Assembly (NCBI RefSeq): GCF_001447785.1 | Contig: NW_015168670.1 | Span: forward strand, 203,513-267,512 | Origin: Gekko japonicus | Taxonomy: Eukaryota | Length of the DNA: 64,000 nucleotides | Reading direction: 5' to 3' | In this document: one piece after another, positions 1-64,000 of the stretch | Position numbering within the stretch: position 1 is the first letter of the stretch | Layout of the letters: each line of letters starts with the position of its first letter | Notes under the pieces: generated by a model | What the model saw: only the letters and a program-made list of their open reading frames with translations | What the model was told of the DNA's origin: nothing | The model's database searches: none | Translations under genes and position numbers: made by a program

Positions 1-307
1 ATTAAGTATGTTTTAATTTGTTAGCTGCCTTGGCGGCCCTCATGTGGGCAGAAAAGCAGAATATAAATGTTTGTAAAATAAAATAATAAATTTTATTAAA
101 GAAATCAAAGGGGGGACTTTTAAAAATTCTTGACTCTTTCTCAAGGAAAGTGTGTTTGGTCAAGAAAGGGCATGTGTAGTTTTGAGATTCATATAAGAAA
201 CCTAAAACGTTAAACATTTTAAAAAATCTATCTTATTTATAGTTTTTCTTTCAAGGCAGCTCAGATAACATATGCCAGTACAATCAATAGGTTGAGGAGA
301 CATCTAA

Positions 308-2365
308 TCTCACTTATAAATAAAAGTCAAATGGTAGTGGCACTTCTCTAGAACATTCCACATGCTCCTAAATCAGTTGGCTCCATGATGTGTCACTCAG
401 AAGCTGTCCCTATCCACTGGCTGCGTTGCCTGAGTCCCACCTCCAATATTCTAAATTGTTTGCTGTTCCTCCCCCCCCCATAGCCAGTCAGAACACAGAG
501 GTTATTTGCATATGCAGCCTCATTAGCCTCTGCCTCGGAACACAGAGGTCATTTGCATATGCGACTTGATTGGCTTTTGCCTCTAACATTCTAAACAGTT
601 TTGCTCTTCTGAGGTAAAATGTGTCCAATCTCCAGACGGCAGAGATCAGTTCCCCTGGAGAAAATGGTGGGCTCTGTATCCTTTTTTTTTTTTGAGCCCC
701 CGGAGGGGATTTTTTATTATTTTTATCACTACAAAAACTACAACAGAAGAAAAGGGAGTGGAAACTACATATACGGGATAAAGTAAAGAACCCACTACTA
801 ACTAAAAGCCCAAGAAAGGAGATCCTCCAACTAGCTTAGTAACATCAAGTCTTCTCATCATAAACTGAGTCAAACATTTATAATACTTTTCCTTTTAAGC
901 TTAAGTTTAACTGTCTAGAAACAGTACCCCCGATCATCCCATAAAAAAGTCTCAAAGGCACATTTCAGAGTCCTTCAGCCTTTACTTCTCCTTTCCCCTT
1001 CTCTTCCGCAGCTTGGAAGGACTTTTGGGGGCTGCTGCCCCTTGCTCAGACAGAGAGTCCTCTCCAGAAGAACCAGTGTCTAGCTTGCCGCTGGACTTGC
1101 TGTCCTCTTCTTTTTTCCCGTCCTCTGGCCTTCCCAGCTGAACTCTTAGGAATTCTTGAGCTTTCAGGACAGAGTCAATCTTTTCTTTTTTGTCTTTGAT
1201 CTTGAAAGTGACGTCTTCTGGAAATAGCCATTTATATCCAATTGAGTTTGTCTGAAGAAAAAGCACGAGCTCTTTATACTTCTTTCTCCGTTGTCTTACT
1301 TCAAATGGAATATCCTTCAGCGTTCTGATGGTATTTTCCCCTGCTTTCAGGGGTGTTCCAGCAACCGCTTTCAGGATTGCATCCCTGACATGCCTCTTTG
1401 AGAATCTTACCACAATTTCCCCAGGCAGATTATTTTTCTTTATGTAACCTGAATATGATCTATAGACCACATCCATGTCATTAAGCAGCGATTCCGCCTT
1501 CATTTCTGTCACTGGGGCTAGCAGTTCACTCATCACTTCTTTAAGATTCTCCCCTCTGTTCTCTGGCACGCCCTGAAAATGAAGGATCATATTGGCCTTT
1601 TCCATTTGGACTTGCAACAGTTGATCTTCCATGGAGGTTTGTTTCCTTTCCAGCTCGGAACACAGAGGTCGTTTGCATATGCGACTTGATTGGCTTTTGC
1701 CTCTAACATTCTAAACAGTTTGCTGTTCTTAAGTAAAATCTCCAATCTCCAATCTCCAAGTGAGGGCTGGAGATCACTCAGAATTACAATTGCTTTCCAG
1801 ATGGCAGAGATCACTTCCCCTGGAGAAAATGGTGGGCTCTGTATCCTTATATGCTGCTGAGGTGGCCCCCGTATGACAGCCAATGTGACGTAGCAGTCAG
1901 GGCTTCAGAGCACGGGACAGACTGCAGGTGTGTGGGGGGTGGAAAGCGGAAGAGTGAGGGGGAAATAAAGGGTTGATGATTGGCTGGGAAGGAGATAGGG
2001 TTGCCAACTCCAGGTGGGAAATTCCTGGAGATGTGAGGGATGGAGCCTGGAGAGGGTGAGGTTTCAGGAGGCGTGGGACCTCGGACAGGTAAAAAGCCAT
2101 AGACTCCACCGTCCAAACCAACTATTCCCTTCTGGGGAACCAATGTTGCCAATCTCCAGGTGAGGGCTGGAGATCACTCAAAATTACAACTGTTCTTTAG
2201 GTAGCAGAGTTCAGTTCCTCTGGAGAAAATGGTGGACTCAGTGTCATTATACCCTGCTGAGGTCGCCACAGCAAATTGACACTGAGTGCCCAAGGCCGGG
2301 GCACCCACCCAGAGCCTCTTTCTAGAGGTCGTTGTATTTACTTCCACAACGGGCCTTTTTCTTAG
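308..2365 (+). mobile_element. Non-autonomous Helitron-like element, copy 1 (interrupted by an L1 ORF1 insertion)
   Basis: A|TC start at 308 (or 303); TCGTTGT/ACAACGG hairpin at 2329-2352 then TTAG|T; body similar to the reverse complement of 42714-43793. Confidence 0.65.
682..1653 (-). mobile_element. 5'-truncated L1-clade ORF1-only element (HAL1-like) with poly(A)
   Basis: ORF 982-1632 resembles L1 ORF1p RRM/CTD (FQGVPE, IVVRF, KDIPFEVRQRRK, YKWLFP); followed by ~290-nt 3'UTR, AATAAA at 713-718 and A12 tail at 682-693; no ORF2. Confidence 0.75.
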
Positions 2366-2460
2366 TAAACAATATTTATGTACTAAGTATTCTTCCATTA
2401 CCAGTGAACATTCATCATGGGATCTCCAGGCAAACCCTTGAACTCCACCCCTTCTCATCA

Positions 2461-2640
2461 GGGGAGGAGCTATGACCCAGTGGTAGAGCACATGCCTTGC
2501 ATGCAGAAGGTCTCGGGTTCAATCCCCAGCATCTTCAGTTGAAAAAGACCTGAGATCCTAGAAACCATTGCCAGTCAGAGTAGAGAATATTAAGCTGGGG
2601 TGGACCAGTGTTCTGATTCATGATAATGTAGCTTCATTAC
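2461..2640 (+). mobile_element. tRNA-derived SINE (related copies ~10770-10910 minus and ~58345-58555 plus)
   Basis: tRNA-Ala-like head with A box (cagtggtagagc) and B box (gggttcaatccc), followed by non-tRNA body. Confidence 0.65.
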
Positions 2641-3055
2641 AGACTACCATAGCTGAATCAAATCCAGGAGCAAAGCAGCTGTTCCAAAGCCGAGTGCTCA
2701 TTGGCTGTGGCAGTCATGAGGCTGACTCCAGGTTTTGGGGTTTTTTAAATCAGTGGTCTAAAAATAAAGAGACCAAATAAATATTTAAATGAATATATAA
2801 AAAAATGGTTTAAAAAGCCAAAGGTCAACCCAAAGTAGAAGAGGAGAGGCAAAATTTTGCCCAGTATCACAGCTGGGCCCAGGTGCCAGTAGAGGAGGCA
2901 AGGGAACTTGCCCTCGTAAACCCAAGGGAGCTACATCTGTTTTCATGCTCCATGGAAAGAAATGTTTTCTTGCTATTTGAAACACTAGGCTGTGTACAGA
3001 TGAGTATTTCTATGAAGCATCAGCATCAGCTTTATCCTTACTGTCCCCTTCTTTT

Positions 3056-3235
3056 TGGGCTCTTTTTGTAGCAGGAACTCCTTTACATATTAGGCAACAC
3101 ACCCCTAGTGTAGCCTATCCTCCAAGAACATACAGTAGCCCCTGTAAGAAGAGCTCTGTAAGCTCTTGGAGGATTGGCTACATTAGGGGTGTGTCACCTA
3201 ATATGCAAAGGAGTTCCTGCTACAAAAAGAGCCCA
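3056..3235. mobile_element. Palindromic hAT-type MITE
   Basis: Long terminal inverted repeats gggctctttttgtagcaggaactcc / ggagttcctgctacaaaaagagccc. Confidence 0.7.
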
Positions 3236-3957
3236 TATCTCACTTTTCTCTCCCCAGTGGAGACCTGACAGTTTACAACATAATTCTCCCCTCCTCCACA
3301 ACAACCCTTGTGAGGTAGGTTAGGCTGAGATTGTAGCAGAGTCTCCTACTTAGTTCCTTACAAGTCAACTGATTGGTAAAATATACTACATCTTTTTGTT
3401 AAACTTTACCTCATCTTACTGAAGTGAGACTGAGTCTAGAGGACTGCATATACTTTTCCACAGGGGGCAATGTGTGGATAGGCACCCATGTTCTTGTGCA
3501 TTACTTTTGTTTTTAAAATTAAGTCTAAAAGTAGTCCCCAAAACTACTGATGTGGCTGCCACATGTGCCCGCTAGACAGAAGAATAACAAATACACTTTC
3601 CCTCATCACTTTCCTGGAGAATTTTTACATGGTCCAAATTATAGATGGTCCCTCTGAAGACAAAAGAAGGAAGAAGGGAAGAAATCCTAGATGGGTACTC
3701 ATCACACACCACACAATTTGGTTTATGTCACACTAGATCCAATAAAAGCAAAAAAACAACAACAACCAAACCCACATTGCTTTTTTCTCTGATAGTGACA
3801 TATAACGCATAAGGCAGTGGCATCAGGCTGCAGATGTCCTTGGCCTTGTTGTACATCATTGTCTTTCAATAGGTAAGGTGGAGAAATGTGCAGCAAAATT
3901 CTGATACACCAGAAATTATGTTCTACTAGATGTTACTATGAAGAGGGGAGAAAAAGA

Positions 3958-4099
3958 TAAGCAGAAGGAAATAAACATGGCTTGCCTCCCTCCATTTTCT
4001 CCTTCCCTCTGCTGCCCCACCAGCCACAGTTGGGACACTCACCTGGAGCCTTGTTCTAGAACTCGTTGTATTTCTTCCCACAACGGGCCTTACTTCTAG
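3958..4099 (+). mobile_element. Helitron 3' terminal fragment, copy 2
   Basis: CTCGTTGT-10 nt-ACAACGGG hairpin (4062-4087), CTAG at 4096-4099 followed by T; homologous to reverse complement of 42714-42870. Confidence 0.7.
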
Positions 4100-4861
4100 T
4101 ACATACATAAGAGGATATTTTGGCATGCACATTCTTTCTGGCAACTTAGAAGTTTGTTGAGGTGTGTAGGCAAATAAGCCCATGGGTAGGGGAGCAGAGC
4201 GAGGCCCCGGTCTCTCATTCATGGTGGCTGGCAGTGCCTGACCAGTCTTCCTCACCACTTACAGCCCCTGGGCATGGATCCTAGAGACTGACAGTATCTT
4301 CCTCTGGTACAGGGGTCCTCCTCAGTGGTGGTGCTCCATTGAAGTCCAGGAGGTATGATGGAGTTTGTTGAGGGGCAGAGACCAGACCGGAGCCTGGCCC
4401 CAGCGCCCATCTCTCTGGGCTTGTCGGCTGTTGAGAGTCACCTCTGGCCCCCTACAGGGCAAAGAGGATGAAATGGCTGGGGCCCTCTCCCCTGGAAGAA
4501 GAAGAGGGCAAGTCCTGGGTTCACCCCCGTGGGTGTAGCGGGGTGGGCCTGGGGATGGTAACCATTCTCCTCTGGGGTAGGACAGCAGGCCAGTTGGGTA
4601 GCCCCTCTGCTTTGGGTTTAGGAGAGCGAGTGCACTGTGGTGCATCTGCTGACCTCTCCCCTCTGGGATTAGGGGACCAAGCTGGATGTGGCTCCCCTTC
4701 ATCCCACACAGATTCCAAAAGATTTAGCTGCTTTTGCCATTTTTGTCCATTTCTCTTGGATGGACAAAATGTATCGTGAAATCATGAATCATTCCGGTGA
4801 TACCTGTATGATTCTTCCTACTACCCAACTTGTTGAAACAGACTTACTCCAAGTGTATAAA

Positions 4862-5082
4862 TTCAGGTGAGTAGCCGTTTTGGTCTGAAGTGATAGAACA
4901 AAGTTTGAGTCCAGTGGCACCTTTAAGACCAATGAAGTTTTATTCTGTGCATAAGATTACGTGTGCATGCACACTTCTTCAGATACATGCTTCTGAAGAA
5001 GAATGCTTGCACACAAAAGTTGATACCCAGAATAAACTTTTGTTGAACTTAAAGGTGCCATTGGACTCAAACTTTGTTTTAT
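4862..5082. mobile_element. Penelope-like terminal repeat pair in inverted orientation, each with a decayed hammerhead motif
   Basis: Arms ~4893-4986 and ~4991-5082 are near reverse complements; each has CTGAAGA plus stem II; same repeat abuts the Penelope ORF at 35391. Confidence 0.7.
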
Positions 5083-5154
5083 ATCATGTGTGTTATTTCA
5101 TCAAACTCCTCAAGAAACTAGAAACTAAGCAACATTGCCTTCCCTTTGTTTCAA

Positions 5155-5360
5155 GTACATAAGTACATAAGTACATAAGAACATAAGATACGCCAATGTT
5201 GGATCAGGCCAAAGGCCCATCCAGTCCAAAACTCTGTGTCACACAGTGGCCAGAAATACCAGGTGCCATCAGGAGGTCCACCAGTGGGGCCAGGACATTA
5301 GAAGCCCTCCCACTGTTGACCCCCCCCCAAGCACCAAGAAGACACAGCCTCACTGTGACA
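5155..5360 (-). mobile_element. CR1-type LINE 3' end
   Basis: (ACATAAGT/ACATAAGA)n octamer tail; near-identical to 44373-44527 and to the reverse complement of 17690-17853. Confidence 0.7.
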
Positions 5361-7469
5361 TCTTTTGGGAATGGAAGGCTGGCCGGATATGGTCATATGT
5401 CCTCCAAAACCAATTTCACAGACCCTCAACCAGGCTGTCAACTTCAGCCCGGCTTCTAATTGGTCTACTCGTACCACCGTGTTAAATCGAAACAAAGCAG
5501 GGATGCAAGGAGAGCACTGTTTTGAAAGGAATAAGAGCTGTGTTCTTGGAGCCTCCAAAAGTTTGCCCGCTTGTGGTGCCAAACAAATGCCAGCCCTGAT
5601 CATTTACTGCCATGAATATTCAAGCCCAGCTGCCAGCAAAAGGGAGCAGCTGTGTTGGCAAAAACTGGCACGTCCCCTTCAGCGTGCCCTCGTACACTGA
5701 CCCTAGCATCTGGGTCAGCTTAAGAAGAAAAGCGCTCTGTCTCCCAGGCTTTCTGAGCTGATAAAATAGATGTCTCAGGCCAATGCTTGTTTGCTAGCAA
5801 AAGGTTAAGAAAAAAATCCACAATCATATAGTTGTGCCCGTCCGCTGCTGAATGGTGCCTATCTGGAAAACCAGGTGTATTGTATTATGAAGCACCAGAT
5901 CGACAAAGATGAAAGTGGCTGTTAGGTGGAATTATAATAGAAATATAAAGCTTAGGTCCAGTTGAGGTTGAAGTTTCAGTCCTGGCAAAAACCATTCAAG
6001 GCATTCAAACAATCATGCTTGTGAACCTCATGGTATGGAGACAGCTCCAGTACCTAAGCAGATTAGATGCTAATGGTGGTCACGAAGGAGATATCACATG
6101 CAGGTGTTAACTTCATAATGGTGTCTAAGCAACTGGAATCCTAAGAAATGGAGCAGATGTCTGAGGCTTTGTTCTTGACACTAACAAAATGCATCTGGAT
6201 GAACACCACTCATTTTGGGACACTCTGGATAGGCTGAGTTCACTTGTGGAGTTTCATGGCCGAGTTGGGATTTGGCCCATGAGCCAGCCTATGCTTGATG
6301 CCTAGTGAAATGTGGCACTCAGTTTCTACTCATTTCCGTCACTTGCTAGCTGTCTGAAGGCAACTGAGTGCCACCAGGCTTGGAGACAACTGGCAAGCAA
6401 TGGCAAAAAAATGGAAAGCAATAGATAGAATAGAAAAAAAGTTTAGGACTGTGTAAGTTTAAATCCCCACTCTGCCAAGAAACTCACTGGGTGACCTTGG
6501 CCCTGTCATTTTCTCTCAGCCTAACCTACCTCACAGGGTTGTTGTGAGGATAAAAGGAGAGGAATACTATGGATACTGTCCTGAGTTCATTAGAAGGAGG
6601 CAGTGTAAGAACTAAACAGGGAAGACAAAAACAGTCTCAGGAAAAGGGCTGAAGGTGCAGGATGCAGCAAACTGGCTGAAACAAAGATCTGATCTCTTCC
6701 ATGGAAGAAAGGCAGGATATAAAATGAATAGATAAGGGCTTGATGACAGCAGAAGCCCAGCTGATAGCTTGCACATATGAATAAGTCATGTCAGAACTAA
6801 TGCAAAGAGTTATGATGCATAGCATTATGGAAGTTCTGGAAAAATGCAAAGTGAGACACAAGTGTGGTTTGAAAAATGGGGGGGGGGGATAGATCAAGAC
6901 AGGGAGCAAAAGTTTCCTGTCCTGTTCTGCAGAGAAATCAGCTGGAAGAAGGAGGGATCCAGTGTGTGTTGGGAGTCTCTGCTGCAGTTCAGTTGGTATC
7001 CAGGGTCAGACTCCGATTACTGGCTCTAAAGCCAGGCTAGTTATACCAGTTTTGGGCCATAGCATAAAATGGGTTCTTTTCAAGAAAGAAAAGATTATGA
7101 CAGAGGATAAAGGAATACTTGAGAGGTGGGCAACTTATCAGGAGGAAACTATAGAACTCACTAAATGGCACCGGGGAACGGCAACAGGAAAGCAAGTTTT
7201 TGACTGAATTATAGTTCAGGATTACAAAACTGGAGACATGAAGCTGAGTCATACATTCAGCAGGAACTTTAGGGACAGTGAAGAAAAGGCTTTCTGGATG
7301 GCGGTTTGAAATGAGCAAAAACATTCCCTCTGAGTCCCCCCCCCCCCTCTGGACAGAGAACAGGTCAGTCAATGGCTTTCCAGGCTCACCTCAGCTACCT
7401 CTTAAAAATGCTAATAGGTCTAGCTAAAGACAACAGGAGAGTCCATTCCCCCCCCCTTTCAAACATGGA

Positions 7470-7681
7470 GTAGGAACTTAGACCTTATTTGTGGGGGCAA
7501 GAATTCATCCTCTTAACAGACCACTCATCTCTACAATGGCTGCAAACTATGAAGAAGAACTCAAACACTAAACTTCAGAGGTGGTCTTGGAAGATTCAGA
7601 AGTTTAACAGAAAGACTAAATGCATTGCTGGATGCAGCAACATGGCTCCAGATTTCATATCCAGGAAGTACACAGACTTTT
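7470..7681 (+). mobile_element. Gypsy RNase H remnant (Gmr1-like)
   Basis: LWGQEFILLTDHSSLQWL...KLQRWS...NMAPDFISR matches the Ty3/Gypsy RNase H TDH...RW...AD.LSR pattern. Confidence 0.7.
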
Positions 7682-7959
7682 TGTTATGTATGCAGCCCGC
7701 CACACGGCGGCCACAAGAAAGACAGGAACTTGGCTCCAGAAAGACAATGGGACCTAGGATCCTAGTCCCCCCCCTAGCTGACCAATGGGCTTCTTGGCGG
7801 GAAATTCAAACCCTCCAATGGAGTGGGAGGCCCAGGGGTGGGAGTGTATATAGTTGGCCTTGCAGGGCCGTTGTGTGTTCTTGTGTGAAGTACTGAATAA
7901 ACGTGTGCAACGGCATGTCGTTGTCCGAGTCTTCCATGCGGCGAACCAAGTACTTTACA
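7682..7959 (+). mobile_element. Solo LTR (Gypsy-type)
   Basis: TGTTATGTA...TACTTTACA ends; 5-bp TSD CTTTT (7677-7681, 7960-7964); TATA-like ~7846; AATAAA 7896-7901. Confidence 0.85.
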
Positions 7960-8075
7960 CTTTTAAAAATTACTAGTTCCTATGTGTGGTTATGTGCTGG
8001 ATCTACTTGCATGTAGATTCTTTACTGTGTACTATGTAACTTATGAATTTCTTACAACAGATTTGTTTGGATTTG

Positions 8076-8314
8076 CTACTTTGGCCACCAAATGAGAAGG
8101 GAGCACTCACTGGAGAAGACCCTGATGCTGGGAAATATTGGAGGTCAAAGAAGACGGGGACGGCAAAGGATGAGATGGTCAGATAGTGTCATAGATGCAA
8201 CGAACATGAAATTGAGTGAACTTCAGAGGACGGCGGAAGACAGGAAGGTCTGGCATGATCTGGTCCATGGGGTCACAGAAAGTCAGACTCGACTGTGCGA
8301 CTGAACAACAACAA
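8076..8314 (+). mobile_element. RTE-BovB LINE 3' end
   Basis: SLEKTLMLG.IGGQRRRGRQRMRW C-terminus, BovB-type 3' stem, (CAA)n tail. Confidence 0.9.
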
Positions 8315-8599
8315 AACTTCTGTAAAAGGATGCTCTTCCACATGAATCTTGGAAGGGGGAGGTGTGAAGAAATGCCTTTTTGGATGGAGGTTTTCAATGA
8401 GCAAACACATTCACTCTGAGTTTTAAAAGTTTTTTTCTCTCCCTCCTAGGGCAGAGAACAGGCATTTTGAGGACTTTAGACTAGAAAGGCTCCAGCAATA
8501 ATCCCCAGGAAGACTCTCCAGGAAAAACTTCTCTTACCTGGCCTGACCTGGTCAGTGGGTGGGGAAAGGAGAGGTGATAAAACTCAGGGGAACAAGGAA

Positions 8600-10242
8600 G
8601 AAGGTTTCTTTTGGACCGGGTGGGGAGGGGTTGGCCCAACAGCCGGGTGGGCCCGGAGTTCGCCGCCTTCTCCTCACGCTGGGACAAACTGTTGGCCCAC
8701 AAGGGCTGCTTGTTGTGGGGAAGCTGGGTGGTTGTGTCTGCTCCGCTGCGCCAGCATGTCCTAGCAACCTTACATGAAACGCACCCGGGAATCGTGCGTG
8801 TGAAGGCGCTAGCCCGCAGCTACGTTTGGTGGCCCGGCATGGACAGTGAAATTGAGGACTGTGTTAAATGCTGCCAGATGTACCAAGAGTCCCGGCCAGA
8901 GCCCCAGGGCCCCGGTGCATCAGTGGGAGTCCTCCCACAAGCCATGGGCCCGTCTGCACCTCGACTTTGCGGGTCCATTCCAGGGCCAGATCTTCTTCAT
9001 CCTGGTGGATTCCGTTCTCCAAATGGCTAGAAGTGGTGCTGGTCCCCTCCACATCGTCCCGAGCAGCAATTCGCACCCTATGGCAGATCTTTAGTACACA
9101 CGGCATACCAGATGCCGTCGTAACGGACAATGGGACGGCTTTCACCTCATCCGAGTTTTGGGAATTCTCGGACTACTATGCCATCCAACACATCCACTCC
9201 GCTCCCTTCCACCTCGCAACCAACGGCCAGGCTGAGCAGATGGTGAGGACGACTAAGGAGTCCCTCCGCAGGATCGTCCAGGGAAGCTGGGACCACCAGC
9301 TGGCAGCCTTCCTCTTCAGCCAGCGGGTAACCCTGAACACAACCACCGGCTGCAGCCCCGCGGAACTCCTGATGGGAAGGCGCTTCACAACTCATCTCAA
9401 TCGATTGCACCCAGACTGCACTCTGGAGCACAGCTCGGCCCCAGAGAATCAAGCCGCTCCCCACAGGTTCTTCCCGGGCGACCCTGTCTATGCACGCAAC
9501 TTCTCCAGTGGCCCAGCCTGGGTCCCTGCCAAGGTTATAAGGGTGACTGGGCCTCTATCATATGAGGTGTCCACAGAAGACGGACAGAGGCTCCGCCGAC
9601 ACATAGACCAGCTCCACAGCAATCTCCTCCATTCTGAACCTGGGATACCCACACCAGAAGACAGTGACAAGGAGCTGCTAAGCCCAGAGGAGCTGGAGCC
9701 TGAGGAGAAAATGCCCACCAGCAGCACCCAGCCGGAAAACAATGGACAGCTGCTGGCGGAACGCCAGCGGCAGCCACCACCACTGGCCCCGACAACGTCC
9801 CAGCGCCACCACCTCTCCCTGTCCGACGGCAGGGCCGGCCCCTGACACAGTTCCTGAACCTGCAGCCCCATCAGTGGAACCACGCTGTGCGAATTGTGAG
9901 CGGCATCGACCAGCGTATTTAAAGGACTTTGTCAGTTGAAGAGGCTCTTAACCATGGGGGGAGGGGTGTTATGTATTGAGCCTGAACTGCCCTTGCAAAA
10001 GGACTGATGCATAACAATAGATTGCTAGGATCTTAGAATGGGCCAGTAGGGAGACAGGGATCCTAGAGTAAACCAACTGGGAAACAATAGAGTGTTGTGA
10101 GTGGGGTGTGTTTTGGGTGTAACCCTTTTCAGGCATAAATACCTGTCTTTGGCCAAGGATTGGAGTCTTCTTCTTTCTCTTGCTGAATCACTAATAAACT
10201 ATGAGCTGATCACTTCTACGCGTCTGAACCCAGTATATTTCA
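8600..10242 (+). mobile_element. 5'-truncated Gypsy element (K02A2.6/Mag-like): integrase, PPT and 3' LTR 9967-10242
   Basis: H2C2 region (LHETHPG...YVWWPG...CQM), frameshifted rve core (HLDFAGP, SKWLEV, TDNGTAF, NGQAE); purine tract 9956-9966; LTR TG...CA with AATAAA 10193-10198. Confidence 0.9.
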
Positions 10243-10551
10243 GATGTGTTGGCAAGGGTTTTTTTGTTTTGTTTTGTTCTGACAATCCTATTCCTTGGGT
10301 TGCAATTAGCCCTGGTAGGGAAAGAAAATAGGCACCCTAACTGTGATCTGTGGAGGAGTGGGGTAAAAAGCTAACCCTCCGTGCCCAGTACTGTGTTTCT
10401 GATCCAAATTTCCTCCCTTCACCCAGCTGCATTTCAGGCTAAAATCACATTGAGACATCAGACCATGTTTCTCTAATGCAACATGAAGAGAGGCTCATCA
10501 TGTGTTCAGCCAAGCACCATTCTTGTATCATTGGTCTATTAAGGTCAACAC

Positions 10552-10758
10552 CAGTGTTCCCTCTAAGCTGAGTTAGTGTGCGCCAGCTCACAGTTTTTTA
10601 GCCTCCGGCTCACACATTTTTGTCTTCGCTCAGGAAGGCTGGGCTCCAGAGCAAACTAATTGATGCAGTAGCCAAATTGCTTGCTCACAGCTCTGATGCC
10701 GGTAGCTCACAAAGTAGAATTTTTGCTCACAAGACTCCACAGCTTAGAGGGAACATTG
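10552..10758. mobile_element. hAT MITE
   Basis: TIRs CAGTGTTCCCTCTAAGCTG / CAGCTTAGAGGGAACATTG; perfect 8-bp TSD GTCAACAC. Confidence 0.9.
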
Positions 10759-12276
10759 GTCAACACTGTCTACTCTGTTTGGAAGCAGCTACCCAGAATT
10801 GCAGTCTGGGACTTTCATATGATCTGCTATCTGATCTTTTGAACTGGGGATGCTGGAGATCGAACCAGGGACCTCTGCCTGAACAGATGCTCTGCCACTG
10901 AGCCACAGCCCATCATCCCCTATGCACTGAGATATACGGCTCTGGAAGCTAGAAGGAAAAACTGAAGGCCCAGATAGGACAGTGAGCCCAGGTTGTTCTT
11001 TATTAAAAAGCAGCCATCTTTATTAAAATGTTTTCATAAATATTTAGATTGTTTGGATTACATATTTAAATAGTGGCTTGTGCTTTTAATATAAATATTA
11101 CCAAACATGGAAGCATTCACATACATAAATTCAGAATTTTAGTTGTAGCTTGCAAAACTGTTGGTGTTTTATCTGCCATTCTCACAAACCATTGTTTCCC
11201 AAACAAACATCTAGAGTTTTGGACTTCATCAGGTCCTACCAACTGTCTCCTTTGAGAATCCGTAGCAAGTAGGAAAAAACAGGCTCCAACATATATAGTT
11301 GTTCAAAAAGAATTATTTTTAGGATAGGAACATAGCTTTTACTTGTTGCATTTTCTGATCTTGTATGACAGCCCCTTCATTATTCTGGCTCCATTGCTGA
11401 ATGTTCTTCCTCCTTGTTCCTTTCCACATAAGGGCAACTGCATTCCCAGGAGACCCAGCCATAACAAACTGAGGCAACTTTGTTGCAGTTCAGTTGAATT
11501 CCTTCATCTGGATCTGGTCTTGATTAGTTCTTTCCAGAAGAGTGAAAGTGCAGAACAATATTTATGCATTTGCCAAAAGCACATTGGCTTTCATTGTATT
11601 TGTAGGGTGACCCACACTACTGCCACCATATTAGTACAGGACAAGCCTGTAGCAATGGAAAAGGTCACCATCTGAGCACTGAATTCACATCACACTCAGA
11701 CATCTGACAAGCTGTTTCCCCAAGTTGTTTGGGGGCGGCATCCTTTACTGGTAAAACCACCAGACTCTTAATACAGTCAGAGTTATGTCTTAACCCAAAC
11801 TCACAGAAGTAAATTGATCTTGAATAATGATGATTTTCATGAAGAATTCTTTATATTTTCAACAGGTGAACAGGTAGACAAGACGAACTTCTCGAGTGAA
11901 AGCTCGTTTCGAGTAGTCTTTCTCAAATGAGTACCAATATTACATCCATGTGTATCAAATCCGACAATAAAAGTCTTTGAATCAAACCATCTTCTTCACC
12001 ACAATAGGAACACCAGGTGACAGGAGGAAGCCTTGAATTGAACTATTTGATATCAGCCATCTTGGTGGCCTAGGGATGCCAGACCCCCCCAGTGGGGGTG
12101 GGGGTACCCTGGTTTGGGGTGCTCCTGTCTGCCACTGGCCAGCTGGTTGGTGGGGGGCAGAATTACCCCCCACAACAGACAAGAAGCCAGAAATAAATAC
12201 GATGTGCCTACGTCACCCAGAAGTGATGTCGGGGAGCGGGATGCTCTAGTTTTTGGGCAAAACTCTATGGTAGATG

Positions 12277-12552
12277 CCAGTTTGGTGTTGTGGTTAAGTG
12301 TGCGGACTCTAATCTGGGAGAACCAGGTTTGATTCCCCACTCCTCCACTTGCACCTGCTGATGTGACCTTGGGTCAGTCGCAAGCTCTGGCACAGCTGTC
12401 CTTGAAAAAGAGCAGTTTCGGTCAAGAGCTCTCTCAGCCCCACCCACCTCACAGGGTGTTTGTTGTGGGGAGGGGAAGGGAAAGGAGTTTGTAAGCCGCT
12501 CTGAGACTCCAAGTGAAGGGCGGGGTATAAATCCAATCTCTTCTTCTTCTTC
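12277..12552 (+). mobile_element. Squam3-like CORE SINE nested in a TAGGGTTGCCA-type MITE (other copies ~26238-26481 plus, ~55085-55348 minus)
   Basis: tRNA-like head, CORE (cctcacagggtg..gttgtg), L2-type stem-loop tail, (TCT)n. Confidence 0.75.
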
Positions 12553-13689
12553 TAATGTAAACACATTGTGCTTATTTCCGGCTTCTTTCCTCCCTGCTTT
12601 CGGTAAGTTCACCCCCATTCCCCACCAGCTGGTCCAACAGACTTGGCAACCTTATGGTGGCCTGATGAGGGCACAAAGGCAGGCTATAAATCCTGTAAAT
12701 AAATTTAAAAATAAATATCAGGAGCCAAATTGAATGTAAAAGCAAAACTGCTTTTGTAGAAACTGAACTCCAGTACTGTATGGCCATCCAGGGAGGGTCT
12801 GTACTCTTCCCCTCCAGCTCCCTTAGGATGCCACCCAAAAGACATTTACTAGGCGGTAAGTCCCATTGAACACAATGGGAGTTACTTCTGAGTATAGATG
12901 CTTAGGGTTGCAATGAAGATACTGGAATGGGCTGTAGCGCAAGGTGGCCACCCCAGGTCATACACGGGGACTGAAAGAGTGACATTTGATGTCTTAGTAG
13001 GCTGTGGCTCTTCTTTTTTCTAAGCCAGGATCCATGTCAGCATGTCGTTGGCTGAGTTCCTGGGCAATTTTTCAACACTCCCTGCTGCATCACTTGCAGA
13101 GGAAGATGCCGACCTAGGTACGTGCTTCCTCATCTGTTCCACATGCCTATCTGGTGTCAGTCTCGTAGGATAATGACTCTGATGCTTGAGTCGAGTTCAG
13201 GGGTCTTTGGAATCCACTGTAGCAGTGTGTCATGATCCCCTCTGACCAGTCCACTGACTCAGACTCTAAGTCTTCAGGGGAAGAGCCTGATAAACCAAGG
13301 CTGGTGGCTGAGGAGGGCCAGGAAGATCAGGGAGGGCCCAGCACCACCAAGGCACCTGCTGACAATCGTCTAGCAGCACCAGAGGCCACCCTGCCTAAGC
13401 CTGCAAGCAAGGCCTCAGACCACCAGCCCCTGAAGCAGTCATCTGGCCTCCACTGGGATTACTTCCCTGCCTATTTGGGCTGAGGCTAGGGAGAGCTGCC
13501 TTGCTGGATCAACTAGTCCACAAGGTGCAAGCCTGTGGTCCAGTTCCTGCTGATGCTTTTAAAATTCACTCCCCAAACCAGAGGGCACTGCTTCCAAGGA
13601 GACCTGGATGGCCTGCCTCCAGAGTGCAGGACATGGTGTCACAATCAGCATTCTTTGGTCAGTCCTTTCAGGCCAGGGTGCATATGGTT

Positions 13690-14350
13690 TGGTATAGTTA
13701 TCAACTACCTATTCATTAACAGCACAGCAGAACTCCTTGTATTCAAAGAAAACCCACAAGATGTTAACCATAGTCATCTCAACAGGTTGTTTTAATGTGT
13801 TCTTTATTGTTCTGGCTATTTGTTGCTGGATGAAAGGCAGCTGATATGGTATGATGGATCAGGACATTGTCGAAAAATGTCAAAAAATCTTCTGATGTGT
13901 GGGCCCCATTATCTTAGATGACTGTTTCTGGAAGTCCATATGTTTTAACGATTCTGCATAAAAGTTTCCTAATGGCTCAGGATATCATTGATAGAACAGT
14001 GATCCAGTCCTTGGAATACCACTATCAAGAAGCACTAGAATGGGCCAGCAAATTCAATATGAAGCCAAAACCAACTCTTTATTGGGTCCATCTTGGGCCA
14101 CCACAGAGCTGCAAGCAAAAGCCTCCATCCACACTATCCTGGGGAGCCTGAAATGTAGAGCTCCAACATGCAATGCCTCAGTGCTGTAGATATGACAACT
14201 CTTATGTCATAAAGGAGGAAGCCTTTGTGCACTGACTGTTCATGTTTTAACACAAAAGGTCTGAGTTCCTCTTCAAGCTTCTATAATGGCCAGCCACTTC
14301 ATAACCAGCTGAAAACATGGGCAAGAACAGGGGACCTTGGATGACATAGT
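13690..14350 (-). mobile_element. Highly degraded Gypsy integrase remnant
   Basis: Manual minus-strand translation gives PVLAHVFSW..GWP, WWPKMD, YGLPETVI*DNG, AAFHPATN, paralleling 8611-9300. Confidence 0.65.
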
Positions 14351-14658
14351 TACAGTAGCAGCTGCATGAAGGAGTGCTTCAGGTAACGATCCAACAGCAG
14401 CAATCCACTTCAGTCCACTCCCACAAATAGTCTACTGTGAAAAATAGGTAGGCTTCTTTGTCACACACAGGTTCAAATTATTAAAAACTATAGTTAATGA
14501 CTTAATTAAGAATATCTCTATATTGCCTCTTCAGAGTCCTGCTCGAGGTGGCTTATAATGAAAAAACATAGTATTAAAAATTAGGCATAAGTAGCATAAA
14601 AACTGCCCATAAAACAGAAGTAGTCTATCTAAAAGTTGATAAGATACACCCCCTAATT

Positions 14659-15163
14659 TATTTAAATAATTTTTATTTTAATATAAAAAACTGCAATACA
14701 AAATGGCGACTCTCTGTCCACAGTTATACAATGAATAATATCATAAAAAGTCTATATTAAAAAAATCTCACTTAATAACTCTAGGCTAACCAAATACCAA
14801 TAATTTGTATTTGGCTTTAGAATGGTTTCCCAATCAAAGGTGTCAATGTCTATTTTATCTAAAATGGGGTACCAGATATTTAGAGGATTAGAAAAGTCAC
14901 TCTCATTTTGATTATTGGAATGATAAATTGAAAAAATGTCCAACATAAATAAATCCCATACTTTATACCACCACTGAGTTATATTTGGCACCTTAGTATC
15001 TTTCCAAAACCTTGGAATTAGAATTTTAGCCACTGTGGAAAGAATACTGATTAATTTTTTGACTTTTTCAGGAGGACCGTCAGAGGGCCACAAACCAAGG
15101 AGAAGAACAGCTGGCGAAAAAGGTAAGTTGTGGTTCGTTAATTTGTGGATGCAGTCTATTACT
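14659..15163 (-). mobile_element. L1/Tx1-clade LINE 3' end inserted in an older L2 fragment (~14510-15610)
   Basis: AKILIPRFWK...P....W ORF2 C-terminus; 16-bp TSD GATACACCCCCTAATT (14643-14658, 15164-15179). Confidence 0.85.
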
Positions 15164-15618
15164 GATACACCCCCTAATTAAAAGCCCAGGTTAGCCTGAC
15201 ATCTAAAAGAAAGTAAAGGAGATGCCAGAGGAGCATCAAGGAGGACGGGTATTCCAAGGGCAACCGCAGAAAACATCCTGCCTCTGGTTTCTGCCTGTCT
15301 CATCTCCGGAGGTGGGGGGCAGAAATCTTAAGTGGTGGGCTGGGTAATATGGGAAGAGATGGTCCTTTGGGTACCCTGGCCATTTAGGGCCTCAAGGATA
15401 AGAACTAGAACTTTGAATTGAATTCTGCCCAGAAATGAATGGGTAGCCAGTGCAGATCTTTCAGTACTGACAGTAGCTTGGTCACTGCATGTCGGGCCAA
15501 TCGAAGTTTCCAAACCATTTTCAAAGGCAGCCCCATTTAGAGTACATTACAGTAAGCTAACTTGGATGCAATGAGAGCATGAATCACTGTGGCCAGATCA
15601 TGCTTTTTGAGGCATAGC

Positions 15619-15931
15619 CAGGGCTCTAGTCGGGGGGGAGCTCTCAGGTACGGAGCTCCGGAAGAGAACCTCTAGGGGGCGGGGCGGTCACGTGGTGAAG
15701 CCCCGCCCCCTTCTTTACCCCGCCCTCTGCTTCGATCCTCATTCCGTTTGGGAATGAGGATGAAGCAGGAGGGTAAGTAGCCGGGCCTTCTGACACACTT
15801 CCGGTGATGTCAGGGGGTGTGGCCTTCTGTCACTTCCGGTGATGTCAGGGGGCGTGGCATATGCAAATAAGTTATGCTAATGAGTTATGCTAATGAGCTC
15901 CGGCAGCTCTTTTTCTACAACAAGACCCCTG
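15619..15931 (+). mobile_element. Young hAT MITE, 313 bp, copy A
   Basis: TIRs CAGGGCTCTAGT / ACAAGACCCCTG; almost identical to 29609-29921; TSD not preserved. Confidence 0.85.
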
Positions 15932-17304
15932 AATACCTGTCCTCCCCAGGCTCCATCCCCAAATCTCCAGGAGTTTCCCAACCTGGATCTGGCAGACCTA
16001 CTTCCCATTCCCTGCCGGTAGCCAGGGAACAAATTTGAACAATTCACTTAACAGTTAATCAAAATAATTTATTTTAAAGTTATTTCAGCACGTTCATAGC
16101 CAAACTGTTAACCCTCACAAAATCCATTCCTACTGGCTAAATGCATCAGCCATCCATGCATGTAAATGCTGTTTCTCACCATTCTGTCAGTCTCAGAGGT
16201 TTGGCTGCCAACTTGTCCTTTCCTCACTCCAGAAGCAGCAGGCATTAATACGTCTGTTGGCAGACTTCTAAGTACCATTCTTGTTTTCCTGCAGACAGGC
16301 CGCCCTCTCTTTTACCTAAAGTCAACCTGAACCCTCCAGATCGTAATCTGGTGTTTTTTAATCAAACAAATTTGCCACTGAAACCAAGGCCAGCTGGAAA
16401 AGGACTGGCAATTACCAAATGCCCCAGTGAGTGAATAAACAGTAAGATGTACAGCTGTAACCCACTTACACATCTTTCCAACTCCACAAAAGACACAGTT
16501 GGACACACCTGAAAATAACAAACACTCTTACAGAGACAATGCCACTAAATACATAGTGTTGTGCATGCTCAGTCAATTGCAACAGTCATTTTGTTTGCAC
16601 TAGATTCTATCTGTTGTTGGCCTTTACACATTATACAATTATGTTATTCATGTGATAATTAGATAGTGTGAACATATGAAGCTGCTGCTGTCAATTAGCA
16701 AGAGTCTTTATCTCTTATCATGGCCAAACCATCAGAGACAAACTGAGAGGTGATGAACTTATCACATTTTGGCTACAATTTAAACAGAAGGAAGTTTAAG
16801 GAAAACATGCCCCACCCTCACTCTAAAGGATACAGCTGTATTCCTGTGCTTTGACTAGGAGTATTCGGGATCTTAAAATCCGTACAAGGAAAATTTATTT
16901 CTGTTTTTCTCATTAAAGACATGACTGCCTTTTTCAGATTACAAAGTGAGACTGGAGGGATTCCTGTGATGGCAAACATATGCAAATAGGTTATGTGAAG
17001 GGCACAGAATGAAATTCTACAAGTCCTCACAGCTTCTCACCTTTTCCTGCTTCCTTCTCTTCCTCCCACCCAACAGCCAACCTACATTTATCTGCTCCTC
17101 TGCCTTCAGCTTTCCCTTTCCCCCCTCCCCCACCAGCAGACTCTGCCTAGGAAAACTAAGGCCGGGTTGTGTGGTGCCAGCTGATCTGGAAACATTTGCA
17201 CACGGGGAACCTGCAAGGACTTGGTGGGGCACATCACTTTCCTCTGCATTCCCCTTCCTAAATTGCTTCCCCTTTCCCTTCTCCTGGAAACTGCCATATG
17301 ATTA

Positions 17305-17853
17305 GCACGTGGAATTCACTGCCACAGGAGGTGGTGGCGGCTACAAGCACGGATGGCTTCAAGAGGGAATTAGATAAACATGTGGAGCAGAGGTCCATCA
17401 GTGGCTATTAGCTACAAAGTACAGACAGGAATCCTGCCAACCTAGCAGTTCAAAAACAAGAAATTGCAACTAGATAAATAGGTACTGCTTTGGTGGGAAG
17501 GTAACAGCATTCCATGCGCCTCGGCATCTAGTCATGCCGGCCACGTGACCATGGAAATGTCTTCGTACAGCGCTGGCTCTTCAGCTTGGAAATGGAGATG
17601 AGCACTGCAACCCTAGTCGTATTCGACTGGCTTTCGAGCAAGGGTACCTTTACCTTTACAGATAGGAACTCTGGGGCAAGTGATGCTCTGTCTTCTTGGT
17701 GCTTGGGGGGGTCAACAGTGGGAGGGCTTCTAATGTCCTAGTCCCACTGGTGGACCTCCTGATGGCACCTGGTATTTTTGGCCACTGTGTGACAGAGTGT
17801 TGGACTGGATGGGCCATTGGCCTGATCCAACATTGGCTTCTCTTATGTTCTTA
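17305..17853 (+). mobile_element. CR1 3' end containing a nested truncated Sauria/Squam1 SINE (~17430-17659)
   Basis: CR1 WNSLP...FKRELDK end and ttcttatg tail; nested segment has Sauria core and (ACCTTT)n tail. Confidence 0.75.
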
Positions 17854-18358
17854 TATTCTCCCCTTTCCTTGCTTCATTTTATCCTCAGCTATTCATCAAC
17901 ACACCTTTTATCTGCCTCCCATCTTCAACTATATTTATTATTCATTTACTTCATTTAAACCTCATCTTTCTCCAAAGTGGGGACCAAAGCAGCTTACATC
18001 ACTCTCCTTTTTATCCCCTAAGCAACACTGTGGGGTAGGTTAGGCTGAAAGTATGTGACTGGCCCAACATCATCTAGTGAGCTTCCATGGCAGATGGATA
18101 ATTAGAACCTGGGTCTCCCTAATCCTACTCTAAAGCTCTAACTGCTGCACCACACTGGCTTTCACAGGCTGGCTGCTGTTGATCAGTAGCAAGCAGCCAG
18201 GCCGAGGTGAGTCATGTAATTAGGTGGCATCAAGTCAGTGATTGTTGCTAGGCAACTGCAAAAGTAGGCAGGAGGCATAAAATCCTGCTCTCTGTGCAGC
18301 AGATCCTCTGAAAAGCTAGCAAAAAAGGAAGTTCTATAGGGGGTCATGACACAGTAGG

Positions 18359-18697
18359 AGGGGTTGCCAGATCCTCTTGCTGTCCTGGCGGGGGGATTTG
18401 GAGGGTGTTCCAGGGATGGGCAGAACATTGCACACAACGTCCCCGATGCGACGCCGTCACCCAGAAGTGACATCATTGCATCGGTGACATCACATGCAAC
18501 GCTCTGGTTTTTGGGCAAAACTCTATGGTTTGCCCCCAAAACCAGAGTGTCACTGCATGATGACATCACCCGGAAGTGATGTCATCACATCAGTTGTTTG
18601 GGGGTGAGGTTTCCCCCACCAGCCAGCTGGCCAGTGGTGGATCGAAGCCCCCAAAAGTGGGGGAACCCCTGCTGGGACCTGGGGGCTGGCAACTGTA
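18359..18697. mobile_element. hAT/Tip100-like MITE
   Basis: AGGGTTGCCA...TGGCAACTGTA ends; internal palindrome shared with 28210-28543. Confidence 0.65.
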
Positions 18698-19434
18698 GCT
18701 CTGTGGCCCCACCCAAGGTTCCCCAAACCCTAAGTTTAACACTACTGTTTTAAGAGATCATTGGAAGGACTGCTGAGACATATGTGAAGCACTTTAAACA
18801 CAGAAAGTGTTTTATAAATGCTATGGCATGATAAAGGGTTAGAATGGGCACTTAATTAGATTTTCTCCTGCTTGCTGGTAGGCAAATCTTGCTGATTGTC
18901 AGGCAGAATTAGGAATTAGGAGAGTTATCCAAGTAAAACAATGGAACAGGCACTACAGCTGCTTAGGCTGTCAGCTGACAAATCAAACTGTACACACTGA
19001 GGTAATTTATGCAATCTCCTTATGACACTAGAACTTGATAACAGATTTAGTACAGGCAAAATACAGTATACAGTATAGGTTCAGCACAGACAAAATACAG
19101 TATACAGAAATGAATTCATTACTTTGAGATACGGTGGTGTCTACTAGTTTAGATGGCTTTTACAAAGGGTTAGACTAGTGATCCCCAACATGGTGCATGC
19201 TGAGGCATTTCTTCATGCCTTCTTCATTCTTACTCAAAGCAGACAGCTAGGCCTGGCTTTCTTCTAACTGATTGGCACAGGATATACTTCACAAAATACC
19301 AGGAGGAATCACCTTTATGCAGACCTCGGTTCATGCAGAAGTGCACCAGAGCACCACTCCGCCACTCAGGAGCCCAGGGGGCGGGCACATAAGCCTCGCC
19401 CCCTGCTCCCACGAGCCATCAGTTGGGCAACCGT

Positions 19435-20040
19435 GGGGGGGGGCGAAACGTTCCCCCGCATCCCTGAGTCCCAGGGTGGTGGCCTTGGACTTGTAGGGGC
19501 AAATTCCACCTCTCGTGCGAGAGGTCATTCTGGCTCCCCCAGCTCTCCTTCGGGGCTCTTTAAAAAGTTATGGCTGCCACCGCTGTTCTCACCAACAGCT
19601 GCAACACTCGCGGGGGGACGAAACATTCTCCCGCCTCCCTGAGCCTTGGGGTGGTGGCCTTGGACTCGTAGGGGCAAATTCCACCTCTCGCATGTGATGT
19701 CCTAGCGGCGTTGCCGCTGGGACATCACACGTGAGAGGTCATCTGGCTCCCCCAGCTCTCGGGAGGGGCTCTTTAAAAAGTTATGGCTGCCATCACTGTT
19801 CTTGGCGGCAGCTGCGACGCCTGTGCGCGGGGGGAGGGGAGGGGCGAGGCAAAACGTTCCCTTGCCTCCCTGAGCCCCGGGGTGGTGGCCTTGGATTCGT
19901 AGGAGCAAATTCCACCTCTCACGTGTGATGTCCGAGCGGCGTTGCTGCTCAGACATCACACGCAATAGGTCATTCTGGCTCCCCCAGCTCTCCTTCGGGT
20001 CTCTTAAAAAAGTTATGACTGCCACCACTGTTCTTTTTGA
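19435..20040. repeat. GC-rich tandem repeat, ~3 units of 175-230 bp, next to a gap
   Basis: aaacgttccc...ggtggtggccttgga...gcaaattccacctctc recurs at ~19447, 19621 and 19852. Confidence 0.8.
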
Positions 20041-20280
20041 CTTTTTTCCCACCATAGAGAACAATGGAGGGGATGGGGTAACCTGTTTGGGGGGCCGTAG
20101 AACAGGACTCCCTGGTTCAATGTTCCTGAAACATGGAGGGTATCTTGGGGAGAGGCTCCAGCATTTTGGAGCCTCTCCCTCAAACCCCCTCCCCTCCAGC
20201 CCCCAGAATATACCCTATGTTTTCACCATTGACTTCAATGGCCCTTAGGATATAATGGGGCCGAACTGCGGGAAGCCAAT

Positions 20281-21192
20281 NNNNNNNNNNNNNNNNNNNN
20301 NNNNNNNNNNNNNNNNNNNNNNNNNNNNNNNNNNNNNNNNNNNNNNNNNNNNNNNNNNNNNNNNNNNNNNNNNNNNNNNNNNNNNNNNNNNNNNNNNNNN
20401 NNNNNNNNNNNNNNNNNNNNNNNNNNNNNNNNNNNNNNNNNNNNNNNNNNNNNNNNNNNNNNNNNNNNNNNNNNNNNNNNNNNNNNNNNNNNNNNNNNNN
20501 NNNNNNNNNNNNNNNNNNNNNNNNNNNNNNNNNNNNNNNNNNNNNNNNNNNNNNNNNNNNNNNNNNNNNNNNNNNNNNNNNNNNNNNNNNNNNNNNNNNN
20601 NNNNNNNNNNNNNNNNNNNNNNNNNNNNNNNNNNNNNNNNNNNNNNNNNNNNNNNNNNNNNNNNNNNNNNNNNNNNNNNNNNNNNNNNNNNNNNNNNNNN
20701 NNNNNNNNNNNNNNNNNNNNNNNNNNNNNNNNNNNNNNNNNNNNNNNNNNNNNNNNNNNNNNNNNNNNNNNNNNNNNNNNNNNNNNNNNNNNNNNNNNNN
20801 NNNNNNNNNNNNNNNNNNNNNNNNNNNNNNNNNNNNNNNNNNNNNNNNNNNNNNNNNNNNNNNNNNNNNNNNNNNNNNNNNNNNNNNNNNNNNNNNNNNN
20901 NNNNNNNNNNNNNNNNNNNNNNNNNNNNNNNNNNNNNNNNNNNNNNNNNNNNNNNNNNNNNNNNNNNNNNNNNNNNNNNNNNNNNNNNNNNNNNNNNNNN
21001 NNNNNNNNNNNNNNNNNNNNNNNNNNNNNNNNNNNNNNNNNNNNNNNNNNNNNNNNNNNNNNNNNNNNNNNNNNNNNNNNNNNNNNNNNNNNNNNNNNNN
21101 NNNNNNNNNNNNNNNNNNNNNNNNNNNNNNNNNNNNNNNNNNNNNNNNNNNNNNNNNNNNNNNNNNNNNNNNNNNNNNNNNNNNNNNNNNNN
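20281..21192. other. Assembly gap
   Basis: Run of N. Confidence 1.
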
Positions 21193-23309
21193 TAAAACCA
21201 TGCAAACACAATAAAGAACTTGTCATTTTCTTTGTACGTGGTATTGACAATCTGAGAGTTGCTTTAAGTAGAGATGCTCACTCACATCCCCCCCGCCACC
21301 CCCTTCCCCCCCTTCAGGATCCTGTACAACTGTCGAGAGGGAAGGAAGGAAGGAAGGAAGAATCTTCGCAGGCTTACTGTAGCTAGAGCTGGTTGATTTG
21401 GGGTGTTCTTATCTTCCCCCTTAGCTGAAGTTCACCGTTGAAGGGCCAGGTTGCCAGCCTCGGCATGGCAGTTGCCTGATCTCAGAACTACAATTTGGGG
21501 GGGAAGAACCTAGGCAATGCTCAGCTCAGGGTGCCCTCCCCTACTAAGCCGGAGGGGGGAGGGACCATGATTTGGGTTCTCTATGTGAGCAGCAAAGTTC
21601 TGCTGCTGTGGGTCTCCTCGGGAGGAGGGGTGTCTGACCAATGAGGGGGCTTCCCAGATAAAAATTAGCACACGATCGTGAGGCAGAGAGGAGGCAAACT
21701 TGTAGAAGCCGATAGCCGCCCCAGGCGCATCACTGCTAAAGTCAGGTTTCGAGGCCGTAAGAAAGGGTGGATCAAATCTCGTTCCCGTCCCCTCTCCGAG
21801 ATCTCCTAAAATTGCAGCTGACCTCCAGACCACAGAGAACAGTTCCTCGAGAGAAAGTGGCTGCTTTGAAGAGTGGATCCTATGGAATCCCACTGAGGTA
21901 TCCCTAAGCTCCACCCCCCAAATCTCCAGGATTTTCCCAGCCGGGAGTTCGCAACCCTACTGTGATGGCATTTTACAATTCTGTTTCAAGGGATGGGAGG
22001 AAAAAAGGACAGGGATCTCCAGACTCCACCCTCCCCAGACTGCAAAAAAAAAAAATGCCGAAGACTGGCATCCAGGAGCCCCACCGGAGAGACCCGCAAG
22101 AGTTGGGGGTGGTGGAATCTGGGACTCGGGAAGCTCTACAAGGTTCCCCCACACACTGGATTGATGCAAGCCGCGGCAGCAGCACCTTTCCCAGGCCCCC
22201 TCCGAAGCGTGGTGGGGGAGAGCGGAGGAAGGAAAGGCCACGGAGAGGACGGGGTGACTGGCTGGGCTGGGGGGAGGCAGGGAACTGTGTGCACACGAAG
22301 CGCGAGCAGCGCGCTGGGCGCCCTGTGGCTTTAAAGGGCACCTCCCAGGGCCTTCTGGGGGGAGAGAAAGAGGCGGCAGTGGCACCTCAGGAGTTCGCCT
22401 CAGGATTCTTCAGCTGGGCCATCAATGAGTCGGCTCGGCCCCCGGCCACAGAGGCAGGGCTGGGGGTGGGAGTGGCCATGGCCTGGGGAACCACCCGCCA
22501 CTGCAGTTGTCATTGCCCCCGATCCCAGCCTGCCGCTCGAGACCACCACCCACCAGGGCATTGTCGGGGGCTTCTGCTCTTCCTGCTCCTGGGAGGCAGG
22601 GGGGGCATTTGGTAGGGGGTGCCGGGTGCAGTTTGGCACCCCTAAGGGCTGGCGCGCTCCAAGCGAACACCTAGTTTGCCTAGTGAGCGAGCCGGCCCTG
22701 CTGGAGGTATTCGCCTCTTTCCTTCCTGCCTGCTATGGCTGCATAATTGTGAGAGATTTCTTAACATAGTGTTCCTGCCATGGAAGCTGTGGACCCTGCC
22801 CATGAGTCTCCATTTCATCCTCACAACAACCCTGTGGGGTAGGTTAGATAGAGAAGGGGAGATTTGGCCCGGGGTCGCTCAGCCAGCAGACCTGGGTCTC
22901 CCCACATCAATCTGCAACTCTGACCACTGTGCAGTGCTGCCTCTACTGATCTGTAATGTTCCAGAGGTGTTGTAATGTAATACTCAGTTTCTCAAACGAG
23001 TGTATGCCTGTCTGTTGGTCCACTTAGGAGTCTTGATCCTGGTTGTGTGGTGGGCTAGTTGTGGCAAATGGTAGGGAAGCTCAGTATTTCTGTATACAGT
23101 TCTGGGGCTTTATTGCAATGTGCTATGGCCTAATATTATGTTCTTATTCCAGTGTGGGGGGTGTGGGGGGTAATGGAAGCTGAGTGATAGGGTCTCTCCA
23201 AGTGATTGCCAGAAGTGAGATGTGTCCTGGTCTTGTGTCTTACAGATAATCTTACAAATAGTCCTTTGCATTTATATCATGCTTTCAACTTTAAAAGGAT
23301 CATAATGCT

Positions 23310-23614
23310 GATTGTGTGAACTTAGGCAAATCACGAGAGGTAGAGCAGGAAGGGTTGCATCAGTGCTTAGTTCTTGTGGCCCTTTCTTACACGCCCAGGG
23401 AAATGCTGATCGCTACTTTGGGGCCAGGAAGCAATTTTTCTCCAGGCCAGTTTGGCCCCCAGTGATCCTTGAGGTTTTTTTTTTAATCATATTCTGGGCG
23501 TGGAACAGGGGTCACTGGGGTGTGGGGGGGTATTGGTGAATTTCCTACATTGTGCAGGGGGTTGGACTAGATGACCCTGGAGGTCCCTTCCCACTCTATG
23601 AGTCTATGATTCTA
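23310..23614 (+). mobile_element. CR1 LINE 3' end
   Basis: ggggttggactagatgacc...ggtcccttcc and (ATTCTATG)-type tail. Confidence 0.8.
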
Positions 23615-26600
23615 TAATTCACCCAGGCTGGCTGTGGGCATGCCAGCCCCTCTGTCAGGCAGAAGCGCCTGAGATCCTCCCCCTCCCCTTTTTCTTTGCC
23701 CGACTTGGAGGCGAAGGGAAGGGAGAGGGGGGGAAGAATGGATCCCAGGTGCTTCTGCCTGTCAGAGGGGCTGGTGCACACTTCCGGTGATGTCAGGGTG
23801 TGTGGCATATGCTAATAAGTTATGCTAATGAGCTCCTGCAGCTCTTTTTCTACGAAATGACCCCTGCCTTTATGTCTGCAACACCCATTTAGAAACAGTT
23901 CCCTCCATCCTGGGAGGAGGCGTGGTTTTCAGCTTTCCATCATTCTGTGATTTGTCCCACTGCAACCATGTGTGATTGGCTATGCTCCCAACTATGGCAA
24001 TCATGGGGTTTTTTGCCTTCAAATGACTGCATTGTGAAGGCAAAAAATCCCATTGTGTTCCATTTCATGGAACCATCAAAATAGACTCCCAGTGTATGTC
24101 TTGTGTTGGACTCAAAGATGCATGCATAAGGACTATTTACACCTTGTGTTAGAACAATGTGTGAGAAAAGTGTAATTATATCAAAACAGGTACTTTCACT
24201 TGTGAAAGTGTTTGTGCAACAGCATGAACAATCTCTTGCACAGGCAAAAGTATAAGAAATTCTATTGTGTCTGCTTCTTAAAACACAATAGAAACTCTTG
24301 GGCAAGTGTTGGTACAGCGGTAGTAACTGCTGTTTTCCCTTCCATTCTCAGTTCTTTGGCTCTGACGCATTGGTTTCACATTTATGTGAACAGTCCAGGA
24401 GCCATACCAGATGGCTGCAAAACATGAAATAAAGTTTGGCTCCATGAGCAAAAGCCAGCAATAAAAAGGAAAAAAGGTATATGCAAATTAGGCTAAGAAG
24501 ACCCTCTTCGTCTACACGCACTCAGCACCATGGGAGTCGGTGTGATCATCTCCATAGTTAGAATATTCACCCACCCTTCCCAATGGGGAAAGTGCTCCCA
24601 TATGTTGTTACTGTTGTTGTTGACAGTACATGTGGAAAAGGCTTCGTATGCATATATGCTAATGGAAATCTGCAGATACGGCAGGGAGCATTGTTCTGGT
24701 ACTTGTACAAAAACAAAAACCCTGCCCCGATTTAACAGTTATGTTATGGCTGTCACAGAGGATCCCTTCCTCCTCAGGCCATGGTGACGGTGGTTTTTAA
24801 CTTGAAACAGATGCTTTGTCCTTGAACATTATTGAATGACTAGCACTTGGGGCAATGCCATGGACTGCATCAGTAGAGGAGCCCAACAGGGCTTTGCTTC
24901 TGAGCAGCGAGCTAGCAGCCTGTGAGACCAGCACGGTGCCTCTCTCCTGATCCTTCCAAATGAAATTAGGAAAATGGGCCGCCTCAGTTGCATCTGCTTT
25001 TGCACCGCACGAAATGGCATTACAAAGAGGGTTCACTGGCTGGGGAAACTCGCAAATGTAATTTCCTACTTGAATTATCTGTGCCAATCTGGCAATGATT
25101 TTTTGTTGTTTGTTTAAAGGAACCCACAACCCATTTAAAAACAGAATCTGAAAACAACAACAAAACTCCAGCCACTGTATTAAGAATAACAAGGTACTGG
25201 ACTTCATTTCAGACCCAAAAGGGGTACATTTCAGAACATTTTTTTTAAAAAGTATTTCCAGATCTTAATGGTGGATTGATCTATACAGTGAACGGCTAAG
25301 AGCTGGAGACGTGGTAGTTCCTATCCACACATTTGTGTGAATTTTTGGTTTGTCACATCATGGATACCTTCAGGAGAAATGTTTAAAGCCAGAAGTTCTT
25401 TAAGCATGTTGGAATCTTGACAAGACATTCAGGCAGACAGGCCCAAATATTTGGCAAAAGTTCCACGGAGGCATCTAAACTCTGGTACTTCTGGTACTGG
25501 GTTTATGCATAGACATGTATCACGTGATCTCTCATCTACTTGTTGATCCACAGCTGCCTGTGCTCACTATCACAAAGCACGATGACCGCCGCAGCCTTCA
25601 AACCTTATCTGTGATGTGACATTCTAAGAAAATCATCCATGTACATTTCCCTTCTCTAACCACAAGATATTGAGAAACTTGTATGCTACAATGCATGGAT
25701 TTCCCCCTTTGCCTGCCCTAGGATCAGCAAAAGCATCTGAGTAAAATAAAGCTGGTCTTCTGCAGTGAGAATGTCAGTACTAAGTGCAAGGGCAAAAACA
25801 TGCTCACAAGCAGGTCTAGGAAGGATTAGGCGAGACTAGGGTTTCCCTTTGAAGTGTTGTACAGTACAATGCCTATAATACCCAGGGCAAGAGCGTACAA
25901 TGAGGAGGAAGAATTAGCAGGCAGGGTTCCAATATGGCTTTTTAATTATCATTTTTATAGCACCCTATAGTATGTGGCACTGTACAGAGGCCTTCCTTGC
26001 TTTTTCTTTCAACAGAGACGCACCTCCTGGTTATTTATTTCATTCTTATTCCATCCTAGGAGCTCAGGACAGGGGGTGTGGGGGGGGGCTTGCAGTAAGC
26101 AGTTTTTTTCATGGTAACGCAAGGTGGTGGTAACTGTGAAGCAAAAAGGCCTGAAAGATGACTGGTATTCAAATAAATAAAAATGTTAGTTGATCGATTC
26201 CTGCTCCGAGTGTGCCTGACTTTATTCTCTCCATGAGAGCCAGCGTGGCATCGTGATTAAGAGTGTCAGACTCTGATCTGGAGAGCCGGGTTTGATTCTC
26301 CCCTCCTCCACATGAAGCCTGCTGGGTGCCCTTGGGCCAGTCCCGGTTCTCTCAGAGGACTCTCAGTCCAGTCTACCTCACAAGGTGCCTGTTGTGGGGA
26401 GAGGAAAGGAAGGAGGTTGTAAGCCACTTTGAGACTCCTTTGGGTAGACAAAAGCAGGGTATGAAAACCAACTCTTCTTCTATGACTGCTGTGATTTTAA
26501 CACAGCTACAGGACAGCTGAGGAAGAGGAACAGAGATGATAGAAGAAGAACTCCTGTGCCATAATGCTTCCTCAGCCCTCCCCAAATAAATGGTTTTATA

Positions 26601-28209
26601 ATGTTTGTGAAAGGCTGCTAGGGCAGTTAATCCCTGTGGTGCCACTGATCTATTAGGTGGCTCTGGACAAAATACTTTCTCTCTTTGCCTCAGTTTTCCA
26701 TCTGTACAATGGGAACTGAATCTCACTGAGTGGTGAAGACCTTCACAGTGGAATGTACATAATAGCTTGTGCTTTGTGTGCAATATAAACTCATCGTGTA
26801 CTACTGGTGATCCAAGCTGAATGCAGCCCAACAACCATATATTGTGGCCTATCGTGGGCTCAATATCATTCCTAGTTTTGCAAAAACATGTATCATGATA
26901 TTAAGCAGTTTATTATACTTTATGGTTCACTTTTCCCAGTGAACTGTGCCTTCTGCTACTTTATAAGTAGTAAACTCAGGTGATAAGGTTTTTGAAGAAC
27001 TGTGAACCTGTCCAACAGCTGAGATCAGTATTGGAGACCCTGCTGTGTATGCCCCCTGATTGTCGGTTAAGGTTGATGGATACAAAAGAAAAGTCTTTCT
27101 CTCCAGTGGCACCATCAACAGAAAATGCCTTCCTCTCAGCATTTTGCCTGGACCCAGATTTGCTGCCTTTTAGGTACTAGGTTAAAATTCTGTCATTTGA
27201 CTAGACTTTTTGCTGACTTTTCCCCTCAAGTTTTATCTGTTGCCATCCTGCCTTCTGGATTTACTTGGAGCTGGAAATTGGACATTTTGTACATAGTATC
27301 CTGAGTTGCCTCAAGTACTGTTTGTGGAGAGCACAGCCAAAGAACATTTAAAATAAATAAATACAAATATTTTTGGAATACTCTAGCACATGAAGCTGGG
27401 GAAGGGGGGAGTAGAACATTGTTTGCATTGCCATCAGCAAGTCTGCAACTTCTTTCAAGTTAGAATCTGTCCCCAGTCAAGTATGGTGTATGAGGAATCA
27501 AGACAGGGCATCTTTGCTAACTGTATGGCAATACCAATGCAAAAGGCAGCCAGAAAGAAAATTGTAATGCACTATTCATGGTGGTTCAGCTGCTTCTAAA
27601 TTTAGCTCCACACCTAACAACTGGCAAATCTTTGAACTAAGCTTAAATTAAAACAAAAATCCACAAATCAAAGGATCTTTAATTTGAGGAAATCTCTCCC
27701 TTTCTGTAGGCTGAGTGCCATCTTTGTGTTTTGCCAAGCCTGTTCCTCAGAGTGATTCATAACCACATAATCAAAATATCTAATTCTCAACATGGCAAAA
27801 TCTGTGGACAGACAATACAGAGCATTCTACAAACCTGAAAAATAGCCTAGGTTAGGTTTAGGGGGGGAATCTTTAAAAAATACACATGGGGGTTAAAAAA
27901 ACCCAAATTAATCGAAGCATTACCTGAAATATTTAAGAAATGAATGCCCTCCATGACCATTGCTAGGCAATCACAACACTATTGCTAGCCTTCAAACCTT
28001 AGTTTCTGCCAGTAAAAGGCCTTTCCAGGGCAGTTTTGGCCTTTGAGAGAAGACTAATTAGAGCCAAGAGCCGCAAGCAAACACTGGGTGACTTGACACC
28101 ATGCAACTTGCATGACTTACCCAGGCCCAGCTGCTTACTACTGTTCAACAGCAGCCACTCCACGAAAGCCAGGGTTTCAGACTAGGATCTGGGAGACCCA
28201 GGTTCCAAT

Positions 28210-28543
28210 TAGGGTTGTCCGGTCCAATCATCATGCCAGTGGGGGGATGGGGGGGTTCTGGGAATGGGCAAGGACATCACACGATGTGCATACCTCACCT
28301 AGAAGTGATGTAGGCATGCCAGTGATGATTCTCTGGTTTTTGGGGAAAACCCTATGGTAAAATTGCCCTCAAACCATAGAGTTTTGCCCAAAAACCAGAG
28401 CGTCACCCCCCACGTCACTGACATGCCTACGTCACTTCTAGGTGATGTATGCACGTTGTGTGACATCCCTGGCTGGCTGCCAGTGGGCAGGAGCCTACAA
28501 AAGTGGGGGCTCCCCCATCCCCACCTGGGGAATGACAATCCTA
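28210..28543. mobile_element. hAT/Tip100-like MITE inserted in a SINE
   Basis: TAGGGTTGTC / GACAATCCTA ends; 8-bp TSD GTTCCAAT / GTTCCGAT. Confidence 0.8.
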
Positions 28544-29039
28544 GTTCCGATCCCCATTCTGCCATGGAAGCTCACTGGGTGACCGTGGGCCAGATATACA
28601 TTCTCAGAATAACTTACCTCATAGGGTTGGTATACAGACAGGAGACTGGTGTAGAATCCTTTGGGTCCCCCATTGTGGGGGGACAGAGAAAGGGTATAAA
28701 AGAAGTAAAAAATAATAAATATAGCTGAAGATGGGGTCAGATAAAAGGGAAGTTGATTGTGGGAAGGAGAGAAGGAAACAGGGAAAGGTGAGGATATAGG
28801 GGTTGCCTGGAAGAGGGAAAATCGTTTAGAGAAGGGGATATAGGGCCCAATAGCACTGCCAAGCCCCCAATCAGGGTGCAGGATTCCCTGCCCTAAGTTC
28901 CTCACTTGCATCACTAGTTTGGTGACATCACTTCCAGGGAAAACACAGAAGCGACTGCAGTAACTATAGGAATCACCATTTTACCACAACAAAGTTTGAG
29001 TCTGGTGGCACCTTTAAGACCAACAAAGTTTTATTCAAA

Positions 29040-29077
29040 GTATAAGCTTTCGTGTGCATGCACACTTCACCAGACAC
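29040..29077 (-). ncRNA. Penelope-type minimal hammerhead ribozyme motif with mutated core
   Basis: gtgt CTGGTGA a GTGTG-catg-CACAC GAAA gctt atac; conserved CUGANGA changed to CUGGUGA. Confidence 0.55.
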
Positions 29078-29080
29078 AAT

Positions 29081-29511
29081 CAGGGCTATTTTTGGGCCGG
29101 AACGCACAGGAACGGAGTTCCGGCTGGCTTCAGAGTTGGCCACACCCACTACAGAGGGAAGGCTTGGAGAGTGACCCCCCGGCGACTCCAAGGCGGGCAG
29201 GCTAGAGGGCCCCCTGGAAAGATCGGGGAGGCATTTAAATGCCTCCCTGTGCCTTCCCCAGCCCTTGGACCGGCATGCCTGGGCTCACCGCAGCTGTGGG
29301 GTGGCCGGGCAAGCCAAGGGAAGGCAGTTTAAACTGCTTCCCCTCCCCTCCAAGGGCTGGCTTGCCCGGGTTCCCCGCAGCCGCGGGGCACCTAGGCAAG
29401 TCAAGGGAAGGCATGGGTGTGTGGCCTAATATGCTAATGAGTTTCTGATGCTGGGTGTGGCCTATTATGCTAATAAGTTCCTGCTAGGCTTTTTCTACAA
29501 AAAAAGCCCTG
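29081..29511. mobile_element. hAT MITE
   Basis: CAGGGCT / AGCCCTG ends; perfect 8-bp TSD GACACAAT. Confidence 0.9.
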
Positions 29512-29608
29512 GACACAATGAAATGAAATCTCCTCACGCTGCACTTACAAGAAAAACAGGGTGGGGGGCATCCGTTAGGAAGGGCCAGTCACAGCCAAGA
29601 TGCATAAG

Positions 29609-29921
29609 CAGGGCTCTAGTCGGGGGGGAGCTCTCAGGTACGGAGCTCCGGAAGAGAACTTCTAGGGGGCGGGGCGGTCACGTGGTGAAGCCCCGCCCCC
29701 TTCTTTACCCCGCCCTCTGCTTCGATCCTCATTCCGTTTGGGAATGAGGATGAAGCAGGAGGGTAAGTAGCCGGGCCTTCTGACACACTTCCGGTGATGT
29801 CAGGGGGTGTGGCCTTCTGTCACTTCCGGTGATGTCAGGGGGTGTGGCATATGCAAATAAGTTATGCTAATGAGTTATGCTAATGAGCTCCGGCAGCTCT
29901 TTTTCTACAACAAGACCCCTG
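29609..29921 (+). mobile_element. Young hAT MITE, 313 bp, copy B
   Basis: Perfect 8-bp TSD TGCATAAG (29601-29608, 29922-29929). Confidence 0.92.
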
Positions 29922-30052
29922 TGCATAAGTAGGGCTGAAATTGGAACAGGTGGCCGGTAAGGTCAATGAATTTACCATAGAGTTTCTGTAATGTATCCTG
30001 ATACTGTACTGAATGCATTAAGATGTATGGAAATCATCTCATAGGGAAGCTA

Positions 30053-30353
30053 TGTTAAGCTTCGTCTTGGGCAAGGATTCAAGCCCAAGACAAATGTGTC
30101 CAATCACATTCAAGCAAGCTGTGAGCGGGAACGAAAGTGATTGGCTCTTATACGCTCAACCGTATTGGTTGGTATCTGTATAGAGGTGTGGCTACATTAG
30201 CCGGGAATTATTTAAATACCGGACAGCTACTATGGAAAAGCTGTTCGGGCTATCAGATGTTGTACCGTGTTGGAGAAGTGTTCGTGTTGCTGAATAAACT
30301 TGAGTTTTTGCTCAAATCACTCTCCGACTATTTGTTAAGCACTGGACTTAACA
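30053..30353 (+). mobile_element. Probable solo LTR
   Basis: TGTTAAG...CTTAACA perfect 7-bp inverted ends, CCAAT boxes, TATTTAAA, AATAAA 30293-30298; no clean TSD. Confidence 0.7.
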
Positions 30354-30924
30354 GTTTCCAGTGATTCCTAAAGCTACTAGCATTGCTTCCAGGTTTTCCC
30401 CAGAAGTTTGTGATACCAGCTCCCCATGTCCTCACCCCAACCTTACACCCATTGATAGGCTCAGGCTGGCAACCCCGGGGCCTAGCCTGCCATGCAACTG
30501 GGCCCAACCTGGTTGCTGGCACCACACAACTGGGCCTAGTTTTCCCAGGTAGAGTCTGGCAGAAAGAGGGAAAGCTGAAGACGGAAAAGGGGATGGCTAT
30601 GGGGGCTTTCAGGAAAAGGAAAGATAAAATAAAATATTGGAGGAGAAGAAAGATGCCCCCAGCAGGTCTTTGTGGGTCTGCTGCTTGTAATTAGGTAAAA
30701 CTCAGCACAGAACAAACACACTTTCTCTCAACATCTATCTCATTTTCATCCCATTTTTCCTACATGGAGCTAAGGTTGGTATACATAGTTCCCTCCTCGT
30801 CCATTTCTCCTCACAACAGCTCTGTGCAGCAGGTTAGGCTGAGAGAATGTGTCTGGGCCAAGCTTTGTGGCTGAGCAGAGATTTCAGCCTGGGTGTCCCC
30901 AGTCCTAGCTCAATACCTCTAGGC

Positions 30925-31276
30925 CAAGGGTCCCCAACATAGTGCCATGGCACCTGTCGACGCCTTTTCTGGCACCCATCAAGTGTTTTTGGAAGTGGGC
31001 GGGGCCAGATAGGGCTTTTGTCCAGCAACACTTCTGAGTGACTATAGCAGATTGTTTGGCTGTGCAGATATTTTGAAATGTCGCTTTGGCAGCCGCTACC
31101 AACACAGAACAAGGATCTACACACTAGGTTACTGAAGTTAAGCTGTGGCAATCATTTTGTGGCTGGTTCCAACTCCTGTGGCAGCCACTTTGTGGCAGCC
31201 ATTTTGTTGCTGCACCCACCACACCTTGACAGAATTCCAAATGTGCCCACAGGCTCAAAAAGGCTGGGGACCCCTG
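30925..31276. mobile_element. hAT-Charlie-like MITE
   Basis: CAAGGGTCCCCAAC / GCTGGGGACCCCTG ends; 6/8 TSD CTCTAGGC / CTCTAACC. Confidence 0.7.
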
Positions 31277-32792
31277 CTCTAACCCCTCTTTTATACTTGC
31301 TCACTCACAGTATCTGATCATCATTCAGTATTTCTAACACTATTTACATTGTGTTAGACTTGTCTAGACATCAGTTAAACTAGCAGAAGCTGAACAGAAC
31401 CTGATTCATCCATTTGGCTCTCAGATCGAGATGAAGAACTAAATTATTGACTCATCAACAAGAACTAATATTGAGAATGTGGGAAAAGGAAGATAATAAT
31501 TTACCAGTTCTACTGTAAATCATTATGAGCAACAAGGAAAAGTGGCATAGAAACAAAATCAATAATGTGACTAAAAATCTGAGCTGAGAGTCCAGCAATT
31601 CATGGTTCCAAGTTGGCCATGAATTGGGAAGCCACTCTTTCTCAGCCATAGTGCCCCACCCCTCGCAAAATGGGAAAGATACTGCCCTGCTTACTTGTAG
31701 TGGTTGCAAGTATTAATGAGACAATGGTATGCGTGCAGGGCATTTTCATTTGCCAAAAGAATGGGTGTTGATTTCCACGGATTCCCTCATCCTACCTCTG
31801 CCCCCTAGGCTGTTCCAGTGACCCTCAGGAACAAAACGGGGAGACACTTAGTGGACTGTAGCAGGAGGGGGAAGCAAGAAAGTACCACGAAGTCCACTAA
31901 ATATGATTCCCAGGGAACACTCAGGAAGTGCTCTATTAGCCTAAGTAATGATATCATTATAGTTTGGTAAATACAGTTTGCCAAGCATTCATTTTCACAT
32001 CTGAAATCCTCTATGGTGTGATCATAACTGTGACTAGCCGACATATTTTGCAGAACAGTGCATAACAGTGCAGGGACTATTATTGGCACAAGCTACAAAT
32101 GCAACATGAACAAAGGGGGCAGAGGAAAGAAAGTATTAAAAAAGGACGAGATAGTCTAATGAGCACTGTCGTGTTCTAACACATACAACACCATTTTCTG
32201 ACAGTCTCACACTGTGTGCCTTCTTTGGGAGCTCTTCAGGTGTCAATGCAAATGACAGCACAGTTCACTGTACCAGGTCACTGCAATGTAGATGTCCCAT
32301 TTGTGAGGAGACTCATAGCTGAGAATTAGTCACTCAGATTTAGTAAAATCTATCTTAATAACCAAAATAGTAATTGCTCCTAGCCAGAGTCTACCAATGG
32401 AGTTTTTTTTTTAAATGCCAGGTTTCAGCCTCAGTATTCTATTCCGAACAATCTCCTTCCTTTCCTTTCTCGGAGTTAATGCAGAGGGCATTTCATTCAC
32501 CAGCAAGCAAACCAGTCCCCTCACATTTGAGATGGGGGGTGGGGAGAGCATTCCTTATTTTAGATACTTCTAGAACTGAGGAATTTTTCTTAGTAAAAAT
32601 GAGGGGGATTTTTTGGAGACCATCTTCTGGGGTCTCTAAAGAGAATGCAGCCTGTGGAGGATGATTTTTTTTGTTTTGTTATAAAAATGCCATAAAATAC
32701 CTACCAGAATCTACCATGGCTAGTAAATGTTCTACTTCCATCAGGCCTGATCCTGTGAGGTCCGAGGTAAGCAGCAAACAGCAAACTATTCA

Positions 32793-33398
32793 AGGGGAGC
32801 GGTGGCACAGGGGATTTATCCTCTGGTTAAACATCTGAGCTGAACAGGACTGCTGTCAGTTCGAGCCCCGCACTTGGTGTGAGCTACCAAGTCTTGTCCC
32901 CAGCTCGCCGTCCACCCAGCGGTTCGAAAGCTTCGGCGAGTAGATAAAATGGGTACCGCTCCTTAGAGAGGGCGGGCACACTAAATCCCCCTCATGGGTG
33001 AGGTGTTAGCCGATAACGGAAGGTCCGTGCGGAACATCATAAGCCGAGAAAAGATCTACGCAGCCGCAATGGGACATTCCGGCCATTCCGGCCAGACGGT
33101 GGCAGTGGTGTGCTGCAACCAAGAAAAATGCTGACGACATCAAAAAGCGACACCGATAGAGAAGAAGAGAGAAAGAGAGAGAGAGGCTGCCTGGACCATG
33201 CCTGATGTTCACCGCAGATCACCGCAGATCATAAATTCCTTGTCGGCTGTGGAATGTGTGTAATTTAAATGATATATGTTGTCCTCCCTTACCCCCCTCA
33301 TTGTTAGTCCCGCGTCAAGAGTAACTGTAAATCGCTCAGAGCCGGCAGCTGCAAGGATTGAGCGATCAATAAATTGAAAGATTATTATTATTATTATT
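32793..33398 (+). mobile_element. Long SINE with Sauria-like head/core and L2-type tail
   Basis: Pol III boxes (ggtggcacag, gttcgagccc); Sauria-like cagcggttcgaaagc...gtagataaaatgggtacc; 3' aatcgctca/tgagcgat stem and (ATT)n. Confidence 0.6.
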
Positions 33399-33892
33399 TG
33401 TGGTAGAAATCCCAAAGAGGAGAAGTCCAGGAGAAATGTGTGGCCTGTAATCAATCATTAAGTGTCAAGAGCTAGGAGCTTTATTAGTTTTTCCTACCCC
33501 ACACATAGAATTTTCATTTACCATGGATCCATTTGCTGAATTTCCCCACCACCAAATCTAAAGTTTGCTTTGCCAAAATCTGCTTGGGGGAGAGTGACTG
33601 GTTCTCACACAGAAATGTAGTAACAACTTGAAACATGTTCACAAGCTGATTATTATGCAGAGCCGTCCATGTTATCCTTTCACTCATTACCTCAAATGCT
33701 TTCTGCCATCTGTTGGTAACAAACCTGCATCTGTCAGATTATCCATTGATCATGGCTCCCCTGCTAACTGGGATAGAAGCTTGTGGAGACAATCCTGGCA
33801 ATATGTGGGAGAAAACTACAGGTATGAAAGAAATGGTCATTTCTTACAGCTGAACCCTGTAGAGGCAAGGGGTGAGCAGTATTAAAATACTG

Positions 33893-34095
33893 GTGGTGGA
33901 AAGTGCCATAAAATCACAGCTCACTTATGGTGATCCAATAGGGTTTTCAAGGCAAGAGGTGGCTTGCCATTGCCTGCCTTCACGTCACAGCCCTGGTATG
34001 CCTTGGAGGTCTCCCATCCAAATAGTAGCCAGGACCAACCCTGCTTAGTTTCTGAGTTCTGATGAGATCAGGCTAGCCTGGGGCTATCTAGGTCG
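33893..34095 (-). mobile_element. 5S rRNA-derived SINE (second copy ~50172-50372)
   Basis: gtctcccatccaa...accctgcttag..tctga.gagatc is the reverse complement of the 5S internal control region, joined to a non-5S body. Confidence 0.75.
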
Positions 34096-35390
34096 GGGTA
34101 GCACCTGCAATTCCTTGCTGTGACTCCTGGTTGGAGAATTCAAGACCGAAACAACAGATATTCATTTTCCAAAAACAATATTACATCTTAAGGGTCTCCT
34201 GTTAATATATTCTTCACAAGAAACCATGTTTTTATAAACCCTGGGTCAATCAAGCCCCAATTAGCTGTCACACCTGAATATAGACTGTCCAGAAAAACGG
34301 GATTTGTTGGTCAGCACCAAAACAAGATTTCACACTAGGGCTGGAGCTGATTTGTCAAGCATAGTTTGTCCTAATTATAGTTGGTTGTGATCCCTGCATT
34401 CACAAAGTTTGGTGAGTAGCACTGAATGTCACAGCCACTGGACCACAGAGACGGCAATACAGGGAGACTTCTTGCCTACTGAAGCATGGAGAAAAGACAA
34501 GAAGAAAACCAAGTGGGATTTGTGTACAAACTGGCATTTATTACTTGCATCTGGTAAACGAACAGTTTGTTGCACAAATCATGGTTTAAACAAGCCACAG
34601 TTTATTGTGGTATCTGAAAGCAGCCAGAGTGTGTCTGTATTTACGATAATACACCAGACCAACACCCATTCAGATGACCAGAGAACTTTAGAGTGCAAAT
34701 GTAACATTGCTAGTATGAATGTTCATCCAGCTCAAAAATTTCCATCCTGTTGAAGATGGCCAAGTCAGAGGCAACTATTCTACTCTAGCCTTTTTAAAAA
34801 TATCCCAGCTTGTTATTTATAAGGACACTTTCTAAAATATCAGAATATTCAAAGCTGTGACCTCTCACTGAAATTTTGAAGGGGCATGATCCTAGGGGTA
34901 GTAAAGATTACCTCACTCTTTTTAAAAAGAAAGGGCAAAACTTTCAATTAAGAGGTCTATCTTTTAACACTCTTTTATAATATGCTTTTAGTCTGGACAC
35001 TTATTTTCAGCTGCTCAATTTTTGTTTGGTCTGGCTGGATTATTTAATGCTGGATTTTAATTTGTAAATTTTAATTGGTATGTTTGATCTCTCGGTTCAG
35101 TGAAGAGTAAATCAAATCTCAATCCAGATCAAACAAAAGTTATTGAAAGCTGGTGATCTCAGGGAGGTGGCTGGCTGATGTAGTACGGGGTCACACTTGC
35201 CCAGAAGAACTGGGAGTTACAGCTTGAGGCAATGTATCTTCTGGATTCAGCTTTGCCACTTGGTTCTCAAGTAAACATCTGTGTCCAGGTTCTCTGGGTG
35301 ACATTTTTTCCAGCTTCTTTGGGTGACTAAATCCCTAAACTGGCAAGGGATTCAGTTCTTGTGATATATGCCCCAGTAACACTAATTGAA

Positions 35391-36395
35391 TTCAGGTGGG
35401 TAGCCATGTAGTTTTATTCTGGACACAAGGTTTTGTGTGCACACACACTTCTTCAGATATATTGAAACAGAAGTCACCAACTATTACATACAGGGAGAGG
35501 GTGAGGAGGATGTTGCCAGAAAGGGCCAATTAGAGTTAAGATGCAAGAGTAACTGAGCAGTAAATATAGCGAAGACTGAAGGTGATTGGTAAGACCTCTG
35601 AATAGCATCAAATTAGCATACAGCATAATAAAGTTTACAACAGATGTGAGAACTGAATGACATTAGCATGTGTAGTAAAATAAGAAACTAATATCTCTGT
35701 TAAGCCCTGGGGATTCCATTGTCCTGAGTGTTGTAATAACTTAACTAAGCAATCTCCCATTCTAGTCCACTTCTGAAGTTCCTTTGCAATAAAACAGCTA
35801 TTCTGAGATCCCCCATTGAATGTCCTGGAAGGTTGAAGTGTTCCCCTACAAGTTTCTCAGTTTTGTGATTCTTGATGTCAGATTTGTGCCCATTTATTAT
35901 TTGGTGTTTGCCCTATGTAGAAAACTGAAGGGCATTGTTGGCATTTAATGACATATATATAATGTTAGAAGATAAGCAAGTGAATAAGCCAGAAATGGTG
36001 TTGTTGATATTGTTAGGTCCAGTGATTGTGTTGTCTGGGTGTATGTGACAGCAAAGATGGCATTTGGGTTTATTGCAAGCCAGTCTCCATGTTCAAATTA
36101 CATGTTGTATTATTGGGGTGAGTTGTTTTGGGGGGCCGTCTGTGAGCAAGAAAAGATTTGCCCACCAGTACTTGTGAAAAGGAACTGTCATTATCTAGTA
36201 GATGTTGTAAGTCCCTGCTGATGCATTGGACGGTTTTGAGTTCAGAGCTGTATGTGACCTGATCACTAGTGGTGGTCTGTTTATTGTCTCTTTTGGGCCT
36301 GTCTTGCAACAGGTTTTCTCTGCGTACCATTCTGGCTTTGTTAATCTGTTTCTTGACTTCATCAGGTGGATATTTTAGTTCCAACAATTATTGTG
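35391..36395 (-). mobile_element. Penelope-like element 3' part: RT-thumb/linker, GIY-YIG endonuclease, terminal repeat with decayed hammerhead
   Basis: YPPDEVKKQINKAR...LLQDRPKR; manual translation FTCLSSNIIYVIKCQQCPSVFYIGQT; CTGAAGA-stem motif at ~35425-35460. Confidence 0.85.
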
Positions 36396-37854
36396 AAGGG
36401 TTGTTTGTGAGACTGTCCCTGAATAGGGTTCAGAAAGGGCAGCTGGTCAAGAATGCAGTGATGGTGTCCTCACAATGGAACTCCCTCTCTAAAGGAGATC
36501 TGGTTGGCTGGCTTCTTTTAATACTTCCTAAGGTCATTTCTCTCAGCCTATCATACTTCACAGGGTTGTTGTGAAGATCAAGTTTGTAGGGAAGAACCAC
36601 ATAAACCACCCAGAGATTATTATAGGAAGGAAGCTGAAACCTCACCTTGGCCTCCTTTACACTATCTGTCTGCCTGTCTCTGTTTTATATCCCCCCTCCC
36701 AATAACTGCAAAAAACAAGATACTACTACTACTACTGATCTCACAGATGGTTGTTATTTAGATAATCATACATGAAGGACTTTAGCAAAATTGCTTATTA
36801 GATGGGAACTTATGAAGCAAGCATTAGGGATGGCAAGGGAAATTTTTGAAAAATGTGGAGCAAGTGGGCACTGATAATAAATTAATATAGTATGTGTCAG
36901 CTAGGCCTTTCTTGAGCCCTGGCTGCCATGGGAGTGGGGGTGACTCTGAAATGTTTGGTTTCATTTCTGCTGTGTCTTCTGTGTTTCGATTATCTCTGTA
37001 TGACCTTCAGTGCCTGGTTTATTTATTTATTTATTGTTTATATTTGTATCCCGCCTTGCCGAGCACGCTGGCTCAAGGCGGCTAACAAAGTTAAAATTAC
37101 ATAAACAATACAGGGATTAAAACAATGAAAAATACAGTACCAAGTTAAAAACAGCAACAATTCACAAATAAAACTGACAGATGATGGCGATAATCCAAAT
37201 CACATCCAATGGTAGGAGTAGCATCCAGCGAAGTCTCAGGCCAGAAGATGTTCCAGGGCACATTCTTCAGTGGCAGCCCGTAATTGAAAGCCTGGCGGAA
37301 GAGCTCTGTTTTACAGGCCCTGCAGAATTGTAAAAGGTCCCGCAGGGCCCTGATGTTCTCCGGGAGCTCATTCCACCAGTATGGGGCTGCCATTGAAAAA
37401 GCCCTGGTTCTGGTGATGTTCAGCCTGACTTCTTTCGGACCAGGGAGGGTCAAATGATGTTGTGACCCTGACCTCAGTGCTCTCTGGGGCACATGTGGGG
37501 AAAGGCAGTCCTTCAAGTAGGCAGGCCCCTGACCATATAGGGCTTTAAAGGTTAAAAACAGCACCTTGAACCGAATCCAGTACGCTATAGGCAGCCAGTG
37601 CAGTGTCCTCAGCACAGGCTGGATGTGGTCCTGTATCGAGAGACCCATCAACAGCCTGGCTGCGGCATTCTGCACTAGCTGCAGCCTCCGGATCTGGGAC
37701 AAGGGCAGCCCCATGTAGAGAGCGTTGCAGTAGTCTAATCTCAAGGTGACCATTACGTGGATCACTGTTGCTAGGAAATTGAGTCCGAGGAAGGGAACCA
37801 GCTGCCTAATCAGCCGTAGGTGGTAGAAGGCCACCTTGGCAGTGGCTGCTACCT

Positions 37855-38015
37855 NNNNNNNNNNNNNNNNNNNNNNNNNNNNNNNNNNNNNNNNNNNNNN
37901 NNNNNNNNNNNNNNNNNNNNNNNNNNNNNNNNNNNNNNNNNNNNNNNNNNNNNNNNNNNNNNNNNNNNNNNNNNNNNNNNNNNNNNNNNNNNNNNNNNNN
38001 NNNNNNNNNNNNNNN
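37855..38015. other. Assembly gap at a SINE fragment (38016-~38088) nested in the L2
   Basis: Run of N flanked by a Squam3-like tail sequence. Confidence 0.95.
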
Positions 38016-39102
38016 TCAGTACCCAAGGGAGTCTCAGAGCGGCTTACAAACTCCTTTCCCTTCCCTTCCCCACAACAGACAGCCTGTGAGGAGGCATCGA
38101 GGAGCACTCCCAGACTTCTAACCCTTGGCGCTGGCACCAGTGGCGCCCCACCAAAGGTTGGTAATGGGATCCCTACCCCCGACCCGCTCTGACTTGAGCA
38201 CAGGACCTCTGTCTTCGTTGGATTCAATTTCAATCGACTCAATCTAAGCCAGCCTGCCACATCCTGAAGCGCCCACTCCAGGTCATCTGGGCTGGAGTCG
38301 GACTGGCCGTCCAACAACAGATACAGCTGGGTGTCATCAGCGTACTGATGACACCCCAGCCCGTGCCTCCGGGCAATATGGGCAAGGGGGCACATGTAGA
38401 TGTTAACAACATCGGGGATAGCACCATCCCATGACCCGGCTGGAAGCCAGACTGGAATGGGTCCAGCATGGAAGTGTCATCCATGAAGCTCTGCAACTGA
38501 ATCACCGCCGCTCTCTCCAATACTTTGCCCAAATAGGGCAAACTGGAAATCGGCCGATAGTTGGCCAATTCAGCCGGATGCAGTGATGGTTTTTTCAGGA
38601 GAGGGCAGACCATCACTTCCTTGAGTGCCCCCGGGAACAGCCCCTCATTGAAGGACTTGTTGATAACGTCCCTGAGGACACCTCGTAACCCTTCATGACC
38701 AGCTTTTATAAGCCATGAAGGGCACGGATCAAGGCTGCACATGGTTGGGCATACTATTGAGAGGAATCTGTTGACTTCCTCAAGACTGAGTAGACTGAAA
38801 TAATCCAGAATGGAACTAGAAGACGTGCATGGAGCCTCAAGTTCGCTCACTGTCTCAACTGTGGCTGGGAGATTGCGGCGGAGCAGCAGGACTTTATCTG
38901 CGAAATAGCTTGCAAAAGCCTCACAGCCTATATCCAATTCCCTATTGGTTGGCCTGCCCTGTGGTAGCTCTGCTAATGACTGAATAGTCCTAAATAATTG
39001 TGCCGGGCATGAGCTAGCAGATGCAACCGCAGCCTCATAGAATTGTCCCTTCGTGGCTTTGATTGCCATCTCATAGGATCTCATAAACGTCCTATATGAT
39101 GC

Positions 39103-39676
39103 TGTAACGATTTCATGTTTATTTGTGTGTGTGTCTTTAAAAGTTTGGTTGGTATGGCTGTGATGATACTCTAGAGTGCTGGAAACAGGCAAGTGATATG
39201 ATTGGTGAGTGACAGAGAGGGGGAGGGGTTTTGGAATGGATGCTGTGTGGATGATTTGAATGTCTATCAGGAGTGTGTGCCATGACAGTGTGAGAGAGAA
39301 AGGAGCTTATATCTGTAAAGTGAATCTACAGTTCTTAAAAAGAGTCAAAGTTACAAAGAGTGTGATACAGTTGACCTAAAGTACTTACAAATACCTATTT
39401 CCAAAACAGTTACAGTTTAAACAACTTCTTACTCTGTTCTTCAAATAAATCCTTTTTATTTAAGTTTATCCCAGAAGCCTGATCCATTTTTCCTCAGGAA
39501 ACACATAGTTCCTCGAAAGCCCAGACCCTGGGTCACAATACCAAAACCAGAAGAAGAAAGTATAAAGGTTTGGAAAGCCTAAAATTTCCTGGTGGCAGCC
39601 AGATTACCCAGTAGAGCAAAATATAAAGAACGGTTTTAAAGTAAAACCAGACCTCCCCAGAGAAGAGGTCACCACA
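39103..39676 (+). mobile_element. Solo LTR (574 bp) nested in the L2
   Basis: TGTAAC...CACCACA ends; perfect 5-bp TSD GATGC; internal AATAAA. Confidence 0.85.
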
Positions 39677-41074
39677 GATGCCCTTGATGCTTCATCGTGG
39701 GCGCGCCGCCACCGTCTTTCTGGTTGTCTAAGCCCTCATTACATTTGCCACAGCTCCTCAGTGAACCAAGGAGCTCGCTTAGAGCGGGGGCACAGAGGGT
39801 GTCGGGGGCGATCTCATTGATGGCTGCCGAAAGCCGGCCATGCGAGTCCTCGACAAGCTCATCTAACAAGCTGCCGGGGGACATGGGATCCTGCAGAGCC
39901 ATCTGGAATCGCTGAGAGTCCATTTGGCTCTGCGGGTGAGCCAAAATGTGCTCGCCGCCCAAACGGGGTCGGAGGGACACATTCACACAGGCCTTCAGGG
40001 CATGGTGGTCCAACCATGGCACCGCCGAGGCAGTAATCTGGTCCACTGTAACCCCTGTCACGAAGATCGTCGAGCGTATGCCCGGCCTGGTATGTGGGGG
40101 CCGTTACATATTGGGTAAGTCCTAGTGCTGCCATGGATGACACCAAGTCCATCACCGCTACAGAGGCTGCATCATCGACATGGACACTGAAGTCACCCAA
40201 GACTATCAGCCTAGGGAACTCCAATGCCCAGCCCGACCCGGCCTCAACCAGAGATGGCAGGCTATCGGCTGGTGCGTTAGTACACCAACCAGATAGCCAA
40301 ACTCTCCCCGGCTTCCCACACCAAGCCCGAGCACTCAATGCCCGCAAGCAACAGTGGGAGTGCCCTGTAGGAGTAAGCCTCCCGAATGAACAGCGCCACT
40401 CCCCCCCCCGCCCCTCAGTCTGGGATTGGTGAAGGACCGCAAACCCGGGTGGAACCAATTGGGAGAGAGCTACTGTCTCCCCGTCTCGCACACAGGTTTC
40501 AGTCACATCACAAAGAGCTGAGGAGTATGGGATGTTTTGCAGGGAAGAGATTGAAGTAGGATTACCATATTTTGAAAAGACAAAAAAGAGGACATATTTC
40601 CCAACTGACTACTTCAAACAAGTGATCACTATGACAAATCTCATTTTAAATACCCCTACTATTTAAGCTGTGATAATTGCTACTAACTAGGAATATTTCT
40701 AACCTTCCAACCCAAAAGAGCATATTTTCATCAGTTTTTTTAAAAGAGCCCAAAGGAGGATGGACACAAAAAAAGAGAGGACATCTGGTAACCCTGGTGT
40801 AATTTTTCTCTTGGGAAAAGGAGCCCGTTACTTTGGCGGGCTTCTACCTGATCCCTGATTGGCCCTGGGCCATCAGGGGGCCTGCTTGAATAATGTAAAT
40901 CTATTTGCTGCGTGCACTTTTCTTCAGTTCTAATACAAAATGGTTAAGATATCTGCATACTCTCAATGTCTCAATAAACTTTACTTCTTTGAATGAACGC
41001 TGTTGGGAACTTATTGCTGCAGGAGTCTGACAAAGTGTTAGAACTCCCCATAGTTCCCGGACTTGTACCCTACC

Positions 41075-42347
41075 ATGGTTGACAACGATACCGGGGAAGT
41101 ACCAGTAGACCACCGTAGTGACGAGTGGAGAGGGGAGATCCCTTGGGAGATCCTGGCAGTCATGGGCGAATCTCCCATCGTGGCCAGAGGAGAGCTGGGT
41201 GCTTACTCCCAACCCGAGACTGATCACCTACAGCCGGCGATATGGCAGTACCTATGCCAAGGATGTCACTTGAGCAGGGGTGACCAATGAAGTGCAACTG
41301 GAACATGTATGGTGCAAGCTCCAGGGCCAGACAAAGGAGCTGAGGTGCGAGATGCACGAAATGATGCTGGACTTCCCTTGACTCATCGCAACCGCGGTGC
41401 AGCACGAAATGTGGGGATACTGGACAGATGGAGGGGCCCAGGGATGTGACCAAGTGCAGGTGCCTGCACAAGACCAGGCAGGTCAGGTCCCTACAGAACC
41501 TCCTGCGATGCTGGGAAGGGTTCCAGGAGAGCAACCACCTGCTGTTCCCCCAAGACCACTGGTGCCCACCGCACCCGTGCCAGATCATCACCAAGAGCTG
41601 CTGGACGCCACCTTTGATGGCAAACTGGACAAGCTGGCCTTCTTTTTGCTGCAAGTGTGCAAATTCTTACATGACTGGGGACCAACATTCCCGACAGATG
41701 AGCACCGTGTGGATTATATTGGGGCACGGCTGAGAGACCGGGCTGCTGGTTTGTCAAGCTCCACAATATCAGAGGTCCTGAGCTGCGGGATGTGACGGCC
41801 TTCATGTGGGCACTGTGTTGTCAGTACAAGGACCCCATGGAGCTGGAGAAGGCCAGAACAAAGTTAAGGGCCCTGAAGCAAGGGAACAAGACAGTGCAGG
41901 AGTTCTCTGACGAGTTCAAGATGTATGCCACCAAGGTGCATGGGTGGCCAAAGGAGGTACTGATAGAGCAATACTAGTCAGGCCTCAATCATCAACTGCC
42001 TCAACATGATCAAGATGTATATGCCGAAATTGACCCCAAAGACGCTGGGGAGTGAGGTGAGAAGCCAGCGACCCAAACTAAAAGACACCATGAGAGAATG
42101 GTGGATGAAGCAAGGGGTGTGCCTATGCTGCAGGGAGCCGGGCCCCTACGCCGCCTTCTGCCCAGCTACTCTGCCTCCCACAGGGGGAAAAGCACCTGAG
42201 AGATGTGGTTCCGAGACACCAGCAAAGTCTGGCGGAGTGCGGCCCAAGCAGCCAAGGGCCCTCCAGCTGAACACAGTCCCAGACAGGGCTTCCTCCAGTA
42301 GTGATGATGCGGTCCAGCTGGCGGGAAAAGGATGGGACCTGCTGTAA
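41075..42347 (+). pseudogene. Disrupted gag of the Sushi-like element (PEG10/RTL-family-like capsid, degenerate CCHC)
   Basis: ACCATGG start; TFDGKLDKLAFFLLQV, LRALKQGNKTVQEF, GVCLCCREPGPYAAFCP; frameshifts and stops. Confidence 0.85.
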
Positions 42348-42713
42348 GGGGATGTGACCAAGTGGGGAAAAGGATGGGACCTGCTGTAAGGGGCACCACC
42401 CAGCAGGTCCAAAAGCAGTTGGCGTCGTGTTCGGTGAGCAGTACCCCCCTTTGTTTTTCGTGACTGTGTCAGTAATTAACCCCGAAATGGGCACCCAAGT
42501 GAGGGTGAGGGCCTTAATAGACTCCGGGTGTGCTAGAGACTTAATAAGCCCGGCCATTGTGACGGGGTTGGGGGTTGCTGTACAAGCTCTACCAGAGCCA
42601 CTTGTCTTTACCCAAATGGATGGCTCCCCTATGAAGGAGGCGTGTAAATACCAGACTGTGCCAGTGACTGTGGGAACGGGGCCTCACTGGGAACAATGGC
42701 CCTTTATTATTAA

Positions 42714-43793
42714 CTAGGAGTAATGCTCGTTGTGGGAAGAAATACAACGAGATCTAGAAGGAAGCTCCAGATGACTGTCCCGACTGTGGCTGGTGGTGCG
42801 TGTTGGGGCGGCAGAAGGAAGCGAAAAATGGAGGGAGGCAAGCCATGTTTCTTTCCTTCTGCTTAGCTATAAGGCAGGGCTGTCTCAAGTCATTTTGCTG
42901 CCCCAAGGGGGTAGAATGGGAAGGCAGCCTCATGGTTACAGGAATGGTTCTCTCCACCTTTGACATATTTTTGAGGGGGAGGGGGGTGTTATGCAGTGGC
43001 AGCTAAGGTAGAAAAGCATATCCTCCAGTGCCATGTTTTCTGGGTTCAAAGGGTCTGGAAAGTGGTACCATAGCCGATTACATGGTTGACAACTCTGGGT
43101 TGGAACATACCTGTAGATTTGAGGGGTAGAGCCAGGGGAGGGGAGGGTTTGGGGTGGGGAGGAATCTCAGCAGGGTATAATGCCATAGAGTCCACTGCCC
43201 AAAGCCGCAATTGTCTCCAGGAGAACTGATCTGGGTCATCTGGACATCAGTTTTAATAGCTGAAGCCCTGACTGCTACGTCACATTGGCTGTCATACAGG
43301 GGCCATCTCAGCAGGATATAAGGACACAGAGTCCACCATTTTCTCCAGGGGAACTGATCTCTGCCATCTGGAAAGCAGTTGTAATTCTGAGTGATCTTTA
43401 GCCCTCACCTGGAGATTAGCAACAATGGTTTCCCTCAACAGGCACTAAGGGGAAATGTATTTTACCTCAGAACACATTTTATCTCAGAACAGCAACAGCA
43501 AACTGTTTAGAATGTTAGAGGGAAAGACCAATGAGGCCGCATATGCAAACGACCTCTGTGTTCCGAGGCAAAGGTGAATCAGGCCACATATGCAAATGAC
43601 CTCTGTGTTCTGACTGGCTGTGGGGGGGAGAGGAACAGCAAACTGTTTAGAATGTTGGAGGCAGGACTCAGGCAAAGCAGCCAGTGGATAGGGAGACCCT
43701 CTGAATGACAGATCAGAGAGCAATCTGATTTTAAAGCATGTTGGAATGTTCAGGGGAGTCCATGACCCAAATAGAATTATATATATCGGAGGA
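42714..43793 (-). mobile_element. Complete non-autonomous Helitron (1080 bp), copy 3
   Basis: 5' TC, 3' CTAG, perfect CTCGTTGT/ACAACGAG subterminal hairpin, inserted between A and T with no TSD; removal restores the protease reading frame. Confidence 0.9.
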
Positions 43794-44372
43794 TCCCATG
43801 GCCAGGTTTTCAATGATGCTGGGAAGCCCCTGGTTGTGGGACCACGACCCCTACATACAGTGGAGTGTGGGTGCCCTTCATTTCCTGGATTCCAAATGCG
43901 AGGGACATGAATGGAAAAAGGAGTGGGGGAATCTGTCTGCTGCCCTCCCCGAACAGGCGTGCCTGGCCCAGGAGGAGCTTGATCTAATCCCAGAAGAGTA
44001 TCAGGATTTAACCCGGGTGTCCGAGGAAAATGAGGCCAATGAACTTCCCCACCACCACACCGCTGATTGTGCTATAGAGATCTTAACGGGGCATAAAATG
44101 CCAAAAGGGAAACTGTATGCTATGAGCCCAGCCGAGAAAGAGGAGCGGAGGAAGTTCATTGATAAAAACCTGGCTCAGGGTTTCATCCGGCCAGCCTCTT
44201 CACCATATGTGGCTCCCGTTCTCTTCCGGAAAAAGAAGGATGGGGGACTGAGACTGTGTACAGATTACAGGCGCTCAAATGCAGTATCCACCATGAATGC
44301 ATACCCCCTCCTATTAATCAAAGACCTCATGGCTGAGGCCTCAAGGGGCAAAGTGTTCACCAAACTGGATTT

Positions 44373-44895
44373 AAACATAAGAACATAAGAGATGCCAATG
44401 TTGGATCAGGCCAAAGGCCCATCCAGTCCAACACTCTGTATCCCACAGTGGCCAGAAATACCAGTGCCATCAGGAGGTCCACCAGTGGGGCCAGGACATT
44501 AGAAGCCCTCCCACTGTTGACCCCCCCCTATTAATCAAATTATAGACGGAGCTCTTCCACCAGGCTTTTATGTAGGGGCCGCCGCTTCCATCACCACCAA
44601 TGAGGGAAAGACCATCAAGTTGGAGTGCCCTTGATAGCCCGGCGCTATCTATATGACAGCAAGATCAGCCATTTAGCTTGGACTACTATTACCAGGATGA
44701 TTTATCATGCAGACCATCTTGGAATCTAAAGCACCTTATTATTACTATTAGTATGTTGGTTGTGATTTGTGATTTTATTGGATTTTATAAATTTTATGTA
44801 TGTGCTTATGCCTTTGTAAGCCGCCCTGAGCCCGCTTGCGGGGTAGGGCGGGGTAGAAATACCTGAATAAATAAATAAATAAATAAATAAATAAA
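44373..44895. mobile_element. CR1 3' end (minus, ~44373-44527) plus L2 3' end (plus, ~44540-44895) inserted in RT
   Basis: acataagaacataaga tail; TELFHQAF and (TAAA)n tail; flanked by a 46-bp direct repeat of RT sequence. Confidence 0.85.
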
Positions 44896-47800
44896 TCATG
44901 GCTGAGGCCTCAAGGGGCAAAGTGTTCACCAAACTGGATTTGAGAGATGCTTATTTCCGTATGCGCACGAAACGGCATTCAACACACCATTGAGACAGTT
45001 TGAATACTTGGCCATGCCGTTTGGATTGGCGGGAGCCCCAGGGGTCTTTATGAACTTGATTAATGAAGTGTTGCACAAGCATCTGTTCCAAGGGGTCCTA
45101 GTTTATCTTGATGATACCCTAATTTATTCACCTGATAAGGCTTCTCACGTGACTTTGGTGCAGGAGGTATTAGAGACCCTATATGAACACCGGTTGTTCA
45201 CCAAACTTTCAAACCGTGAGTTCCACAAAAGTGAGGTGGATTTTCTGGGCTACCGCATATCTGGAGAGGGTTTGGTGATAGACCTACACCAGGTTGCAGA
45301 TGCGTTGGGCTGGGAGGCTCCTCACACCCGGAGACAACTCCCATCCTTCTTAGGATTTGCAGATTTTTACTGCCCCTTCATCCCCAATTTTGCTTAAGTG
45401 AGTCTACCCCTCACAGACTTGCTAAAGACTAAGGGGAAGGGGCAGGACAGCGCTGAGTCAGGGGCTAAGTTGAATTGGGCCCCGGAATGCTAACAAGCGT
45501 TTGATAAATTGTTTACCTCTGAGCCCATTTTACATCACCCCAATAAAAATAAAATGTTTGTGCTTCAAGTCAATGCCTCTGACATCGCCATGGGGGGCAA
45601 TCTTGCAGAAGGGAGATGATGGTAAACTCCATCCCCTGGCGTATGTGTCAAAGAAATTTAATTATACTGAATGCAATTGGGTGGTTTGGGATAAAGAGGC
45701 GGCTGCAATCAAGCTTGGTGGCATTGGTTAGAGGGGGCCAGGGAGCCTTTTGAGGTATGGACAGATCATAAAAACTTGGAAGCATTGCACACACCCCGAA
45801 AGCTCAACACCAAGCAACTCCAGTGGGCGGAGTTTTTCTCCAAGTTTCATTTCACCCTCCAGCACCTCCCTGGAAAGTTGAACTTCATCACTGACGCCTT
45901 GTCACGCCTCCCCCAGCATGCCAGTCAAAGGGAGGAGGTGGTAGACTCTATGCTCACGCCCTCCCAGCTAGGTGGAGCAGTGGTGATGCAGAGTTGCGCT
46001 GCAGCTGAGAAGCGGGGGGGAGGAGGGTGCCATGGGTTGCTAACTTTAAAGAAGCACTTACAGAGGCAGACAGGGCAGAAATTGCTAAAGTCTCTTCCCT
46101 CCGGCAAAATCCAGATTGGGGGGGGGCAGACTCTGTACCACATGCTCTGCGGGATGAGGTGTTGTATTTTGGGCATGAATCCAAACTGGCTGGATATTAT
46201 GGATATTTAAAGATGCCACACCTCCTTCAATGCCAGTTTTGGTGGCCACATATGCATGCTGATATTTCACAATACGTGGGCTCATGCCAGACTTGTTTGA
46301 TGGGGGAAAGATGGCCTGGAAAGCCCCTGGGTACTTTGTGACCTTTGGAAACCCCTAGTCGCTCCTGGGAAGTCATTTCCATAGACTTTATTACTGATCT
46401 GCCACCCAGTAAACGGAATACTGTGATCTGGGTTGTGGTGGATTTTCTAAGCTGGCTCATTTCATCCCATGTAAACAACTGCCAAATGCCAACCACCAAA
46501 ACCCTGGCTAAATTGTTCATGCACCATGTTGTGAGATTGCATTCAGTGCCTAGCAAAATAATATGCGACAGAGGAGCCCAGTTCGCTGCCAAATTTTGGA
46601 AGGAACTCGTACAGGTTTTGGATATTATGAGAGGGCAGAACAGTGCCCATCACCCAGAGACTGATGGATAAACTGAACGTATCAATCAGATAGTTGAGCA
46701 ATTCTTGCACTGCTTTACCAACTACCAGCAGGATAATTGGACTGAATTGTTACCTTATGCGGAATACGGTTACAATAATTCAGTGCATAGCTCCACTGGA
46801 CTGTCCCCTTTCAAAGCTATGCATGGATATGAGGGCGCCCCTTTGCCCACTATAGACACACCGGATCCCAGCCCTGGTGATCTCCAGACTTGGTGGCTAG
46901 GCTTAAAGGACCAATGGGCTGTCATCCAAAAGACTCTTGACAAAGCCAAAGTAGATTACAAAGCCCATGCCGATAAAGGGCGGGCCCGAGTGGGATTCGC
47001 AACCTGGGGACTCTGTGTATTTGTCTACTAAACACTTGAAAGGGTTCCAAGCCCAAACAGAAGTTGGGTTAGAAATATGTTGGTCCTTTTACAGTAATAT
47101 GCAAAATGGGGGAGGTTGCTGTTGAACTTAAACTGCCTAAATCTCATAAAGATGTGCATCCTGTAGTTCATTTCAGTCTGCTGAAACGGGACCCAGGTCT
47201 GAACAAGTGGAGACCTCGACCTCCAGCCCCTCCACCTCTGATGATGAATGGTGAACCACACCAAGAGATGGAAGAAATTCTGGACTCGAAACTTAAGCAT
47301 GGCCACCTTTACTATCTAATAAAGCGGAAATACTTTGACCCTTCTCATAATGAATGGGGGCGTGCTTTTCACAAAATGTATCCAACTAAACGTGGTGGGT
47401 GAAGTCTTGGGGGGGGGCAGAATGTCAGCTAGGCCTTTCTTGAGCCCTGGTTGCCATGGGAGTGGGGGTGACTATGGAATGTTTGGTTTCATTTCTGCTG
47501 TGTCTTCTGTGTTTCTATTATCTCTGTATGACCTTCAGTGTCTGGTGTAATCTTTCTCTTGAGAAAAGTAGCTGTTACTCTGGCGGGCTTCTACCTGATC
47601 CTTGGTTGGCCCTGGACCATCAGGGGGCCTACTTGAATAATGTATATCTGTTTGCTGCGTGGCCTTTTCTTCAGTTCTAACATGAAATGGTTAAGATATC
47701 TGCATACGCTCAATGTCTCAATAAACTTTACTTCTTTGAATGAAAGCTGTTGGGAACCGATTGCTGCAGGAGTCTGACAGTATGCATGGGTACATATTGA

Positions 47801-49922
47801 TCTGTGATCTGTTTAAAGCCTAAAAATGACCAGAGACATTGCTTGTCAAACTAATAGGGATTTTGTTTCCTGTGCTCAGCATTTCTGACTACAGTAGAGG
47901 AAAGGAACACATAGAAACATGACTTTACAAAAGCAGTAGCAAATACAGAGAGCAAGATACAATTGTTACTCCAGATTTATTCATTCAGAATAAAATACGG
48001 TGAATGTACGTATCCAAGCATCTATGACCTACTAACTTCAAGTAAACCCTGGTCAGAAAAAAACAAACAGAACCTGTCAATGATGTGTAGAAAAAGATAC
48101 CTAAATGAGAACTGAGGCAAGCTAGGGAGGGGTAAAACTACCTTCCTACTGAGCTCAAATTTTCCTCAAAATCAAGGGCACCTGCAGGCCGGGATTCACA
48201 ACTCTCATTACCTCAGCACATAAAGCCCTCAATTCACCTCTATATTACTGAAAAAAATACATCCACAAGGAAACCAGCAGGCCTCCCCTATCAGTCACAC
48301 CCCTTTCAGAATAATTTCCTTCTTTTCTGCTTCCCAAGTTCAATTTCAGAGTTTCACCCTCTACCCCCACCTGCTCTTCCCATATTAAACATTAATGCCA
48401 GAGTGGAACTCGATAGGGGTGGTGTTCTCTACCAAGGCAGCGGAGCGAAGGAGGAAAGGGAAGGATTGACACTGGGGGTGGGGAAGAGGTGGAAATGGTC
48501 GGCTGGTTAGCCTGCTTCTGATGGAGTAACAGAGAGGGAGCGGGGAAGAACATCTGGCAGGCAGAAGCAGGGCTGAGAGTGGGGTCAAAAGCAGGCCCCT
48601 GCCTTGTGCTGTGGCAGGTCATTCCGAATGTGCATGGAGCTCCTATGACGTGGGTTTGAGGAGGGTGTTACATTACACACTTTCACTTAAAGCCTGCTGA
48701 GGAGATAGGCTTGCCAGGTATTCACAGTACACTCAGGTAGCTCGTTTTTAGATTTAGCACAAGCTGCATCAGCAGATACAAAGTTTAATACCATCAAGGC
48801 TTTGGGCAGGATCAAAAGGCCAAACAGCCTTGGCTTACAACTTTTCTGAAAGGCAAGTGATGATGACCTGAAGACCCTGCACAAAACTAGGTTGGCACTT
48901 TTATTGTGGAATCACAGGATCCAAGGAGGGTTCACAATCCCAAGCTGCACTGGATACTGATGCAACAGGATAAACACTAACAAAACACCCAGCTAAATGT
49001 TAATTAACCTCAGTGCAAAATTAGCAGATGTTTAAAAAAACACCACAGAGAACAGTTTGCTTTCATGCATCATTTCCTTCCATTATGGCCTATCCCAGCA
49101 GCCAACTTATCACTCGAAAAATCGTCACGCATGTCAATGCCTTTCGTCTGTATTACGTTTATGTTCCACCAGAGCTGCAGCAGAAGCTTAAAGCAAGCTG
49201 TGATGCTCTCTTGGCCAAGTCTCCATTTGTGAGTTTCAGAGATCCGATTTTGTGATACTACCGGGGGGGGGGTACACTGACCAATAATGTGTGAATGCAC
49301 TTATGAAACCAGTAATTTGCATAGACCAGAAAACCCTGGAACAGAATGCTTTTATAATCTGAATCCCAAAAGAACTGTACCATTTTAGAACAAACTCTGA
49401 CATCTAGTGGTTCAACTCAGTATTTTTACATTTTAACAAAAAAGAGTAAACTGAGGGAGGCATTCCGAACAAATGTGTAAGAAGACAAATGTGTATTTAT
49501 GAGTAATTGAACAGGAAATAGTACCCCCCATACAACAGTTACATTGGTTTGGAATTACCCGGAACTTTTTAATATATACACATTTCTGGTTTTGCTTAGT
49601 AATGCTTAACAAGAACGCACCATCCCTCCCCCACCTCAAACCCGTTTAAATTGTGTAACTGCAAAGTTTCCTTCTGCTTTGGGGAGTAGGAGTCATAACT
49701 GACTTTCTCCCTCCTGATACAAACACAGAAAAAAAACCCTACAGCTCAGCGCCTATCAGTGGTCAGAATAGAACACTGCTAGTACAGGGCAGAGCCGAAA
49801 CAAGGCAGTCCTGCTCAGTCACTGGAATACAGGCTGCCTTTACAGCACAGCAAAGACGCAAAGCAAACGGTCGGTCTTGGCTGGTCAGCAAAGGATGTCG
49901 CTGAGTTCTACCTTGACTGTTA

Positions 49923-50014
49923 ATACCCAGAATTAAACTTTGTTAGTGTTAAAGGTGCCGCTGGACTCAGACGTTGTTCTGTTGCTTCAGACCAACACAG
50001 CTACCCACCTGAAG
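49923..50014 (+). mobile_element. Short Penelope terminal-repeat insertion
   Basis: Homologous to 5024-5082 and the reverse complement of 4862-4950; flanked by CTGTTA direct repeats. Confidence 0.7.
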
Positions 50015-52056
50015 CTGTTATCTTTTTAGATACTGGTGGATCCAGACAGCTTTTTCACTCAGTCTCACCCAGTCCTCTTCCTTACTACAGCTTCCATTTT
50101 ATATGGCATTTATCCATGCAGATTCCATGAACCTCGACACAGCTTTTTTGGAGATGGTCATGGGAGGTAGAAGGTGGTAGAAAGTGCTGCCAAGTTGCAG
50201 CTCACTTATAGTCACCCCACAGGGTTTTTCAGGGCGAGAGATGGCAAGAGGTGGTTTGCCACTGCCTGCCTCTGTGTAGCAACTCTGGACTTCCTTGGTG
50301 GTCTCCCATCCAAGCACTAACCAGACCCAACCCTCTTTAGTTTCCAAAATCTGACGAGATGGGGCCAGCTTGGGACACTGGCAGGGATAAATGGTGATAC
50401 TTAGGGCAGAGATAACCAAAGAAGCCCAGGATTGCGACACAGAGGCAAACAACGGCAAACCCCCTCTGAACATCTCTTGCCTTGGAAACTCTGAGGGGTC
50501 ACCCTAAATTAACTGTGACTTGACGGCATTTTACATGCGCACAATTCATCCGTGAAAGAGACAGAAGGATAGAGGTCTAAGGGAAATGCAGGAGAAGGCA
50601 CAGTTGGAGGCAGGAGGAGGAGGAGCTAAGCCAGCATGGTGTGGTGGTTATGTCTGACTAGGATCTGAGGGACCCAAGTTCACATCCCCGCTCTGCCACA
50701 GAAGCTTGCTGGGTTACCGGGTCAGACTCTTTCAGCTTAAAACTACCTCACAGGTTGTTGTTGATAAAATGAAGGGACAGAATATTCTCCCCACAGGGGA
50801 GAAGTGGCATATCAATATATCTACTTCTCAACATGGCCCCATCTGTGGATACTTAAATCTGAAGACGGGGGCCACAGACAGACAAGACATATCTTTCTAC
50901 AGACCCAAGAAAAGTCCCAGGCTTGCAGAAAAATCTGGGGAGGAAATAAGAGTTAAAACCCTCTAAAACTATGGAGGCAGCACCTGTAGCAGCTTTAAGT
51001 AACAAATTCCCTCAGTGGCTTTTGCTAAACAACCAACTGAGTAGAGCCAGGTTTCAATCCTTCCTTTCTATCAGTAAAAGGCAGACGGAGGGACAAGCCC
51101 CTTTCCAGGGCCGTTTGGGCTTGTCCCTCCCAGATCCCTCCCTTTTCCTATGCTATTGGGCCTTTAAGGGAGGACTTATTGGGGCCAGGACTGGCAGCAG
51201 CCACTGGCAACTTGATACCACACAATCTGCTTGACTCACCCAGGAATAGCTGCTTGCTACTGTTGAATAGCACCCACCCACAAAAGCCAGTGTGGTATAG
51301 CGATTAGACCAGAATCTGGGAGACGCAGGTTCGAATCCTCACACCGCTGTGGAAGTTCACTGGATGACCTGGGCCAGTCACACATTCTCAGCCTAACCCA
51401 AAGCTGCTTTGGGTTCCCATTGTGAAGAAAGATGGGGTATCAATGAAGAAAATAAATATTTGTCAAAGATGGGAGGAAGATAAAAAGTAGGCTGCTTGAT
51501 GCATGGGAAGGAGAAAAGGAAGGAGGAGGAAAAAAGGTGAGAATACAGGAGTTGCCAGGAGGTGGAAATAGTGTGGGGAGGGTGTTATGTGGAAAAGCAA
51601 GGACTTCCCCACAAATACTTGCAGCTTCCTAGATGGCCAGCACTGTGCAATCAGCCATAGTTTCCCTGGACAGAGGCTGCCAAGGAGGGAAAGGAGGGAA
51701 AGCTGAATACGGTAGGACAGATAAAGTTAGGTTGGCTGGTGAGTGGGAAGGAGAGTAAGAATTAGGAAAGGGCTACAGGGGTTTCAGGGAAGAGGAGGAG
51801 GAAATAGTGAGGAGAGGACTAGTTCTAACCCAAATGGGGGATTATGGTTAACAGCACTCCAGTTTCCAATTCTGTTTTAAGGATCGCTACACCAAAGAAA
51901 TGTGCAGATAACAACACAGCAGGAATTCTATTGTTAGACTATTAGTGGCCCAGTGCTTTTCAACCAGGAAAATGCAAACATCCAAGTGAGGGATGATACT
52001 AAACACAACAAAATTAGTTGAGAGGACGGCCAAAACAAATACTTATAGTGCCATAA

Positions 52057-52062
52057 TTTATT
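52057..52062 (-). terminator. Probable VPS18 polyadenylation signal
   Basis: AATAAA on the minus strand ~700 nt after the stop, followed by a GT-rich tract (gtatttgttttg). Confidence 0.6.
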
Positions 52063-52768
52063 CTATTTACTCTGAACAAAATGAAGAAATCCTATGGGAA
52101 ATTCAGTAATACGCAGCTGCTCAAAATAACTCTCCCAGAAACTTGGAATAAAGGACAATACAATCCCAAAAGACCAGCATAAAAATGTAGCATTTACATG
52201 GAATTGCTCTGCTGGAGAACAACATTTCATGCCACATTAATGCAAAAAGATGTGCCTTCAGGAACAGGATCTGGTGCACAATTTCCCCATGTAATGTCTC
52301 AGAAACAGAAAATGGACTCCATCTCATTACAAAAGGATAACAAAAGAAGTTTCACATTTGAAATCAATAACGGGTTACGCAACTAGGCCTCCCCACCATT
52401 GCCAAATTATTTACAGAAATATGGGAAATGGTTCACAAGCCAGTTTCCATTTCTCTCTCAGTTAAGTAAAATCCCATTCAACATTTGCATTGGGGAGCTC
52501 TCTAAACAAATCCCACATACAAAGCAAGTAAAGTGTCTTTCAGAGCTGCAGTATATTTGCTGGAAACCAACGTAATTTAGGAACCAGGACCATCACTGAC
52601 TCCCCGCTCTGCAGAGCAAACGTAATGCTTTACAGATATTGAGAAATCATGTAATACTTTTTCAAACCTCTAGAGAAGTCAATTGCTCTGAGATGCCTGG
52701 AGTTCAGCCACCAATAGCCATGCTTTACAGGCAGAGCTTCATGCTCAAAAGCAGGGGACACATTCACC

Positions 52769-53497
52769 CTACAGCCAACTCTGCATCTCCGATTCATATC
52801 TCTGTGGATCAATGAAAGGCTTATCAATTGATCGGATCATTAGCTCTCCACAGTACACGCATTCAGCTGCCACAATGTCATCAATGTCAGCTTTCATCTG
52901 CTCCCGACTGGGCTGGCCCTTTTCTTGGCCAGACACATCCGTGTCCTTAGGGCGATGGTGGGACTTAGAAGGTTGGCCTGTGGCTGAAAGCTTCTTCTGA
53001 AGATCCTCCAGTTTAGCCTGCTTATAGGCAGGCAAATTTGGATAAACCTCCTGGAGAAGACAATCATAGTGGAACATGTGGCCACAGAGAAAAAGATAAA
53101 AGGGGCGGTTTAAAAGTGGAAAGTCACAAGCTGCACATTTTTCCTGAGACTCCACAGACCCATATTTATTTCTCATCTCCTGAATGTCTTCCCGAATCCT
53201 CTTGGCACTCTGCGTTGCCTCCTCCATCTCTGTCTTCAGCTCTTCTATGTGCTTGTTGTAGGCTTCGAGAGAGTTGCAAATGGCTTCCTTGAAGTGGTCA
53301 ATAGTGACAAAGTCTGGGAAGAACGGCAGGACATCTTCTATCTTCAACAGGTTGCAGCTGGAAAGGCAGGCCATGGCCTTCTTGACGTCCTTCTCCTCCT
53401 GGACCACGTGCCGAGCAATTTTCAGCCACAGCTTCTTCCGCAGCTCCTCATCTTCTTCCGGGAGATCCGCACAGGACTTTGCCATATCTACGTCCAC
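52769..53497 (-). CDS. VPS18: VPS18 coding exon 5 (coiled coil and C-terminal RING-H2, ends QSWL*)
   Basis: Acceptor ttttttag|GTG; CAAC...CGHMFHYDC...CVYC RING motif; five exons sum to 2925 nt = 974 aa + stop with no frameshift. Confidence 0.96.
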   Translation of the reverse strand: MDVDMAKSCADLPEEDEELRKKLWLKIARHVVQEEKDVKKAMACLSSCNLLKIEDVLPFFPDFVTIDHFKEAICNSLEAYNKHIEELKTEMEEATQSAKRIREDIQEMRNKYGSVESQEKCAACDFPLLNRPFYLFLCGHMFHYDCLLQEVYPNLPAYKQAKLEDLQKKLSATGQPSKSHHRPKDTDVSGQEKGQPSREQMKADIDDIVAAECVYCGELMIRSIDKPFIDPQRYESEMQSWL

Positions 53498-55525
53498 CTA
53501 AAAAAACAGACGGTTACTGGTTTCTCCTATTTATGCTGCAAAATACACAGCTGGAGAAGCACTGCTACGAGCTATCAGATACGACAGCATCAGAATATTG
53601 ATACAAGACCAGAAGCCGTTCATTAAACCCAATACTGGGTGTCACTTGGGAGTATTTATGGATCATTTTGAAAAGTCAACAATCAAGAAACGAGTCAAGA
53701 TACAGCTATTCAACCAGGGTTGCATTTCTACATAGCTTTCACATACCCCTTCCTTTTATACTTGTTATGTTTTCTTTTTTTCCCTCCTGTACCCTAGGAA
53801 AGGCCAGCGTCATATACTCCTTGCAGGACATTGGGAAAGGTAAGCTTCGTAAAAGCTACAGGATCCTTTCATTCATTCAACAGCAACTCTTAGCCTGCAG
53901 ACATTTGCCCTTCGAGGCCCAATAATCACCCCCCTGTTCTTTACCAGATAAGAGCAGAAATGACATGCCTGGCACAGGAACAGCAGCTGCACAGTGGGGT
54001 TGACTTGATCAGAGGCATTATCCAACTTGAGACAAAACAAGCTAGAAGCAATTGTATTCTAAAAAAACAATCATACTTCATCATCCTTATGTTCACTGCC
54101 AGAACTTTGGTACCAACAGATTTTTTTTAAAAAAACATATCCCTCTTTTCTCCTTACAAGGGATTCATTCTTCCCTCCTCCATTTTATCCTTACAGTCTG
54201 CACCCTTGTGAAGTAGGTTCAGCTGCGAGAGTGTGACAGGCCCCAGGACACCCAGCAAGCTTCCCTGGCAGAACAGGGATCGAAGCCCAGTTCCTAGTCT
54301 GACACCCTAACTACTCCACCCTGGTCAGTTCCCAGCCCCTGCACTCTTCCATTAGTCCCATGTCACTCATGTCACACAAGGCAAACACCAGTGAAGCTCT
54401 TTCCACTTCACCATACAAGGGTCTAACAGCTCAATATACTGGCAGTCGATGGCAGACAGACAAAAGGAACTGACCTTCACATGGTGCCTAATGATCTCGT
54501 GGAATTCACTTCCACAATGGCTGCCAATTCAAACAGCTTCCAAAACTATTAGACAAATCCACGGAAGAGGGAGTCCACTGATGGCAATTAGTCAAGACCA
54601 GTAAACCAAACCTCCACGAACAAAGGTGGTTTACTTCTGGATGCTGCGATGGCCAGTAGAGACGAACCACTGCCTTCAAGCTGTGCTTGTGAAGTTCTCA
54701 CAGGCCACTTGCAGTCGATGTTCAAATGAATACTAGACTGACTAAATGGACTGCGACATGATTCAGTAAGGAAATTCTTACATTAACATTCCTTTGCTTT
54801 CCAGACTAGTAGTAAGGCAACATACTTTCCCAGATTATCCTCTGCATTCCATAAACGTCATCACCTCTTCAGTCCCTCCTTAAGAAAGCTTTTAAGCAGG
54901 AGCAGATGAGCCCTTTAGCATAATGGAAAAGTTCCTGGTGGGCCACTGCCCTGGAGAGCTGCTGGCAGTAAGGAGCAAGCGGAATCCTGCTGAGGCTGGC
55001 AGAGTCTTGCACCCAGTCAGTGGCAATGAGGGGCATAAGCTCACCCACTGCCTCCCCTTTTCTGCCACTGGCCAGGTGAAGGAGACGAGGAGATTGGATT
55101 TATATGCCACCCTTCACTTGGAGACTCAGAGTGGTTTACAATCTCCTTTCCCTTCCTCTCCCCACAACAGACACCCTGTGAGGTAGGTGGGACTGAGAGA
55201 GCTCTTTCGAGGACTGCTCTTGAGAGAACAGCTCTGAGAAAACTTGCGACTGACCCAAGGTCACTCCAGCAACTGCATGTGGAGGAGTGGGGAATCAAAC
55301 CTGGTTCCCTCAGATTAGAGTCCGTGCTCCTAACCACTACACCAAGCTGGTTCTCATGCAAGCTGAGAAGCATTGGAAGAGCCGGCACCCACTGTTGCTG
55401 CTGCTGCTCAGGCTGGCTCATTCCTGGGCCAATTTAATGCCCCCGCCCACCTCTGCTCATAGCCCCTGAACTTTCAAGATTGCAACTTCATGACGCTCAC
55501 AGTTCTCATAACAGCACACACCTAC

Positions 55526-57396
55526 CTGCAAGGCTAGATCCACAGCCTCCTCATACATCTCCATAACTTTGTACACATGGACACAAGCTTGGTGGTGGCC
55601 ATGTTCTGCACACAGCCGGAGCGCATACTTCAGGTCACAGTGGATCTTGTCTGAGTTGGATCCTGCATTTTCCAGATAGACCAACAGGGATTTCGGGTCA
55701 CAGACAGCATAGAGTGACAGCAGGTAGTTATGAATGGCTTGATGAGTTTCCTTCAGCTCGTACACACAGAACTCCAGGTAGCGAATGGCTTCACTGATCT
55801 GCACAGTGCTGCCGCATTGACTGTAGTTGACAAGGGCCGGGATGAGGTTCCTCGCATCCAACTGCTTGCCCATTTCAATCCAGGCCTCAACCACCATCTT
55901 GGGGATGTGCTGGATCAAGATAGGAGAGAACTTGTAAAAAAGGGCCTCGTCCTTGATTTTGGACAAGACTTTTAGCGCTGCACTGTAGTTGTCATGCTGG
56001 CAGTGATGGGCGATCACCCGCTCGTAGTCATGCATGAGGACAGCAAAGTGCACCATGTTTTCTGTGTCCCCGTGGCTGGCTAGCAGCTCATGAATGGTTG
56101 CCCGGTTGTTGAACAGGCAGTCTTTATTTCTGGGGCTACCCAAAAAGCTGCGGAAATTGTCCCGAGCCTTCACGTGGAGGCCTTGTTTCGATGGATCCCC
56201 TTCCAGCATTCCCAGGCGATTCAAATAGAGTTCTGTTAGCCAGATGGTCAGCAGAGTGGTCTGAGTCTTTTCAGAAGGCTTCAAGCCAGCCAGCTTCTTA
56301 AGGAGGAACTCCATCAACGCTTCCTCCTGTTTGGCTTCGATAAATTTAAGGGCAATCTCCTCAAAATAATTTTGGGTCAAAGCGTAACACTTAGCACTGT
56401 CAAGGTACCTCTTGTTCTGGAAGCAGTGTTCTGCCTCCTTTGCCAGGACAATATCCAGACATTCGGGACGGTCCTTGCAATACTCTTTGGCCAAATCGAA
56501 CTTGTTGATGTTCATGTACATCTTCCACACATCTCGGGACTCTCGCTGCACATTGTACCGAAACACCACCTTTTCTGTGTGAATCCAGATTTGTCCATAC
56601 GAGGGATCTTTGATCATTCGTGTTAATGAGCCAAACTTGTCCAGGAACACATCCTGGAAGACAACTTGCCCGTTCAGAGTGCAGACAGCCTTCACCTGGT
56701 CAGGAAACAGCAGCAGGAAATGGAACTGCGTGAGCACTATGGAGATGGGCTTGTTGACGGAAATGTCTACATCACAAGGATATTCCCAGACTTGCTCATC
56801 ACTCAGAATAGAGTCGGGACGTCCATAGTCCAGTGATCCATACAGGACACCATTTCCCATCATCCAAGCAAATGCATTTGGAGAAGAGCGAAGCTTTGGC
56901 GTGTAGAATGCTATCTCACTGTAGCCAAAGCTGGCTGGAAACTCACGGAACCCAGGCAGATGATTCAAAGGCATGCTGAATATAGGTCCAAAGCCTTGTT
57001 GATCAGCCCCTTCTGGAACCTTACCGACAAACTGGAACAGTCTCTTACGAGTGGTGGCAATGATAAAACATTTCCCATCAACTCCTCGTTCTATCTCTAG
57101 ACAGCACACTGGGGCTGGCCCCGCCTCCTCCTCCAAGTTATAAATGAAGCGGAAGTACTGGTCAGGGGTAGTGCCAAAGAGGCCGCCCTCGCTGATAGAA
57201 ATCTCAGCCTCATATATGTGGCCTTGGGATGTCCCCACCAAAATTGGGCCTGTGTTGGTCTCCGAGCCCGAGAACTTGTTCCAGCCCACACTCTCAACCA
57301 AATGACCTTTCCAGCGAGACAGGGGTCGCACCTTCTGAGCGTTTCGGTTCAGATAGAGGCATTCACTGGTGTTCAGGGCAATGACAAGGTGAGAAC
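55526..57396 (-). CDS. VPS18: VPS18 coding exon 4 (Pep3/Vps18 beta-propeller and clathrin-repeat alpha-solenoid region)
   Basis: 1871-nt exon inside ORF 55457-57571; acceptor cctttcag|GT, donor CAG|gtagg; SHLVIALN...EEAVDLALQ is typical of VPS18. Confidence 0.96.
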
Positions 57397-58037
57397 CTGA
57401 AAGGGAAAAGGGATACAGTGACAGAAGTGGGAAATAATCAACAGAGGGCCACAAGGATCCCTTGCTAGGTGTAGCCTCTGAAATTGACAGGTGTTTTAGG
57501 TTTGCTCTGAAATTAAGATCTGACATACATACTGAAATATTTAAATCCACCCAGAGGATGACATTTGTCATATCATCTTGCGTACCACCATGTATTTGTT
57601 ACCCCTAATTTTAGGCAGGAACAAAGCTGTTGCAAGGAAATGTGATTATTGCCAAGGAATCTCCAGTTTGCCTCATGTGTAAGTTTTACAATCTTTTTGT
57701 GTTTTTATTCAAAATATGATGCTCAAGGACAATGCATATCAATATCTAATACTATTTGGAGTTTGGATATATTTTGTCCTAGTCTCATATGTTAGATGCC
57801 ATGTTAAATTAAGATAGCATAATAATGGCTTTAAAGTTCATCTGCAAATGTTACTCTACTGAAGTCTATAAACAACAGTGAAGAGTGTATTTTCGTAGCC
57901 TACAGCGATACCATTCTTGCTAATAAATCTGGTATTCTGGAAAAAAGTAGCAAAAATGCACGTCGCACACACAGAGAGACAAACCTGAGCACAATAACTC
58001 TGAGATATTTACTGAATATCCTCTACTCTCACCTCAC

Positions 58038-58129
58038 CTGTGTGGTCCAGAAACAGCTTGTAAACTTTGGCGTCATCTTTTCGTCCAAGCTCCACTTGGT
58101 TAGGCTCATCTGCTTTGGCCAGGTCAAGC
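58038..58129 (-). CDS. VPS18: VPS18 coding exon 3 (RLDLAKADEPNQVELGRKDDAKVYKLFLDHTG)
   Basis: Acceptor ttttattag|G, donor G|gtgag; 92 nt; lies within ORF 58009-58221. Confidence 0.93.
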
Positions 58130-60610
58130 CTAATAAAAGGGGGAAGAATACAGATGACTTCACAGTAAGAGACACCAAGTGGATCTGTAGAAACTTTGCC
58201 ACTTGAAAGCAGAGGATTCATTCATTTATTTACTTCATTTATGTCCTCACTTTCTTCCCAATGAGGCCCCAAAGCAGCTCACAACATTCTCACTATCTCT
58301 ATTTTATCTTCACAACAAACCAATCAGGTAGGTTAGGCAGAGTTGGGGAGGGGACATGGTTCAAGTGGTAGAGCATCTGTTTTGCATACAGAAGGTCCCA
58401 GGTTCAATCCCTTGTATCTCCAGTTAAACAATCTGGCAGTAGGTGATGTGCAAGACCTCTGTGCCTGAGATCCTGGAGAGCTGCTGCCTGTCTGAGTAGA
58501 CAGTACTGACTTTGACGGACCAAAGGTCTGACTCAGTATTAAGGCAGCTTCAAGTGTTCATGTGATTGATACAAGGGCACCTGCGCCTCCCAGATTCTAG
58601 CCCAAAAGTCTAACCCAAACACCACGCTGGCTTTTAAAATTTGTTATTGTGTATTCACTATGTCTTCATATGCCTCAAATACAGCAGTCATAGGCATTTG
58701 CAAATCCTGAAACTGAGAACAGCAAACTTGTAATGTGCAGTAACACACAAACGCGCACACACACGGAAAATTCAGCAACAGAACTGAGCTTTTGAAAATT
58801 TTATCTTGAACACAGGTTTGCATTCTACAGAAAAGCCACCCAAGTCAAATTCAGCAGTCAGTTTTGCAAGTATGCAGACATTAAAATAGTCTTGGATCAC
58901 AGTGGGAACCCACAGATTGGTTGTGCCCTTTGGCAATCACATTGCTGTGTCCACTTGGGTTGCCATGACTGACCATGCCATCTCCATTGATTGGGAAAGA
59001 ACACTTGGACAGCATTTGCTTGTCCCTATAAGCATAAGCGCCTTGGCAGGCAGCTTGCAAAGTATGGTGCTTTGATACCGTGGCTTTAAAGTCACTTTGG
59101 AGTAGAGCACTGTTTTTGTAAGCAATTCTGGTCTTGCTTTACCCATACCATCAAGGTCACATTTAAAGAACAGTTTAATATCCATACTGCAATTCCAACT
59201 CACCATGGAAAGCTTTGAAAACAACCTGTCTTCAGGTATTTTGGCACATCAATTTTTGTTTTGCTATTCCACTCTTAACAGGCATAGGATTAGAAGTATT
59301 TGAGAGAAATGAAGACATAATTTTGCTGTAAAAATCAGATGCACAGGGGCCTAATCTAGGGTCATATGCCTGCTCCAATGAACTAAATAATGGTTCCCCA
59401 CGGCCATTCTAACTTCCAAAACTGGCACACGTGAAGGCTTAGACACCCCCTCCCCACATACACAGTGATCCTAATCAGAAGTGAATCCTCACTAGCCTGA
59501 TTTTTTTTAATGGAAAAAACATATACAAACATACCAGAAGCTCTGCTTACAAAACTTCCAGCATCTCATATCGTTTGGCCTGTACTGACCAGACCTAAAT
59601 ATGTTTTCTTGGGTGATTTAAGACCTTGACCTATTTGACCAATCAAGCAATCTCTTAAGGTTTCCCTCAAAACACATACATTATACAGGAACTCAGTTCA
59701 GAATGAAATGCATTATTCATGATGATAATGGGAATCTCTCTGAGCTATTGATTTAAGTTCCCTACCAAACTACTCCAGGACTCCAACAACCAACTATCCA
59801 GCATCTCAGTTCTGCACTGTGACATCATGTTGTTTATGTGCTGGATCCAAACTCATTGCTGGGAAGAGGCAATACATTTTCTGAACAAGGAATTGACTGG
59901 ATAGCAATAGCCTGAGGCGTGCACGTATGTGTCAGTGCTGCTTCCATCACACAGCCCTCTGTATGGACCACTGGCTTAATGGCATTTAGTATCCTCATAG
60001 GAGGGGGCTTGATGAAATGCCACTCCAGTGGTAACAGCCATTCTCGCCCAACCTGGAAACATCGGCTCCCAAAACCAATCTGGGAGCAGAGCAGATAATG
60101 AAGAAGGGGCCAGGGGCAACACTGTTCTTTGGGCACTATGATAAATGAGTTATTACAATAAGAGGGAGAGGTCAGCAATTGAAAAGCCATGAAATCCACA
60201 CTAGAAACACATCATGGGCTGTGTCTGCCATGTGACATTGGTGCAATATGTATTGGATTGCCACGGCTCACTTCTGTAAGGTTTTTAATCTGAAGTGACA
60301 ATTCTTAGGGTGTTCTAGACAAAGTCATCAATGATATTTGATTTCAAAGAAATGTTTGCTGTAATGCTGGACTGTGGGAGACGGAGGGAAGCTGTCAGCA
60401 CACTCAAAGGTCACTTCCATCTCCACAAATTTAGAACAGGACACAAAAGATGAGACTCAACACTTCATCAAAGCATCACTGACCGCAACACATTTTCTGA
60501 GATGACCAGATATCCGCCCATCTTGAACACACCTCATTATGAATTTACATTACTAATTTGGAAGAGAAATAACAGGAATGGGATGATAATAAATGATTGG
60601 TACAAGTTAC

Positions 60611-60752
60611 CTAAAAATGATGTCTTTCCCAAGACTCATACACAGCTGGTTAGAGGAGACCACCAGGCTGTTAATCTTCTCAGGAGGGGTGAAGTCAATC
60701 CTCTGTTTGTTAAAAATATGTGTCTCTTTTTCCAGCCGAGCATTCACATAAC
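60611..60752 (-). CDS. VPS18: VPS18 coding exon 2 (YVNARLEKETHIFNKQRIDFTPPEKINSLVVSSNQLCMSLGKDIIF)
   Basis: Manual translation (not in the ORF track); acceptor ttctttaag|GT, donor AG|gtaac; 142 nt; phases fit exons 1 and 3. Confidence 0.93.
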
Positions 60753-61199
60753 CTTAAAGAAGAAAACTGCAAGTTAAAGAAAAATTTAATAGCAATGGCA
60801 TATAAAAAAATGTTTGGGGGGGGGGGGGAGACACTGGAGCCAGAAAGCAGAAGTTCCGTGCAAAACTAGGGTAAAGTGGCATGGAAAGGCTAATGCATTT
60901 ATATCCTGCACATTAGCTCTCAAAATCATCTCACTAGCAGCAACTGGATTAGGCAACTATAATCACTTATCAAATTATTAGCAGCTCAAGGATTCATTTC
61001 AGAAATAGAGTGTGTTTTGGCAGGGAGTAGGTTTTCTCTCATAACACTTTAAATTCCAGATGGACTGGCAAATCTATTCTGTACCTGAATGAAGTCTGAT
61101 TGGAATGAAAAAGAAAATGTGCCCAGAACGGCGGGGGTGGGGACCAAAATAAACACCCCCTAGATATTAAAACCTGGATTTTCCCCTATAAACACATCC

Positions 61200-61730
61200 G
61201 CTTCTGACGCCCCTGGCTCCGCAAGTCCCTGGCGACCGTTCCGCAAGTAACACAGAAAGCAAAGAACGAGACGTCATGCCCGAGGCCGCTCACAGGCCCC
61301 TCGGGATCTGGGCTGCAACAAGGGAGGGCCGGGTCAGTAAATGCAGCGGGCTGGGCAGTCCCCGCAGCGGTCCCTCTCCTCTCCTCTCCTCTCCTACCGG
61401 TGTGTGGGATGCCCAGGCTGCTGCGGATCTGCTGCGAAGAGGCCATGTTGGAGATGGAGTCTTGGTAGTCGTCCCGCATGGAAGCCATGGCCTCTCGTGG
61501 TGTCCGGCCGCACTTCTGCAGCGGCACTCGGCGAGTCCCTCCTGGTCCCCGGGCTCCTACGCCGGCACTCAGCTGACCCAGGGAAGGCCCGATCCCCGTA
61601 AACCGGGGCGAACTGTTCGGCGCTGCTTCCTGTTTCCGGTGGAATCCTCGACCATAGAGCTCCGCGGCTTGTTAGGAAGCTGCCTGGCGACGACCAGCCT
61701 TGTTCGAAAGGGTTTCCCGGGGCGCATCTT
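61200..61730 (-). promoter_or_regulatory. VPS18 CpG-island promoter with tandem ETS (GABPA-type) sites
   Basis: CpG-dense stretch spanning exon 1; minus-strand ACCGGAAACAGGAAGC at ~61625-61640; no upstream ATG between these sites and 61488. Confidence 0.7.
61398..61488 (-). CDS. VPS18: VPS18 coding exon 1 (MASMRDDYQDSISNMASSQQIRSSLGIPHT-G)
   Basis: ATG at 61488 in GCCATGG Kozak context; 91 nt; ends at donor G|GTAGG (phase 1); GIPHTG resembles the vertebrate VPS18 N-terminus. Confidence 0.9.
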
Positions 61731-62551
61731 TAGGAAGGAGGTCCCAAAATTGTTTTATTAATAATAATAATAATACAATCACATCTGCTGTGGTTGCCAT
61801 TACACAAACTACTCTGTGTCGGGGGGGGGGGCATGTGGGGAAGAGGAAGCGCTGCAATTTCCATCGTTCCTCAACAGCGGAGTTCTGGGCAGAGTCACGC
61901 CTTTCTAAACCCATTGACTATAACAGTGTCAAGGGGTGTGTATCTGTGTCTAGGATTACATTGTAACCCGTAACTCGGAGTTTCCCATCCTGGCGTTGAT
62001 GTAAGAGAGCAGAAAATGTTTGGAGGGGGTCAGAAAAAACCTGGCTGGAAATGCACGTGCCGATTCTCTGTAAGGGTGCTGGAGTAGCAAAGTGCTAAAT
62101 TAGAAGTTCAAATCAGAATAGCAACTTGTTCAGGAAATTCCTGTTTATAAAAGCAACAGGGTCAGTGTTAATTTTTGTAGTTTTCATTGCTTTGTACTGT
62201 CGCACTGTTTCTCTAATTTTGTAATCCAGTTTGATTTCATTGTTTCTTATAAGCAGTATACTGTTTTAGTGCTCTGGATAGATTATAAAATATGCATAAT
62301 TTTTAAACATATTTACTTGTGATTTTAAAGAAAGAAGAATTGGCTTAGTGCTTGTTAGGTTTAAATGGTGTTTAGGAAAAAACTATACAAAGTTGCTATT
62401 AATAAAATTCGGGAGAGGTGAAAGAGGAATGGTTAGATGTCTAGGGCTGCAGTGATTCTTGATCACAGTGTCAGCTAGAAAGTTGACGATGGTGCTAAGA
62501 ACAAAGTTTGAGTCCAGTGGCACCTTTAAGACCAACAAAGTTTTATTCAAG

Positions 62552-62589
62552 GTATGAGCTTTCGTGTGCAAACACATTTCTTCAGATAC
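62552..62589 (-). ncRNA. Minimal type I hammerhead ribozyme motif within Penelope repeat 62498-62589
   Basis: GTAT CTGAAGA a atgtg-tttg-cacac GAAA GC TC ATAC: stem I GTAT/ATAC, intact core, palindromic AGCT stem III, CUC cleavage triplet; one mismatch at the base of stem II. Confidence 0.7.
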
Positions 62590-63573
62590 AGTGAAACACT
62601 ATTTGTGCTAAGGAACCACTGAATTTGTTCTGGTCCTGTGCAGGGTTAAAAAGTTGCAAAAACCCCACACTAGAGTCACACGTTGATGGAAGTATGACAG
62701 TAGGAAATGCTTCATGTTCCCATGAAAGCATATGTCACATTCATCAAAAACATGATACTTAGCAGAATTTTCGGAAGAGGTTTAAAAGTGCTGGAAACAA
62801 CTAGGATTCAGGTTGCTTTATGCATGTGGATAAATTTGATGACTATCAAATAAAAGAACATTTATTAGGCATTTGCTATCAATCTGTCTGTCAATGTTAT
62901 AAGCTTTTCCAATAGAACAAATTCCAGATTTGCCCTGTTTGTAACAAAAATAAAAGCACTGCTACAACCTTAATTACTAACATGTTCATTGAGGCTTTCT
63001 ATGCAAGAACCTAAATCATACCTGAAATATCCACAAAACCCCCATCTGATAAAGTATACTTTTACCACCAAAAATAAAAAAATCTAAACATTTACTTGGA
63101 AGTAAATTCCACCATGCTCAATAGGCTTACTTCTGCTCGTAGTACCCATGAGTGCAGACTATAGGAGCCATCCTTTCTACTTCTGCTCACTAGGTGGCAA
63201 CATATCCCAACAAATATTAATACAGGCAGCTACAAAGTAACTAGCAGAGGCATTCAAATTCTGTTCATTAAAGTTTGTGTGTGGTATGCATTAGACATGG
63301 TGCCAAGATAAAAAGAGCCACTAGAATACACTGCGGCTGTATTTACTATTGGCATCCGAATCCATTGTAACTGTTTTCTTCATTTCTTCATTTTGCTTCA
63401 GACCAACAACACACTTAGCAGTAAATCATTAGCTATCAAAACCAGCAAAACGTTTGTGTTTGTGTGTTTTGTCATTCATATCTTAAGTAAACTGATAAAA
63501 ATTGAAGTTTTGATTTAACAGCTTAGTATATAGACAGGAAGGAAGACTGCCACGGCAATACTAAACAAAGTTA

Positions 63574-63912
63574 AAGGTTCCCTTGCTCGAAAGCCAGTCG
63601 AATCCGACTCTAGGGTTGCGGTGCTCATCTCCGTTTCAAAGCCGAAGAGCCAGCGTTGTCCGAAGACATTTCCGTGGCCATGTGGCCGGCATGACTAAAC
63701 ACCAAGGCGCACGGAAGGCTGTTACCTTCCCACCGAAGTGGTACCTATTTCTCTACTTGCAATTTCTTGCTTTCGAACTGCTAGGTTGGCAGGAGCTGGA
63801 ACTAGAGATGAGAGCTCACTCCATCATGCGGCACCCGGGTCTCGAACTGCTGAACTACTGACCTTCCACAGGCTGCAGTTCAGCGTCTTAACCACTTGAG
63901 CCCCCGCAGCTC
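63574..63912 (-). mobile_element. Full-length Sauria/Squam1 SINE
   Basis: 13-bp TSD CTAAACAAAGTTA (63561-63573, 63913-63925); Pol III head, Sauria core, ACCTTT tail. Confidence 0.9.
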
Positions 63913-64000
63913 CTAAACAAAGTTACAGCCTTCTAAACCCATTGACTTCAACAGACCTAGACCAGTGCTACTCTGCTTAAGACTACTGTAATTCTCTAGT

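Follow-up and report, generated by a model that had tools for sequence, protein, structure and literature searches.

How an LTR retrotransposon that carries no recognizable tRNA primer-binding site (PBS) began its reverse transcription is the question raised by this locus, a decayed Ty3/gypsy chromovirus-type element that spans positions 36895–47779 of the 64,000-nucleotide stretch of Gekko japonicus DNA analysed here (the window) and is flanked by a 5-bp target duplication, GTATG. An earlier note on this DNA had proposed that the family primed itself in the manner of Tf1, in which the initial 11 bases in the RNA pair with the PBS and RNase H cleaves between bases 11 and 12 (PMC7175516). Our analyses support this proposal through conservation within the family, the absence of TGG and the covariation of primer and PBS, the last of these being the most powerful test. 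It is very probable that the family, like Tf1, began reverse transcription from the 11 nt predicted to open its own RNA. The self-priming mechanism itself is already known and the present case is a further member of a known group: self-priming is described as a common feature of Tf1/sushi elements (PMC10085805 and its preprint), as implicated from fungi to vertebrates (PMC4600332), and as cited for yeast and vertebrates and predicted for plant lineages (PMC6317226). These three papers contain the proposal for the vertebrate Tf1/Sushi group to which the earlier note had appealed.

The stretch GTGTTAGAACT, on which the question centres, belongs to the R/U5/PBS part of the element, whose main features are the following:

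36890–36894, no strand: left target-site duplication GTATG; an identical 5-mer lies at 47780–47784
36895–37019, plus strand: 5' LTR piece 1 (5' part of U3, start TGTCAGC), 95% identical to 3' LTR positions 47423–47546
37019–40793, minus strand: nested insertion splitting the 5' LTR, an antisense LINE-like fragment with a (TTTA)n end and one N run
40794–41032, plus strand: 5' LTR piece 2 (remaining U3, R and U5; end ...TGACA), 91% identical to 47542–47779
41075–42347, plus strand: gag with frameshifts and stops (ORF list; PF03732, E 3.4e-9, in 41702–41974)
42358–47402, plus strand: broken pol (protease, RT, RNase H, integrase, Tf2-type SH3 and a weak chromodomain; Pfam)
47409–47420, plus strand: polypurine tract (from the sequence), then a 2-nt spacer
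47423–47779, plus strand: 3' LTR of 357 bp, TG...CA, with its own copy of the 11-mer at 47673–47683
47780–47784, no strand: right target-site duplication GTATG

The split of the 5' LTR, with its first 125 bp at 36895–37019, and the GTATG duplication were overlooked in the earlier note; a 5-bp duplication is likewise found in 19 of the 24 sister elements with a callable start. The insertion in the 5' LTR is 3.77 kb long, shows a short duplication of LTR sequence at both junctions and contains an open reading frame (38242–39306) whose match to RVT_1 is weak (E 2.5e-5, below the cut-off). Stops, frameshifts and three nested insertions interrupt the copy as a whole, and its two LTRs differ at 25 of 362 aligned positions. 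Repeat insertions in pol, at ~42715–43800 and ~44373–44897, both match other repeats in the window. The latter, located in RT, ends in TAAA repeats and is flanked by a ~44-bp duplication (44315–44372 and 44884–44941) that is unusually long for a target duplication.

The domain order gag-PR-RT-RH-IN-SH3-chromo (Pfam) is that of gypsy elements, all domains being broken, and the closest solved relatives of the RT are those of Ty3. The best RT relatives come from geckos and snakes, followed by wall lizard, fish and fungi, a host range that would fit a squamate host and the Tf1/sushi group. The chromodomain (PF00385) of the window copy has an E value of 0.0022, below the cut-off; it is absent from the single frame tested of the nearest copy (L130), clear in a distant sister (L141, E 1e-12) and present in the RT relatives at 51–57% identity. 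Judged by domain content and the host range of its RT relatives, the element fits a placement in the Tf1/sushi group.

At its downstream boundary the 5' LTR ends in ...GGAGTCTGACA (...TGACA) at 41032, and is followed by AA and by the 11-mer that occupies the place of a PBS:

41033–41034, plus strand: 2-nt spacer from LTR end to PBS; an offset of 2 is the matching rule, and its letters vary among families
41035–41045, plus strand: primer-binding site GTGTTAGAACT, complementary to the element's own predicted R start
40926–40936, plus strand: predicted self-primer, AGTTCTAATAC in this copy, the first 11 nt of the predicted transcript

The complementarity claimed for this site was verified at both coordinates: AGTTCTAATAC at 40926–40936 and AGTTCTAACAT at 47673–47683 are each 1 mismatch away from the reverse complement of GTGTTAGAACT, and both mismatches still give G-U pairs. 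A match with at most 1 mismatch arises in a shuffled 357-nt LTR in 0.17% of 20,000 shuffles. Since 5 unrelated matches of equal quality to the PBS are present in the whole window (both strands), the position of the match outweighs the match itself.

The same junction bears on priming by a tRNA. As stated earlier, no TGG-type primer site follows the 5' LTR; the first TGG is located at 41076, 44 nt past the LTR, and was rejected as a PBS for being too distant from the LTR end. TGG within 8 nt of the LTR end is found in 0 of the 62 elements analysed, and therefore no tRNA 3' end can match the PBS; such a match had been named in the earlier note as an outcome that would refute self-priming. A different possibility is that a tRNA half or an internal tRNA fragment primes and that the match to the LTR is incidental. 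Half-tRNA priming is known in some copia lineages (PMC6317226), and the tRNA sample available for comparison (an Rfam search with 63 candidates scored and 30 loci examined, most ARAGORN calls being tRNA-derived SINE heads) covered six true-looking isotypes only (viz. Lys, Ser, Ile, Leu, Met, and Cys). The best match to the PBS among the sampled tRNA-like genes, six true isotypes included, has 3 mismatches of 11, and each of the 14 different PBS sequences described below would need its own fragment in addition to its match to its own LTR; we regard priming by such a fragment as scarcely credible. As a separate observation, most of the tRNA-like matches in this genome (L040–L060) are tRNA-derived SINE heads that often occur in tandem with a spacing of ~138 bp.

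Copies of the window's own family retain the complementarity, whose loss the earlier note had named as another refuting outcome. In the 30 loci that make up the own-family set, out of 40 matches to the R-U5-PBS stretch, the perfect 11-mer AGTTCTAACAC is present in 16 LTRs, and 9 further LTRs differ from it only by a C>T change at position 11. The next base is G in all 11 copies that carry this T, and the change thus has the pattern of CpG decay. A PBS-like junction is found in 20 of the 30 loci, of which 14 have the exact AA plus 11-mer; the remaining ten resemble 3' or solo LTRs, or have an end that is not aligned.

Across sister families the complementarity recurs at a fixed offset of 2 nt, again with TGG absent, and the two strands covary. 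Sister elements were sampled at 80 + 40 loci from 150 SH3_Tf2-1 matches and 150 gag matches in the same genome, preference being given to long open frames, with further copies of one young family avoided, and the 11-mer starting 2 nt past the LTR end was compared with the last 400 nt of either LTR. The 80 loci of the first batch yielded 52 repeat pairs, of which 8 were dropped (3 were not LTRs, 2 fell short of the LTR end, and 3, viz. L173, L187, and L192, had sequence other than a PBS after the LTR end and would have counted as misses), so that 45 elements including the window were tested, five of them with LTR ends placed by hand. A perfect match between PBS and LTR was observed in 31 of these 45 elements and a match with at most 1 mismatch in 39; these counts do not represent independent events, since the families share ancestry. 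At the same threshold, host flanks gave 0/39 and leader 11-mers 0/315, and perfect pairing between non-cognate partners was seen in 1 of 492 combinations, the single case being the window PBS against a copy of the window's own family. The last 40 loci, which were held out, gave 24 pairs, 17 of which had an automatically called end; here 10/17 matched perfectly and 13/17 with at most 1 mismatch, against controls of 0/17 and 1/17, and among the seven uncalled pairs, three were read by hand and all were perfect. Misses by at least 2 mismatches (6/45 in the first batch and 4/17 in the held-out batch) include several elements with a short LTR overlap or a disrupted junction.

In this one genome 12 distinct perfect pairs of 11-mers and two pairs of 10-mers were found, the PBS being complementary in each case to the LTR of the same element. 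Within the 11-mer pairs 8 of the 11 columns vary and do so always in a Watson-Crick manner, so the covariation asked for in the earlier note is indeed present over 12 distinct types. The pair types occupy separate branches of a DNA tree of the integrase region (43 rows, nine of them under half filled, L183 and L194 having no match), and the two 10-mer pairs belong to a distant clade. Among close relatives, L154 and L155 are sisters on this tree, the end branch of L154 being the longer, and a difference between them at a single PBS position is accompanied by one at the LTR position that pairs with it; this paired difference indicates that coupled change occurs between close relatives. One element (L158) has a spacer of 4 nt past the LTR end, in place of the usual 2 nt, and a 12-nt pairing with one mismatch.

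The distant chromovirus clade (L141, L142, L163, L146, L131, and L091–L120) has 700-bp LTRs and a pairing of only 10 nt. Its LTR partner is located 230–320 nt before the LTR end, and AATAAA/ATTAAA is lacking after the partner in three representatives. One family of this clade is very young, with LTRs that are 99.6–100% identical and >100 equal-scoring gag matches, and its PBS match is perfect in 28 of the 29 junctions found. Compensatory variants of primer and PBS were seen neither inside the window's family nor in these 29 junctions (from 30 loci of the young family), and the direction of primer/PBS correction is hence unreadable within those two families.

If the LTR partner of the PBS is a primer of the Tf1 kind, it should be located at the start of the transcript. 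The features that bear on this are as follows:

40894–40901, plus strand: TATA-like box ~30 nt upstream of the predicted +1, a 6/7 match to TATAWAW at -32
40973–40978, plus strand: AATAAA poly(A) signal in R, partly paired in the predicted 5' leader fold
41046, plus strand: C opposite the predicted m7G cap; C in 51/52 elements and 34/35 distinct contexts

The TATA-like and Initiator-like context reported earlier is present in all its parts (TGTAAAT at 40894, TGTATAT in the 3' LTR, and the start context TTC|AGT). Among 20 family representatives the highest A+T fraction, 0.93, is located at -30..-26, the base directly before the LTR partner (-1) is a pyrimidine, C or T, in 52/52 elements, and AATAAA lies at +38..+48 in 17/17 representatives of the 11-mer group. 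This layout suggests a TATA/initiator promoter at the U3/R border, with the partner of the PBS as the predicted 5' end of the transcript. Three raw RNA-seq runs (unstranded, carrying the same species label and from one study), which were mapped to the young sister element and to window positions 40791–41390, were dominated by LTR read-through and had no pile-up of read starts at the predicted +1 of either the window family or the young sister. Start pile-ups occurred only at L141:3249 (5/25; the predicted +1 is 3347) and at 40793, which is the insertion junction, and a dip in coverage at 40891–40930 coincides with private differences of the window copy.

These observations also bear on the source of the primer. 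Self-priming could be real with a primer supplied by the 3' R copy or by another RNA molecule instead of by the molecule's own capped 5' end. The 11-mer is present in both LTRs, for which reason the DNA sequence alone cannot tell the source, and the transcript start at 40926 is a predicted one. Such a source is nevertheless very improbable, for the complementarity ends at a pyrimidine-purine step ~30 nt past the TATA-like peak, whereas U3 would lie directly upstream of a primer cut from the R copy in the 3' LTR, and nothing would make the pairing stop at +1. In addition, the next PBS base is the nearly invariant C listed above, yet position -1 of the LTR is never G, a combination that fits a cap. 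Retroviral reverse transcriptases can read the cap as G, although no account of this was found among the literature matches listed, and a fixed C past the PBS could follow from the same behaviour here; equally, this C may be kept for the U5 hairpin described below. It is found in the distant clade with 10-nt pairing too, and the base after it is C in 38/52 elements, the region being C-rich and the families related.

Self-priming is also consistent with the predicted folding of the leader. In the fold of the +1-to-PBS RNA, which the earlier note had recommended, the 11-mer is predicted to pair with the PBS in the minimum-energy structure, with a probability of 0.97 in the window, and the probability of this pairing is at least 0.9 in 19 of 20 folds, even though the folding energy of the window leader by itself is not unusual (z -1.06). 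The predicted leader consists of the 11-mer on the PBS, 5–8 unpaired bases and then a stem that reaches the LTR end (15/17 representatives), and the first arm of this stem in the window is:

40943–40957, plus strand: left arm of the inner stem, predicted to pair with the U5 end at 41019–41032

This inner stem joins the U5 end to a part of the LTR located downstream of the primer. It is found in the minimum-energy fold of the same proportion of representatives (15/17), and its statistical support is modest: the mean z is -1.1, and cognate pairing reaches -10.8 kcal/mol compared with -8.9 kcal/mol for non-cognate pairing. As for the Tf1 pretzel's third duplex, formed by the LTR and sequence 3' of the PBS, it is unsupported here (mean z -0.3 and +0.27) under energy models that treat crossing pairs poorly, and the element is accordingly classed here as Tf1-like in working, without the full pretzel. 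A candidate for this duplex, GGGAACT in U5 with AGTTCCC after the PBS, scored no better than shuffles and is not general.

In most families the poly(A) signal is located inside the predicted stem of the 5' leader, an arrangement that recalls the poly(A) hairpin of retroviruses. The U5 end is also predicted to form a rival hairpin with the PBS; in the window (41022–41047) its energy is -12.4 kcal/mol (p 0.017 vs shuffles) and its predicted probability reaches 0.75 when the first 11 nt are blocked. It has p<0.05 in 10/17 representatives of the 11-mer group and is absent in the 10-mer clade, and its family specificity is weak (-8.6 vs -7.8). Judged from these models, the hairpin may be a switch by which the PBS is hidden.

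The extent of this folding lends some plausibility to a purely structural role for the 11-mer pairing, viz. sequestration of the 5' end for the control of packaging, translation or polyadenylation, with some other primer being used: the whole R-U5 is predicted to form a long rod, and the U5 end offers the PBS another possible partner (p<0.05 in 10/17). The paired 11-mer, however, sits exactly where minus-strand synthesis starts, 2 nt past the CA, in all families, and no alternative primer site is present at that place. This makes a purely structural role very unlikely, slightly more so than a primer from the 3' R copy.

For self-priming from the 5' end, the following course can be proposed. 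RNA polymerase II would start at A 40926, and the 5' 11-mer would fold back onto the PBS, closing the long R-U5 stem. By analogy to Tf1, the RNase H of the element would cut after nucleotide 11, and the RT would then extend the cut 3' end through the 2-nt spacer into U5. Later, plus-strand synthesis would copy the primer and rewrite the PBS from it, which would keep the strands in step as families drift. Copying of the primer into plus-strand DNA would carry primer changes to the PBS, and we infer that this is why many pairs stay perfect; in Tf1, the 3' end of about half of the cDNA carries the PBS copied as DNA (PMC11042837).

A more far-reaching version of this scheme is put forward tentatively and is, in our estimation, rather doubtful. 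According to it, the PBS would be rewritten in every cycle from the capped self-primer, the m7G cap being read as G and leaving the fixed C; this correction would allow a joint drift of primer and PBS (14 pairs in one genome), independent of tRNA and out of reach of targeting by tRNA fragments, and the competing U5-PBS hairpin would be a switch keeping the cap protected up to packaging. Some novelty attaches to two of these leads, the C opposite the cap and the competing hairpin.

The closest systems described are Tf1 and Tf2 of Schizosaccharomyces pombe, for which self-priming is established by experiment, and Tj1, Tosmo, and Tcry1, for which it is predicted. The gecko family shares with Tf1/Tf2 the Ty3/gypsy chromovirus layout, a PBS of 11 nt that is complementary to the 11 nt predicted to begin the RNA, and a predicted stem in which the U5 end pairs with the LTR downstream of the primer (PMC7175516, PMC10085805). 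Unlike them it has a vertebrate host, no third pretzel duplex was found, its start and cleavage are predicted ones, and one gecko sister clade has a 10-nt pairing and an R-U5 of 230–320 nt. By its domains and the hosts of its RT relatives it would belong to the same group as the vertebrate Tf1/sushi elements (sushi-ichi and relatives; Butler et al., 2001, as represented in citing papers). Self-priming has also been predicted for plant chromoviruses of the Tcn1 clade and for TAR copia elements (Neumann et al., 2019, PMC6317226), and the gecko family falls within the definition used there, viz. complementarity of at least 10 bp starting 0–5 bp past the 5' LTR. Those elements differ in their hosts, and in the portions of that paper available to us the prediction is made per element, without a covariation test; its supplements list predicted self-primers for each element and may include vertebrate ones. 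Among the literature matches listed (mostly open-access; best 30 of 1,708 without 'self-prim'), neither self-priming in reptile elements nor compensatory change in self-primers was found.

In the portions of these sources that we consulted, experimental proof of self-priming comes from fission yeast, and elsewhere it is described as implicated or predicted. The 14 matched primer/PBS pairs in one amniote genome constitute a natural compensatory-mutagenesis series, and hence a strong vertebrate case made from sequence alone. Self-primed mobility would hinge on the exact choice of start site, as it does for Tf2, where this choice decides whether the primer gets made (PMC5341516). Targeting by 3' tRNA fragments has been described for mammalian ERVs (PMC7472051), and elements without a tRNA site would escape it. 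The proposed course makes predictions at the level of single bases (a start at +1, cleavage following +11 or +10, and a C opposite the cap) that can be tested by ordinary 5'-end sequencing, for which young families with nearly identical LTRs will be helpful. One further likeness to the fission-yeast elements concerns the TCTT at 47405–47408, directly before the polypurine tract, a motif reported as typical of those elements (PMC10085805); since sister families show other T-rich runs at this place, the likeness is probably a coincidence.
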